NCBI RefSeq assembly: GCF_963921235.1
Contig: NC_086097.1
Span: 36,706,001-36,770,000 of the forward strand
DNA: 64,000 nucleotides
Reading direction: 5' to 3'
Source: Mobula hypostoma
Taxonomy: Eukaryota
Under the pieces are notes generated by a model. It had not been told where the DNA came from. It worked only from the letters and a program-made list of their open reading frames with translations, and made no database searches. Shown piece by piece: positions 1 to 64,000 of the stretch. A program made the position numbers and the translations under genes. How positions within the stretch are numbered: position 1 is the first letter of the stretch; the number at the start of each line of letters is the position of its first letter.

Positions 1-56
1 CTACCAGTGCTCCCTTGTAACAGGGAAGGGACGGAGTGTGCAAATGATTCAAAGGC

Positions 57-1085
57 AGAATCAGAATCAAGTTTAATATCACCAGCATATGTCATAAAAT
101 TTGTTGTTTTTTGCCATAGCAGTAATAAAAAAAATGAATTATAATAAGTATATAAGTTAAATTATAAGTAGAGCAAAAAAGTAGTGAGGTAGTGTTCATG
201 GGTTCAATGTCCATTCAGAAATTGGATGGCAAGGGGGAAAGAAGCTGTTCCTGAGCCATTAAGTGTGTGCCTTCAGGCTTCAGTAGCAATGGGAAGAGAG
301 CATGTTCTGGGTAATGGCGGTCCTTAATGAGGAATGCCACCTTTCTGAGGCATGGCTCCTTGAAGATATCCTAGATGTTATGGAGGCTGGTGCCCATGAT
401 AGAGCTGACTGAGTTCACAACTTTCTGCAACTCCTTTCGATCCTGTGCAGTAGACCCCAATCCCCCACCATATCGGATGGTGATACAGTCAGTTAGAATG
501 CTCTCCATGGTACATCTGTAGAAATTGCAATTGCCTTTGGTGACAAACCAAATCTCCTCAAAGTCCTAATGAAATATAGCCATTGTCATGCCCTCTTTGT
601 AGCTGCGATTCGTTGGGTCCAGGAGAGATCCTCAAAGATATTGACACACAAGAACATGAAATGGCTCACTCTTTCCACCTCTGATCTCTCTGTGAGGACT
701 GGTATGTGATCCCTGATCTTACACTTTCTGAAGTCCACAGTCAATTCTTTGGTCTTACTGACATTGAGTGTCAGGTTGTTGCCGTGACACCACTCCACTT
801 GCTGGTATACCTCATGCCTTCATGTCACCCTCTGAAAGTCCGCCAGCAATATTTGTATTTAAAGCAAATTTATAGATGGCATTTGAACTGAGCCTAGTCA
901 TGGGTGTGGAGAGAGTAGAGCAGCGGGTTAAATACACATTCTTGAGGCGTGCCAATGTTGATGGTCAGCGAGGTGGAGCTGTTTCTTACTATCCACACTG
1001 ATTGTGATCTTCTGGTTAGGAAGTCGAGGATCCATTTGCAGGGGGAGGTACAAAGGCCCAGATTTTGGAGTCTTTCAATCAGGTG
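57..1085 (-). mobile_element. Rex1/Babar-type non-LTR retrotransposon 3' fragment (degenerate RT C-terminus, 3' UTR, (GATTCT)n tail)
   Basis: ORF 586-798 WCHGNNLTLNVSKTKELTVDFRK...VERVSHFMFLCVNIFEDLSWT resembles the Rex1/Babar RT C-terminus. The AGAATCAGAATC tail at ~57 recurs at ~14775, ~24225 and ~27740. Confidence 0.8.
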
Positions 1086-1859
1086 TCATTGGGAAACAAA
1101 TACTATGCATTATCACACTAGGGATCAATAAAATAGTAATTAAAAACCATTGAAAGAAAGCCCATTACAGATGTTATTTAACATGCGTTCTCAATAAAAA
1201 TCGTTAATGTTCTTTAAACACTTTATTAACCTTTTCTTTGTCCATTTTAATTATGACTGTTAGATTGTATTCAGTTTTCATCTCATTCTGAAAATCAGAA
1301 ATAAAATACATTTTCACTGATATCATCTACTTCTTAAACTCTCGGGAGAAATAAACCAGCTTCAGATGAAGCTGGAGCACATTACATGCTTATATTAAGT
1401 ATTAATTTGAAAGCAGTCTTATCTAACTCTCTGTAGAGAGCCTTATCTAACTAACTGTGGTAACTTCTCTTCAGTTCTTCATTCCTGATTTATGGTGTGG
1501 TGGTCTTTTATTGGCTTAAGCACACTTTTAAACTCAGATCTCATGCAATCATGCTGTAATTTTAAAGAATGCTTTAGCTGTAATTTCATTCGTACACAAT
1601 GTTGATACTCAGTATGCTGTTGATATTCAGTACGCGGTACTGAAATATGATAGATACGTATCAGTCCAGTTCACCAAGTTTAGAGGAAATATGAACAAAA
1701 TATAGTATATGGAATCTCAGGGTGGTATATGGTGACATATAAATACTTTGATAATAAATTCTAAAAAAGATCTGAAAATCTATTCTACATGTTCATTAAG
1801 TTGATGGACTGACATGAATTGATGGGCTTCATATTCATATTTCTAACAAGTCTATGCCA

Positions 1860-2160
1860 GCTTTCAGAGCAAATCCATCAACTCCCCCACTTATTTCTCC
1901 TTAACCCATTCTCTCACACTCATCCATCAACTTCATCCTGATTTACCCGCCAGCCACATACACTCAGGGTAATTTACACTGACAAATTAGTCCACATATA
2001 TTTGTGATAAAAATGGAAAACTGGAGCCCCCCAGGGGAAATCCACAATGCCACAGGGAGAATGTGAATGTGCAAGCTTCACATGGACAGCACTGAATGCC
2101 AGGATTGAACCTGATTACTGGAACACTGAGGCAGCAACACTGCCTGTGTATAACTGTAAC
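1860..2160 (-). mobile_element. Degenerate tRNA-derived SINE (V-SINE/HE1-like)
   Basis: B-box-like GGATTGAACC on + at ~2102; the core resembles the copies at ~30960 and ~59410. Confidence 0.5.
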
Positions 2161-2272
2161 CGCGTGAAGATGACAGTCCTGATGTTCCACTTCACAGGGG
2201 GAAATACAGTATTAGCAATTCACCAGAAGCAACACAAATCTCATTTATTTTATCACAAGTACTTCAGTTGTA

Positions 2273-2670
2273 CTGTACTATGCAAAAGTCTGAAGCAGTC
2301 TAGATTTTCATGTGGTTTCTGATGGCATGGCCTCAGCAGAGCCCTGACCTCAACATCATCAAAGCTGTCTGGGATCACCTGGAGAGACAGAAGCAGGCGA
2401 GACAGTCAACATCTGAAGAACTGTGGCAAGTTCTCCAAGACACTTGGAAAAACCTACCAGCCGATTTTCTGATAAAACTGAATGACAGTGTACCTAAGAG
2501 AATCGATGCAGTTTTATAGACAAAGGGTGGTCACACCAAATATTGATTTAGTTTAATTTTTTTTTACAGTTTACTGCTCTTTACAGTATTTATATCGAGA
2601 ATTTTTCATTTCATTATTTTTGAAAGCTCCTTTACTTTACAGATTTTTATTTTACTTTTGGACAGTATTG
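2273..2670 (+). mobile_element. Internally deleted Tc1/mariner element retaining the transposase C-terminus
   Basis: TA|CTGTACTATGCAAAAGT ... ACTTTTGGACAGTATTG|TA gives imperfect TIRs with TA TSDs. ORF 2310-2519 WPQQSPDLNIIKAVWDHL is the Tc1 SPDLNPIE motif (E replaced by K), followed by KGGHTKY. Confidence 0.9.
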
Positions 2671-3037
2671 TATATCTTCTGCTTACAAGATAATAAATTG
2701 CTGGGAAGCTGGCATGTTTTGTGCCTCTGGCTCCCTGTATATATGTACATTGCATGAGGTATTTGTGATTGTGACTGCAATAAATAAAGATTTGATTTTT
2801 TTGATAACCTATGTCTGGCTTTGATTATAGATTTTCTATAATCATCGACGCTGCATTCAGCGCTGCATTTATTAAATTTCAACTCAAATCTTGATTCAAT
2901 AATATAATAATAACAATAATAAAATGAAAAGTGTAGTTCAGCTGTGTTTTTATTGGCTAGTACATTTTTTTAAAATTACATTTGGACTCATTAATGGACT
3001 CAATAGCTGACCTAAAAGCTGAGAGGTGCACTGTGGC

Positions 3038-3176
3038 CATCTGGCTGTGATCAATAACATACTCAGTCTGAATTTACTGACCTTTGACCTCAGCACATGC
3101 CACATAGTGCAATGAATGTCTGACGTGCAAATGCATTGGTGTTCATGTTCCTCAGCACTACCACCTTAATCAATAA
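3038..3176. promoter_or_regulatory. Candidate enhancer: perfect DR1 nuclear-receptor site with Onecut-like and E-box motifs
   Basis: TGACCTTTGACCT at 3078-3090, CATCTG at 3038-3043, GATCAATAA at 3049-3057 and AATCAATAA at 3168-3176, in apparently non-repeat sequence. Motif match only. Confidence 0.3.
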
Positions 3177-4189
3177 ATTCCATAGTTTGAAATCTGACAA
3201 CATGGTGCATATGTTTTGGCTAGGTACCAGAGATTAATCTGTGCCTACCAACAGCACCGATCCATTTAAGGAGTAAGAAAATGGATGAACCAAATGGCGG
3301 AAAAAAAACAGCTGTAGTCACCTCAGTATCCAACACTCCAGTTCTCCATAAATTCTACACTTGCATGGAACCCAAAGCAAAATAAAATTTGCATATTTTT
3401 GATCGAGAAGGATATCAAAGTATGTCACACTTTAAACCTCATATAAATAGATGCATTCTACACCCTGTCATCATATCTATGTGAAAGTGTGGGGTGAGTG
3501 TCTAATTATCATAATAAGCACTATCACATAAAGTAGGCATTGCATCATAAATGCTAACAATTTCCAACAACAGTTAATATATCTCAGAAATACTTCTTTA
3601 GCTTTGCAACTGTCCTCATATTTTGAAAGTCGCTCTATAATTGCAATTTTTTTCTTATGAATATTCGAGAAAACTTACTAGCCAGCCACCAAATTTCATT
3701 TGCTATAAATCTGCAATATGACTAAATATTCAAACTTCTGAAACAATTCTGTCAAATTGGTCCAAAAAGTCCATCTTAATATTTGTGAGACATACTAAAA
3801 AAATTAACATATTTCATTCATGAAGTACCTTCTAATGTGGGAAGATCAGAATGCTAAATCCATTACAAGGATGAATAAAAGACAATAGTTTTACTTTTGA
3901 GCATAGAGACTGATCCAGCCTATTTTAGTTCCTTTGCTGTATTTATGTTTCTCTGCTTGACATAAAATACAGAGAAACATTTAAATATTTAGTTGTGCAT
4001 ACCTAACGTTCATGCCGAACTAGAGTGCACACAAAATACAGCTACATATCAAACACAGTCTAAGATGGATGGTAGAAGCTATACAAAAAGCAAGTGTAAC
4101 AAATAGCTAACCTGAGTGCGGATGCCAAGAAACAGAAAGTGATGCAATAACATGGCTGGGGGTACATTTCCCAGCGATTTCAAATGATC

Positions 4190-5180
4190 ATGCATAATGC
4201 ATTTTACTGCCGTTGAGTGAAACCTCTTCTAATGCTCTCTATATAGAGGTTAATATTACTAACTCATTAACCCATTGCACAGTTTGGATGTTTAAACGTT
4301 AATGTTCCACGTGAAGGGGCTGGCTTTGCATTTTAGTTCCTAACATTGTCATTTGAGACTTTCCATTCAAATTCTTGGATGGACCACAAATTAATATTTC
4401 AACGAACGCAATTATCCTTGAAGGCAACCACAAAACTCTGTGCCTTCATCACTGAGGTACTCTCCTTCTTGTCCAGTGGTTTAAACTGAACTTGTCTGTT
4501 CGGAACCTTAGCAGGGTTGCTGAACACTTTCACATACCATCAGAAAAACATCCACTTTCAACTCATCTGCACCTGAGTTCAGACCATCTGCCGCTGACAG
4601 TCATTTATGCCTTTTCACCCACAGAGGTGGCTTTTCTAAACTCACTTAATACACACCAATGCATCCAAGCCACTGCTGCCCAAATCCTATTCCAGAGTAA
4701 GAACTGCCTGAACATTACCAATATCTCACTTGCACTGGTTCCCAGGACACCAATTTCCACAACTAACATCAGAGACAATAATCCTGATTCTGAATATTAT
4801 AACAATCAAATTGTCAGCCCCAATATCACCTTCAGGAGTGTCAGGCAGACTCATTTAGAGAACGACAACCTAGGAGGCAATACAGTCCACCATGCTGTGT
4901 ATGCTAAGAGTTTTCCAGCAGAAGGGAATTAAGAAAGAGAAAACAAACTCCCAGCCACATTAAAGGATCTGGCCTGCTTTGAAGTAACATTGATAAAAGG
5001 AGTATGAAGCATTACGATTGAACATACACATGGATATCAAAGTTAACATATCTCAAAATGCTAGAGTGATTCCATATGTGCAGTCTGAAGTCAATCCTTG
5101 GCCTCCATTGGCAAGTCCGAGTTGTAAATTTAAAAGTCCTTGAGAGGGCAGGGACAATGAGTGTTGAAGCCATGTCCTTA
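4190..5180 (+). mobile_element. Ancient RTE-clade LINE remnant
   Basis: HMCSLKSILGLHWQVRVVNLKVLERAGTMSVEAM (~5073-5175) resembles the RTE C-terminal motif CLRxILGIxWQDRVxNxEVLERA. LTVIYAFSPT (~4595) resembles the APE TIISAYAPT motif. Confidence 0.65.
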
Positions 5181-5837
5181 TTGTGGACATCTACATCACT
5201 CACAACTTGGACTCAGCAGCCACCTATGAACACACAACAGAACTGCACAATCTATCACCGTTGGTTACGACAATCAATCATCTTATGAAAACAAGATTCT
5301 TAATTTGAAAACATTCTTAATTTTATTATAATTTTCTTTTCCTTCGTTTGATCACCCTGATACACACAAATGTGTCATAAATAGCTGCACACATAACCTC
5401 TTAACAGGCTAATGACTTCTTGCAAACAAACTATAGTAAGTTTTGGCAACATGGTCTTTAACTCTATGTAGGGAACTGTCCAGGCATTTTAGCTTAAAGA
5501 TAGAATAAAGGTTAGGAATTCAGTAAGAAGGATTCACAGTGTACTCTACATGAACTTTCATCATACAATTAAATGTTTTTGTTATGACTTACTGTATGGT
5601 CAACTCTGCACTTCAGTTAATATGTTTGTGTATCATGTTCAAGCGTATTCCTGAATATCTGAAACAGTTTGATGAATACTCTCTTTTCAATCTTCAGGAA
5701 AAAAACAACTAAAACACAAAAGGTCATTTCTTTCACCAGTACTACAGAGCATCACTGAAAAATGCCCTAGAGAAAGTCAACATCCTACCTGCACTCAGCT
5801 ACAAAAGCACTGCCGTCATTCAGCATCTGGAGATTTA

Positions 5838-6346
5838 CAGACACCCCAACCTGCAAAAACTCATTTCAGGGAGGTAGCTCCATCAATTTGCGGGAGACTC
5901 CCGGAACTTCCGGGAGAGGTGGGATGTCTGCAATAGAGTAGCTCCTGAGCAGCTAGCCAGCTAGCTTAAATAACGTTAGTTATACTAATGAACGAATGAC
6001 ACCTGTTAAACTCACCTCAACATGTCTTTTACAGTCTTAACCCACCATGGGCAATAGAAAAGTCACTGTTGCAAACAGTGCAGCGAGCAACACTGTCTAT
6101 TTTTGACCCCTATTAGGCAGGGGTACACTTTAGGGCAATCTGGGTTGACGTACGTTTTATATTTTCTTTTTTTGGAACCCTCTCCCTCTCCCTCTTCCCC
6201 CCTCCCCCTCTTCCTCTCTCATGGTCGCTCACGCGCGCTCTCAAAAAAATTGATTTCCATGACATTGTATATAATTTGCAGGCATCAGGGAGCCACTATT
6301 AATATGCGGGAGACTCCCGGAACTTCCAGGAAAGGTGGGATGTCTG
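5838..6346. mobile_element. 509-bp non-autonomous DNA transposon (MITE) with 6-bp TSD
   Basis: GATTTA at 5832-5837 and 6347-6352. Termini CAGACACCCCAAC and GGTGGGATGTCTG are imperfect inverted repeats. A 42-bp direct repeat lies at 5889-5930 and 6305-6346. Confidence 0.8.
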
Positions 6347-6827
6347 GATTTATACCGGAGGGGCTTGATGTGAAAGAGCTACCCAACAATTCCTTTAAGA
6401 ACCTGACCCGTCATTCCCTCCCATCTACATAGACACTGCACTGGGGGTGAAACCATGCAATTTCAACTTCCACTCTAGGCATTGCTTCATGGCCATGCAT
6501 TTTGAAGATTGTTCCTCACTGTTCTTTTTTGTTCCCATAAATGCTGTTGAGCTAAGCAGGTACTAAAAACAAATTAGAATGTGCAACCAAACTCCTAATA
6601 TCTATAAGAAGACATCACATTTATTTTGCTAGAGTGAAAAAAAAATGTGCAGTAAAAGGCAATGTATTTTCCATGTTACATCTCAGGTTCTGATTCACTG
6701 CTTCAGTCATAACTCCCACTAAAACAATAGTGCTCCCTCTTGATCTGAACTTCCAAGTCTCTTCCCAGTACTGTCATTAAAACAACTTTCTTAGAAGCTT
6801 AAGATATGTCATGTCATCAAATACTCC

Positions 6828-8000
6828 AAAGTTCAAAGTAAGTTTATTCTCAAAGTACATATACATCACCATATACAACCCAGAGATTCATTTTCCCGCA
6901 GGTATACGCAGTAAGTCCAATAACCATAATAGAATCAATGAAAGACTGCACCAGCAGGGAATACAACCAGTGTGCAAAAGGTTAACAAACTGTGTAAATA
7001 CAAAATGAAAGAAATAATAATAATAATAATAACAACAAATAAGCAATAAATTTCAAGAACATGAGATAAGGAGTCCCTAAAAGTGAGTCATAGGTTGTGG
7101 GAATATTTCCATAATGAGGCAAGTGAATTTGAGTGAAGTTATCCTCACTGGCTCAAAAGCCTGGTGGCTGAGGGGTGATAACTGTTCTGGTGGTGTGAGT
7201 CCTGAGGCTCCTGTACCTTCTTCCTGATGGCAGCAGTGAGAACCTGGGTGGTGGGGGTCGCTGATAATTGATGCTGCCTTCCTGCGACAATGCTCCATGT
7301 AGATGTCCTCAGTGGTGGGGAGGGCTTTACCTGTGATTGACTGGGCCACACCCACTATTTTTTGAAGGATTTTCCATTCAAGAGCATTGGTGTTTCCATA
7401 CCAGACTGTGGTGTAGCCAGTCAATATACTCTCCACCACACATCTGTAGAAGATTGTCAAAGTTGTGGATGTCGTGCCAAATCTTCACAGACTCCTAAGG
7501 AAGGGTGCTGCCATGCTTTCTCCATAATTGCACTTACATAGAAACATAGAAAATAGGTGCAGGAGTAGGCCATTCGGCCCTTCAAGCCTGCACCGTCATT
7601 CAGTATGATCATGGCTGATCATCCAACTCAAAACCCTGTACCTGCCTTCTCTCCATACCCCCTGATCCCTTTAGCCACAAGGGCCATATCTAACTCCCTC
7701 TTAAATATAGCCAATGAACTGGCCTCAACTGTTTCCTGTGGCAGAGAATTCCACAGATTCACCACTCTCTGTGTGAAGAAGTTTTTCCTCATGCTGAGCC
7801 CAGATGAAAAGCTAATACCAAGGAATTTAAATTTGCTGGCCTTCTCCACCTCTGATCCCCAAATGAGGACTGGCTCGTGGACCTCCTATTTTCTCCTCCT
7901 GAAGTCAACAATCATCTCCCTGGTCTTGCTGACATGGAGTAAGAGGCTGTTATTGTGGCACCACTCCACCAGATTTTCCATCCCCCTTCTATACTCTAAC
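6828..8000 (-). mobile_element. Rex1/Babar-type LINE 3' fragment interrupted by a CR1 3' end
   Basis: ORF 7077-7460 FYRCVVESILTGYTTVWYGN...RKAASIISDPHHPG. The sequence resumes after ~7790 with SKFKFLG. Confidence 0.85.
7538..7790 (-). mobile_element. CR1 LINE 3' end nested in the Rex1-type element
   Basis: MRKNFFTQRVVNLWNSLPQETVEASSLAIFKRELD (typical CR1 ORF2 end) plus a (TTTCTATG)n tail. Confidence 0.9.
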
Positions 8001-9230
8001 TAACTTCTACTATCATCAAAAAGTCTAGAATAATGAAGCCATGGATGAGTATTTCAGCAGCAGATCAGAAAGTACATTGAGCGGAATGGAACAATGTTGT
8101 GGATGTGAATACAGCAGATTTTACTAACGGTGCCTGTATGTGATTGTTAAGTCCTCCTGAGGATAAATTTGACCAAGCTTGAAGGCAATCTGATTCTGTC
8201 TCAGACATTTACTAGTGAGTCAATCAAAGCTTATAGTGGGGATGAAGATAATTACTGAAATCATTTCTTCTGTTCTTTCCTTCATTTTGCATCCTTTTAC
8301 TGCATACTGCTATAGATTCCAGTGCCCTGACAGCAAATGGACTGGGATGTTGCTCTTTAATTGGCCACTTGGAAACATCCAGCAACAACAAGCCAATGTT
8401 AATTCAGTCACCATTTCTGCCTTTGCTTCGTTAAAGCTGCCTACTGGGGCTGAGAGGATCAGCCATGCTGAAATGGCAGAGCAGACTCGATGGGCTAAAT
8501 GGCCTAATTTTGCTCCTATATTTTATGGTCTTATGGTCTAAAATATGCATCTGAGACTGGTAACTCATAGGAATGGGAAATTCAGCACCGTCTCCTGCAT
8601 GGAAGCATTTTGCTGACTTCTGCATGCGGAGACAGATACCTTCCAGTGCAGGACAATGTTTTCAGCTTGGGGTAACTTCCATTCATTGTAAAGCATTTCT
8701 ACCATTTCCTGCTATCGCAGTTTGGTGCTGTTTACAGTATTTTTAGATCTTCTTCCCCTAGTTAACAGAATTAACTGCCCTTTAGATTAGATATATTTTT
8801 GTTTCCTCAAACACCGATAATGTGAAATTTTGTTTTGGGGTGATTAATCTAGACAGCCTAGATCTCTAGCAGTCCCTGATACGCATTTGTCTAAAGATGC
8901 ATAAAGGTGTAAAATATATGAAAGTGAAAATTGTCTTTATCCGGTAAAGTGTTTTTGTGTGAAACAATCCCCTAATTCCTACAGGCTGATGAGCTGACTT
9001 CATTATGTATGCATTACTTAAATGGGGTGGGACTTCATCTGAGGAAGCACAGATGTAATCTTTGCTGATATCTGTGGCCGTGTTGGCTACTCACCCTTGA
9101 CCAATTAGAATAATACATTAGAAGCTTTGATCAGGAAATATCAAAAAACTGAAGTAATAACATGCTGAATCCAATTTATGTTCTATAATAAAAAATGAAC
9201 TCCACATAAATTTTTGTCGTGTTCCTCCAG

Positions 9231-9235
<5 letters not shown>

Positions 9236-9269
<34 letters not shown>
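9236..9269. repeat. (TG)n microsatellite expanded from a Penelope-family terminal fragment
   Basis: GTTCCTCCAGCATTTTG followed directly by a (TG)n run. Confidence 0.9.
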
Positions 9270-9270
<1 letters not shown>

Positions 9271-10944
9271 CACATAAACTAATTTACCTCTTTAGATAAC
9301 ACAAACATTTTGTAAATTGTTTTTTTTTAATTCCAGTGACCAATCCCTAAAGGCATTAACATTTATTTGTGATGAGTTGGGTCCTAAAGTGGCATTTGGA
9401 GCCAGTTTAGTAGGATTAGGATTGCGGATTTTATTTTCAGGAGCAACTTTTAATTGGAGTTTTAATCAAATGTATAATTTCCAGAGAATGTAGATCGCTA
9501 AACCAATAGCACTTTTGCAAATGCAGTCCACCACTCTCGGTAGAAAGTTACATATAATAGCTTTAAGACAGTCTAGTTTGCATGTTTCAGTGTATCAATT
9601 ATATTTTGTTTGATCTCTTAATGCCCCCAACACATGTACTTTTTGCTTGCGGCTTTCATTCTATCTCTTGCAATTCTGGTATTCCTTCTGTTTGAAGGCA
9701 AGATCATCCTTACCTAATCCTTCGATTTGATTTCGTTCATTGTTTTAATGGCCTCCTCCATTATGGCCCTTTATCTTGCCTCCTTTTTGGCCTGTCATCT
9801 TCCTGCAGACATATGCCCTGCAATACTATTCTTCCAACTCAAGTTTTCCTTCTCCTTTCTTTGGTTGTTGATTGCTGAACCACCTCAGATCCATGTTAGA
9901 ATATAGTTTCTTTTGTCAGTCCCACCTTGATGCTACTCTGTGGACCTGACTTTAAATTAGAGATCACAGCAAAGGGTCTCATTATCAGTCCACGCACTCT
10001 GCTTCCCATGTCCAGACACTATTCACTCCATTAATTAGAACAGGTGGAACCCCAAGTTTCCAAAATCCAAATTAGAAACATCCATACATATAAAAGAGTT
10101 CCCCCTGCCTTCTTAGTCCAGAATCAACTACCTATTCATTTCCATGGTTACTGCCTATCCTGTAGAGTTCCTCCAGCATTTTGTATGTGTTGCTTCTCGT
10201 AAATAATGTTCAATTCAATTGAAAAACGGTCTTCGAAAAAAAAATCTGTGTTTTTATATAATCAGTAATCAGATACCATTGTCTCTGAAGAATACAGCCC
10301 GAAAGTTTCATGGTGAGAGGCCACTTAAGAGAATTGATTTGGAAATTGACAGGCCATTGCTTCTATTGATAATTGTGCAATGATACTCTTAATAAAAATA
10401 CAACATTGACCGATACTTTCAGCCCACTGAAACAAGCCATTGAATGTGTGATATTCTAATTATGTGCCATTGTAACCAGGCAGGGCGAGACAATAAATAA
10501 ATTTTCACGTTAATTCGTCCTTATCAAATAGCTTCATTTTGATACTGTGAGGGTACTGTAAGCATTTGCGTATTTTCTGACATATGGACAAAGTAGACCT
10601 AATTAATGTCTTTTAAAAAGGAATCCTTTTGTAAACTAGGGATGGCCTGGACTAAATAGAAATAACTCTCGGAAAAGGATAATACCACACTTCCGATCAC
10701 TTATACCCTTTTGCCTGGACCATCAATCTGTGTCTGAAACAAAATATCAAACTTACTTTGAATATTATGTTTCCTTAAGTATTTTGCAATTTCAATCAAA
10801 TTCCACCATGCCAAGATATTTAAAGTTATTACTGAAAACATCCAACTAATCTCCCACGTACCTTACTATTTACTATCACCTCTGAGAGTTTGTTCCGGTT
10901 GTTACATTGATCACACCAACTAGTTTGAATTTGTAATATGCGAA

Positions 10945-11125
10945 GAAAAGAGATAGAGGAAAGACAGCAGAATAAGAAAGGAAGCAGAAGTGTGGGGGTG
11001 GCCTGGAAAGAAAACTAGACAGACAGTCAGAGGCAGAGACAGAGGGACAGACAGACAGATAGATAGAGGGAGAGAGAGACACACAGAGGAAGAGAGAGCA
11101 AGAGGCAGAAAAAGAGAGACTAGAA
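10945..11125. repeat. Purine-rich low-complexity tract (GA/GACA/GATA)
   Basis: Directly visible; it accounts for the Ser/Leu-rich antisense ORFs. Confidence 0.85.
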
Positions 11126-11419
11126 GCATCAATGAGTTATGAAATGTGAATATCCTGGTAAATTAATGAGGATTCAATAATTCAAAGTTTTCTTTGTGGC
11201 ATGTATCAGAGAAACTAACTTGCACAGTTCCCTCTTGACAAATTAAGTGATATAACAAGGGCCTTTCCCCCTTTCATTGTGTAACAGACAAGCATATTAA
11301 CTCACACTTAATAAAAAAGAGAGCCTTGCGTTTACATGGCATCTTTCACAATCTTTACAACCAGTGACTTTACAACCTGCACTATTGTTGGCCATTTTCA
11401 AATGCCTCAGCATCCCATC

Positions 11420-12750
11420 CATCATAAGGTCAGGAGTGGGGTCATGCAATTATTACAAATGTTCAACTCCATGTTCTCAAGCTGAAGTCATACATGCATG
11501 CATACAGAAAGACCCAGACAACATTCAGGCTTTCATGGTAAGTGGGAAAGAGTATTCTTGCTACACAAGGCTATCTCCAACAAAAGAGAATCCAGTCAAC
11601 TACCCTACACATCAAATGACACTACTACAACTGAGATCCCCACCAATATCACCTCGGGAGTCTCCACACACCAGAGCTTTTAACTGGAGCACCCATATAA
11701 ATACTCGGCAACAACAGCAGCTCATATCTGGGTATCATATGGCAATTAATTCACTTCATGTCTCCCCAGTTCCATCATCTACAAGGCACATCCAGACAAC
11801 AAACAAGAGAAAATCTGCAGATGCTGGAAATCCAAGCAACACACACAAAATGCTGGAGGAACTCAGCAGGCCAGGCAACATCTATAGAAAAGAATACACA
11901 GTCACCATTTTGGGCCGAGACCCTTCATCAGGACTAGTCAAAAAGGCGATGAGAAGCCAGAGCAAGAAGGTGCAGGGATGGGAGGAAGAAGTACAAGAAG
12001 TGATAGATGAAACCAGGATGAGGGGAAAGGGTGAAGTAAAGAGCTGGAAAATTGATTGGAGAAAGAAACAGAGGCCTGGAGAATGGGGAATCTGATAGGA
12101 GAGGACAGAAGGACAAGGGAGAAAGAGAAGGGGGAGGAGAACCAGAGGGAGGTGATGGGCAGGTAAGGAGATAAGGTGAGAGAGGCAAATAGGGAATGAG
12201 AAGGAGAGGTGGGGGGGGGGGGTTGCAATTACCAGAAGTTTGAGAAATTGATGTTCACATCAGTTCACATCAGGAGTACGGTGGATTTCCCTCTGCTTGC
12301 ATTAGAACTCAACTTCAGGAATGTGAATAAAATAAAGTGATTTGAACAAAGCAGCAGCTTGACTGGCACCCAGCCACGACCCAAAATTAATCTGTTGCAT
12401 CTCCAGAGCTGCAGTGTGTGTCATCTACTGTCAGCATAGCAGGGGCCCACCCTGATACACAGGGAACACCTCACAAGTCACAGCCCCTGTACCACAAAGG
12501 CCAAGAGCAGCAGACAAAGGGGAATGCCATCACCTGTAGATTTCCCCTCACACTGCACACCATCCTCACTTAGAAATATATCACCGGTCTCTCATTATGG
12601 CTGGGTCTAAATCCTGGAGCTCCATGCCCAACCTGACACTAACTAGAGCGGCTCAGGAAAGGAGCTAGACAACACCTTCTTAAGATCACCTGAGGATTAG
12701 CAATAAATGTTCATCGTCCTAGTGATGCACCCATTCTGTAAAAAATGACA
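11420..12750 (+). mobile_element. Old CR1/L2-group LINE 3' region interrupted by a Penelope-like fragment
   Basis: CIQKDPDNIQA...NWSTHINT resembles RT LQxDLDxIxxW...WxxHI. The 3' part after ~12270 matches a second copy at ~47125-47410. Confidence 0.65.
11797..12270 (-). mobile_element. Penelope-like element terminal region (pLTR) with decayed hammerhead motif
   Basis: Same family as 39450-40230 and 40465-40725. Reads CTGATGAAGGGTCTCGGCCCAAAATG, i.e. the GAAA core is mutated. Confidence 0.8.
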
Positions 12751-13989
12751 TTTTCCCACATCGTAATGCAGAACACATGGCACTCAAAATGCAGGCAGTT
12801 AATATAACAGCAAGTAAAGCAATGATAATCAAGCAATCTACATGTAAGAAATAGAAAAGGGAACGGACCAGTTATCTCTTCATGCCTGCTCTGTCATTCA
12901 GCGAAACCCGGCATCATATTTTATCTCAATACCGTTCCTGCACTATCTGTCGAGCCCTTAATTTCCTAAACTAATCTATCACTCCATGAATATACCCAGC
13001 AACGGAGCCTCCATTTGGGTGAAGGAAAGATATAGGATATGGCATAAATCATATGCTTATTCTAGAAATATAGATTTAACAACTAAGCCATGTCTACATT
13101 AATGGTTCTTTTTACAAGTAAATAAAAGCTATGTCATTGAAATTGAAATTTAAAGTGAACGTGAATCTATGCCAGCCTCCTGCTCTCTTGGCACACCCCT
13201 GACTCATTCTTATAGTTCATTAAACTCCATGAAGTTTGTAAAATAAATTAGAAAACTAATGAAGACCAAAAGAAAAATCTTGAAATCTATGAACACAGTG
13301 TGTGATTATGGATATTCAGTCACTAAAGTGACAATCACTGTAATGGTTAATCGTAAACAACATAATTTTTCTCAATGAACGATGATAACATTACTTCGTT
13401 TTAAAAATATGCAATCAAAACTTTACATCAAAATTGTGGTTTTAAAAAACTGTATCTAAAAAAAACTGTCGGTGCTTCGCTTTTCCTGATCTCACAGGCT
13501 CAAGCAGAATTTTTTGATAGCGTACTCTACGTAATGCACAAAGGTCTGTTTCTAATGGCTAAACTTCAAGCTCAAAATGCAACAGCCATTGTTAGTAAGT
13601 AATGGAACTAAACTGATTCCAACATGATAACCAATGCATTACACCCATTTGTAGTGCGATTTGTACCAATAGGTTAACACGTACAAGGCTATTGCTGGTT
13701 AAAGTATACAGAGTAGTTACATCAGAGCAGGCTTCAGCCCCACATTGTCACCAACACCTCAAAATCAAGACTTAAATACTCCTCTGAACATTGCACCGTT
13801 GAGCCAACCCATGCATTCAAAGACAAGGTTAATCATATACTAATGTCTTCAACAAGAAGGGCCAAGCAGTTTATTCCTACAATCACAGTTTATTCCTACC
13901 TCCCCAACAAACACTGAACATCTCTTCAGTCAGTTCAATTTGTTTCACTGATATTAGGAACGATGAGATTACTGGATGTAGCAAAGACT

Positions 13990-14385
13990 ACAGAACATAG
14001 AGACATAGAGTCATAGAAGAGTACAGAACAGAAATAGGCCCTTCAATCCATCTAGTCCATGCCAACCCATTTATCCTGCCTAGTCCCATCAACTTGCACC
14101 AGGACCATAGCCCTCCATGCCCCTACCATCCATGTAGCTATCCATATTTCTCTTAAACATTGAAATTGAGCTCACATGCACAACTTGCACTGCAGCTCAT
14201 TGCATATTCTCACGACCTTCTGACTGACGAAGCTTCCCCTCATGTTCCCCTTAAACATTTCACCTTTAGTTGTAGTCCCACCCAACCTTAGTGGAAAAAC
14301 CTGCTTGCATTTATCCTTTCTATACCCTTCATGATTTTGTATACCTCTATCAAATTTCATTTCAATCTTCTACATTCTAAGGAAC
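13990..14385 (-). mobile_element. CR1 LINE 3' fragment
   Basis: GEMFKGNMRGSFVSQKVVRICNEL; tail region at ~13995-14015. Confidence 0.8.
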
Positions 14386-14933
14386 ATATCTAGGCAATGT
14401 TGGGCGTGATATGCAGAGGCATGGCCAGTTCACAAGCACAGTTCTTCAGTTTCATGCCAAAGATGGTTCCTCATACCATTGCCTTTACTATGGTCACTGC
14501 ACTTAACAGCTTCTTAATTTCAAATGTGTGCAATTTAACAGGTTAGACATTGGCATCCTTAATGAGGGGCTCACATGACAAACAGTGTGTTGGGATGAGA
14601 GAGAGGAGGAATACGTGGCATGGGGAGGCTGGGAGCTAGGGTGCAGTGAGGCAAATCTTCCATTCATCATTTTGGCTTGAGATAGTTGGGAATGTTGCAA
14701 ACCAGTCACTTGCATCTCTGTGCTGGGCCTCCCAATGTTACAAATGGGATGTTACGGGAAATTCTGCCTTATTAGAATTAGAATCAGAATCAGGTTTAAT
14801 ATCACAAACATATGTTGTGAAATTTATTGTTTTCCGGCAAAAGTAAAGGGCAATACATAGTAATGAAAAATATAAATTACAATTAAAAAGTATATTTTTA
14901 AAAAATGCTCAGACAATTTCTTCAGTTCATTCA

Positions 14934-15588
14934 GGTTCTGCAATCAACAATGGTTTCGATTGTAAATGTTCCTGTATTACTTTCATGATATCAGCAAATC
15001 TAACTTCAACTGGTTTGATTGGAGCAATCAAACTTTTAAGCAAGCTGTATGCTCTTCCATCATTTGCATTCTGCAAAACTGACACTCGTTTCTCATCAGC
15101 TATTCTATTTGCTTTAAAATACTACTCAATTTGCTCAGTATACATCACCCAGTTATCTTTTGTGCAATCAAATGCATCTGTCCTTCCAAGAATTGTCTGT
15201 TTTTTCTATTTAGTATTATTATAACCTAGTACTCACTGTTTAATAACCAATGAATTTCATCCATTTTCTGCCTTTTATTGTAACCCGACCATTTCTTTCC
15301 CTTTTACAAGGAAAGCATGCTGCACATTTTTTTTAATTTGAACATCTCACCGCGCTTCAACAAGTAGGTAGTCCAAAACATCAAACTAATTGAGAGAAAA
15401 ACAAGGGAGTCCAAGATGCATGTGCTTAGTTTCATCTTAATTTTAGTGAGTCATGCCCTTATGACATGGTAATGTAATGGCACATGCCATTCACATACTT
15501 TTATATATAACCTACAATGAATCGTGTAAACAACAAAAAATGCTAAATAAAATATTTACAATATTACTACTATATTAAATACACAACA
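14934..15588 (-). mobile_element. Gypsy/Ty3 LTR retrotransposon remnant: probable 5' LTR (~15374-15588) plus gag N-terminus
   Basis: Minus-strand translation GRTDAFDCTKDNWVMYTEQIE*YFKANRIADEKRVSVL...AYSLLKSLIAPIKP...HLQSKPLLIAE resembles a Gypsy (K02A2.6-like) gag. The element starts TGTTGTG at 15588. Confidence 0.8.
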
Positions 15589-15679
15589 CCCAGCAACTTA
15601 AATCTGCTCACCCTTTCCATTTCTGATCCCTCAATGAGGACTGGTGTGTGTTCCTTTGACGTACACTTCCTGAAGTCCA

Positions 15680-16680
15680 ACTGGTGATTAATGGTGTTCC
15701 ACAGGAGTCTGTGTTGGAACCGATTCTTTGTACATTATATGTCAGTGATTTGGATGATGCAGTTGATGGCTTTGGTGCAAAGTTTGTAGATAATATATAG
15801 ATAGGTAGAGGGGCAGGTAGAAAGGCTACAGAAGGACTTGGACAGATTAGGAGAATGGGCAAAGAAATGGCAGATGGAATACAGTGTTGGGAAGTGTATG
15901 GTCATGCACTTTGGTAGAAGAAATGAAAGCATTGACTATATTCTAAATGGAGAGAAAATTCAAAAAAGTGAGGCACAATGGGACTTGGGGGTCCTCGTGC
16001 AGGATTCCCTAAAGGTTAATTTGCAGGTTGAGTCTGTGGTGAAGAAGGCAAATGCAATGTTAGCTTTCATTTCAAGAGGACTAGGATATAAAAGCAAGGA
16101 TGTAATGTTGAAACTTTATCAAGCACTGGTAAGGCCTCACTTGGAGTATTATGACCACTTTTGGGCCCCTTAGAAAGGATGTGATGAAACTGCAGAGAGT
16201 CAAAGGAGGTTCATGAAAATGTTTCCAGGATTAAATGGCTTGTCATATGAGGAGCCTTTAATGGCTCTGGGCCTGCACTCACTAGAATTCAGAAGAATGA
16301 GGGATGACCATATTGAAACCTAGCAAATGGTGAGAGGCCTTAATAGAGTGGATGTGGAGAGGATTTTTTTTATGGTGGGAGGGTCTAAGACCAAAGGACA
16401 CAGCCTCAGAATAGAGGGGCATCCTTTTACAGCAGTGATGAGGAGGAATTTCTTTAGCCAGAAAGTGGTGATCTGTGGAATTCTTTGCCACAGGCAGCTG
16501 TGGAGGCCATCTTTATGGCAGAGGTTGACAGATTCTTGATTGGTCATGGCATGAAGAGGTATGGGGAAAAGTCAGGAGATTGGGGCTCAGAGGAAAATTA
16601 GATCAACTGTGATGAAATGGCAGAGCAGACTCAATGGCACAAACGGCCTAAATATGCTCCAAATCGCTTATGGTCTTATA
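15680..16680 (+). mobile_element. 5'-truncated CR1 LINE (RT C-terminal half, decayed)
   Basis: GVPQESVLEP, DRLGEWAKKWQMEYSVGKC, LYQALVRPHLEY; CTTATGGTCTTAT tail. Confidence 0.92.
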
Positions 16681-18224
16681 TGGTATACATAAACGGATAA
16701 TAAATTTACTTTGAACTCAAACATATTCCTATGTTTTGTTTAATGCAACCAACTAAAGCTAATTTAAAGCCTATGAACTAATGGAGAGAGCTCCATTAAT
16801 CTGACCCAGTCCATTTCCACCATGTTGTGAGAAGTTATATTTCTTAGATGCACTGATTATGTTCAAACTAAAGAGTTAAATGCTAGAATCTTTTTTCCAG
16901 TTTATCAGATGCAGTGCATGAGGTAATTAATAATGCTATACATAATATGAAAAATTGTCGTACTACTTGATTTTACAAAACAACTTTTCTGCTGGAATGC
17001 ACGATTGTTCAATTTAATTTGGCTTATTCACTTAACTTATTTTAATTTAATTACATATGAATAAATTTAAAACCTTCGAATTTCTTCTTCTTAATGTAAG
17101 ATCATTGGGCTGAATTATGAGCTCCTGTCTCTTTGCTGACGCTGCAATGACCTGTTGAACATTCCATGTTTTTCTTTCAGATATCCGTCACTTTCAGATT
17201 TTTTTTTTGCGCTTGAATGTAGAAATAATGTTCATTTGACATTTTCCTCTCTCTGTTCAAACTAATAAAATATCCTCCAAGATGTGTGGTTGACTAAATG
17301 GCATATAAGCACTGCTCCCCATTACCTGGGCACTGAGGTAGTCTTTGACTTTGTACCTGTTTCTCCTTACCAATAGATCCTTATTTCTCCATGTCTTTCT
17401 TTTCTCCAACAGCCTCTGAGTCACATTATAATCCTTTTGAACACCTCCTACAGCCCAACTGCAATAGGGTGATTCAGACCTTTAAAACTTTGAATTTTAA
17501 ATTAAATTTTCATCACTCTCTGTCTTTAACCTATTTACAAATATGTCTAAAAACATCCTATGAGAACATCTGAAAATCTGCCAACTGAAAACAATTTTTG
17601 AACCTCTGCTTTAGCTTCTCAATTCAAATCTGATGTCACTTCTAAAAAAGAAATTTACTGCCTGATTGTACATGCACAGAGAGAGTGGAATAATGTTCCC
17701 TTGCTGTCAGTTCGTACAGCCGGTATATCTCCCTGGAGATGCTGTCAGCTAAAATGAGTGAAACTTGAAGGTTTTAAACAGCAAGGTTGCTGTACTTTGA
17801 GATATGGGAACATGTGCTGAAACTCTTCTCAACCAGGAATGCAAATCTTGGTGCAGACAGTCCACCAACCGATTTCATAGGTGGCTTGATAAACCTTCAT
17901 TAAAATTTTTAGCTCAATGTTGCTGGAATCAGCAGACTCAGGATAACAAAGATAGTTCCCCTTCTCCAACCCTAGATTTCACTGAATGTCCTTGAAACAA
18001 ATTTATTTATATAAAATAAAACTCCTAGTAATTCTAAAGTGTATCACCATTTTTAGACTTGTAGTCTTTACTACAGCCAACGCTTTCTAGATCTTCAAGA
18101 TATGAAGGAGATTATGAGCATGATCAATTTTGGACAAGTAGCACTACAGGGTGGATATTACACAGAATTTTAATTTATTTTCCTGCTCCCCTCTCATTAA
18201 TAGAAAAAAGGCCTCCATCTAATG

Positions 18225-18610
18225 CCTCTTAAATGTCTCACAAGGGCCCAATGCACTTACAGCCAATTTAGTTTTGTGAAGTGTACTCTTGTAACATAGC
18301 AACCAGCTTGTGTAAAGTATGCTTCCATAAAAACAGCAAAAGACAATCAGCAGATAAGTCTCCTCTTTTTGTTTCAAAACCATGCTGCCTCGGTTGTCAG
18401 TCAGCACATCGGAAGCAGGATGGTTTCTGACTTGTACAAATCAGTCTGATGGACAAATGAAAGCAGAGCTTTAACATCTCATGTAAAGATCCTGTGCTGC
18501 AGAGGGGAGTGAGCCTAGACCATTTTGTTCAAGTCCCTACGGAGGGAGCTCAGGACCCTGTGACCTTCAGTCTCAGGAGCAGAGAATGCTACGGACTGCC
18601 ACAGCTGACA
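18225..18610 (-). mobile_element. Old DeuSINE/SacSINE1-like SINE copy
   Basis: TTACAGCCAAT...TGAAGTGTA...CAGATAA segment, similar to ~44970-45200 and ~39240-39440. Family assignment is from recall. Confidence 0.45.
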
Positions 18611-20499
18611 TGGTAAAAGCACAGCCACCCTGCTCTGCTGAAATCCCATTCACAAACCTTTTTTCTGTGGGAAGGGAAGACTAGAGTAAGACAATAGCAG
18701 GCATTTAACATTTACATCCTCAGAGCTGAATCATAGCCCAACCTTCACACAGACTGTTGGCCTGTAGCCTCTGCTTGAAGAGCTCAGCCTGTGTGGGAAA
18801 GGATAAGACTGCCTGATCCCAATCCCAATTTTTGAGTATGGTAATAATGGTTCAGAATGTGTCGTCATTGAGAAAGTGGGAATCTAGGAAGTCTCAGGTT
18901 TAATGGAGAATCTGTGGCATTAGTTGTTCTCAATCTAGACAGCAGTCAGCTGTCTACAGTTGCACAGACTGACTTAAAGACAAGAAAAAGGGAATGAATT
19001 TACATGTCAGAATGCAAGAATCATTATAAGAAGCCCCCGTTGGGGTCCACACATTATAACTGGCTCCATTGTTGATTTTCTGGCGAGGATCCAGTAAAAT
19101 GCACAATTGGATAGAAGAAATTATTTTGTCCAACTTGAATAGCACTTGACATCTAAAATACCGTCTACTGTTCCAGTTTGTCAAGCCTGAAAAAGCCACC
19201 TTCAATTTGTAAAAAATTACTTCACATTAACAGATCTTTTGCAAGCCCAGGATCATTTTCACAGCAATACAAGAGGGTGCATTGCCACAATCTCACACTC
19301 CCTCTTTATCACACATCTATGCAGCAGGAACAGCCTGTAAACCTGACTGTGTGCAACAGCATTAACCAAGCTGAAGGGCTTGACACCGGACGGCCAGAAA
19401 TACTGAGAAGAGAATGCTTGAGTGTTGTAACCAACTCAATCCTGCAAATACAATACATTTAGATTAAAAGATCAACTCTCACTTGTCTTCTCATGTTAGC
19501 CCTAGAGCTTTGATCTATTCTGCCGTCAAGGACAGGAAACCCGTTTCTTTCTGAAAGCCTCAACAGTATCCCCCATTGTTGCAGAAGATTAAGATCTATT
19601 AACCAGAAGCCTAAAAGTTTTTGCAGCAATGTGTTAAGTAGAAGGGGATTTTTGACTGTACTATGTGAGAATGTGAAGCATTGTGCAGAATAGGCCATGG
19701 AAAGAAAGGTTGCAAAATGACACCATTTGGAGGAAGCATACACAAGGAAGTCACTAAATGGTCTCATGCTGGAGTTACAGCCTCCATCACAGGTCACAGC
19801 TCAGCTATTGATGAAGGATGATTGGCAAGTTACAGTGAGAGCACTATCTTAAATGGAACATTACTGGGTAATTAAAATCAACTTTAAATATCATGCATTG
19901 GTGAATTTCTATTAAAAAAAGATACAACTGCCTTAACATTATGGGGTAGCACTGGTAAAATCTCCTTCAGTTGAATCGCCCGCGCACATTTTTGGGGAAA
20001 TTACACTTTATGATTACGGATTTATTAATGCTACTTCTGCTCACCCAATAAAATGAATACATAAAACTAGAAGCTGCATAGGAAACTCACAAGAACAGCA
20101 CAGATATTGAACAGAGAAGTGATAAGCCACGACATGTGCTGCCCGCCTTCCCCTCCATAACAGCCTATCTTTGTTCACTTCTGTTCACGGCTTCATCCCT
20201 CCGTGCCTCCTGTCCTACAAACCCTCTCACCTTACTCCTCGCTCCTGTGCCTTGGCTTCTGGTGGATCCCACCACACTATTTACTTCTTTACCTTTCGGA
20301 CCCGCATTGTTAAATCCCCTTCTTAAATAGCAGCACTTCTCCATTTTCCTCTTCCTCAACATCATCCAGAATCCCCAACCAGAGGATTCATTCATGGCTT
20401 CTTTTTGTTGCTCCACCCCACTCCGCCATTTGTCTCCACCATTTGAAGATTTGGCATCAGCCTCTATATGAAGAGGATACTTGTAATCACTCAAGAGCA

Positions 20500-22275
20500 T
20501 CTGAAGTTTCTTCAGATACATAGAGTGTAAAAGAGAGGCAAGAGTGGATATCAGACCACTGGAAAACAATGCTGGAGAGGTGGTAATGGGGGACAATGAA
20601 ATGGTGGACAAACTGAATAAGTATTTTGCATCAGTCTTCACTGTGGAAGACACTAGCAGTATCGTGGAAGTTCCAGCTGCTGGGGGCGTGAAGTGCGTGA
20701 AGTTACCATAATTAGACAGAAGGTTCTTGGGAAACTGAAAGGTCTAAAAGAAGATAAGTCATCTTGACCAGGTGGTGTACACCCCAGGGTTCTGAAAGAG
20801 GTGGCTGAAGAGATTGTGGAAGTATTAGTAATGATCTTTTTAGAATCACTAGATTCTGGAATGGTTCCAGAAGATTGGAAAATTGCAAATGTCACTCCAC
20901 TCTTCAAGAAGGGAGAGAGGCAGAAGAAAGGAAACTATAGGCCAGTTAGTCTGACCTCTGTGGTTGGGAAGATGTTGGAGTCGATTATTAAGGATGAGCT
21001 CTCCGGGTACTTGGAGGCACATGATAAAATAGGCCATAATCAGCATGGTCTCCTCAAGGGAAAATCTTGCCTGACAAATCTGTTGGAACTCTTTGAAGAA
21101 ATAACAAGCAGGATAGCCAAAGGAGAATCACTTGATTTTGTGTACATTAATTTTCAGAAGGCCTTTGACAACATGCCACACATGAGGCTATTTAACAAGC
21201 TTTGAGCCCATGGTATTACAGGAAAAGTTCCCAGCATGGATAAAGCAGTATCTGATTGGCAGGAGGTAAAGAGTGGGAATGAAGGGAGCCTTCTCTGGCT
21301 GGCTGCCAGTGGCTAGTGGTGTTCCACAGGGGTCTGTGTTGGGACGGATTCTTTTTACATTATATGTCAATGATTTGGATGATGGAATTGATGGCTTTGC
21401 TGCAAAGTTTGCAGGCGATAGGAAAATAGGTGGAGGGGCAGGTAGTTTTAAGGAAGTAGAGAGGCTACAATAAGACTTAGACAGATTAGGAGAATGAGCA
21501 AAGAAATGGCAGATGGAATACAGTGTTAGAAAGTGTATGGTCATGTACTTCGGTAGAAGAAATGAAAAGGTTGACAATTTTCTAAATGTATAGAAAATAC
21601 AAAAAACTGAGATGGAAAGGGACTTCAGAGTCCTTGCGTAGGATTCCCGAAAGGTTAATTTTAAGGTTGTGTCTGTGGTGAGGAAGGCAAATGTGATGTT
21701 AGCATTCATTTCAAGAGGACTAGAATATAAAAGTAAGGCCTCATTTGGAGTATTGTGAGCAGGTTAGGGCCCTTATCTTGGAAAGGACATGCTGAAACTG
21801 GAGAGGGTTCAAAGAAGCTTCATGAAAATGATTCCAGGGTCGAATGGTTTGTCATATAAAGAGTATTTGATGGCTTTGGGCCTGCATTGGGGGTGATCTC
21901 ATTGAAACCTATCAAATGGTGAAAGGCCTTGATAGAGTAGATACAGAGACGCTGTTTCCTGTGGTGTGACCAGACGACACAGCATCAGAATAGACAGTCG
22001 TCCTTTTAGAACGGCGATGAGGAGCAATTTCTTTAACCAGAAAGTGGTGAATCTATGGAATTCTTTGCCACAGGTAGCTGTGGAGGCCAAGTCTTTATGT
22101 GTATATAAGGCAGAGGTTGATAGATTCTTGATTGGTCAGAGCATGAAGGGATAATGAGGAGAAGACAGGAGATTGGGGCTGAGAGGAAAATTGGATCAGT
22201 TATGATGAAATGGCAGAGAGGATGAAATGGGCCAAATGATCTAATTCTGCTCCTATATGGACTTATGGTCTTAGG
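20500..22275 (+). mobile_element. 5'-truncated CR1 LINE (~1.8 kb) with disrupted RT
   Basis: VPEDWKIANVTPLFKKG, NYRPVSLTSVVGK, INFQKAFD, SGVPQGSVLG, KFAGD (FADD mutated); multiple stops; CTTATGG tail. Confidence 0.95.
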
Positions 22276-23205
22276 GTCTAAGAAGTAATGGTGTACCATC
22301 CTGGGATGGAATGGAGTGAGGATCATGCTGAAAATCATGGAGTCAGGCTCCAGATAGGAAGGATAAGGGGTGAGCAGGTGTGGAGGGTGCAGGAAACAAT
22401 ATCGGCTCTTTCACAAAGGCTGAAATTCGTGGCAGTGGGAGGTCAGTTGCTCGTGAGAGTTGCACTATTTCTGTGGCATTTTGGCAGAGCTGAGTAGCAA
22501 AGAGTGGGGAACAGGCTCAAGAAACTACTGGAATGAGGTAGGTGAGGGGCAAAAAGGGGAGGGCTGGTTAATGAGTGTTTTTATTTATTCTGCGGGGCTT
22601 AGTGTTATCTGCAGAGCTCTGTACACAGCAGGCTAGGAAAGGGCCTGGCAGAGGGAGATGCAGGCTATCAGAGTCCTTTTATAATTGTAAGCTTCAGAAC
22701 CTGTCTCTCATTCAAGTTAATTGCAGTCAACCACGCACAGGTATACAGCTAAATGAAACATCATTCCTCTGGGACTACCAAAATTGGCAGGTTGATATAA
22801 AGTGTGACGTGCATGTTTATGAGGACAGTAGAACATTACTGAAGGACACATGGACGTCCTCTTGTATATTTAAAGGGATCTGCACTGATTTATAATGGCT
22901 ATCAGAATCATCAAGACCAGAGAGGCCCTATACAGCAGTGGCCCAAAGCTGATATTCAATGTACTCAATTCAGACCCATTAGCCTGCTGTAGCAGTGAAT
23001 CCAAATACTGTAATTCCTTAAACTGGATTCAAATCATCTCTAACAGATGACCTTTTTTTATGCCACGGAGCCTTACGATTAACTGAGAGGTCCTTGGACC
23101 CCAGGTTTGGAACCACTGTTTTCAGTCAACCTTATTCCCTTTTTTTGTACATCGACAAGCTGCAATAGAATCAAAGGTTGGAATGTTGAACACACTGGAA
23201 GTGTA

Positions 23206-23729
23206 CTTTCACTGGTCACTTTAGTAGGTACCCCTGTTCACTTGCTCATTAATGCAATTATCTAGTCAGCCAATCACATGGCAGCGACTCAATTCATAAA
23301 AGCATGCAGACATGGTCAAGAGATTCAGTTGTGTTTTTACACCAAACATCAAAATGGGGAAAACAATGTGATCTAAATGACTTTGACCATGGAATGATTG
23401 CTGGTGGTTTGAATATCTTAGAGACTACCGATCTCCTGGGATTTCATACTCAACAGTCTCTAGGGTTTACATATAATGGTTTGAAAAGCTGTAAAAACAC
23501 CCAGCGAGCAGCAGTTCTGTGGGTGAAAATGACTCATTAAGAGGAGATTGGCCAGATTGGTTCAAATTGACAGGAAGGTGACAGAACTCAAAAAAACTAT
23601 GCCTTACAACAGTGGTGGGCAGAAGAGCACTTCTGAACGCACAACACATCAAACCTTGAAGTGGATGGGCTGCTGCAGCAGAAGACCACACCAGGTTCCA
23701 CTCCTGTACCGAGAAGTGGCCACTAGATG
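23206..23729 (+). mobile_element. Non-autonomous Tc1-like element retaining the transposase N-terminus
   Basis: TA flanks with decayed TIRs (CTTTCACTGGTCACTTTAGTAGGTAC / GTACCGAGAAGTGGCCACTAGATG). GKQCDLNDFDHGMIAG...ILETTDLLGF resembles the Tc1 paired-like HTH. Confidence 0.8.
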
Positions 23730-24051
23730 TACAATACTCATGCCGGACGGGAGGATTAGGTCTGCTTTACAACTGTGTAACATAACTGGTGGACATAATT
23801 AGTAGCAGAAGCTTGAAGACTCAATATTGTTTTGAATGTCCTGCTTTACAAACAAACCCCTACCTCTTTGATGTATATTTGCTCAGCCTTTTGACAATAC
23901 AAGTCTCAACATCAACTCTTGCATTGAGACAGCATCACTTCAAACCAGAGGTCCATAGACCCCTTGTTCAATGGTAAGGGTCACTGCATAAACAAGGCTG
24001 GGAATGCCTGCTTTACCCATTCCTCAATCAAAGCTCAATCACAACAGTTAC

Positions 24052-24160
24052 CTTGTTCGCCTTCCTTGCCCTGGTCTGTAATTTGCGTAGCTGCTCTGAA
24101 GCCCGACTTAAAGGGAGACTGCGCGGCAGGACAGCTATGCAAATTCTCCCCATTTTCCGG
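24052..24160 (-). CDS. Candidate internal exon of an unidentified host gene
   Basis: ctgacattttctggcag acceptor and AAG|gtaact donor; 109 nt, open in two frames. Confidence 0.3.
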
Positions 24161-27032
24161 CTGCCAGAAAATGTCAGTCATAAACATAAGGTGCTTTTTT
24201 AATTGCTTGCTGTGCTGAAGATTCAGAATCTGAATCTGATTTATTATCGCTGACATACGTCGTGAAATGTGTCGTTTTTCGGCAGCAGTGCAGCACAAAT
24301 CATAAAAGTTGTAAGTTACAATAAGAAATATCTAAAAAAAAACAAGTAGTGCACAAAGAGTGCAAAATAGCAAGGTATTGTTTGTGGGTTGATGGACTGT
24401 TCAGAAATTTGATGACAGAGGGAAGAAGCTGTTCCTAAAGTGTTGAATGTTTATTTTCAGGCTCCTGTTCCTCCTTCACAATGTCAGTAATAAGAGGAGG
24501 GTTTTCTGTTGAACAACTGAGAAGGCAAATGCTGAGATAACTGCTTCCTCTGGTGGAACAGACAAAATTAGGAAGCAGGGTCTCATTTTAAGAAGTTGGA
24601 CATTAAGCTTGCGGGAGAAACATCACTACCCCAAGGAGCTTGGACTGCTCTATAACAGAGTGTGGAGGATGCTCACTCACTGAGGGTACTCAAGACTGAA
24701 ATCAGTAGATTTATAAATTTGAAGGGACTGAAAGGATACAGTACAAAAATACACAAGCTGCAGGATCAGGCTTCATCCTGCAGAGAGGCAGTGCAGGTCT
24801 GAGCAAACACTAGCAACAGCAGAGGCTGGAATCTGGAGCAACAAGTCATCTGCTGGAAGAATACAGCAGGCGAAGCCGCATCCAGGGTGAGGGGTGGGAT
24901 TTGAGGCCCTTCACCAGGCTTGAGGAGAGTCTGTGGCTGACCTCCGTTCATCTTTCCCGTGTTTTCTGTTTCCCTTTCCACAGATGCTGCCCGACCCACC
25001 ACTGTGTGTTTGCAGCATCTTCAGTTTAAATGTCAGACTTACAGCACCTGCAGTATTTTGGCATTGCTCTGAAGGTTATTGTTGAGTCATGCAATAAAGC
25101 ACACAGTAATGTTTTCCTTAGTTTTTGAGACCTGCCCACACTTGTCTTTTTTAAAATTTACTGCATGAGATCTGGATCCTAGGTGGAATAAGCTAACAGT
25201 GAACAGATGGTGGAGAAGTGAATGATGGGTTGATACAGCCCCATCCTTTAAAATGACTCTCATTAGGTGCACCGGCTAGTCTGCAGATTTTGTGTCAAAC
25301 CTGCAATATTGTTGCAGTACTGTCTGGTCAGTTCAGCAAGGACAAGATTATGCTTTGAATGCTCCTTTAAAACATGGCTGGGTGGTTAGCAAGGTTTTAA
25401 TTGACAATATGTGACTACATTTTAGGACCCTGAGGCAGAGATCCAAAAGCTTGGTTAATGGGAGGGCTTAAGAGGAGACTGAGAGGCAGGCAGCTGAGTG
25501 AGAGAATCCCAGAGCTCCAGCCTGGACATACTTGAGCAAAGCAAAATGGGGAAGGGGTAAGGGGTGCACAAGAGTCTATGGACCTGGATATCGGAGGAGA
25601 AAAGATCTCTCATTAAATGATGGACCAGGTGGTGGCTGATGAGGTGTGGAGTAGGAACCAGCCCACAGTTTCTGGGATGAGCTCAAGGCTGTGGCTGATG
25701 GGAGTAGGGAGGGGAAGAGAAGACATGGCTGAGCAAGTCAGTAACAGATGGCCTGAAGCAGGAAGGGAGACACACAGCTCGGTAAACAGAAGCTGTGTGA
25801 AATCACTTCCAGGGAGGTGCAAATGTTATTAAAAAATACATTCCCTGAACATTTTTGGAACTTGTTCACACTGACTTTCATTGGGGCCTGTGCATAAATA
25901 GCTAATTTACTTGTTTTTTTTGTTATTTAGAGATCCAGCACTGTAACAGGTCCTTCTGGCCCAATGAGCCCACACCGCCCAATTACTCCAATGCAACCAT
26001 TTAACCTGCATCATAAGAATATGGGAGGAAACCCACACAGTCACACTGAGAATGTACAGATTCCTTACAGACAGTGACAGAACTGAACGCGGGTCGCTGG
26101 TGTGATAATTGTGCTAAACTATACGCTACACTACCCTGCCACTCCACTTGAGAACAGAACCCTGAAAAATATTCTGCTAGCCAGAGGGAAGCCAAAGTAG
26201 CAGGCGATATTAAAAATGTACCATTCTGTAAATGAACTCACACAAGATGCTGGAGGAAGTCAGCAGGCCAGGTAGCATCTATGGAAAAGAGTAAACAGTC
26301 AACATTTCAGGCCGAGACCCTTCTTCATTCTGCAGATGGTAACCTTTGTTTCTTATGCAGAGCATTCCCAGTGCCCCAGAGTGAATGGGTTTGGGGCCTG
26401 GGTTTAAAGGATCACAGGGTTAGTGAACTAAATCTGAGGAGCATCAGGTGACAATGGCCAGGGTCAAGAGATGAGGGAGTCTGAGGAAGACGGGGAGAAG
26501 ATGTTGGTCGGTGGTGTTCTGGAGGATTGGAATGGTTTGAGTCACAAGAAAGCAATATCAAGGGACTGTGGTGGTTAGGGTGGAGAAGTTGGGGAGAGGC
26601 ATACTGGGTGGGTGGGATCCTGACCGATGAGTTAAGAACTTGCAGTCAGGGGATCCTAATCCAGTGATGTTGAAAGTGGCCAACTACGATTGTTCCTTAG
26701 TCAGTGTGTTTTAAACTCCTGGCAATGCTCCAAAACAAGCACCACATTGACCCATTCATGAATGACGTGGAAATCAGGACAGGAAATAAGAGTGAGTAAA
26801 TCCAGGGAATGGACAATAAACCATCAGAAGTGAAACCCTGAAATGGTTATCATATTTTACTCTGGCAGAAAATAATCCGTTATTGGGCAATACAGAATTT
26901 AAAACAACATAGTTTTATTGTATTTCCAGATAAATATTCAGCAAGATCTTCACACTGGGCTCTCCCCTTTCTAATACAGATCCATAAAATATTGTCATTC
27001 ACAGCTGTTCTTCATAAGTGCTCCTTATTAAC

Positions 27033-27112
27033 CTGTCTTCATTCCAAGTCCTGGAGTGAAAGATCAGAGTGTTGAATTTGTTCTTTATGTTTTGCCAGAT
27101 GCAAAAGGCTTC
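27033..27112 (-). CDS. Candidate internal exon (EAFCIWQNIKNKFNTLIFHSRTWNED)
   Basis: ctcttttctgtag acceptor and CAG|gttaat donor; 80 nt, single open frame. Confidence 0.25.
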
Positions 27113-27271
27113 CTACAGAAAAGAGTCTTTGTTTTTTTTTTGTCTTTCTCAATGTGCTGCATTGCTGGGGTGGGGTTGTCTTGTCAGAGCATGTTCAAAC
27201 CTATTAAGCCTACACTTAAGCCAATAATGGGTGCATTCACTTTGAGAAGCAGAGTGCCCTCTCACACTCAC

Positions 27272-27308
27272 ATCTGTTGCAATCGGCTGCAACGTGCCAC
27301 TGAGGAGC
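27272..27308 (-). CDS. Candidate internal exon (LLSGTLQPIATD)
   Basis: ttctgttcacag acceptor and GAT|gtgagt donor; 37 nt. Confidence 0.25.
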
Positions 27309-27734
27309 CTGTGAACAGAATCCACAAGATTAAGGTGCACTCTGTCACCGCCTACAACGTCCCAGGCGCCGCTGATGGGCCATTATTTTACTCTGTGCAA
27401 AAGCAGATGTGGCAGCTGGGACTGGGGTCAACATTCGGAGATGGGGGTCATGACAGAAGCTCACACGGGTGAGTAGCTGAACAATGAACAAGGACTCCCA
27501 TTGGGAGTGGGGAGTCATGGGTGGGGCCAGTTAGAACCATGGAGGAGGAAGGCTCTGAAGGAGAGAAGGCAAGTAAAGGGACAGCCAAGTCGAGTCCAGC
27601 ACAGAGTGATGTTAATATATTTCCCCAGAAGCAATACAAAGGTAGTAATACATGGGACTTTCTGGCATTTCATGTACTCATATTACTGAAAAGGATGTGC
27701 AAGGGTGAATCTTCAATGGAAACATCCACGAGTT

Positions 27735-28955
27735 ACAATCAGAATCAGGTTTAATATCACTGGCATATGTCGTGAAAGTAGCTGTTCTTTCAGCGGCAGT
27801 ATAATGCAATACATAATAATAAATACAGAAAAATGTTAATTACAGTAAGTATATCTATATTAAACAGTTAAATTAAATAAATAGTGCCAAAATAAAAATA
27901 AAAAAGTATTGAGGTGCTGTTCAAGAGTTCAATGTCCATTCAGAAATCGGATGGCAGAGGGTAAGAAGCTGTTCCTGAATCATTGATTGTATGCCTTCAG
28001 GCTCCCGTACCTCCTTCCTGATGAGAATAAGACATGTCCTGGATGATGGGGGTCCTGAATGATGGATGTCACCTTTTTCAGACATCGCTCCTTGAAGATG
28101 TCCTGGATACTACAAAGGGTAGTGCCCATGATGGAGTTGACTAAAGGCTGATTTATACTTGTGCGTCAAATGTACTCTGTAGGTACGGCGTAGTTGTGTA
28201 CCCTACGCTGTACTCTACGCCAACCCTACACCGTAGCCTAACGCGCACCTCTCCCAAAATGTAACTACGCGTCGCAGACCACAACAACTGTGATTGGTCC
28301 GCTTGGTAGCATCGCATTTCCTCCTACGCTGCAATAGTTTCCCATTGGGCGAATGAAGGGCAGGGAAGGAACTCTGGCTGCAATGCTTTCCATAAAGCTT
28401 TACAGACCTCCGAGATTATGGAGGACCCTGTGCTTGACGCCAGTTTGTAGCTAGCTGCTACAGCCTGTTGACTTCCACCTGAAGCTAAAACTCAAATGGT
28501 GATTGCCAGTCTCAGAGTATACTGTGCGTACACTGTTGTGAAATAAATGGTCGGAGCGATGAACCAAATCGTCAAATCTACCTGCCAGCATCCAAAAATA
28601 TTTGAAATGCATTTCCTCATCCGTGTCTCTCAGTGGCCGGACAAGCACAGAAAATTCACCCTCCTTCAGTTTCAGTCGCCATTGTTTGAAGTTTGAGTTT
28701 CTTCGTGTTGAGTTTCAACATGAAGAAACTCAACACAGTGGCATAGAAACCCCACCGCCAACAAGCGTTTTGGTGGTGAATTGCAGAGCGACGCAGACAC
28801 ACCAATGCACAAGTATAAATGCTCACAACAGCATAGCCCACTTGCGTAGGCTACGGCGTAAGCTGGTACGCACAACTATAAATCAGCCTTAAGTTTACAA
28901 CCTTCCGCAACTTATTTTGACCCTGTGCAGTCGCACCCCGTCCCCCATACCAGAT
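27735..28955 (-). mobile_element. Rex1/Babar-type LINE 3' fragment hosting a Harbinger insertion
   Basis: Near-copy of 57-480; the host sequence rejoins as GACTAAGTTTACAAC when 28145-28892 is removed. Confidence 0.8.
28145..28889 (-). mobile_element. Internally deleted PIF/Harbinger transposon (745 bp)
   Basis: TAA TSD at 28142-28144 and 28890-28892. 22-bp TIR AGGCTGATTTATA(C/G)TTGTGCGT. Minus strand reads [24 protein letters not shown] and [49 protein letters not shown], the HARBI1-type transposase N-terminus. Confidence 0.93.
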
Positions 28956-30239
28956 AACAATTTCTGTAGTATCGCAGTTCCATCTGGATATTGTCACAAT
29001 CACAAAGCATTCCAGGGGCAAAAACATTTACACACAGTGCACAGCAAAGAACAGTACATGTGTCCAGCTTTCTGGGCCTATATATTTTTGTTATTCCTGG
29101 CCTCCTGAGGTTATAGCTGCACAAGAGGCAGAATGGTGAATTTCTTTCAATTCCAAATTAATAGCTTCCATTGGGAAGCAAATGGCTTTCTTTACTGACA
29201 AACCCCACTGTAAAAATGAAGAGTGTAAACGAACCCTCAAAACGTTATGAATAAGGGGACAAAGCCAGAGATACAGGTATGCTGTTATATTCCTGAGACA
29301 ATTTTTTTTGCTCCTCAGTGAATAAACATTTAATTGAAAGCTTACTAGCTCCAAAATCAACATGGCTTTAAGGTAAGACAGCGTTGTTACCTGACTAATA
29401 ATAAACAAGCACAAGGGAAACTCCCCACGCCCATCCTTTTCCAATTCTGCCAATAATGGCTATATAAAGCTGAGAAAATAATAACGCACTCTATGTGTGA
29501 AGAAACTAAGTGGGTGATAATGATCCAAAGCTATTGTACTAACAAGGGAAAATGTTTACCCTGACAATCAAATTACAATTACCCAGTAACTGAATTTCTT
29601 CCTGATGTGGTGTGTTAAACACATGCTGTATTTATCACTAATACCATCGACCCTGATAAAACTGATGAATAGGTAAAATCCATTCAGCACATAGATTCAT
29701 GCATTAAAATGTTGCTCCTGATGGGAGCTCCATCAAGAGCCTCCTGCTGCCAAGGCAACTGCTGGACAGTCAAACAGCACTTAAAGGGCTCTCCCAAAGG
29801 GAAGTGTGTCCAGGGTAGAAAAGTTAAGTGGTGCAAACGTATGAAAATAAAAACTTCAAAATTGTATTTGATTATCTAATCATGTATATTTTACAATACA
29901 AATTTACATAATGGAAGCAATATTTGCTCTAAGCTAGCAAGATTACTAAACTGTGCTTTTGTACAGTGAAAGCAGCCAAAAACAGTGGGGTGCTGTGCTT
30001 TTCCTAACTCACTGAGGTGAATTCAGTCCCGATGCACACACGCTGTTCTTTCTTAAAATTTCTGAAGGGAGCAACAGCTGCCACGGCCTTTCCACTTTCT
30101 TCTACCTGCAGTCAGATCCCACAACACACTCTCACAGAAGTGGCACTTGATAGAAAAACATGTGGACTTTTGCAGAAGGAAAAGCTGGGAGAATGGGGGG
30201 GTCTGCTGTTTCTGGAAAATACGGCTACAAGCTCTGTGA

Positions 30240-30849
30240 ATACTCGAATACTTATTATGAACATGTGAAAAAAGGAATATTCTCTATCGCTAAGATGCAT
30301 ATGTCTCCAATTAAACCATAATCAATTAAAAAGGAATTAATAAGTGATGCAGAGCGATTAGGAAGTTGATGTCTAGATGATGATTTATCTAATAAAGGAT
30401 TTAAGCAAGTATTAAAATCTCCACCCATTAATAAAATATATTCATTTAAATCAGGTAATGGAGCGAAAATATCTTTAAAAAATGAAGGATCATCAGCATT
30501 TGGTCCATATATATTAACCAGAACCATTTTCTTATTGTAAATTGTTCCTTTAACAATCAAAAATCTACCATTAATATCAGATATAATATCCTCCTGATTA
30601 AAGGGAATATTGGAATCAATAAAAATGGAAACACCCCTAATTTTACTTTGAGAGTTTGCGTGAATCTGAGGGACCTTCCAAAATTTTAAAAAATTGTTTT
30701 TTATCACATAACCTGACATGCGTCTCTTGTGCAAAAATAATATCAGGTTCGAATCGATTAATAATTTTAAATGTTTTCTTACACTTAATAGGATGATTCC
30801 AACCACGGACATTCCAACTTAAAACATTTAACTGTTTAAGTAACATCAT
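30240..30849 (-). mobile_element. L1-clade LINE ORF2 endonuclease (APE) fragment, frameshifted
   Basis: LSWNVRG, DIIFAQETH, RGVSIFI, GRFLIVKG, LVNIYGPN, MGGDFN, REYSFF; frameshift near 30700. Confidence 0.92.
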
Positions 30850-30959
30850 GAAACTTTATATCCAAAGAAAACAATTAGATGCATGTCAGGATAAGATAGT
30901 CGTGAATGGCAGTGATAAGCAACAACTTGTACACTATGTCTTACATGTCCAGAAGCAGA

Positions 30960-31290
30960 AGGCGGAGACACAGTAGTGTAGTGGTTATTGCAATGCTTTA
31001 CATCACCACCAATTGGGGCTAAATTCTCACCACTACCTGTGAAGAGTTTCCACACTGTGACCACACAGGTTTCCTCCAGGCGCTTCTGTTTTGTTTCCTA
31101 CAACAATCCAAAGACATACAGTCAGGGGTAATCAGTTGTGGGGATACTATGTTAGCACTGAAAGCGTGGAGACACTTGCAGGCTGCCCCTAGCGCAGTCC
31201 TCAGTGATCTGATTTGATACAGTGACACGTTTCACTGTAAGGTTCGATGTTTCAATGTATGTGTGACAAAGAAAGCTAATCTTTAGATAT
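30960..31290 (+). mobile_element. tRNA-derived V-SINE-like element
   Basis: GTAGTGTAGTGGTTA A-box-like head and GGTTTCCTCCAGGCGCTTCTG...TCCAAAGAC core. Confidence 0.6.
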
Positions 31291-31359
31291 TGTTTCGGGA
31301 TTTGCTAGATCGTCAACCTGGCAGGTCAATCAGAAGTAATTGTGATCCGTCTTTCAGGC

Positions 31360-32120
31360 ATAAGACCATAAGACTATATGACAAAGGAGCAGAAGTCGGC
31401 CATTCGGCCCATCGAGTCTGCTTCGTCATTTTATCATGAGCTGATCCATTCTCCCATTTAGACACACTCCCCCACCTTCTCACCATAACCTTTGATGCCC
31501 TGGCTACTCAGATACCTATCAATCTCTGCCTTAAGTACACTCAATGACTTGGCTTGCACTGCTGCCCTTGGCAACAAATTCCATAGATTCACCACCCTCT
31601 GACTAAAAAAATTTCTTCGCATTTCTGTTCTGAATGGGCGCCCTTCAATCCTTAAGTCACGCCCTCTCGTACTAGACTCCCCCATCATGGGAAACAACTT
31701 TGCCACATCCACTCTGTCCATGCCTTTCAACATTCAAAATGTTTCTATGAGGTCTCCCCTCATTCTTCTAAACTCCAAGGAATACAGTCCAAGAGCGGAC
31801 AAACGTTCCTCCTATGTTAACCCTTTCATTCCCAGAATCATTCTAGTGAATCTTCTCTGTACCCTCTCCAACGTCAGCACATCCTTTCTTAAATAAGGAG
31901 ACCAAAACTGCCCACAGTACTTCAAGTGAGGTCTCACCAGCACCTTATACAGCCTCAACATCACACCCCTGCTCCTATACTCTATTCCTCTGGAAATGAA
32001 TGCCAACATTGCATTCCCCTTCTTCACCACCAACTCAACCTGGAGGTTAACCTTGAGGGTATCCTGTACGAGGACTCCCAAGTCCCGTTGCATCTCCGAA
32101 CTTTGAATTATTTCCCTATT
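31360..32120 (-). mobile_element. CR1 LINE 3' fragment
   Basis: RDLGVLVQDTLKV, LYKVLVRPHLKYC, RNFFSQRVVNLWN; ATAAGACC tail at ~31360. Confidence 0.95.
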
Positions 32121-32329
32121 TGCATAGCCCAAATGCATATGTCATTCAATGTGTACAGCCTGGTTCTGCTAATCTATCTTCTGCCTGCTGAAAGTGAGGG
32201 TCAGCTAACTTTGGGGTAGCTGATGGCCAAGGAATTGGCGACTGGAAGGTTGGTTTTTCTGTGATTTAGGTGGAAGACAGGCAGTCTGGCAATAGATGCA
32301 TCACGACAGACCCTACAGAATTACGTGGT

Positions 32330-33800
32330 GGATCAAATAAGATCTACAGAAACTCCTAGCAGTAAGAGTTTCTATAGATCTACAATTAGGAAGAAGACAG
32401 CAAAGTGTGACCTTGAGAAAACAAAACTGGAGAATTAAAAATAGGGAACACAGAAATGACAGATATGTTAAGTCGACAGTTTGCATCAATCTTCGCTGTG
32501 GGAGATACCCAAATAACAGATGGGCTAATTTTAAATAACAGAGAGAAACCTGTAAAAATTCCAACCACAAAGGATGAGGTATGAGAGAAAGTCACAGAGC
32601 TGACAGTGGACAAATCACCAGGACCTGATGGACTACACCCTAGAGCTTTAAAGGAAGTGGTTACAGAGTCAGTGGATCCATATACTGAAATTTTCACAAC
32701 ACACTAACTTCGGAGAGGTTGTAAAATAGTCAATGTAGATCCCTTTTTCAAAGGAGAGGAAGAGAGAACACAGAACTATAGGCCAGTTAGTTTAACATCT
32801 AATATTGGCAAGATGCTAGAATTAATCGTCGTCGTCGTGGCTATCCCTCAAGGTCAAGGATGATGGTCTTCGTTCTGTTGATCTACTTGTGGGCTCTCAA
32901 GTGGCTTATGAGTCCAATCTTGGCTTTGAAAGTTCTTCTGCATTCAGGACAGGTAGTTCCAGATAGCAGATCGGGCTTTGGTTGTTGCTGCCTCTTTTTC
33001 CATTCTCTTGCCTTTTCTTCTAATCCTTCTCATCTGTTGGCTTGCCAGTGATTCCTGTCCTTGGCATTTGTTTCTCAATTGTTGATGTCGATGTTATATT
33101 TCTTCATGTTGGCTTTTAAGACGTCTTTGAATCTCCTCTGTTGTCCATCTCTTTTACGTTTGCCTTCTTTAAGCTGGGAGTAGAAGATTTGTTTCGGCAG
33201 ACATTCGTCTTTCATCCGACAACATGAACGCTCCATCTTAGTTGGTTCTTGATGACGTAGGCTTCAATGCTTGTTGTTTTTGCTTCATTTAGCATGCTGA
33301 CATTGGTTTGCTATCTTCCCAGCTGATATTTAAGATGTTTCGAAGACAGCGTTGATGGAACTTTTCAAGTGTCTTCAGATGTCGTCGGTATGTTGTCGAG
33401 GTTTCTGATGCATACAGGAGCGTTGGGATTACCACTGCTTTGTACACTAACATTTTGGTGTCTGTTCGGATGTCACGATCATGAAAGACTCTAGAATCAA
33501 TACTCAAAGAGGAAATAACTAAACATTAAGGAAAACAGAAAATAATTAAAACCATTGTTAAAATGGCTTTATAAAAGATAAATCATGTTGGACGAAGTTG
33601 CTTAAATTTTTTGAGGATATGGTAGGAAGAGATGACAGAGGGAACCTGTAGGTGCTGTGTTATCAGATTTCCAGAAAGAATTTGAGTATGTGCCACACAA
33701 TAGGCCGGTGCATATATTGAGAATTGGAGGAAGTGTGCTTACATGCATAGACAACTGGCTGTCATTTAGATGAAGGTTTCGGATAAATGGATGATATGTG
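32330..33800 (+). mobile_element. Old CR1 LINE fragment interrupted by an RTE insertion
   Basis: DKSPGPDGLHPRALKE and NYRPVSLTS before 32826; DFQKEF-like RT segment after 33500. Confidence 0.8.
32827..33490 (-). mobile_element. 5'-truncated RTE (BovB-like) LINE with (GAC)n tail
   Basis: TKMLVYKAVVIPTLLYASET...LEKFHQRCLRNILNISWED. TSD CTAGAAT(T/C)AAT at 32816-32826 and 33491-33501. Confidence 0.92.
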
Positions 33801-34168
33801 TGGATAGGGTGATGATGAGTAGGAAATGGATGTGACTGGTGGGGTGGGGTGAGATTTAAGTCTAGATTAGAGTAAATTGGATAAAGGCTAGGGCTAGTGA
33901 GCAGCATGAAAAATGTTAAAATATAAAGGATACTATTAATTTTAGCATCGTTAACTTCTATATCATTCAAATTAAACATGCTATTTCATTTGCAAGCATG
34001 AGCTTGTTTGGACTGAGAGGAGGGCCAACCTTGCCTTTCCCACTCCGACCCTCACCAACCCACAGAATTGAGGCAAAATATCAGCCACCGGTTTGAGGAG
34101 GGAAAGACACCTTGGGCTGCACATTACCATTTCATCACATCTGTCTTCCCCTCATTTCCTCTCACATT

Positions 34169-34187
34169 TGTGTGTGTGTGTGTGTGT
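34169..34187. repeat. (TG)n microsatellite
   Basis: Directly visible. Confidence 0.9.
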
Positions 34188-35004
34188 GGGGTACAACCAC
34201 ACAATCACCTGGCTCCACCAAATCGCTGATGGGCATAACTTCCTACCACTGCAAGGCGTGGGCAAATCGTAGGGGCCACATCACGTAGCTCAGGAAGGAC
34301 GTGAACACTGTTAATGTGACCAGTGACAGGAGAATCAGTGAAACACGTGACATAGTAATTTCCAATAAAATTCGAGGTTGGCCGGTGCTAGGAAGAACTC
34401 ATCTAGGTGTTAATACATTCCCAAACCCTCATATTCCTAGAATGAACACATCTGCTTTCTCTTAAATACTCCGATTTCTGCCAGGTGGTTGGAAATGTGT
34501 GCTGTGCACGCCATGATGTCATTTGGTGCTTACTGATGCATTTGCTTTAAAGTAACCACAATCGGTCATTCCTAGGTCAATTTCCCAATAGTTGGTTTCG
34601 CTCAGAAGTGATCACTACAACAGACTTCCCCAAATAAAACTTGTCAGAGACTTGTTTCATGTAAAACTTTTGGGGCTGATGTTTCATTTCTATTACAAAC
34701 ACTGAGCAACAACATATTTGTTAAACTCTGTAACTTCAGCACCATATTAAGGTACATGCTCTCGTGCAACATACTGCAGAACCCAGCAGACAACACTTCC
34801 ACCTCAGCGCCAGGACCTTACCAGGACTTGCCATGTTGTCCCCTCAAAGTCTCAGTTTCTGTGCCAATGGCATCAACATCTGCCCTATAATACTAACTCA
34901 GGCTGCTCCTGGGTCACTCCAGTGGACTTCTGAATGATCCCATAGAGTGAGCTGTCACGTCTTGGCAGAAGAAACTTGCCCATGAAGCTGTGGCGAGGTT
35001 AAAC

Positions 35005-35100
35005 TCCTGATGAAGGGTCTTGACCCAAGATATTGACTCTTCATTCCTCTCCATAGATGCTGCCTGACCCGCTGAGTTGTTCCAGTAATACGTGTGTTTT
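35005..35100 (+). mobile_element. Penelope-family pLTR fragment with decayed hammerhead
   Basis: CCTGATGAAGGGTCTTGACCCAAGATATTGAC...GATGCTGCCTGACC; further copies at ~35962-36098 (+) and ~26237-26325 (-). Confidence 0.75.
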
Positions 35101-36450
35101 ACTGTGAGTTTATACTGGTGTTAACACTGTTGCCCCATTTAAAAGAAGTGCAAAAAATGCCTGCTAGGAGAAAGCAATTACTTTTTATCAATTATTCAAG
35201 TTTGTTTCAATATTTTGAGTTAACTTTTAGTGAGTGAACGTGTTCTTTTTAAGTTAAATGTGTAAAATAACTTTAAATATTTTAAACATTATTTTTAGAC
35301 TTAAGTTTAAACTTCAATCTTACTGAATATTGGTGAATTTTAAAAGATACAAAACATTTGATCTGAAGCACTGGCTCCAACAGCTCTGAACCCGAGGACT
35401 AGAGCCTCACCCAGCAGCTTTCAAAGTCATCCTGCAAGTCTGGCATGTTATTTGTGCTGAGACAGACTATTTGCTGCTCCTCTCAGCTCCAAAGAGCTAG
35501 GAGCCAGGCTTCCAATAGGAAAATGGAACTGGTGCTGCCTGAATTGCTGAGTTCCTCCAGCATTTTGTGTTTTTTACTCTGGATTACCAGTGTTTTCAAC
35601 AGACAATAATACTAGGGACCACACTGAAAGAAACGTCATTGGACAGGAGTAAGCAGCCAGCGATTTTAACGCAATTCATCCCACAGTAGCTTGCAAAACA
35701 ATAAAAAATTTGATTCTATGTGACGAGCCAATCATTTAGATCCAAGCCTCGTACTTTCCTCGTACTCTTCTAACATTGCCTTTGGAAGCAAGTATGGCGC
35801 CTATTTGGACTACTCTTCAACACTTTGAAAATCAAAAGAGTAAATAGTTTTAATCTCTGGTTTTCTGGTGGCCTTAATCTCATGCCTTCTCAGATTTGGC
35901 AGTCTCAGTTAAACCTCCCCTTCCTCGCTGCTATAATAAAAAGCACACTGATTTATCTGTGCCAGTCTCGATGAAGGGTCTTGGCCCAAAATGTCGATGG
36001 TTTTTATTCCTCTCTGTGGTTAATGCCTGAACTGCAGAGTTCCTCCAGCATTTTGTATGTGTTGCTTTGGATTTCCAGTATCTGCAGAATCTCTTGTGAC
36101 ACTGACTTACCTACTTTTTTTACCAGAATGAAAGTCCTTCAGTCCCAATGACATCTCACTAAACCCTTCCATCACCTCTTCCTTGGCTCTGCCATCCAAT
36201 CTAAAGCAAAGACTCCAAAACTGCACCACAACATCTTGAAATAGCGGTTTAAACAATATTTTTGCCAACTCTTATTTAAGCTCCCTTACACTTTTTCTTT
36301 GCAGCTTCTAGCAACTTGTCCTCCTACTCATGCTGTCATCTGAAAATCTACGCCCACAAATGCAAAGAATTTAATGCATTATACATAGAAAATAAACAAA
36401 TATGTAAGTGCAAAATAACCCACATTAGGATTTGGATTTAATTATTTTAC

Positions 36451-36520
36451 GTGTGGAACATAGAGTACCAGTACAACTGTTGGGCAGTCACGAGTTCACA
36501 AGGTTTCGTAATCTGACCAT
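36451..36520 (-). CDS. Candidate internal exon (DGQITKPCELVTAQQLYWYSMFH)
   Basis: ttttgcttgccattctgcag acceptor and a weak CAC|gtaaaa donor; 70 nt. Confidence 0.2.
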
Positions 36521-38169
36521 CTGCAGAATGGCAAGCAAAAGTTTGACTGCAGCTCTTGATAGCATGGGAAGCAACAAGTGGCCATGTACGGTATGGAGCT
36601 AAAGATGCCAAACCAGTAGAGAAACCAGATGCCTCTAAATTAGAGCGGTTAGAGTGAACGGCAAGAGGCCTCAAGAATTATGAGGGATTTAAGACTACTT
36701 GCTCGCGGAGATATCTGGAGATCGATAACACAGTTAATCTCTTCCAGTGGGTAGGAAAGATTTTTCTGTGCATTTCCAGGTGCTAGTAGACCCCTGATTC
36801 CTCAAAGTTTGGAGAAAGCATTAGGACTTGTTTATTCCTGGTTGTTTGAACGGCAACAGGGGAAGTTACAGATGTGGGCAATGTAACAATATATTTCTGC
36901 AAGTACCTATACACTTCCTGTAGCATTTCTTTTCCACCCTTTCCAGGATTTGACATGCCTGCTGGTGGCTTTCAAAAACTGGGCATTCTACGCCCATCTT
37001 ATTAGATACTGGCATCTGTCTTTGATGGAGTGGCCCAGAGAGCACAGTCCTTCATGTTGCTGCCACCCTTGCTGGGTCTCCAGACTGACACTGCTCCCTG
37101 CTCATTCTATGTACAGGTTGCTGCTGCTTCTCACACACAAGGTCTTAGCGCTCTCTCGGTTCTCGAACACAGCCCCACTCTCTCAGCCATGTCTTTCCCA
37201 TTGCTCATCCTATAGCAGATTGCACATGATAAAAAGGCCCTGCAGACATATTGACAACAAAACACTACAGGAACTGTCTTCATTTAAAAAAAAACATTTG
37301 GTGCAAAACATCTACAAAGCATAACCAGCACCTTCATAAACCTTTTGACTGCTTGCCTGATCACAACTGAAAATCCAGTACAGTTCTTTACTCAACATTG
37401 AAGGCGGTACCAGGAAAGAAATGTATTCACATGAATACAAAATTTGTAAATATTAATATTTCCATTAGGCTGTGTGTGGTGATCAGTCTCAAATTCCTCC
37501 ATTCTTTGATCAACCACTTCCTTTGATATCTGTCTCTATCTTGATAGCAATGCTTTTGATCAACTCATAAGGAGCCTCAGTCAAGAACTGTAGGTACAGT
37601 CCTCCCAACCACATTTCCCATTTCCTCTGCAGGTGGCTCGGCTGAGAATCGTAAATCACCTCTGCAGGAAGTTGATATCTAAATGACAGTCAGAGGGAGT
37701 CGAGCTTTTACCCCGTTGAGAATCCAACCATCTACTTAGCACACAGAAGAAAGAGTTATGCATGTTCCCTAACCATCATCCACATTGGCTCCACCACTGA
37801 ATGCAATCATGGACAATCTATGCTGTCAGTCCACATTCCTACCAGATCACCAAATCCCCTCAATCTATCCATGATCTTGGCCTTGAACTCAATGTAGTGT
37901 ACTCAAAATTCTGGTAATCCTCAAGAAATGTCAAGAAATGTTATCTGTGCTCCTATATTCTAGATCTCTAGTTAGAAGTAGAAACTCAATATCTACTCTT
38001 GAATCCCTCTCAGACTAGCAATCCGTGAGTAAGGAGATTTGAAGACTGAGCAGTAGGTTCTGGACTTGCCCAAGTTAATGGTGGCCAATTAATATTGTAT
38101 GAGTAATTAGCGATCCAAGTCCCGCACTATGCAAGATGTACTGGAATGCCCAATGCTGCTCACTGCTGG

Positions 38170-38790
38170 ATAACACAGTACAGACCCTTCAGCGCACGAT
38201 ATTGTGCCAACCTTTTAACCAACTCCAAGATCGATCTAACCCTTTCCTCCCACATAGCCCTCTAATTTTCTTTCATCCATGTGCATATCTAAGAATCTCT
38301 TAAATATTTGTAATGTATCTGCCACCGCCACCATCCTTGGCAGGCTGTTCCTACCTCTGACATCCCCACTACACTTTTCCCCCAATCACCTTAAAATTAT
38401 GTTCTCTTGTATTTCCATTGCAATTCAGGAAAAAAAGATGTTGCTTACCCATGCTATCTATGCCTTTTAAAATCTTGTACACATCTATCAAGTCTCCTCT
38501 CATCTTCTTTCATTCCAAAGAATAGAGCCCTAGCTTGCTCAAACTTTCCTCAAAAGATATATTTTCTAACGCAGACAGCATCCTGGTAAATCCCCTCTGA
38601 ACCCTCTCCGAAATTTCCACATTCTTCCTATAGTGAGTCAACAAAAAACTGGACACAATACTCCAAGTGTGGTCTAACCAGAGTTTTATAGAGCTGCAAC
38701 ATTATCTTCTGGCTCTTGAATTCAATTCCCACCACATTCCACCCCCTACCACCGGCCAGCACACCATACATCTCTTAACTGTCTGATCAA
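38170..38790 (-). mobile_element. Decayed CR1 LINE 3' fragment
   Basis: Reverse complement contains the LYKTLVRPHLEYCVQF-type segment (~38650-38695) and a CR1-type 3' UTR. Confidence 0.8.
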
Positions 38791-39449
38791 GTTCAACTCT
38801 TCTGTGCCCAAAAGATCAAATTCAAGATTCTTAACTGGTTTTGTTACAGTTCGTTCATGGGTGAGTAAAATTATTTTCAATTGCTTAATGTGGAAGTTAG
38901 CAACTTTTTTTGAGATTGAATTTTTAAATGTCCCACTTCAACTTCATCAGCACTGAGCAATAAAACTAATGTTAATCGGCAGCAGTGAACCTCTGTATTC
39001 CAATTGGATTCCTTCTGATCCAGAATTCACTTTGCAAAAAATTCAGAAACTTGCCTAAGGAGAAGGGACGGGAACTGTGTTATTCACCAACTCCTTACTA
39101 TTACAGATAGGTGCAAATTTTTATTGCAATTTAACAAATGAGGAGCCATTTCACTTAGACACTTCAAGTGTAATCTAGTAATCTGAATTTTGTAAAACTA
39201 GTGCTGTTTCAGGGTTAATAGTAATAGGAGATGTTACGGGCATCTCACTCTTTTTTCCCAGAACAGCAATATGGGAATGTTTACTTTCTCTTGAGAGAAC
39301 ATTTAGTTTCATTCACAAAGCATAATTTCCTACAAATCAATTAACACAATGGTATGTCTTTCAATGTTTTTGTGTTCAAGTCTCTGGAACAAACACAGAG
39401 CCTTCTGATTCAGAGATGAGTACAAAACCAACTGAACCATATCTGATCA

Positions 39450-40225
39450 AAACTCACACAATGCTGGAGGAATGCAGCAGGCCAGACAGCATCCAAGGTA
39501 AAGAGTAGACAGATGACGTTTCATGCCAAGAAAAGATGAGAAGTCAGAGCAAGAAGGTGGGGGGAGGGAAGGAAGAAGGTGAAGGGTGAAACCAGGAGAG
39601 GCGGGGGGTGGGGAGGGAGGAAAGCATCTGGTAGGTTGATTAGTGGAGATAAAGGTCTGGAGAAGGAGGGATCTGATAGGAGAGGGTAGAAGACCATGGA
39701 AGAAAGAGAAGGAGAAGCACCAGAAGGAATGATGGGCAGGGAAGGAGATCAGGTGAGACAGGGAAATGGAAATGGGGGAATGGTGAGGGGGAATTTCTCA
39801 GAAGTTTGAGAAATCAATATTCGTGCCATCAGGCTGGAGGCTACCCAGACAAAATACAAGGTGTCGCTCCTCCAACCTGAATGTGGCCTCATCGTGGTAG
39901 TAGAGGAGAACGTGGACTGACATGTCGGAATGGGAATAGGAAGTGGAACTAAAATGGGTGGCCACTGGGGAGATCCTGCTTTTTCTGGAGGACAGAGCGT
40001 AGTTCCTCAGTGAAGCAGTCTCCCAATCTACGTGGGATCTCACCGCTCTATAGGAGGCCACACCAGGAGACCTGGATACAGTAGATGACCCCAACAGACT
40101 CACAGGTGAAGTGTTGCCTCACAGGGAAGGACTGCGTAGGGCCCTGAATGGTAGTAAGGGAGGAGGTGTAGGGCCAGGTGTAGCACTTGTTCTGCTTGCA
40201 AGGAAAAGTACCAGGAGGGAGATCA
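39450..40225 (-). mobile_element. Penelope-like retroelement 3' part: GIY-YIG endonuclease C-terminus plus pLTR
   Basis: PVATHFSSTSYSHSDMSV...RLEERHLVFCLGSLQPDGTNIDFSNF resembles the Neptune-type PLE GIY-YIG end (PVAxHF...RxxxExxxIxxLxTLxPxGxN). Confidence 0.88.
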
Positions 40226-40464
40226 GTTACAGTTTAACATCAATGCTGTTGCGCAGGTTTAAGCTAAGTCTAAGCATGCAAGATATTATTGTTCTTCTTT
40301 TCTCAAGAGACTAAGGAGCCACAGGAATCAGTTGTAAACTGACATTATAGCAGCTGGCTCTCTTCCATTCTTAAGAAGAATAGGGGCTGATAATTCACGA
40401 TGGCATAGAATAGAGAGCATAGCAGACGGATTAAAAGGAAGCACATGGTAGTCATAATTTTCTG

Positions 40465-40725
40465 AACAAGAGAAAATCTGTAGATGTTGGAAATCAAAGC
40501 AACACACAAAAATGCTGGAGGAACTCAGCAGGCCAGGCAATATCAATGGAAAAGAGTTAACAATCGACGTTTCGGGCTGAGACTCTTCATCAGGACTGGA
40601 AAAAATGATGAGAAATCAGAGCAAGAAGGCGGGGGGGAGGGGGAGGAAGTACAAGGTGGTAGGTGATAGGTGAAACCGAGAGAGGGGAAAGGGTGAAGTA
40701 AAGAGCTGGGAAGTTGATTGGTGAT
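40465..40725 (-). mobile_element. Penelope-like pLTR copy
   Basis: Clear similarity to 11797-12060; carries an intact hammerhead core. Confidence 0.85.
40561..40598 (-). ncRNA. Minimal type I hammerhead ribozyme motif
   Basis: CAGTC-CTGATGA-A-GAGT-CTCA-GCCC-GAAA-C-GTC-GATTG: stem I CAGUC/GAUUG, conserved CUGAUGA and GAAA core, GUC cleavage triplet. Confidence 0.75.
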
Positions 40726-42222
40726 ATTTTCTGGTATGACTTCATTCAGTTAAAGCGTTCACAGAGAATCAGTCAGATTAGTTTTCTTCTCTTTACTGGT
40801 CTGTGAGAGATCGATGGTTTTGAGTTTCGTGCAGGAAGCTGTGATCGTGTGGAATGGTAAGGCAGCACAAGGGACCAGAAGATGCACTCGTGCCTCTATT
40901 TTGAGTGTTCCAAGTTTCACCCCTCCCAGATCTCATGGGTCAGTTGTATCTATTCATGTAGTTCCTCCATCAGGAGCGTGACATATTAAAACATATAAAA
41001 CTATGGTAAGAAAAGACAAAGTTTCTCTTTACTTTCACATGTCTGTATCTTAGCATTTATAGGCACAACTTAACATGTTGAGAAGTTATTTACTTTCAAA
41101 ATGGCACCAAGAATCACAATATTCAAATCTCACAGAAGTCAAATAAATAAAGTTAAGAAAACAAACAGTATTACAGCATATATGAAGAGACAGAAAGGTT
41201 TTGTGCAAAAGTACATGTTAAGTTTAAAAATGGAAAAAAGTCATTCGTATTTGCACCCACACAGTTCTTCCACCCACACATCTCCACGGCAGACTGAACT
41301 GCAGAATGCTGTCAATGATGCTCACATTTGGTCAAATCAATTTTTGTCTGCAAAACAATATAAGGAAGTTGAAGAAACATATCAAATCTTCCTAGCATGA
41401 CGCTGTCACATATAGTAAATGCCAGTTGGCAATTATCCAAAATAAAACCACATTTAGATTGTTTAACATTTAGCAAATGGAAAGAGAAAATGAATCAAGT
41501 AATGGAAAAAAAATTGTTACAAGGTGCAAGAGTGAGCAAATGTTTCCCTAGAGGAATCAATAACCAATAAATGTCACAAAATTATTAGTTAATGAAAGTG
41601 TACCACAAATAGATTTTATTGTCCAAATCACACAAGTGGAAAATAGAACACCTATATCATTGTATTATCTTATTTAATAAACTCACATGGCAGGGCTAGG
41701 GGTGGGGGGGGGGGTCAGGGAATTAGTTGGCCCAGTCTTACAAAAGATTCATTAATTGAGAGCATAGGCTGAATTTCCAACGAACATCGATTGGTGCAAT
41801 TTACAGGTCTTTAAATATATCCAGCACAATACATCTTTGTTTAATATTTATTCTTGATATTGATTTAATTTCACTCCTACTGCAGATATTAATTCTGTAT
41901 TTAGTACTTTGATCTTTAATATTGATTTTAAATAATATTTCTCATCATTTCCATGAATTACAGCTCTGTACAATGTCAAGTATAAAATGATAAGTTGATT
42001 GTTTTTGCTCAACTCGAGGTCATGTTGGACACATAACTGAGAGATCTGAATGATATGCCACGCAATGGAAGACAATTCAGCTTCGTTGGATTGGAAATCG
42101 GAAAATCTGTTGGTTAAGGTTATTTGTAGAAGCAGAACACGACTGTGGTCTTGAGTCTGCTATGGATCCCATGAATAGAAAGGATTCTGAGGCTGTTTTG
42201 GCCTGCTCAACAGTGACCATAC

Positions 42223-42274
42223 CATGATCACATTTTATGAGATCTGGGATGCTTCGGCACAAACCAATATTTGA
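42223..42274 (-). CDS. Candidate internal exon (SNIGLCRSIPDLIKCDH)
   Basis: tcttttccttttttaaag acceptor and ATG|gtatgg donor; 52 nt, single open frame. Confidence 0.3.
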
Positions 42275-42554
42275 CTTTAAAAAAGGAAAAGATCTGATAT
42301 AATTTCACTTCCATTTCAATCACCTTCAATAAGGCTAAACAAAATCTCTCTGACAGGCCACGCTATGTCGAGAGATTCCCAAGTGTTGCTTTAACAAATG
42401 CAACTCAGGGCAATCTAGTAAAATGGCAGGAAATAAATAAGAAATTGTACAATATCCATTGGAGGAAAGCAAGAAACAGAAAGGACGGGAAATGTCTTCT
42501 TGCCAGTGACGGCATTAAAAATATACCACCCAATTTCATTTACGGTCATCGAAA

Positions 42555-42800
42555 GGTGAAATAATTCAGCCGTGGATGGTCCCAAGCAAAAGGAGGAGGG
42601 GATGGGCATGGGGTTAACGACCCCATCCTGTAAAAACCCACAGCTACAGAAATACCAGCAGATGCTTCAAAGACCTCATCCATGGCAGAGACAGGATTTG
42701 AAGGTGGACTGCACCTGGAGACAACTTGAAAGAGTGGCCCATGACTGAGGATGCAAGTGAGCTACTTTCAGCAGCCTATATCCCAGCGGCGGTGAAGGTG
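42555..42800 (+). mobile_element. Short RTE-derived non-autonomous element (5' UTR-like and 3' end-like parts fused)
   Basis: GGTCCCAAGC...AAGGAGGAGGG...ACCCCATCCTGTAAAAA joined to a CTWRQLERVAHD-like RTE 3' end. Family assignment is from recall. Confidence 0.5.
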
Positions 42801-43199
42801 GAATAACTTTGATATGATCTGAAATGGTGCCTTGTAGCGTCCTGCTTGTAACCGAACCTGTAGTTCTGAGAGTGTGGTAAATCATCTGGAGAACGTAATT
42901 CAAATCTCATCGTGGAAATACTCATCAGGATCAGTGGGCATGCGGAACTGTGTAAGCACTTCAGGTCAAAGACCCAGGACTCATGAAAGGTCATTGATCT
43001 GAAATGTTGACTTCGTCTTTCTCTGCATCAATTCCTCCTAAATTACTCAGTATGCTTGTTATTTCGTGTTGTGTTTCAAACCTCCACTGCATGCATGGCT
43101 TTTGGTTATAGCAGTTTTTACACTTTCAGTTCAATATTTCACAAACTAAAAACCGAGAAAATCTGCCAACAGAGTAAACATGACCATGAGATTGCTGGT

Positions 43200-43930
43200 T
43201 GCTAGTAAAACCTAAAGTGCTCACTCAGGAAGTAAACCCAAAGAAAGCACTTGGCCCAGATGAGGTCCCAAACTGTGTCCTTAGACCCTGTGCAGGTCCA
43301 TTGGCAGGGGTATTTGTAGGCATCTTTAACCCCTATTTCAATCTGAGGTTCCTACCTGCCTTAAGGCTACTGTTATCCCATTACCTAATAAAAATAAGGT
43401 AACTTGCCTTAATGATGCCCCCGAAGACTCCAAGTACATTTATTATCGAACTATGTAGACAGGATACAACTCTGAGATTTGTTCTCTTGCAGGTAGCCAT
43501 GAAACAAAGGAACAACATGGAACCCCTTCAAAGAACACGTCAAACACTTGACGCGCAAAGAAAGAACAAATTGCGCAAATGTCAAAAAGCAGGCAAACAA
43601 CACACAGAACATCAAACGCCAAACCAGGAGTCCAGGAGGATTCAGTTTAGTTCAGTTCAGTGCCACGCGACCAACCAACTGCAGGCCGCAGCGCCAGACT
43701 TCTCCAAAGCACTGAACCACTCAAAAACAGTAAAAAAAAAGTAACCAGAATCCAGAAACACACGCAACGTTAACTTCAAAGTCACCAAAACGAGTCCACA
43801 ATCCCACTGATCAATCCTGCACTTTCGTCCAAGGGCAGCTAGCAAAAGGGCAATGAAGGCCAGTCAAATGCAGGCAGGCAGTGCCAAACACCTGCCCGCC
43901 CTTGTCAACTTTAACCTTGCTCAATACTCA
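43200..43930. mobile_element. Rex1-type RT fragment (+, ~43200-43415) abutting a minus-strand SINE-like element
   Basis: VNPKKALGPDEVPNCVLRPCAGPLAGVF; the following sequence has a minus-strand AATAAA tail. Confidence 0.6.
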
Positions 43931-43939
43931 TCATCTTGC

Positions 43940-44025
43940 TCATCGTCCCTGAAGAAGATGGTGGAGTTTGTCATTGAAACATTGGTTATAATCAATTGGT
44001 GCTGGATACCCGATAAGAGTTTATA
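43940..44025 (+). mobile_element. Solo decayed pLTR fragment of the second Penelope-like family
   Basis: CCCTGAAGAAGATGGTGGAGTTTGTCATTGAAACATTGGTTATAATC matches the reverse complement of 63757-63803. Confidence 0.75.
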
Positions 44026-44169
44026 TTTCAAGATTTTTCATTATTATGTATTGCAATGCACCTCTGCTGCAAAACAATAAATTTCATGGCATGTGCCAGT
44101 GATACTAAACTTGATTCTGATTCTGACTATGTATATTCCACAGCCTAGAAAGCTCCTTAAGGTTGTTAT

Positions 44170-44715
44170 ATCCGGGGATGTAATGGGGACAAGCTCCCAC
44201 TACCTATTAGTGCTCCCAATGGCATGCACCTCAAATAGTCTCAACCAAGCCCAACTCCTGGCTTGCATGTGTGGCTGAGCTACTAAAACTGGCGGAACCA
44301 TTTCTATTGACACGAGAAGGGGCAAAGGCAGGTCACCAGCACCTTAAAAACAGTCACTTTGGACAGATGGGGCTTGTCAGCTCATCGAGGAGAAGGAAAA
44401 CTCTGATCTCAAATCTCCGTTGCCTTGCAGTTATACCCACTGATGGGGAAGGCTTTGGGAGTAAACTCTGAGGGAAAAATCCAGAGCTGGAGACCGTAAG
44501 GCAGACCTACACTGAGTTCAATGCTGACCGGCAGCTCCTGCACGCTACCGGTGCCAAACTGTATTGGTCTCTGCTGTTCCTTTGGGTTCATCAGATGCGT
44601 GGAGAGGGGTGAGCTTGCTACATGGAGGTTGCTCTCCATATCGAACTGTCCAGGCTTTTGTATTTAGACAGCCAGGACGCAACATCCGTGGTCAACTCTG
44701 ACCGACCGAGGCCTC
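44170..44715 (+). mobile_element. Probable interspersed non-autonomous retroelement (possibly RTE-related)
   Basis: GC-richer block of ~550 bp recalled as a ray repeat; no coding signature. Confidence 0.4.
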
Positions 44716-44800
44716 AGCTCAGCAGAAAGCTCACCAGCACCTCCACTACCTCATAATGTTGCATGGTGAAGTGGACTTCAGCTGGCGACCTTACCCTTAC

Positions 44801-44846
44801 TTCTTCATTAGTAAATGGGACCCTAGCAGTGTCATCTGAAAATGCA
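44801..44846 (-). CDS. Candidate internal exon (AFSDDTARVPFTNEE) with tandem in-frame donors
   Basis: ttccttttctctttgtag acceptor; GAA|gtaagg and AGG|gtaagg donors 6 nt apart. Confidence 0.35.
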
Positions 44847-46050
44847 CTACAAAGAGAAAAGGAACAGCCAAGTTCTTGAAACAGTGTAGAAAAGAGTCAT
44901 AGAGTTATGTATGCTAAATAAACCAATATGGACAGCAGAGGAAGAATACACATTACTATGGAGTCTTCTGTGTCCTCAGGATGTCCCATTGCTTTTCTCA
45001 TGCAAGAAAATGAATCTCTTTTGAAGTGTGGACATTGCTACGTAGGTGAACTTTAATCCAATTTATGCTCAACCACAGTCAGATAGAAAGCTAATCAGAT
45101 AAATGAACAGTTAATCTGCTGGTCTGCTCTTGATGGTGTTTATAGGTGGTTAAAGATTGGTGGTACATTGAAAATACCCCATTCCTCTTTGCTGACTATA
45201 ACTAGGAAACTTTCTGAAAGGACCTTCCTGATGATCCGACATATCATCAAAACGACTTTCCCATCTTATTCACAGATCGTAACTGGGGCCAAAGCTCAGG
45301 AACTCATATGGCCAGGGTACCTCTGATCTAAGCAGGGTTACATTGAAGTCAGTCATGAGCACTATTTTAAGTGAAAGGCTGCAGGAACATTTCAGAAAGT
45401 ATTCCTTCACACAAAGAGTGATTAATATCTGACACAAACAGCTAAACTTCTTAATTCAATCAAAGAAAGAACAAATTCAATGCAATACAAGGAGATTAAG
45501 GGGAGCTTTGTAAATTTCTGTAGAAGACCCTCTGCCAAGAGGAACCTATCTTTCTGCTTTTGTCCCACCTACAAACATTGGCTGCCTGAAGTTAAGAGCG
45601 GTATCAGTTCATAGCTACCTCATTTAATTATTAAGCCATAGTTCACAGCATTGTGGAATGCATTACAGCAAACGGGCCAAAGGATAAATCTCTTACAGTC
45701 CCTTTGCTACTCAGGGCAACCATCTGTCCAGCAACAAGAAAAGTGAAAACTGACACGGTTCAAGGCCCTCTGAAAGTCAATAATTGCTGGTCTGGCTGTT
45801 GGAATTTATTTTAAAAAATCATGGTAAAGCTGATAAGGAAAACATTTTGCCCCACTTATCTATAAACTAATCCTTCATACCATTTGAAGCCTCTGTCCTT
45901 GTGTTTTGTGCCATTCATACCTTTATGGGCAATACAATGGAAGGAGGAACATATTCAGTGACCATTGCCGCTGTCATTCCTGCTCTTTTTTATTTTGCCC
46001 CTGGCCCAGCGAGCTTTCCTTTTCAATTATATACCCAACTCCAAATTTAC

Positions 46051-46146
46051 CATATTACTGGGATCAACCATTTTGACTGGTACGCTGGATTATGCAATCG
46101 GTGTGACACAAGCAGTATAGGCTCAGCCACTGGTACGCACCGTGCC
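46051..46146 (-). CDS. Candidate internal exon (ARCVPVAEPILLVSHRLHNPAYQSKWLIPVI)
   Basis: ctctcaccacttcctttcccatag acceptor and ATG|gtaaat donor; 96 nt, single open frame. Confidence 0.3.
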
Positions 46147-46263
46147 CTATGGGAAAGGAAGTGGTGAGAGGGGCATGTGGAGATACTCGGTCACTGGTTG
46201 CATGGCCTGCCGATCACCATAGATTTCAATGGAAACCGAAACCAAGCCCCTCGTGAGACGGAC

Positions 46264-46341
46264 CTGTCACCTATAATTCCATTCCACTCAATCTGCAAGT
46301 TCTGCTCAGGGTCTGCTCTGTCTTTTGGTGCAAAGGCAAAA
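46264..46341 (-). CDS. Candidate internal exon (FAFAPKDRADPEQNLQIEWNGIIGD)
   Basis: cacattgccttttag acceptor and a weak CAG|gtccgt donor; 78 nt. Confidence 0.22.
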
Positions 46342-47771
46342 CTAAAAGGCAATGTGGATAAAGGTGAAGTGATATTCAGGCATTTTACCTAAACTGATAG
46401 GTACTAACGTTAATTCTCAGTATCCAGAACATCAGCACGAATGTAGGGAAAACAGTAAACAAATTAACTGATTGGTCACTCAAATTCAGGTTCTGTGAAA
46501 CAGTAATCTTTCTATATTTAGAAACTATTAATTTTAAAAAAACCCTCAGGATGTGGTTTGATGAAGGCAGCTGCAAATGCACTGAAAGATCAGCGTTACC
46601 TAGTACAAAGAAACACAATTGATTTTCAAGACACCCACTGTCTTAAACATTCAATCCACCCTTCCTCTGAATTAGACCATAAAAGTATAATCCATAGGAG
46701 CAGAATTAAGCCAATCAGCCCATTGAATCTGCTCAGCCATTCCATCATAGCTGATTTATTTTCCCTCTCAAATCACACTCCTGCCTTCTCTCCATAACCT
46801 TTGATGTCCTTACTAATCAAGAACTTCCACTTCTAAGTATACCCAACTAACGCTGTTATAAGATTGTCGACTGGATCCCTGGAATGATAAGATGAATTCT
46901 TGACCTCACAGTCTACAACGTTATGACCTTGTGCCTTATTTTCTACCTGCACTGCACTTTCTCAATGGGTGTTACATTTTATTCTGTATTCTATTAGTCC
47001 TTTACCTTATAATATCTTAATTTATGTGGAATGGTTTGATCTGTATGCAAGACAAACTTTTCTTTATACCTCAGTATACATGACAATAATACACTAATTG
47101 GAATTCTCAAAAAAATCCCCTCTCCATCTACAAGGTGCCCTGCAGCAAGTTGCCAAAGATTTTTTCCTAATAATTGCTTCCAAACCTACATCCACAATTG
47201 AGGAGAGCAAAGGTAGCAGGTGATTTAAGCACCATTGTCTTCAAGACCTCCTTCCAATCATATACCATCTCAACTTGGCAATATTCTACCATTACTTCTT
47301 TTCAACTGGGTCAAGATCCTGAGGCTCTGTTAATAATAGCACTGTGGGAACTCCTTACCATACATGATGAAAAAGTTCAAGGCAGTCGCTTATCACCACC
47401 TTCTCAAAAAGCGCCCACATCCCAGGAAAGGGTTTACATTAAAATAAATCATTTGCCACCCACTTAACATGCAAAGTTCAGAACTAATTCCGTATCTATT
47501 CATGCATTCTTCTGCTAATGCTTCATAAACCTTTCTTGTATCCCGTCCAAGGTTCCCTTGCTCATCAGAAAAATAACATTATCTTCATTGGGAAAACATC
47601 CAACCTCTTTCTCTCACAAGTCTCTTCATTCACTCCATGCTGCTGTGAAGAGTGCAAATAACAAGACAAATGGAGAATAGGGAGGGGAAAGGGAGAAGAA
47701 CACTGGAATGAGATCACTTAAAATCACCTAAGAGGCGAAGAGGCGAAGAGGCAAAGAACTTAAAGTAAAAT

Positions 47772-47955
47772 ACACAAAAAGCTGGAGCAACTCAGCAGAT
47801 CAGGCAGCAACTATGAAGAAGAATAGCAAGTTGAACCAAGTCCCTTTATCAGAGGACCTAATGCTTTTCCATAGATCCTACCTGACCTGCTGAGTTGCTC
47901 CAGCATTTTGCGTGTGTTACACTGGATTTCCAGCATCTGCAGAGTCTCTTGGGTT
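47772..47955. repeat. Inverted pair of Penelope-family pLTR fragments (hairpin)
   Basis: ACACAAAAAGCTGGAGCAACTCAGCAGATCAGGCAGCAACTATG versus CATAGATCCTACCTGACCTGCTGAGTTGCTCCAGCATTTTGCGT; arms of ~45 bp. Confidence 0.85.
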
Positions 47956-49209
47956 TGTTTTGAGACTAAGAACTTGCCTCGGCAACAGAATTAAAACACA
48001 TTTGGAACCCGTTTATTTTACCAATGATTACATTATGAGAAGCCCAAATATGGTGTTGGTGATGCCAGTACTCTACCAGGGCTAACTGATGTTGCTTTCC
48101 CTTCACTTCCAGCACTGCATGAGTCTGCGGCTATGCAGGATTCCTCAGACCTCATTCTTCTGAGACTGCACCAGCACAGAACTGAAAAGCACACTTTCAT
48201 TATGCACTTACACTTCAGTGCGCCCTGTCAGAGGATTAGCAGGCACCAGCAGCAGTGTCAACCGTAACGATTAAAGGTCAGCTTGGCTGGTTGTGGTTGA
48301 GGAAGAGAATGGTGGAGTGTGGTACAAACTTTTTGATTAACTGTCAGGATTGCCTTATAGACTCACTCACTGGGAGAAAGCAGGAATCTGTGTGATATGT
48401 GGTTGCCAGTGAGCCAATTGGGTGGGTACCTGCCAATCAAGTGGTGCGCCAAGTAACCATCCAGTGTTGGCCATAGCCCTTTACTTTTGCAGCTTCACGT
48501 ATGGCTCTCAAACAAGATGGAGAATTCCTTTTAATCCACTTATTTGCTTGCTGAACATTTGAGCTGTTAAATCACCTCAGGCAGTGGGTCATTGATAGAT
48601 GAGACTCAACCTTCTCACAAGGTACGTGTCAAGTCCCCAGAATATCTCTTGCTTTACTGTACAATGTATCACACAGGGAAACACGAAGATATTCACCACA
48701 ATTATCTGGCCACACTTGCTGGCAGGCACTGAGGAAACCCAGTGACATGAGCCTGTGCCTTGCCTGCTAATAGAACTGACGGCCATGTGGTTCGTATTGG
48801 GGATTCCCAAGACCCATTCATTAAGTTCTTTGCTGACAAGTTTGAAGGAGGCATCTACTAGCATCTGACAGCCAGTCCTTACTTCTGTTTTCTGGTGTGA
48901 ACAGGCTTGGGACTTAGGAAAGCACAAATCACTTCAACCATTCCCAGTATAGAAACGAATCCTTTGGCCTAAATCAGCCATGCCAACCAAGGTGTCTAAC
49001 TAAGCTAGTCCTATTTACCCGCATTTGACCTGTAATCCCTCTAAACCTTTTGTATCCATATAATTATCCCGATGTCTTTTAAATGCCAATATTACACCTG
49101 CCTCAACCACTTACCCTGGCAGCTTATTCAATGCCTTATCTTGAAACTATTTCCCTATCTAATCCCCTTCTTGCCCTAGTTCCATGTTTTCCCCACCAGC
49201 AATTAGAAC

Positions 49210-50660
49210 AAGTTCAAAGCACATCTATGTCACCATATACAACCCTGAGATTCATTTTCTGGTGGGCATACACAATAGAACAATAACCATTATAGAATAA
49301 ATGAAAGACTGAACCAACATAGGCATTCAGCCAATGTGCAAAAGACAACAAACTGTGCAAATACAAAAAGAAAGAAATAATCATAATAAATAAATAAGCA
49401 ATAAATATGGAGAACATGAGATGAGGAGTCCTTGAAAGTGAGTCCATAGGTTGTGGGAACATTTCAGTGATGGGGCAAGTGAAGATGGGTGAAATGATCC
49501 CCTTTGATTCAAGAGTCTGTTGGTTGAGAGGTAATAACTGTCCCCGAACTTCATGGTGTGAGTCCTGAGGCTCCCGTACCTTCTTCCTGATGGAAACAGT
49601 GAGAAGTGAGCAAGACCTGGGTGGTGGGAGTCCCAGATGATGGATGCTGCTTTCCTGTGACAGTGCCTCATGCAGATGTGCTCCGTGGGGGTTGGGCTTT
49701 ACACATGGTAGACTGGGCCATATCCATTACTTTTTTGTAGGATTTTCTATTCAAAGCTCTTGGTGTTTCCACACCAGATTGCAATGCAACCAGTCATTAT
49801 ATTCTCCACCGCACATCTACAGAAGTTTGTCAAAGTTTTAAATGTCATGCTGAATTTTCACAAACTCCTAAGGAAGTAGAGGCACTGTTGTGGTTTCTTC
49901 GTAATTGCACTTAGATGCTTGTCCCAAGACACATCATCTGAATTGATAACACTGAGGAATTTAAAGTTACTTACACTCTCCATCTCTGATCCTCCAATGA
50001 GGACTGACTCATGGACTTCTAGTTTCCTCTCCAGAAGTCAGTAATCCGCTCCTTGGTCTTGTTGACATTGGCTAAGAGGTTGCTGTATTGGCACCATTTA
50101 GTTAGATTTTCAATATTCCTCCTATATGCTGATCTGTCACAACCTTTGATTTGGCCTACGACAGTGATGTCGTAAACAAACTTGCATATGGCACTGGAGC
50201 TGTGCTTAGCCTCACAGTCATAAATGTAAAGCGAATAGAGCATGGGCTAAGCTCACAGCCTTGTGGAGCGCCTGTACTAATGGAGAAGATGTTGTTGCCA
50301 ATCCAACCTGACTGAGGTCTGCAAGTGAGGAAATTAAGGATTCAATTACAGAGGGAGATATTAATGTCAAGGTCTTGAAGTTTATTGATTAGTTTTGAGG
50401 GGATGATGATATTGAATGCTGAGCTGTAGATGATAAAGACCATCCTGATGAATGTATCTTTGCTGACCAGATATTCCAGGGTTGAGTGAACAGCCAATGA
50501 GACAGCATCTGCCATGGACCAGTACTGCCAGTAGGCAAATTGGAGTGGATCCAGGTTGCTTCTTGGGCGGGAGTTGATAGGTTTCATCACCCAACCTCTC
50601 AAAACACTTCATCACAGTAGATGTAAGTGCTACTGGATGATAGTCATTGAGGCAGTGAGG
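49210..50660 (-). mobile_element. Rex1/Babar-type LINE, ~1.45-kb 3' portion with disrupted RT
   Basis: CLNDYHPVALTSTVMKCFERL, LDPLQFAY, YSSAFNIIIP, KFVYDITVVG (FADD mutated), RKAASIIWDSHHPG. Confidence 0.93.
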
Positions 50661-50739
50661 AAGTGATACTGAAGTTAAGGAATAAAGAACCACGATATTT
50701 CTGAATGGCTTAGTAAGTGCATGAGACTAGAGAGCTCAC

Positions 50740-50799
50740 CTCTGCTTTTATTCTTAACTCTGAACTAAATAACCAACCATCATCATCAGCTGAAACCCT
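50740..50799 (-). CDS. Candidate internal exon (RVSADDDGWLFSSELRIKAE)
   Basis: Strong GAG|gtgagc donor and a moderate gcatttag acceptor; 60 nt, single open frame. Confidence 0.22.
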
Positions 50800-51269
50800 C
50801 TAAATGCATCGTTAAGCTTAAGGCTCATGCTATGTGACCTTATGACTGATAGTCCCTCAGAAATGCTAACCTCTTGCTTAGGTTTTGATTGTGGATCTCC
50901 CTCATGCACCTGTAACCGCTACATTCCAGTAACGGTAACTATCTTGTTCAAAATCTGATCCCTGTCACCCAATTCTATTGTACCGGTTTGAGATACTCCT
51001 ACTTATGGGAAAACAACCTACTACCACAAGGAGACTTCAAAGATTTGCTGGAGGAAATTCAGGAAGCAGCTGGAAACATTGAGCTTTTATTCATAATCAG
51101 ACTGTCAGAACCGTAACCGCCTCTGTACTTTGCAACTCATTCACTGGCGAGTATTCGAAGACCTGGGGAACCTGAGGTGGAAGCATTAAGTTCAAATACC
51201 TGCTGAAATCATTTTAAGAAGAAATACTTATTCAGACTGTAAAAACGAACAAGGCACCTTCACTGAGGG

Positions 51270-52490
51270 GCAAATTCAACATGTCATCTAAAACTTTGAC
51301 ACTGTGGATGCACAGCAGATATCAATTTGACTGGTTGCATCAGGGCCTGGTATGGAAACACCAATCCCCAAGCACAAAAAAGCCTGCAAAAAGTATTGGA
51401 TACAGCCCAGTCCATCACAGGAATAGCTCTCACTACCATTAAGTACATCTACAAAGAGGGCTGCGTCAAGAAAGCTGCATCCAGCTTCAAGAACCCCCAC
51501 CATCCTGGCCACGCTCTATTCTCACTGTTACATCGGGAAGGTGGGAAGATGGCGGCCACTCTGGTGGTGATATCTGTTATTTGTCAAGTAGGGTACCGTG
51601 CACAATCCTGATTTGATGAAGACGGACGTGAGAGCACGGAGGAACATCTGGTGAAACTTCTGAAATGCCTGCTTCGCTGCTGCTGCTACTGTGTGGTCCA
51701 GAATCTCTGGAGGAGAAGGCCGCGAGTCCTCGGCTTTGCTTGATGCTCGGCGGCCGGGGCAGGGTCGAAGCGCTCGGCAAAGGATGGTGCTCGGAGAGGC
51801 TGTGTCAGAGGGGCTGGTCGGAGGTTCGAAGTTTTCGGACGGACTCACAGTCCGCTGCGGTCGGGTGCTTCCAATGGTGCTGCATCGGCAAGTTGGCAGC
51901 GCTTGGAGGTTCATGGCGGGGAGAGTTCCTCCCTTCTGCCGCCTGCGTGGGATGATGAGTCTATCGAGACCTTGAGACTATTTTTTACCATGCCCATGGT
52001 CTGCTCTTTATCAAATTATGGTATTGCTTTGCACTGTTGTAACTATATGTTATAATTATGTGGTTTTGTCAGTTTTAGTCTTGGTTTGTCCTGTGTTTTC
52101 TTGTGATATCATTCTGGAGGAACCTTGTATCATTTTTTAATGCACGCATTTCTAAATGACAATAAACGTAAACTGAACTGAAGGAGGTACAGGAATCTTA
52201 GGTTACGCACTACCGGGTTTAGTAACAGTTATTACCCTACAACCATCAGGTTCCTAAACCACCATGAATAACTTCACTCAGCACAAATCTAGACTGTTAA
52301 GGGCTCTACAGCTCATGTTCTCAGTATTAGTTATTTACTTATTAAATTATTATTATTTGTTTTTTTTATTTGCACAAATTGTCTTCTCTTGCACTTTGGC
52401 TGTTTGTCTTTGTGTGTAGTTTTTCATTGATTCTATTGTTCTTCTTCATTCTAGATGAATGCCTGCAAAAATGGATCTCAGGATAGTACG
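51270..52490 (+). mobile_element. Rex1/Babar-type LINE 3' fragment split by a GC-rich insertion
   Basis: TGCIRAWYGN...KKAASSFKNPHHPGHALFSLL; resumes at ~52180. Confidence 0.85.
51542..52179 (+). mobile_element. CpG-rich non-autonomous retroelement (638 bp), apparently young
   Basis: GAAGG duplicated at 51537-51541 and 52180-52184; 5' AAGATGGCGG; 3' AATAAA plus (AACTG)n tail. Confidence 0.75.
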
Positions 52491-52494
52491 TATA

Positions 52495-54095
52495 TCCAAA
52501 TAAACAATATCTACTAACTGTCCTTTGTCTAACCTCCCTGATACAAATTTGCCAGGCAATCTGCTGACTTTGGCCTGTTTTATCATGTGTGTCCAAGTAC
52601 CCTGAAACCTCTCCTTTATAATGGACTCCCACCTTCTTCCCAACCACTGAAGTCAAACTAACTGGCCTATGTTTTCCTTTCTCCTGCCACCCTCCCTTTC
52701 CAAAAAGCGCAGCGACGTTTGTAATTTTTCAGACCTCCGGAGCCAGTCCAGAATCTAGCGATTCTTGAAAGGTCAGTACTACTGAGTCTACGATCTCTTC
52801 ATCAGTACTAATGATCCTTTCGGAACCCTTGGGGTGTCGTCCATCTGGTCTAGGTGACTTATCTACCTTCAGAACCTTCAGTTTCCCAAGCATGTTGTCC
52901 TTTGTAATAGAAACTACACTCACTTATGTTCCCTGACACTCTCGAATTTATTGCATACTGCTAGTGTCTTCCATAGTGAAGATGCAGAATACATATTAGG
53001 TTCAACTGCCATTCCTTTGCCTCCCATTACTACTCCTCCAGTGTCATTTTCTGGTGGTCTGATATCCATTCTCACCTCTCTTTTATTCTTTATATATCTG
53101 AAAAAAAACATTTGTATCCTCTTTTATATTATTGACTAATTTACCTACATATTTAATCTTTTCTCTCCTTATGGCTACTTTCAGCTGCCTTCTGTTGGTT
53201 TGTAAAAGTTTCCCAATTTTCTAACTTCCCAGTGATATTTCTAATTATATGCCACCTCTTGTTTTTCTTCTGCCTTTGACTTCTCTTGGCAGCCAATTTT
53301 GCATCATCCTCCCTTTAGAATAGTTTTTCCTTAGAATATATCTATCCTGCACCTTCTGATTTGCCCCTAGAAACTCGAATCATTGCTGTTCCGCCATCAC
53401 GTCTGCTCGTATCCCATTCTAATCAACTTTGGCTAACTCCTCTATAATTCCCTTTACTTCACTATAATACTGATATTTCTGACTATAGCTTCTCCCTCTG
53501 AAACCGCAGGGTAAATTCTATTATATTATGATCACTGTCTCCTAAGCATTCCTTTATCTTAAGCCCTCTAATCAAATCTGTTTTATTATATTACACCCAA
53601 TCCAGAAATGTCTTTTCCTTTGTGGGCTCAACCACAAGCTGCTCTATAAATCTCTATCTCATCGGCATTCCAGAAATTCCCTCTCCTGGGATCCAGCATC
53701 AACCTGACTTTCCCAATCTACCTGATTTTGGAAATCTCCATGACTATCGTAACATTGCCCTTTTAACATGTCCTTTCTGTCTCCCATTTTAACATGTACC
53801 CTACATCCTTGCTACTGTTTGGAGCTCTGTATATAACTTCCATCAGAATCTTTTTAGCCTTGCAGTTTCCTAACACTACTCACAAGGATTCTACATCTTC
53901 CATTCCTAGGTCATTTCTTTCCGAGGATTTGATTTCATTGTTTACCAACAGAGCTTCCCCACACCTTCTGCCTACCTGTCTGTCCTTTTGATACAACATG
54001 CTTCCTTGGATGTTAAGCTTTAACTATGACCTTCTTTCAGTTATGACTCAGTGATGCTCACAATGTCATACCTGCCAATCACTGAATGTGCTACA
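52495..54095 (-). mobile_element. Decayed CR1 LINE internal fragment (endonuclease to RT start)
   Basis: FFRYIKNKRE, LKVDKSPRPDGRHP, TSVVGK, VDIVYLD in different frames. Confidence 0.88.
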
Positions 54096-54099
54096 TGGC

Positions 54100-54435
54100 T
54101 ATGAGACCATAGGATATAAGATATTAGGCCATTCAGCCCATCGAGTCTGCTCCACCATTTCATCACAGCTGATTCAGTTTTCCTCTCAGCCCCAATCTCC
54201 TGCCTCCTCCCCGTATCCATTCATGCCCTGACCAATCAAAAATCTTTCAGCCTCTGCCTTAAATATACATAAAGACTTGGCATCCACAGCTGCTTGCGGC
54301 AAAGAATTCCAGATTCGCCACTCTGGCTAAAGAAATCCCTCCTTATCTCCATTCTAAAAAGACAGCTCTCTATTCTGAGGCTGTGTCCTCTGGTCTTAGA
54401 CTCTCCCACTGTTGGAACCATCCTCTCCACATCCA
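54100..54435 (-). mobile_element. CR1 LINE 3' end
   Basis: ESKTRGHSLRIE...RRDFFSQ; tail at ~54100. Confidence 0.88.
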
Positions 54436-55759
54436 TAAGGTTATGTACCTTATTCCGTATTCTGCGTGGATTGCGTGCATATGGTGACATGTACATGACT
54501 TTGATAACTAATTTATTTCAAACTTTGAAATTGAAATTGTACCATCCATCCAAATCATGAAAGGCAGTGATTAGTATTAAATATTTTATCCCACACATTT
54601 CTTGTATCACTAAGTAACCACATTGATGTTTGCCACAAGTAACTGATGACAACATTTGGATTAGAAAGACAAAACTGGGATGATTTACTTAGTCATACTG
54701 CCACACGCAGAGGAATATAAATTGACATCAAAGAGGCAAAAAAAAAAGCACATATCAAAAATAACACTGTTATTTCATTCTATGTGGATGTAGCAATACA
54801 AAGTGATATCCTGCATTCTGAACGCCACAGTAATTCTGCAACTAAATGTAGCCAAGGGATATATGTATAAATAAAAAAAAGTCCAGTTATTTGCAAGGAT
54901 GCAGTTTATTAAACACTGCAAGTCAAAAACTAGAGTAAACTGGCAAAATAAAGAAAAAATAATGCTTTAAAGTTGAACTCCACTCTTTCCTTAAAGTGGT
55001 AATTCCGTGCTACGAACAGTGCTCACATCCAGTTAGATTCCCTGCAAAAATAACTGTGGAGTAGGATGGTAAAGATATTGCAGTTTTAGGATGGCTTACA
55101 TCACACATTAAAACAGGATTTCCACTGTTCCTGATGAGGTACAGAGTCTAACAATTTGCTGAACAGCAAGTTGAGAAAGTTTAAAAGCCACAGCCCACAG
55201 CTGTGTAGAATCTAGGGGACTGACCAGGAGCACTAATACAGGCAGACGGGCAGGAGGTAGCTCCCAGTTGTGAGAATCTCCACTCAATTAATTTCACATC
55301 CTCACTTGGCATGTCTGGTGAGCTGTTCACAACTAAAAATCACTTACAAGTCATTCCAGTGCATGGAATGGAGATTTATTCATTCATGTATTATGATCAG
55401 TGACAGTGGTCCTGCCAAGGTACCTGTAAAGATTAACTCTGGGCTCATATAGCTGATTGCTGATAAACCATACTGGAGTCTAAAGAGAATCGCAAATAAT
55501 CTGTTGGAGGAACTCAGTGGGTTGAATCCCACCTCTGGGGAGAAAAGAATTTGCCCTACAGCAAGTCTTAACCCAAAACGTTAATAATTCCTCCGAATTC
55601 TCCTGTCACAAACAGTTGCTCAGCCAGCTGAGTTCTTTCAGCAGGTCATTTGCTGTTCCAGATTCCAGCATCAGCAATCGCTAGCAAAGAGAGTCACTTT
55701 AGATTAGGGACAATTAGCAAACCCCAGTGAAAGTAACTCTTAATCTGGGATGTTCGTGC

Positions 55760-56860
55760 TCTGAACAGCAACACGTCCCCTCTTCACTCTGCTGGAAGTT
55801 GAGACCGCTGGCGTTCTCCCAGAGGAAGCCCAGGCCAGCTCTCTCGTCTTCCTCTCCTCTAACTCTTGCTGCTCTTCATCCTCTGTTCATGTCCCTCGGG
55901 TTCTGGGACTCCAAGCTCTTCTTCCTCTGCCGCCAGCTGCGGTTTTCAGCTGGCTGAGGTCTAAAGGATGCAGCACACAAGGAAGAGATGTAGCACACCT
56001 GCTTGGTACATTCTACTGTCTGTGTCACTCTGGGCACCACAGACACACTCAGGCACTGCACTCACCTTCAAAGAACACGGACTCTCAGCAGCCGTAATAT
56101 GATTGTGAATGGGTATCAAAAGCCAAGGAATAGGAAGAAGAAATTCCCCCCAGGATCTGTTCCTCCAGGAAGGGCCAGTCACGGAAAGTGTGGAGCAATT
56201 CCATGTTCTTGAAGACGAATAAGTTTTTTGTGCTTCTTGGAAACATGCCAGATGTCAGGAGTAAGTTTTTTTTACACAAAGAGTGGTCAGTGCGTGGAAT
56301 GGGCTGCCGGCGACGTTGGTGGAGGAGGATACGATAGGGTCTTTTAAGGGACTTTTGGATAGGTACATGGAGCTTAGAAAAATAGAGGGCTATAGGTAAG
56401 CCTAGTAATTTCTAAGGTAGGGACATGTACAGCACAACTTTGTGGGCCGAAGGGCCTGTATTGTGCTGTAGGCTTTCTATGTTTCTATGCCATCACAAAA
56501 TCTTCTGATGATCCACCACCACATGAACACTGGGGGCAAGAGAACACTTACTCTTGAGGAAAAGGTTCGGCTAATAAGTAGCCTGATGTCAACAGCTATC
56601 TGTGTTAGTGGGATTCTAGCAATGCTGGCACAGCCCAGGGCAACAGATGTCCCTCTCTGAAACTAAAAAAAATCTCTTCTTCCTGAGCACAGTGCTGCGT
56701 GACCTCTCTGAAACCATAGTGAGGAGCAAAGTGTGAACTACGGCAGAGATCTGCAACAGTCGCTTAATAGATCTCGAACAGCTATCATTACCATATTGGC
56801 CCTTCAAATTATGAAGAGCTGGCAGCATTGAATCACCGTGAGCAACTCAGTAGTGAAAGA
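55760..56860 (-). pseudogene. Fossil PIF/Harbinger (HARBI1-like) DDE transposase, split by a CR1 insertion
   Basis: Ordered motifs across frameshifts: TVADLCRSSHFAPHYGFREVT, ALGCASIARIPLTQIAVD, PNLFLKSKCSLAPSVHVVVDH, FPRSTKNLFVF, IPWLLIPIHNHITAAE, VCCIL, then an acidic tail. Confidence 0.72.
56251..56486 (+). mobile_element. CR1 3' end inserted in the Harbinger fossil
   Basis: FFTQRVVSAWNGLP-type end; (TTTCTATG)n tail; ATGCCA at 56245-56250 and 56487-56492. Confidence 0.88.
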
Positions 56861-57074
56861 CTGGAGAAAACTCCTCTTGTTCACCAAGAACGTTTGCAAC
56901 CTTCTGAAAAAAATGGTCAGTAGTCAGTACTTAATCTGACTGATCAAGCTTCTTTCTCCTTATGTGGATACAAAGGAGTATCACACAACCTTGATTTTAT
57001 GGTATGTATCCAACAGAGATCATACACTATTGAAAACTTTTACAATATGCATTTTCAATATGTCCAGCCTGAGG

Positions 57075-57692
57075 TCAAGTGCCTTCGGGGTGCGGCCCTG
57101 CGTGGCCCTGTGGACACGAAATTTCACCAGCGTCACGAACTAAAATGCTGCAGGAGGAAGAACACCGAAGACAGCGAGGGCAGCTCTCGCAGGCCTCTGT
57201 ACTCGGTGATCGATCGCTCTCACTCTCTCTCGCTGGTGAACAGGAATTTATTGCCAATTCTCAACGACACTTCAAACTGACTGTAACATCAGAACAGCGA
57301 CTGTTTGTCCACCCCCCTCGCTGTGGAAGGAGCGATCTCTCCCTCTCCCTTGATAGTGAAAGCGAGAGTGCCCATGCGATGTTGAAATGTTGGAGTGAAC
57401 AGTTAGTTTTTGATGTACTGTAGACCATGGTCTCTCTTTGGGGGCTTTGCTGTTGCTTGCATGGTGGATGGAGGGAATGCTGATGCTTTATGTGAGAATA
57501 AATAGGGGGAGTATTAATGCTGTTTTCTGCTGTTTGTTCGTGGGAGAGGGTTAGAGCACTTGGGGGGTTTATTTTTCTTCTGTCATTCATTCTTTGAGGT
57601 TTTTCTTCTGTTTTGAGGATGTCTGCTGAGAGTAAGAATTTCAGGTTGTATATTGGACACATTCTCTGATAGTAAATGGAACCACTGAACAT
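57075..57692 (+). mobile_element. SINE-like non-autonomous element with a Rex1-type 3' tail
   Basis: CpG-rich head; ends AAGAATTTCAGGTTGTATA...GATAGTAAATGGAAC, resembling the Rex1-type tails at ~6830-6890 and ~49210-49255. Confidence 0.55.
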
Positions 57693-59409
57693 TTTCCACC
57701 CACCCCTGACCACCTTCCATTTCTTTACTTCTGATATGATTAAGTACATTTCTGATGCCAGAATAAATGACGGACAAATTAAAATGACCTGTACATACAG
57801 GGGGCCGGAACACTTTCCCAAAAGAGTTAGAGTCATACTGTGCCGAACAGGCCCTTCAATTCAAACATCCATGCAACCTAATAGATTCAATTTCACCAAG
57901 AAATTAATACAGGCATGACACAACTCCAGTTACATTTCAATTCATGCATAAAACAAATTCCATTTTTAGGCATAACGATACCATAGAAATACAACTCCAA
58001 TATTTATCAGAGTGGGATGTCCAATCCATGATGAGAACAGCAGCATTTTAGTCAGGCCCTTGACACAGCTAGGATTTGACTCAGCATTGTGCTTGCGTCT
58101 GTTTAAACAGATTCGCTGTGAAAAGGATCACCCTGTTTGATAGGGAACCCCATAGCACAGGTCACATGCAGAGGCTCTGTTGCTTTGGATTTCCAGCATC
58201 TGCAGAATCTCTTGAGTTTTTCCACATCCAGATGCTGATAGGTTTGCACTGCTGTTTAAAAAAAAATGACAAGATTGAGGGAGTGGGTGGTGGGAGGAGG
58301 GAGGTGTTGAGGGAAGAATAGCTTACAGGGCCAGGAGTTGATTGGAGGGGAGAGAACAGAGACTCTAATCATGATGAGGGAAAGAAGCCAGTTTGGTGAC
58401 TGGGAGAAAACAGTCTAAACCTCATCTCTTTGAAGGCAGAGTTGGATAACTATCTAGTTCCTGCACATGGTTGTCCTCACCTTCATTTAGCTCCCATGTT
58501 TCCCCAGAACAGGACACCTGGTCTGCTAGAGTTAGACTTAAAAATGGGGATTCAATGGTAGGCGTGCAACTTAATGAAATATTTAAATTGTCAGCCCAGC
58601 CTCCACGAGCAGATTAATTGTCCAAACTTTATGCAAATTGAAAATAAATATTAAGTCAAAGGTGGAGATTTTTAATATTTTATATCCCATCCAAACTAAA
58701 CACATTAAATTTTAGAGAGTTAAATATGTGCTGTAAATGAGCTGTATATAATTAAACTAACCCAGATAGATCTACAGAAAGGCAAGTAATGGTTAAAAAA
58801 ATGAAAATAAAAGAAGCTGCAGTAACACAAATGCTTGAATCATCTCAATAATGATAGCAAGAAATAATCTTGGTCTCTTTCTGGTCTACACAGCTTGACC
58901 ATTCATAGCTCAACAAAAGCAAAAACACTATGTTGTGCAAGGTTTGAACAATATCTGTTGATCACATCACGCTCCATCACAATTCACGAACATACTGGAA
59001 AGCAAGTGGAAGGTTCTTTTATCGCTCTGTACACATGGCAACCAAATGGAATACTGATTTTCGGTAAAGATAAGAAGTTTGTGTTCTGGGCTTGCATGCA
59101 TGTTATTTTTGCAGCAAGTGATTAAGTGTTCTCGGCTAAGTTTTTGAAAAAAGACACTGTGACTGCATCATCCTCCCTTAACATACTCCCACCCACACAC
59201 CTCAAGCGAATTAGTGCCTCAAAACAATATGTGGATCCAGGGATTTGCATTCAAGACCAATCTGAACTCCTAAACTTCATGAATATTAAAATACACAAAG
59301 CCTTTCTGATATTCATGATGGCAAAACTTGCCCTGTTCAAATCTGTACCCATCTTGGGAGTCAAAAGGAGGCCCAGAATGTTCTTAATCCCAATGGTTTT
59401 GTGTTAAAT

Positions 59410-59720
59410 CATAGTGTGGTGCAATTTGTACTGCACATCACAGCGCCTGCAATGCAGTTTTAATCTTTACCTCAAGTGCTCAATGTGTGGGATTTGTATG
59501 TTACACTTATGACAGTGTAGGTTTCCTTGATGGGCTCCAGTTTCCTCCGTCTTAAAGATGTGCTGATAGGATAACTGTGCACTTGGTGTGGATAGGTGCA
59601 GGGGAATCAGGTATAAAGTGAGGGACATGTGAGAGAGAAATAAGGGGGAGAATGGGACTGAAGGAGTTGATCTGCTAGGAGACAACACAGGCATGATGGC
59701 CCAAATGGCCTCCTCTGCTG
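59410..59720 (+). mobile_element. tRNA-derived V-SINE/HE1-like element
   Basis: GTAGGTTTCCTTGATGGGCTCCAGTTTCC core and a CR1-like 3' tail GATGGCCCAAATGGCCTCCT. Confidence 0.55.
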
Positions 59721-60601
59721 TGATTTGAGGCCAAGGATAAAGCGATCAAACGTAATGTTTCAAATAAACAGTTAAGCAGAGTCTCACTCATTGCTTCTGC
59801 CATTTCTTAGCCCTATTCCTGCTCAGTCATTTTTAGCCCAGTTCATGTCCCATTATGCAACAGCAATTCCCCATCTCCACCCAGCCCTTGAATTTTTCTT
59901 TCATCTGATCAGAGCACCAAATCAACACGATTTCACTGAAGCAAAAACTCCAAGTGCCATAGCCACATCTCCCTTCCTGCAACATAACACAACCCTGGTC
60001 CAACCCAACTACAACCATCCTGCCCTTCTCAATCTTGGGTCGAGCTTGAAACTCCAGACGAAGGCTATCAAAGAAACTGCTCAATTCAATCACAGATGTC
60101 ATTATTTAAAGCTCTTGCCTCATTGTACGCCTCAAGAGTTTCCTCCTTTTTGTTACCTGCATCCTCAACTGTCTTAAGAACCTTTTTGTTTCTATCTCTC
60201 CCAGCTTAAATTCACCTCACCTAAAACTGCGCTAAATGGCATCTAGTGCTCACCTGGCACCCCAAATCCCTATTGGATGCAACTAGTTCTCTATCTAATG
60301 ACATGTAATGATCAAACTGCAGATCGACATTGCTGAGTTCTATCCAGGCCACACAAGAATCTGCTTGTGGAAAATTGCATAACTGGCCTCCCTACTGTCA
60401 AAGGAAGACTTGCAATAGAGAGAATGAGAGGGTTAGAGAGGACCTAAGGAAGATTTTTTTTTCCACCCAGATGTCTATAAACTGGAAAACTGATAGCGTG
60501 GTGGTTGAGCCAGGAAGTCTCACAATATTTAAGTAGAACTTGAGCTGCAAAGGCAGAGAACACTATGGACCAAGTGCTGGTCAATGGGATTATCATAGAC
60601 A

Positions 60602-62003
60602 CAGGGCCTTGAAAATGCATTCAGCCCCCATAACACTTTGCACATTTTACTGTCTCCTTTCTAAATTTAAAATACATTAAAGTAGAATTTTTGAACTAAT
60701 CTACAAAACATTGTGCATCATGTCAAATCAAAACAAAAATTCCAAATTCTCTCAACAATTTACTAAAAAATAAAAGCCACAATTGTGATGCTGTAAAATT
60801 ATTTACCCCCTTTGTAATTACTACGCTAACTTTCCTCTGTAGCAATATACTTTCTTACCAACTCACCCATTCTGTTGACGTAGAAAATTGGAGGATCACC
60901 TGTTTTCATAAGAATAAATACCCCCTCTCTCTGTAAGGTCCAACAGTATGGTAGATTTTCAATAGACCAAACCAAAATGAAGATAAAGGAGCATTCAAGG
61001 CAAGTCAGGGAAATGATAATAGGGGAGCACAAATCTGGGGAAAAGCACCAGACCTTTTCAAAGGCACTGAACATACCTTGCAGCTTAGTGCAGTCCATCA
61101 TGAAAAAGTGGAAAAAATATGAAACCACAGCCACACCGATTGGGTCAGGCTGCCCCTCACCAGAGAAGAACAGCACTTGAACGAGGGGCTACTGAGACAA
61201 CAGCAGTCACTCTGAGTGAGCTGCAGATGTCAGTGGCTGCAACTAAAAATGAATTTCATGGCTCCACAATCTCTAAGGCCTTGCAGATAAAGTGTATTTA
61301 TGGAAGAGTGACAAATAAGAAGCCTGGCAAAAAATAAAATCCACATCCTTGCCCATAAGGACTTTGTAAAGTGTCATTTAGAAGATACTGTAAAGATGTG
61401 GAAGAAGGACTTGAGGTCAGATGAGACTAAAGTAGAACTTTTTGGCCTCAACACTGAGCAGTACATGTGACAGGGATTTAATACTACGCATCAGCCAGGT
61501 AATACCATCCCTACTGTAAAGTATTGTGGAGGTAGAATCATGCTATAGGGATGCTTTTCAGCAGCAGTGACTGGAAGTCTGGTCAGGATTGATGGGAAGA
61601 TGAATGCTGACAAATATAGAGAGATTCTGGTTAGAAACCTGCTAGCCTTTGCCAGAAAGTTGAAACTGGGGAGGAAGTCTGTCTTTCAGCAGGACAATGA
61701 CCCAAAGCACACTGCCAGAACCACCACAGAATGGCTTCAGATGAAGCAAAGAGGGATGAAAACTTTGGAACTGCTGGCATTTCAGGTTTTGAATTTTTAG
61801 TTTTTCATGCTTTACAATTTTCCCTGCTTTTTTAAATTTATAAATCACATGCTCTTTTTTTCCCTGTTCTCTGCTGTGGAAAAAAAGAGTATGTGATTTA
61901 TAAATTTAAAAATTCAGCTAAATTGATAAAAATCCCTGGTTGTAATATTCATTTATCTGAACAAAGGGTGGGGGGGGGGGCTGAACACTTTTACAAGGTA
62001 CAG
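60602..62003 (+). mobile_element. Tc1-family transposon with defective, internally deleted transposase (starts 60977)
   Basis: TIRs CAGGGCCTTGAAAATGCATTCAGCCCC / GGGGCTGAACACTTTTACAAGGTACAG|TA. MKIKEHSRQVRE HTH, SDETKVELFG and FQQDNDPKH present; SPDLNPIE region missing. Confidence 0.92.
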
Positions 62004-63053
62004 TAGGTTCTTAATAATGAGCATGGGTATGGTAAGCCAAAGAACTTAATCTGTGTTGTGTCACTCTACAATCCCCGAACTATGAACTGCATTTTTAAAT
62101 ACCTCCTTGGATCTAGAACTGATTGTGAACCACCTTAGGATGTTTTACTGTAACATGAAGATAAAGGAATTAATAAGACCTGCTGTGTCCGAACAAACAG
62201 TAAGACCAGCCAAATGGTACTGAGTGGGAAATATAACAAGTTGCTTTCTGTTTTATGAGATAAATGTTAGCAAAGAATTCATGCTTTCTCAAGTGCAACC
62301 TCAAGACCCAAAATAGCAAGCACAGCTCAATTAAATGTCTCCTCCCTTAACACTTTAGTTATGTGTCAGCTCACGAAATTTTTTTGGCAACACTAATAAA
62401 GAGGCAGTAAGGTTTGCTACGAGTCAACGACCACTCATTGGCACTCAACAACAGCAACAAGCAGTCAACATTATTAAGAGTAATTTGAACGGCGGCTCCT
62501 GGGATGTACAACTAAACATGGAAGTTTTCTTCTGCCCCCCCCCCCACCACATTGTCCCTCCATCTCCCAAAGCTCCCCACCAGTTTTGGTAGATGAAGGG
62601 CCAATGCCTACATCCATGAGAAGGAAAAAGTGTTTTTGGCATTGTCAGAGTCTCAAAATAATGACTGAACTTTCAGGACAGATAAGCATTTCTTCACCCA
62701 AAGTGAAGTGAATCTTGGAATTCTCTGAATTCTCAATTATTAATGGTGTCAAGGTATGTAGGATTGGAGCAGAAGAGTGGAGTTGAGGTAAAAGATCAGC
62801 CACAAACTTAAAGAACAGAACATCAGACACAAGAATCAAATGATTTATGCCTGTTTTTATAATCTTATATTCTATTTATTATTTCACTTTCTCATCATGC
62901 TTTCACATTGAAATAACTATTCTCACTAAGGTTTCTTGGTTTAGACTCTGCTTGCTACACAAAGATTGCTTCAATCCAATTTGTAGAAGAGTCATAATGT
63001 CAAGTGCCAGTCTTCATCAGCCGCAGGTTGCCAGTAAAGACCACTACTCTTAC

Positions 63054-63082
63054 CAGACATCCAGTGACAGACAGCATATTGC
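63054..63082 (-). other. Candidate 29-nt micro-exon
   Basis: gctgac branch-like motif, ggattttctag acceptor and CTG|gtaaga donor. Confidence 0.18.
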
Positions 63083-63676
63083 CTAGAAAATCCCATACAG
63101 GTCAGCTGCAAGGAAACTGAACAGCTTGAACCATTCAATATCCCAAACACAAAACATGGTCCAAAGTATTTAAAGTTTTGCATTGGATGAAAACCTGACT
63201 GAAAAATCCAGGCTAAGCATTAACTAAAGAAGGCTAGAACCCCATAGCTAATGGTTGAGAAGGCGAGTAAAATGACATTCATAAAAACTGGAATAGCAAA
63301 TGATTCCTGCTGTGTAAATTTATTAAAGATGCATGGAGGGAATGAAATTTCCATGTTAGATTATATTGATTCATGCCATCTGCTGCAAAGCTTCATTAAG
63401 TAAATTGTCCTGTGATTAGGTTAGGATTAAGTTGGGGGAATTGCTCAGCAGCGTGGCTCGAAGTGCCAGAAGGGCCTATTCCACACTGTATCTCAACAAC
63501 TAGATAGATAGGTAGATAGAAAAATAACCCATTTAAAATCCAAGGTATGAAACTACTTTAATCTTTGATTACATATCACCAATTCCAACAATAAAAACCC
63601 AAAAAGCCAAGAATTCATAAAGGTTACAAAGGCTTATCAGAAAGTCTATTTATGTTTCCGCATTGTAGACGTGAAC

Positions 63677-64000
63677 TAAAGGAAAAAGGAGTTAGTGCTT
63701 TCCCAGTGTATATGATTAATAAACTCTTGTAGGGCTTCTGACCGGGTACAGGTATCGATTATAACCGACGTTTCGTTGACAAACTCTGCCATTTTCTTCA
63801 GGGATGATGCCTGGGCATGACTAGTCTGGTGGTATTTATACCCCAGCCCCTCATTCAATCATTCCTGATTGGTTAGTCTTCATTCAATCAGGTTTCCAAT
63901 CTCCCACCTTGTTTACAATCGAATTCCACTTCTTGCTTAGAGCGAGATCTTCGTCTTTGTTAAAACTCTTTTCCTTTAGTTTTATTTCAATTCTTTTCTT
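63677..64000 (-). mobile_element. Penelope-like element 3' end (second family), truncated by the window edge
   Basis: IEIKLKEKSFNKDEDLALSKKWNSIV resembles the Penelope/Poseidon GIY-YIG C-terminus (EAIEI...NFNRDxG..LS..W); followed by a pLTR with CTGAAGA...GAAACGTC. Confidence 0.85.
63763..63805 (-). ncRNA. Hammerhead-like motif with partly decayed stems
   Basis: CC-CTGAAGA-AAATGGCAGAGTTTGTCAAC-GAAA-C-GTC-GG: core intact, stem II base mismatched. Confidence 0.55.

Follow-up and report, generated by a model that had tools for sequence, protein, structure and literature searches.

A minimal hammerhead motif in the decayed 3′ end of a 5′-truncated Penelope-like element from a ray-type genome

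Introduction

Minimal hammerhead ribozymes (min-HHRs) of metazoan Penelope-like elements (PLEs) were defined in 2014 (Cervera and de la Peña, PMC4209133) and are present in the Xena, Poseidon and Neptune elements of fish. They occur mostly as single motifs on truncated copies, and their activity is nil in monomers and low in dimers. Cartilaginous fish are absent from the motifs of fig. S3 and table S1 of that study. According to another source (bioRxiv 10.64898/2026.07.22.740005), vertebrates carry Neptune and Poseidon only; it also describes animal non-LTR retrozymes, which are tandem arrays of pLTR-derived units with type I hammerheads, and reports hammerhead units arranged in tandem in a single cartilaginous fish, as well as cleavage by one of nine Xenopus dimers. 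In the Poseidon element PAc of Anolis carolinensis (Frangieh et al. 2024, PMC11167929), the hammerhead adjoins the ORF start and two 3′ termini define the tail. Protein was required for cutting of the Anolis motif, insertion in vitro did not depend on the motif, and RNA-seq showed no ends at its cut site. Neptune/Nematis-type PLEs (Craig et al. 2021, PMC8557442) encode a C-terminal GIY-YIG endonuclease after the RT, with a CX2-5CxxC linker and CCHH, and show strong 5′ truncation, an optional tail and inverted 5′-truncated partners. Our literature search, whose coverage was partial, found nothing relevant on hammerheads of chondrichthyan PLEs or on the ray family described here.

Here we analyse a motif at 40561–40598 on the minus strand of a 64-kb window, by which we mean the whole stretch of DNA studied. 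From sequence comparison and folding models we are confident that it represents a type I min-HHR sequence borne by the 3′ end of a dead, 5′-truncated Penelope-like stub and that this particular copy is probably inactive. The case extends the 2014 observation to a ray-type genome, and the copy is an ordinary decayed one among very many.

Identification of the hammerhead motif

The first-pass annotation of this DNA had proposed a minimal hammerhead with a loopless stem III, and its minus-strand reading of 40561–40598 agrees with the sequence letter for letter. The parts of the motif are as follows.

40594–40598 (−): stem I 5′ strand CAGUC, whose CAG closes a 62-nt AG-free pyrimidine tract
40587–40593 (−): core C3–A9, CUGAUGA, intact (sequence and descriptor)
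40586 (−): additional A separating A9 from G10.1, as is usual in min-HHRs (sequence; PMC4209133)
40574–40585 (−): stem-loop II, GAGU CUCA GCCC, with an A-C mismatch at 40584, where the family majority has G
40567–40573 (−): core G12–A14 and the loopless palindrome ACGU at 40570–40567 (sequence and descriptor)
40561–40566 (−): C17, where cleavage is predicted (after 40566), followed by GAUUG as the 3′ strand of stem I; in the family majority 40563 is C, which gives a G-C pair

Stem I (CAGUC/GAUUG) has five pairs including one G-U, the CUGAUGA and GAAA core is intact with the extra A following A9, and stem III consists of the palindrome A15.1-C15.2-G16.2-U16.1, all as annotated. The annotation had not mentioned the A-C mismatch, which falls on the second pair of stem II (GAGU/GCCC). 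Cleavage is predicted after C17, between 40566 and 40565.

Judged by its sequence, the motif matches the min-HHR of metazoan PLEs. It shares with the published type I motifs (PMC4209133) the CUGANGA and GAAA core with an NUH triplet, the extra nucleotide between 9 and 10.1, the G10.1-C11.1 pair (here G40585-C40574), a palindromic stem III without a loop (15.1–16.1 at 40570–40567; 15.2–16.2 palindromic in the published motifs), a short stem I and the occurrence mostly as single motifs on truncated copies. Many motifs of fig. S3 end their palindrome in the same C-G-U-C. Unlike the published motifs, stem II is short here (four pairs) and mismatched in this copy.

A chance look-alike would be one explanation of such a short motif, and two results could be read in its favour. 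The 38-mer folds no better than its own shuffles (z 0.64), and the Rfam search, which had been suggested as a check, gave 15 matches at E ≤ 10 over the whole window, none of them a hammerhead, so the Infernal/Rfam search does not detect this minimal form. We nevertheless regard coincidence as practically negligible. A min-HHR descriptor gave a single match in the 64-kb window versus one match in 300 dinucleotide-shuffled windows, both strands being searched in each case; the descriptor was composed after the motif had been seen and permits one stem II mismatch. Moreover, both stems improve in the family majority and the motif is located where published PLE hammerheads sit. The Rfam matches to MIR2118 and mir-605 were rejected as inverted repeats far under the gathering score.

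The carrier element

The motif lies in a 260-bp repeat copy, and a longer copy of the same family (39441–40227) follows 240 bp downstream on the same strand.

40465–40724 (−): whole 5′-truncated Penelope-like copy, 260 bp, with pyrimidine-rich 3′ region, hammerhead motif and 3′ tail
40465–40543 (−): 3′ tail of this copy; family copies mostly end at 40509 or 40465
39798–40227 (−): decayed ORF end of the longer copy, interrupted by one stop and one frameshift, with the remnant of a linker zinc finger and a GIY-YIG endonuclease
39441–39797 (−): 3′ region of the longer copy; its hammerhead is without the CUGAUGA half

The stub aligns to the 3′ region of the endonuclease-bearing longer copy with 66.5 % identity (E 2e-12). 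Four public runs were mapped at 80 % likeness onto a 1361-bp stretch (X1 gave 94,903 contigs), and contigs run from the 5′ edge of the stub at 40724 into 39646 (21 in X1, 18 in X5, 6 in X20 and 4 in X19). The stub is therefore a 5′-truncated retrotransposon end and not a SINE. The term SINE-like, used in the first-pass annotation, has to be given up, as the repeat runs on into the end of a GIY-YIG endonuclease gene and no tRNA gene was found in the window.

We also considered that the repeat might not be the end of an autonomous PLE but a non-autonomous SINE or a tandem retrozyme. Most window copies are indeed shorter than 140 bp, and four of 14 have their first base no more than six bases from the edge of stem I, a possible sign of a short unit of its own, but the 5′ ends of the copies spread from +95 to the ORF, and the copy at 40465–40724 has a further 126 bases on the upstream side of stem I and is linked by contigs to the copy with the ORF. 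Tandem retrozymes have been reported from one cartilaginous fish (bioRxiv 10.64898/2026.07.22.740005). There the units stand in tandem arrays; here we see dispersed single stubs, with no tandem array of the unit and no head-to-tail hammerhead units in the window. No tRNA-like head was found in the window either, and decayed heads can escape detection. Taken together, a SINE or retrozyme origin seems very improbable, and we continue with the end of a PLE.

The nature of the coding part was inspected using the read-through endonuclease fragment. Its first 85 residues match six of 34 candidate proteins with 72–86 % identity, and all six come from two rays, Mobula hypostoma and Hypanus sabinus, in agreement with the earlier description of the element as a ray repeat. 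The fragment is 76 % identical to a Mobula protein and 73–77 % identical to two Hypanus proteins. The GIY-YIG domain (PF01541) was recognised in three of the six at E 5e-4 to 2e-3, which is under the curated cut-off. The ray relatives carry a YIDD motif, a CX4CxxC linker, a CxxC within the GIY-YIG core and an HxH after it. The linker zinc finger is present in P0002 and P0003, and its last Cys is altered in the window copy. The GIY-YIG/CCHH endonuclease is decayed in the window and intact in ray relatives. The RT domain is seen through relatives and not in the window: YIDD is found in P0002, and PF00078 in most of the longer relatives (85 of 3112 candidates, up to 52 % identity). Pfam searches with the window's own endonuclease fragments gave no match, and the last 54 residues of the endonuclease stretch found no relative when used as query. 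The ray gene models P0002–P0007, named 'uncharacterized' or 'mucin-2', are pieces of the ORF of the carrier retroelement and look like mis-annotated transposon copies.

By the definitions of PMC8557442, these sequence features make the carrier a C-terminal-endonuclease PLE of the Neptune/Nematis type, an assignment based on domains that does not separate Neptune from Nematis. The strong 5′ truncation, the optional tail and inverted 5′-truncated partners (about 47756–47959) are further likenesses to this group; a difference is that the window has the 3′ end only. A 5′ pLTR and an RT gene would be expected from the relatives; the full-length element was not recovered, and the 64-kb window holds no full-length copy with tandem or partial-tandem units forming two pLTRs. 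In the copy at 11798–12256, where the 3′ repeat alone is seen, the hammerhead stands about 290 bases past the ORF stop. The proposal that a Penelope-type minimal hammerhead sits in a pLTR-type 3′ end is upheld by this architecture and by the link to the GIY-YIG gene end.

The two 3′ termini of the family copies (40509 and 40465) are 44 nt apart in AT-rich flanks, which fits the optional tail of PLEs (PMC8557442, PMC11167929). A special 3′ structure in the hairpin-like tail was discarded, as the fold was no better than shuffles (z 0.30 and −0.72). The tail contains a decayed start codon at 40543–40541, which is ATG in the family majority (84 % at 40541). By analogy with PAc, in which the hammerhead also adjoins the ORF start (PMC11167929), it is likely the start of the ORF of the next unit. 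PAc differs in that it is without the linker zinc finger class and has its start codon at stem II, whereas the candidate ATG of the ray family is 18 bases past the motif.

Copies of the family in the window and their decay

The 3′ end occurs in 14 copies in the 64-kb window, on both strands; a fifteenth candidate near 9240 failed to align and was dropped. The first-pass annotation had cited four of them.

11798–12256 (−): 459-bp copy, from ORF end to tail; hammerhead at 11899–11936, G12 and triplet lost
26235–26327 (−): short copy starting inside the core at U4; C3 and the stem I 5′ strand absent; motif at 26296–26327
35002–35110 (+): short copy with damaged GAAA and triplet, stem II GGGU/ACCC; motif at 35002–35039
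35963–36097 (+): short copy with C3, U4 and G12 changed; motif at 35963–36000

All four exist, pair at all four stem II positions and have damage in the core or triplet, as had been said; two of them (35002–35039 and 35963–36000), however, lie on the opposite strand. An intact core is found in none of the 13 other family copies in the window. The copy at 40561–40598 keeps every conserved core base, as do none of the five other copies that include this region, and it is on this account less decayed than its neighbours.

The abundance claimed for the repeat is borne out by the X1 contigs, in which the summed depth is 17.6 on the unique flank versus about 847,000 at the motif (~48,000x, a ratio that is not a copy number). 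The family majority has G at 40584 in 88–93 % of the depth in the four runs, which restores the G-C pair of stem II, and C at 40563 in 87–92 %, which makes stem I fully Watson-Crick. These two differences come from the 40 entries listed of 230, and unlisted entries say nothing on the core; the core is intact in the loose-end consensus of the family contigs. A consensus lacking complementarity or core conservation had been named as an argument against the hammerhead, and the majority in fact pairs fully in stems I and II and keeps the core. Stem covariation among six window copies is limited to one one-sided change (U-G to U-A at 35005), with no two-sided compensatory change.

Relative to a majority computed from the same six copies, the copy at 40561–40598 has three changes and the others have four to ten. 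CpG sites were changed in 18 of 48 cases and other sites in 16 of 158 (Fisher p 3e-5), a test that is partly circular, since the majority was derived from these copies and built with a CpG rule. The result supports the earlier suggestion of CpG decay, which accounts for much of the damage to the copies. The motif contains four CpGs, and three of them lie at G12, in the palindrome and at C17-G1.1; decay by methylation would therefore strike catalysis first.

A contig of a second organism covers 40198–40493 with six differences, therefore the insertion is common to both organisms. The unique flank 40274–40411 was covered in the DNA runs and uncovered in two presumed RNA runs, which concerns contigs only and has no bearing on expression. 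A pile-up of molecule ends was likewise absent from the listing, a feature that contigs would not reveal. The 30–32-nt pattern of the family tail had no matches in viral contigs and none in metagenome contigs.

Two more diverged tails, at 55565–55676 (+) and 24804–24923 (−), look like an older subfamily of the same Penelope-like element. Head-to-head inverted pairs of Penelope tails are present at 47756–47959 and about 24804–25059, and the former yields the spurious MIR2118 match.

Predicted activity of the copy

Cleavage of the motif as a dimer only is taken over from the literature, where it is low (PMC4209133) or protein-dependent (PMC11167929). The models suggest that the copy at 40561–40598 could hardly take part in it on its own. 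Its predicted stem II pairing probability is 0–0.19 versus 0.9–1.0 in the computed majority, and the skeleton of a double hammerhead has −1.5 kcal/mol in the homodimer of this copy versus −19.9 kcal/mol in that of the majority. Even for the majority, the lowest-energy predicted dimer is an extended duplex (−33.7 kcal/mol) and not a hammerhead fold; this modelled preference is in line with the low activity published for such dimers. A hybrid of this copy with the majority sequence has a skeleton of −10.7 kcal/mol, and its GUC with the stem I 3′ strand could in principle serve as a substrate for an intact partner elsewhere.

The first-pass annotation had suggested that several copies in one transcript might cleave it. 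The same-strand neighbours at 1.0, 14.2 and 28.6 kb are without, respectively, the CUGAUGA half, C3 with stem I, and G12 with the triplet. The partner energies are +15.6 for the copy at 39530 (CUGAUGA lost), +1.2 for that at 26330 (which starts at U4) and −6.3 for that at 11935. There is no same-strand copy with an intact catalytic half in 64 kb. Among 287 non-repeat open frames of at least 55 aa there were two Pfam matches, both pieces of DNA transposons, so no host exon was found; short exons and a long intron would escape such a search. Cutting by a neighbouring copy in one transcript is thus unsupported, because the copy's own stem II is broken and neither an intact same-strand partner nor a host exon was detected.

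The broader alternative is that this copy still functions as one partner in a double hammerhead and that other members of the family cleave it, in cis or in trans, within host transcripts. In its favour, neither core nor triplet is damaged, the abundance of the family is extreme (by the depth at the motif, which is not copy number) and the hybrid with the majority sequence has the skeleton energy given above, yet the broken stem II, the damaged same-strand neighbours and the lack of a host exon among the open frames count against it. So do the published systems: dimers cut weakly (PMC4209133), the Anolis motif was uncut without its protein and had no RNA-seq ends at the cut site (PMC11167929), and eight of nine Xenopus dimers showed no cutting (bioRxiv 10.64898/2026.07.22.740005). 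We give this alternative very little credence and prefer an inactive copy.

Proposed life cycle of the intact element

How the intact element might use its hammerhead can be proposed by analogy with relatives in the literature. Transcription of tandem units would yield a single RNA, in which two hammerheads may pair via their ACGU palindromes and swap stem I strands. Each would then cut after GUC, probably aided by the element's own protein. Reverse transcription, initiated in the adjoining downstream tail, would in most cases end prematurely and so give short stubs all carrying the 3′ end. Neutral decay of the stubs would then proceed most rapidly at the motif's four CpGs.

A different role is conceivable, in which the family motif serves the retroelement mainly as a structure for protein binding or splicing, with cleavage as a side effect. 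In vitro, insertion by the Anolis element was unaffected by hammerhead mutations (PMC11167929), Naiad elements spread although they lack canonical hammerheads (PMC8557442), and a candidate splice acceptor overlaps stem I. However, the letters of the catalytic core are kept both in the family majority and in a second family of the window (43949 and 63801), which fits selection on catalysis, and cutting of the Anolis motif does occur once its protein is supplied (PMC11167929). We consider such a role rather unlikely.

A single stub is of little weight alone and does not by itself make the question of the hammerhead's role in endonuclease-bearing PLEs (PMC8557442, PMC11167929) testable. The abundance of the family, on the other hand, would make it good material for this question through genome-wide 5′ ends, intron strand bias and mapping of RNA ends.

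Candidate splice sites and 5′ ends at stem I

In both long copies, AG-free tracts of 62–64 bases with 81–84 % pyrimidine (40599–40660 and 11937–12000, both on the minus strand) end in YAG inside stem I. The end of the intron lies likewise within stem I in Penelope of Drosophila virilis (PMC4209133). A second pyrimidine run ends in AG directly before an ATG at 11881, and the frame stays open to the end of the copy at 11935. A tentative and, in our opinion, doubtful possibility is that splicing switches the ribozyme: use of the first acceptor would cost stem I three of its five pairs, and use of the second would leave the mRNA without the ribozyme. If so, only the unspliced, transposing RNA could cut, and a defined RNA end at this place would also explain the short copies that start at the stem I edge. 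No splice junction was present among the 15 joints listed of 1375.

Copies beginning at +1 to +6 of stem I number four of 14 by local alignment (26327, 35005, 35964 and 47852) and five by nhmmer. When five of 11 short copies were taken to start there, the simulated p was 0.03 if the 9-base window could lie anywhere and 0.0007 if its place was fixed; the sample is small and the result is weaker with four.

Other repeats in the window

A second, unrelated family with the minimal hammerhead layout is found at 43941–43996 (+) and 63754–63809 (−). It has CUGAAGA, an extra A, a longer stem II and GAAAC GUC, and its stems differ from those of the ray PLE family. Both copies contain mismatches. Stem II opens with an ATG, a placement shared with the Poseidon element of Anolis.

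An AT-rich inverted repeat at 61827–61913, nearly perfect and with arms about 35 bases long, is the source of the mir-605 Rfam match. Fragments of Tc1/mariner-type transposases (DDE_3, HTH_SB) occur at 2304–2516 and 60884–61177. Finally, decayed LINE-like repeats with RT or endonuclease-like frames are located at 15689–16679, 20507–22281, 30255–30818, 31360–32121 and 52562–54435.
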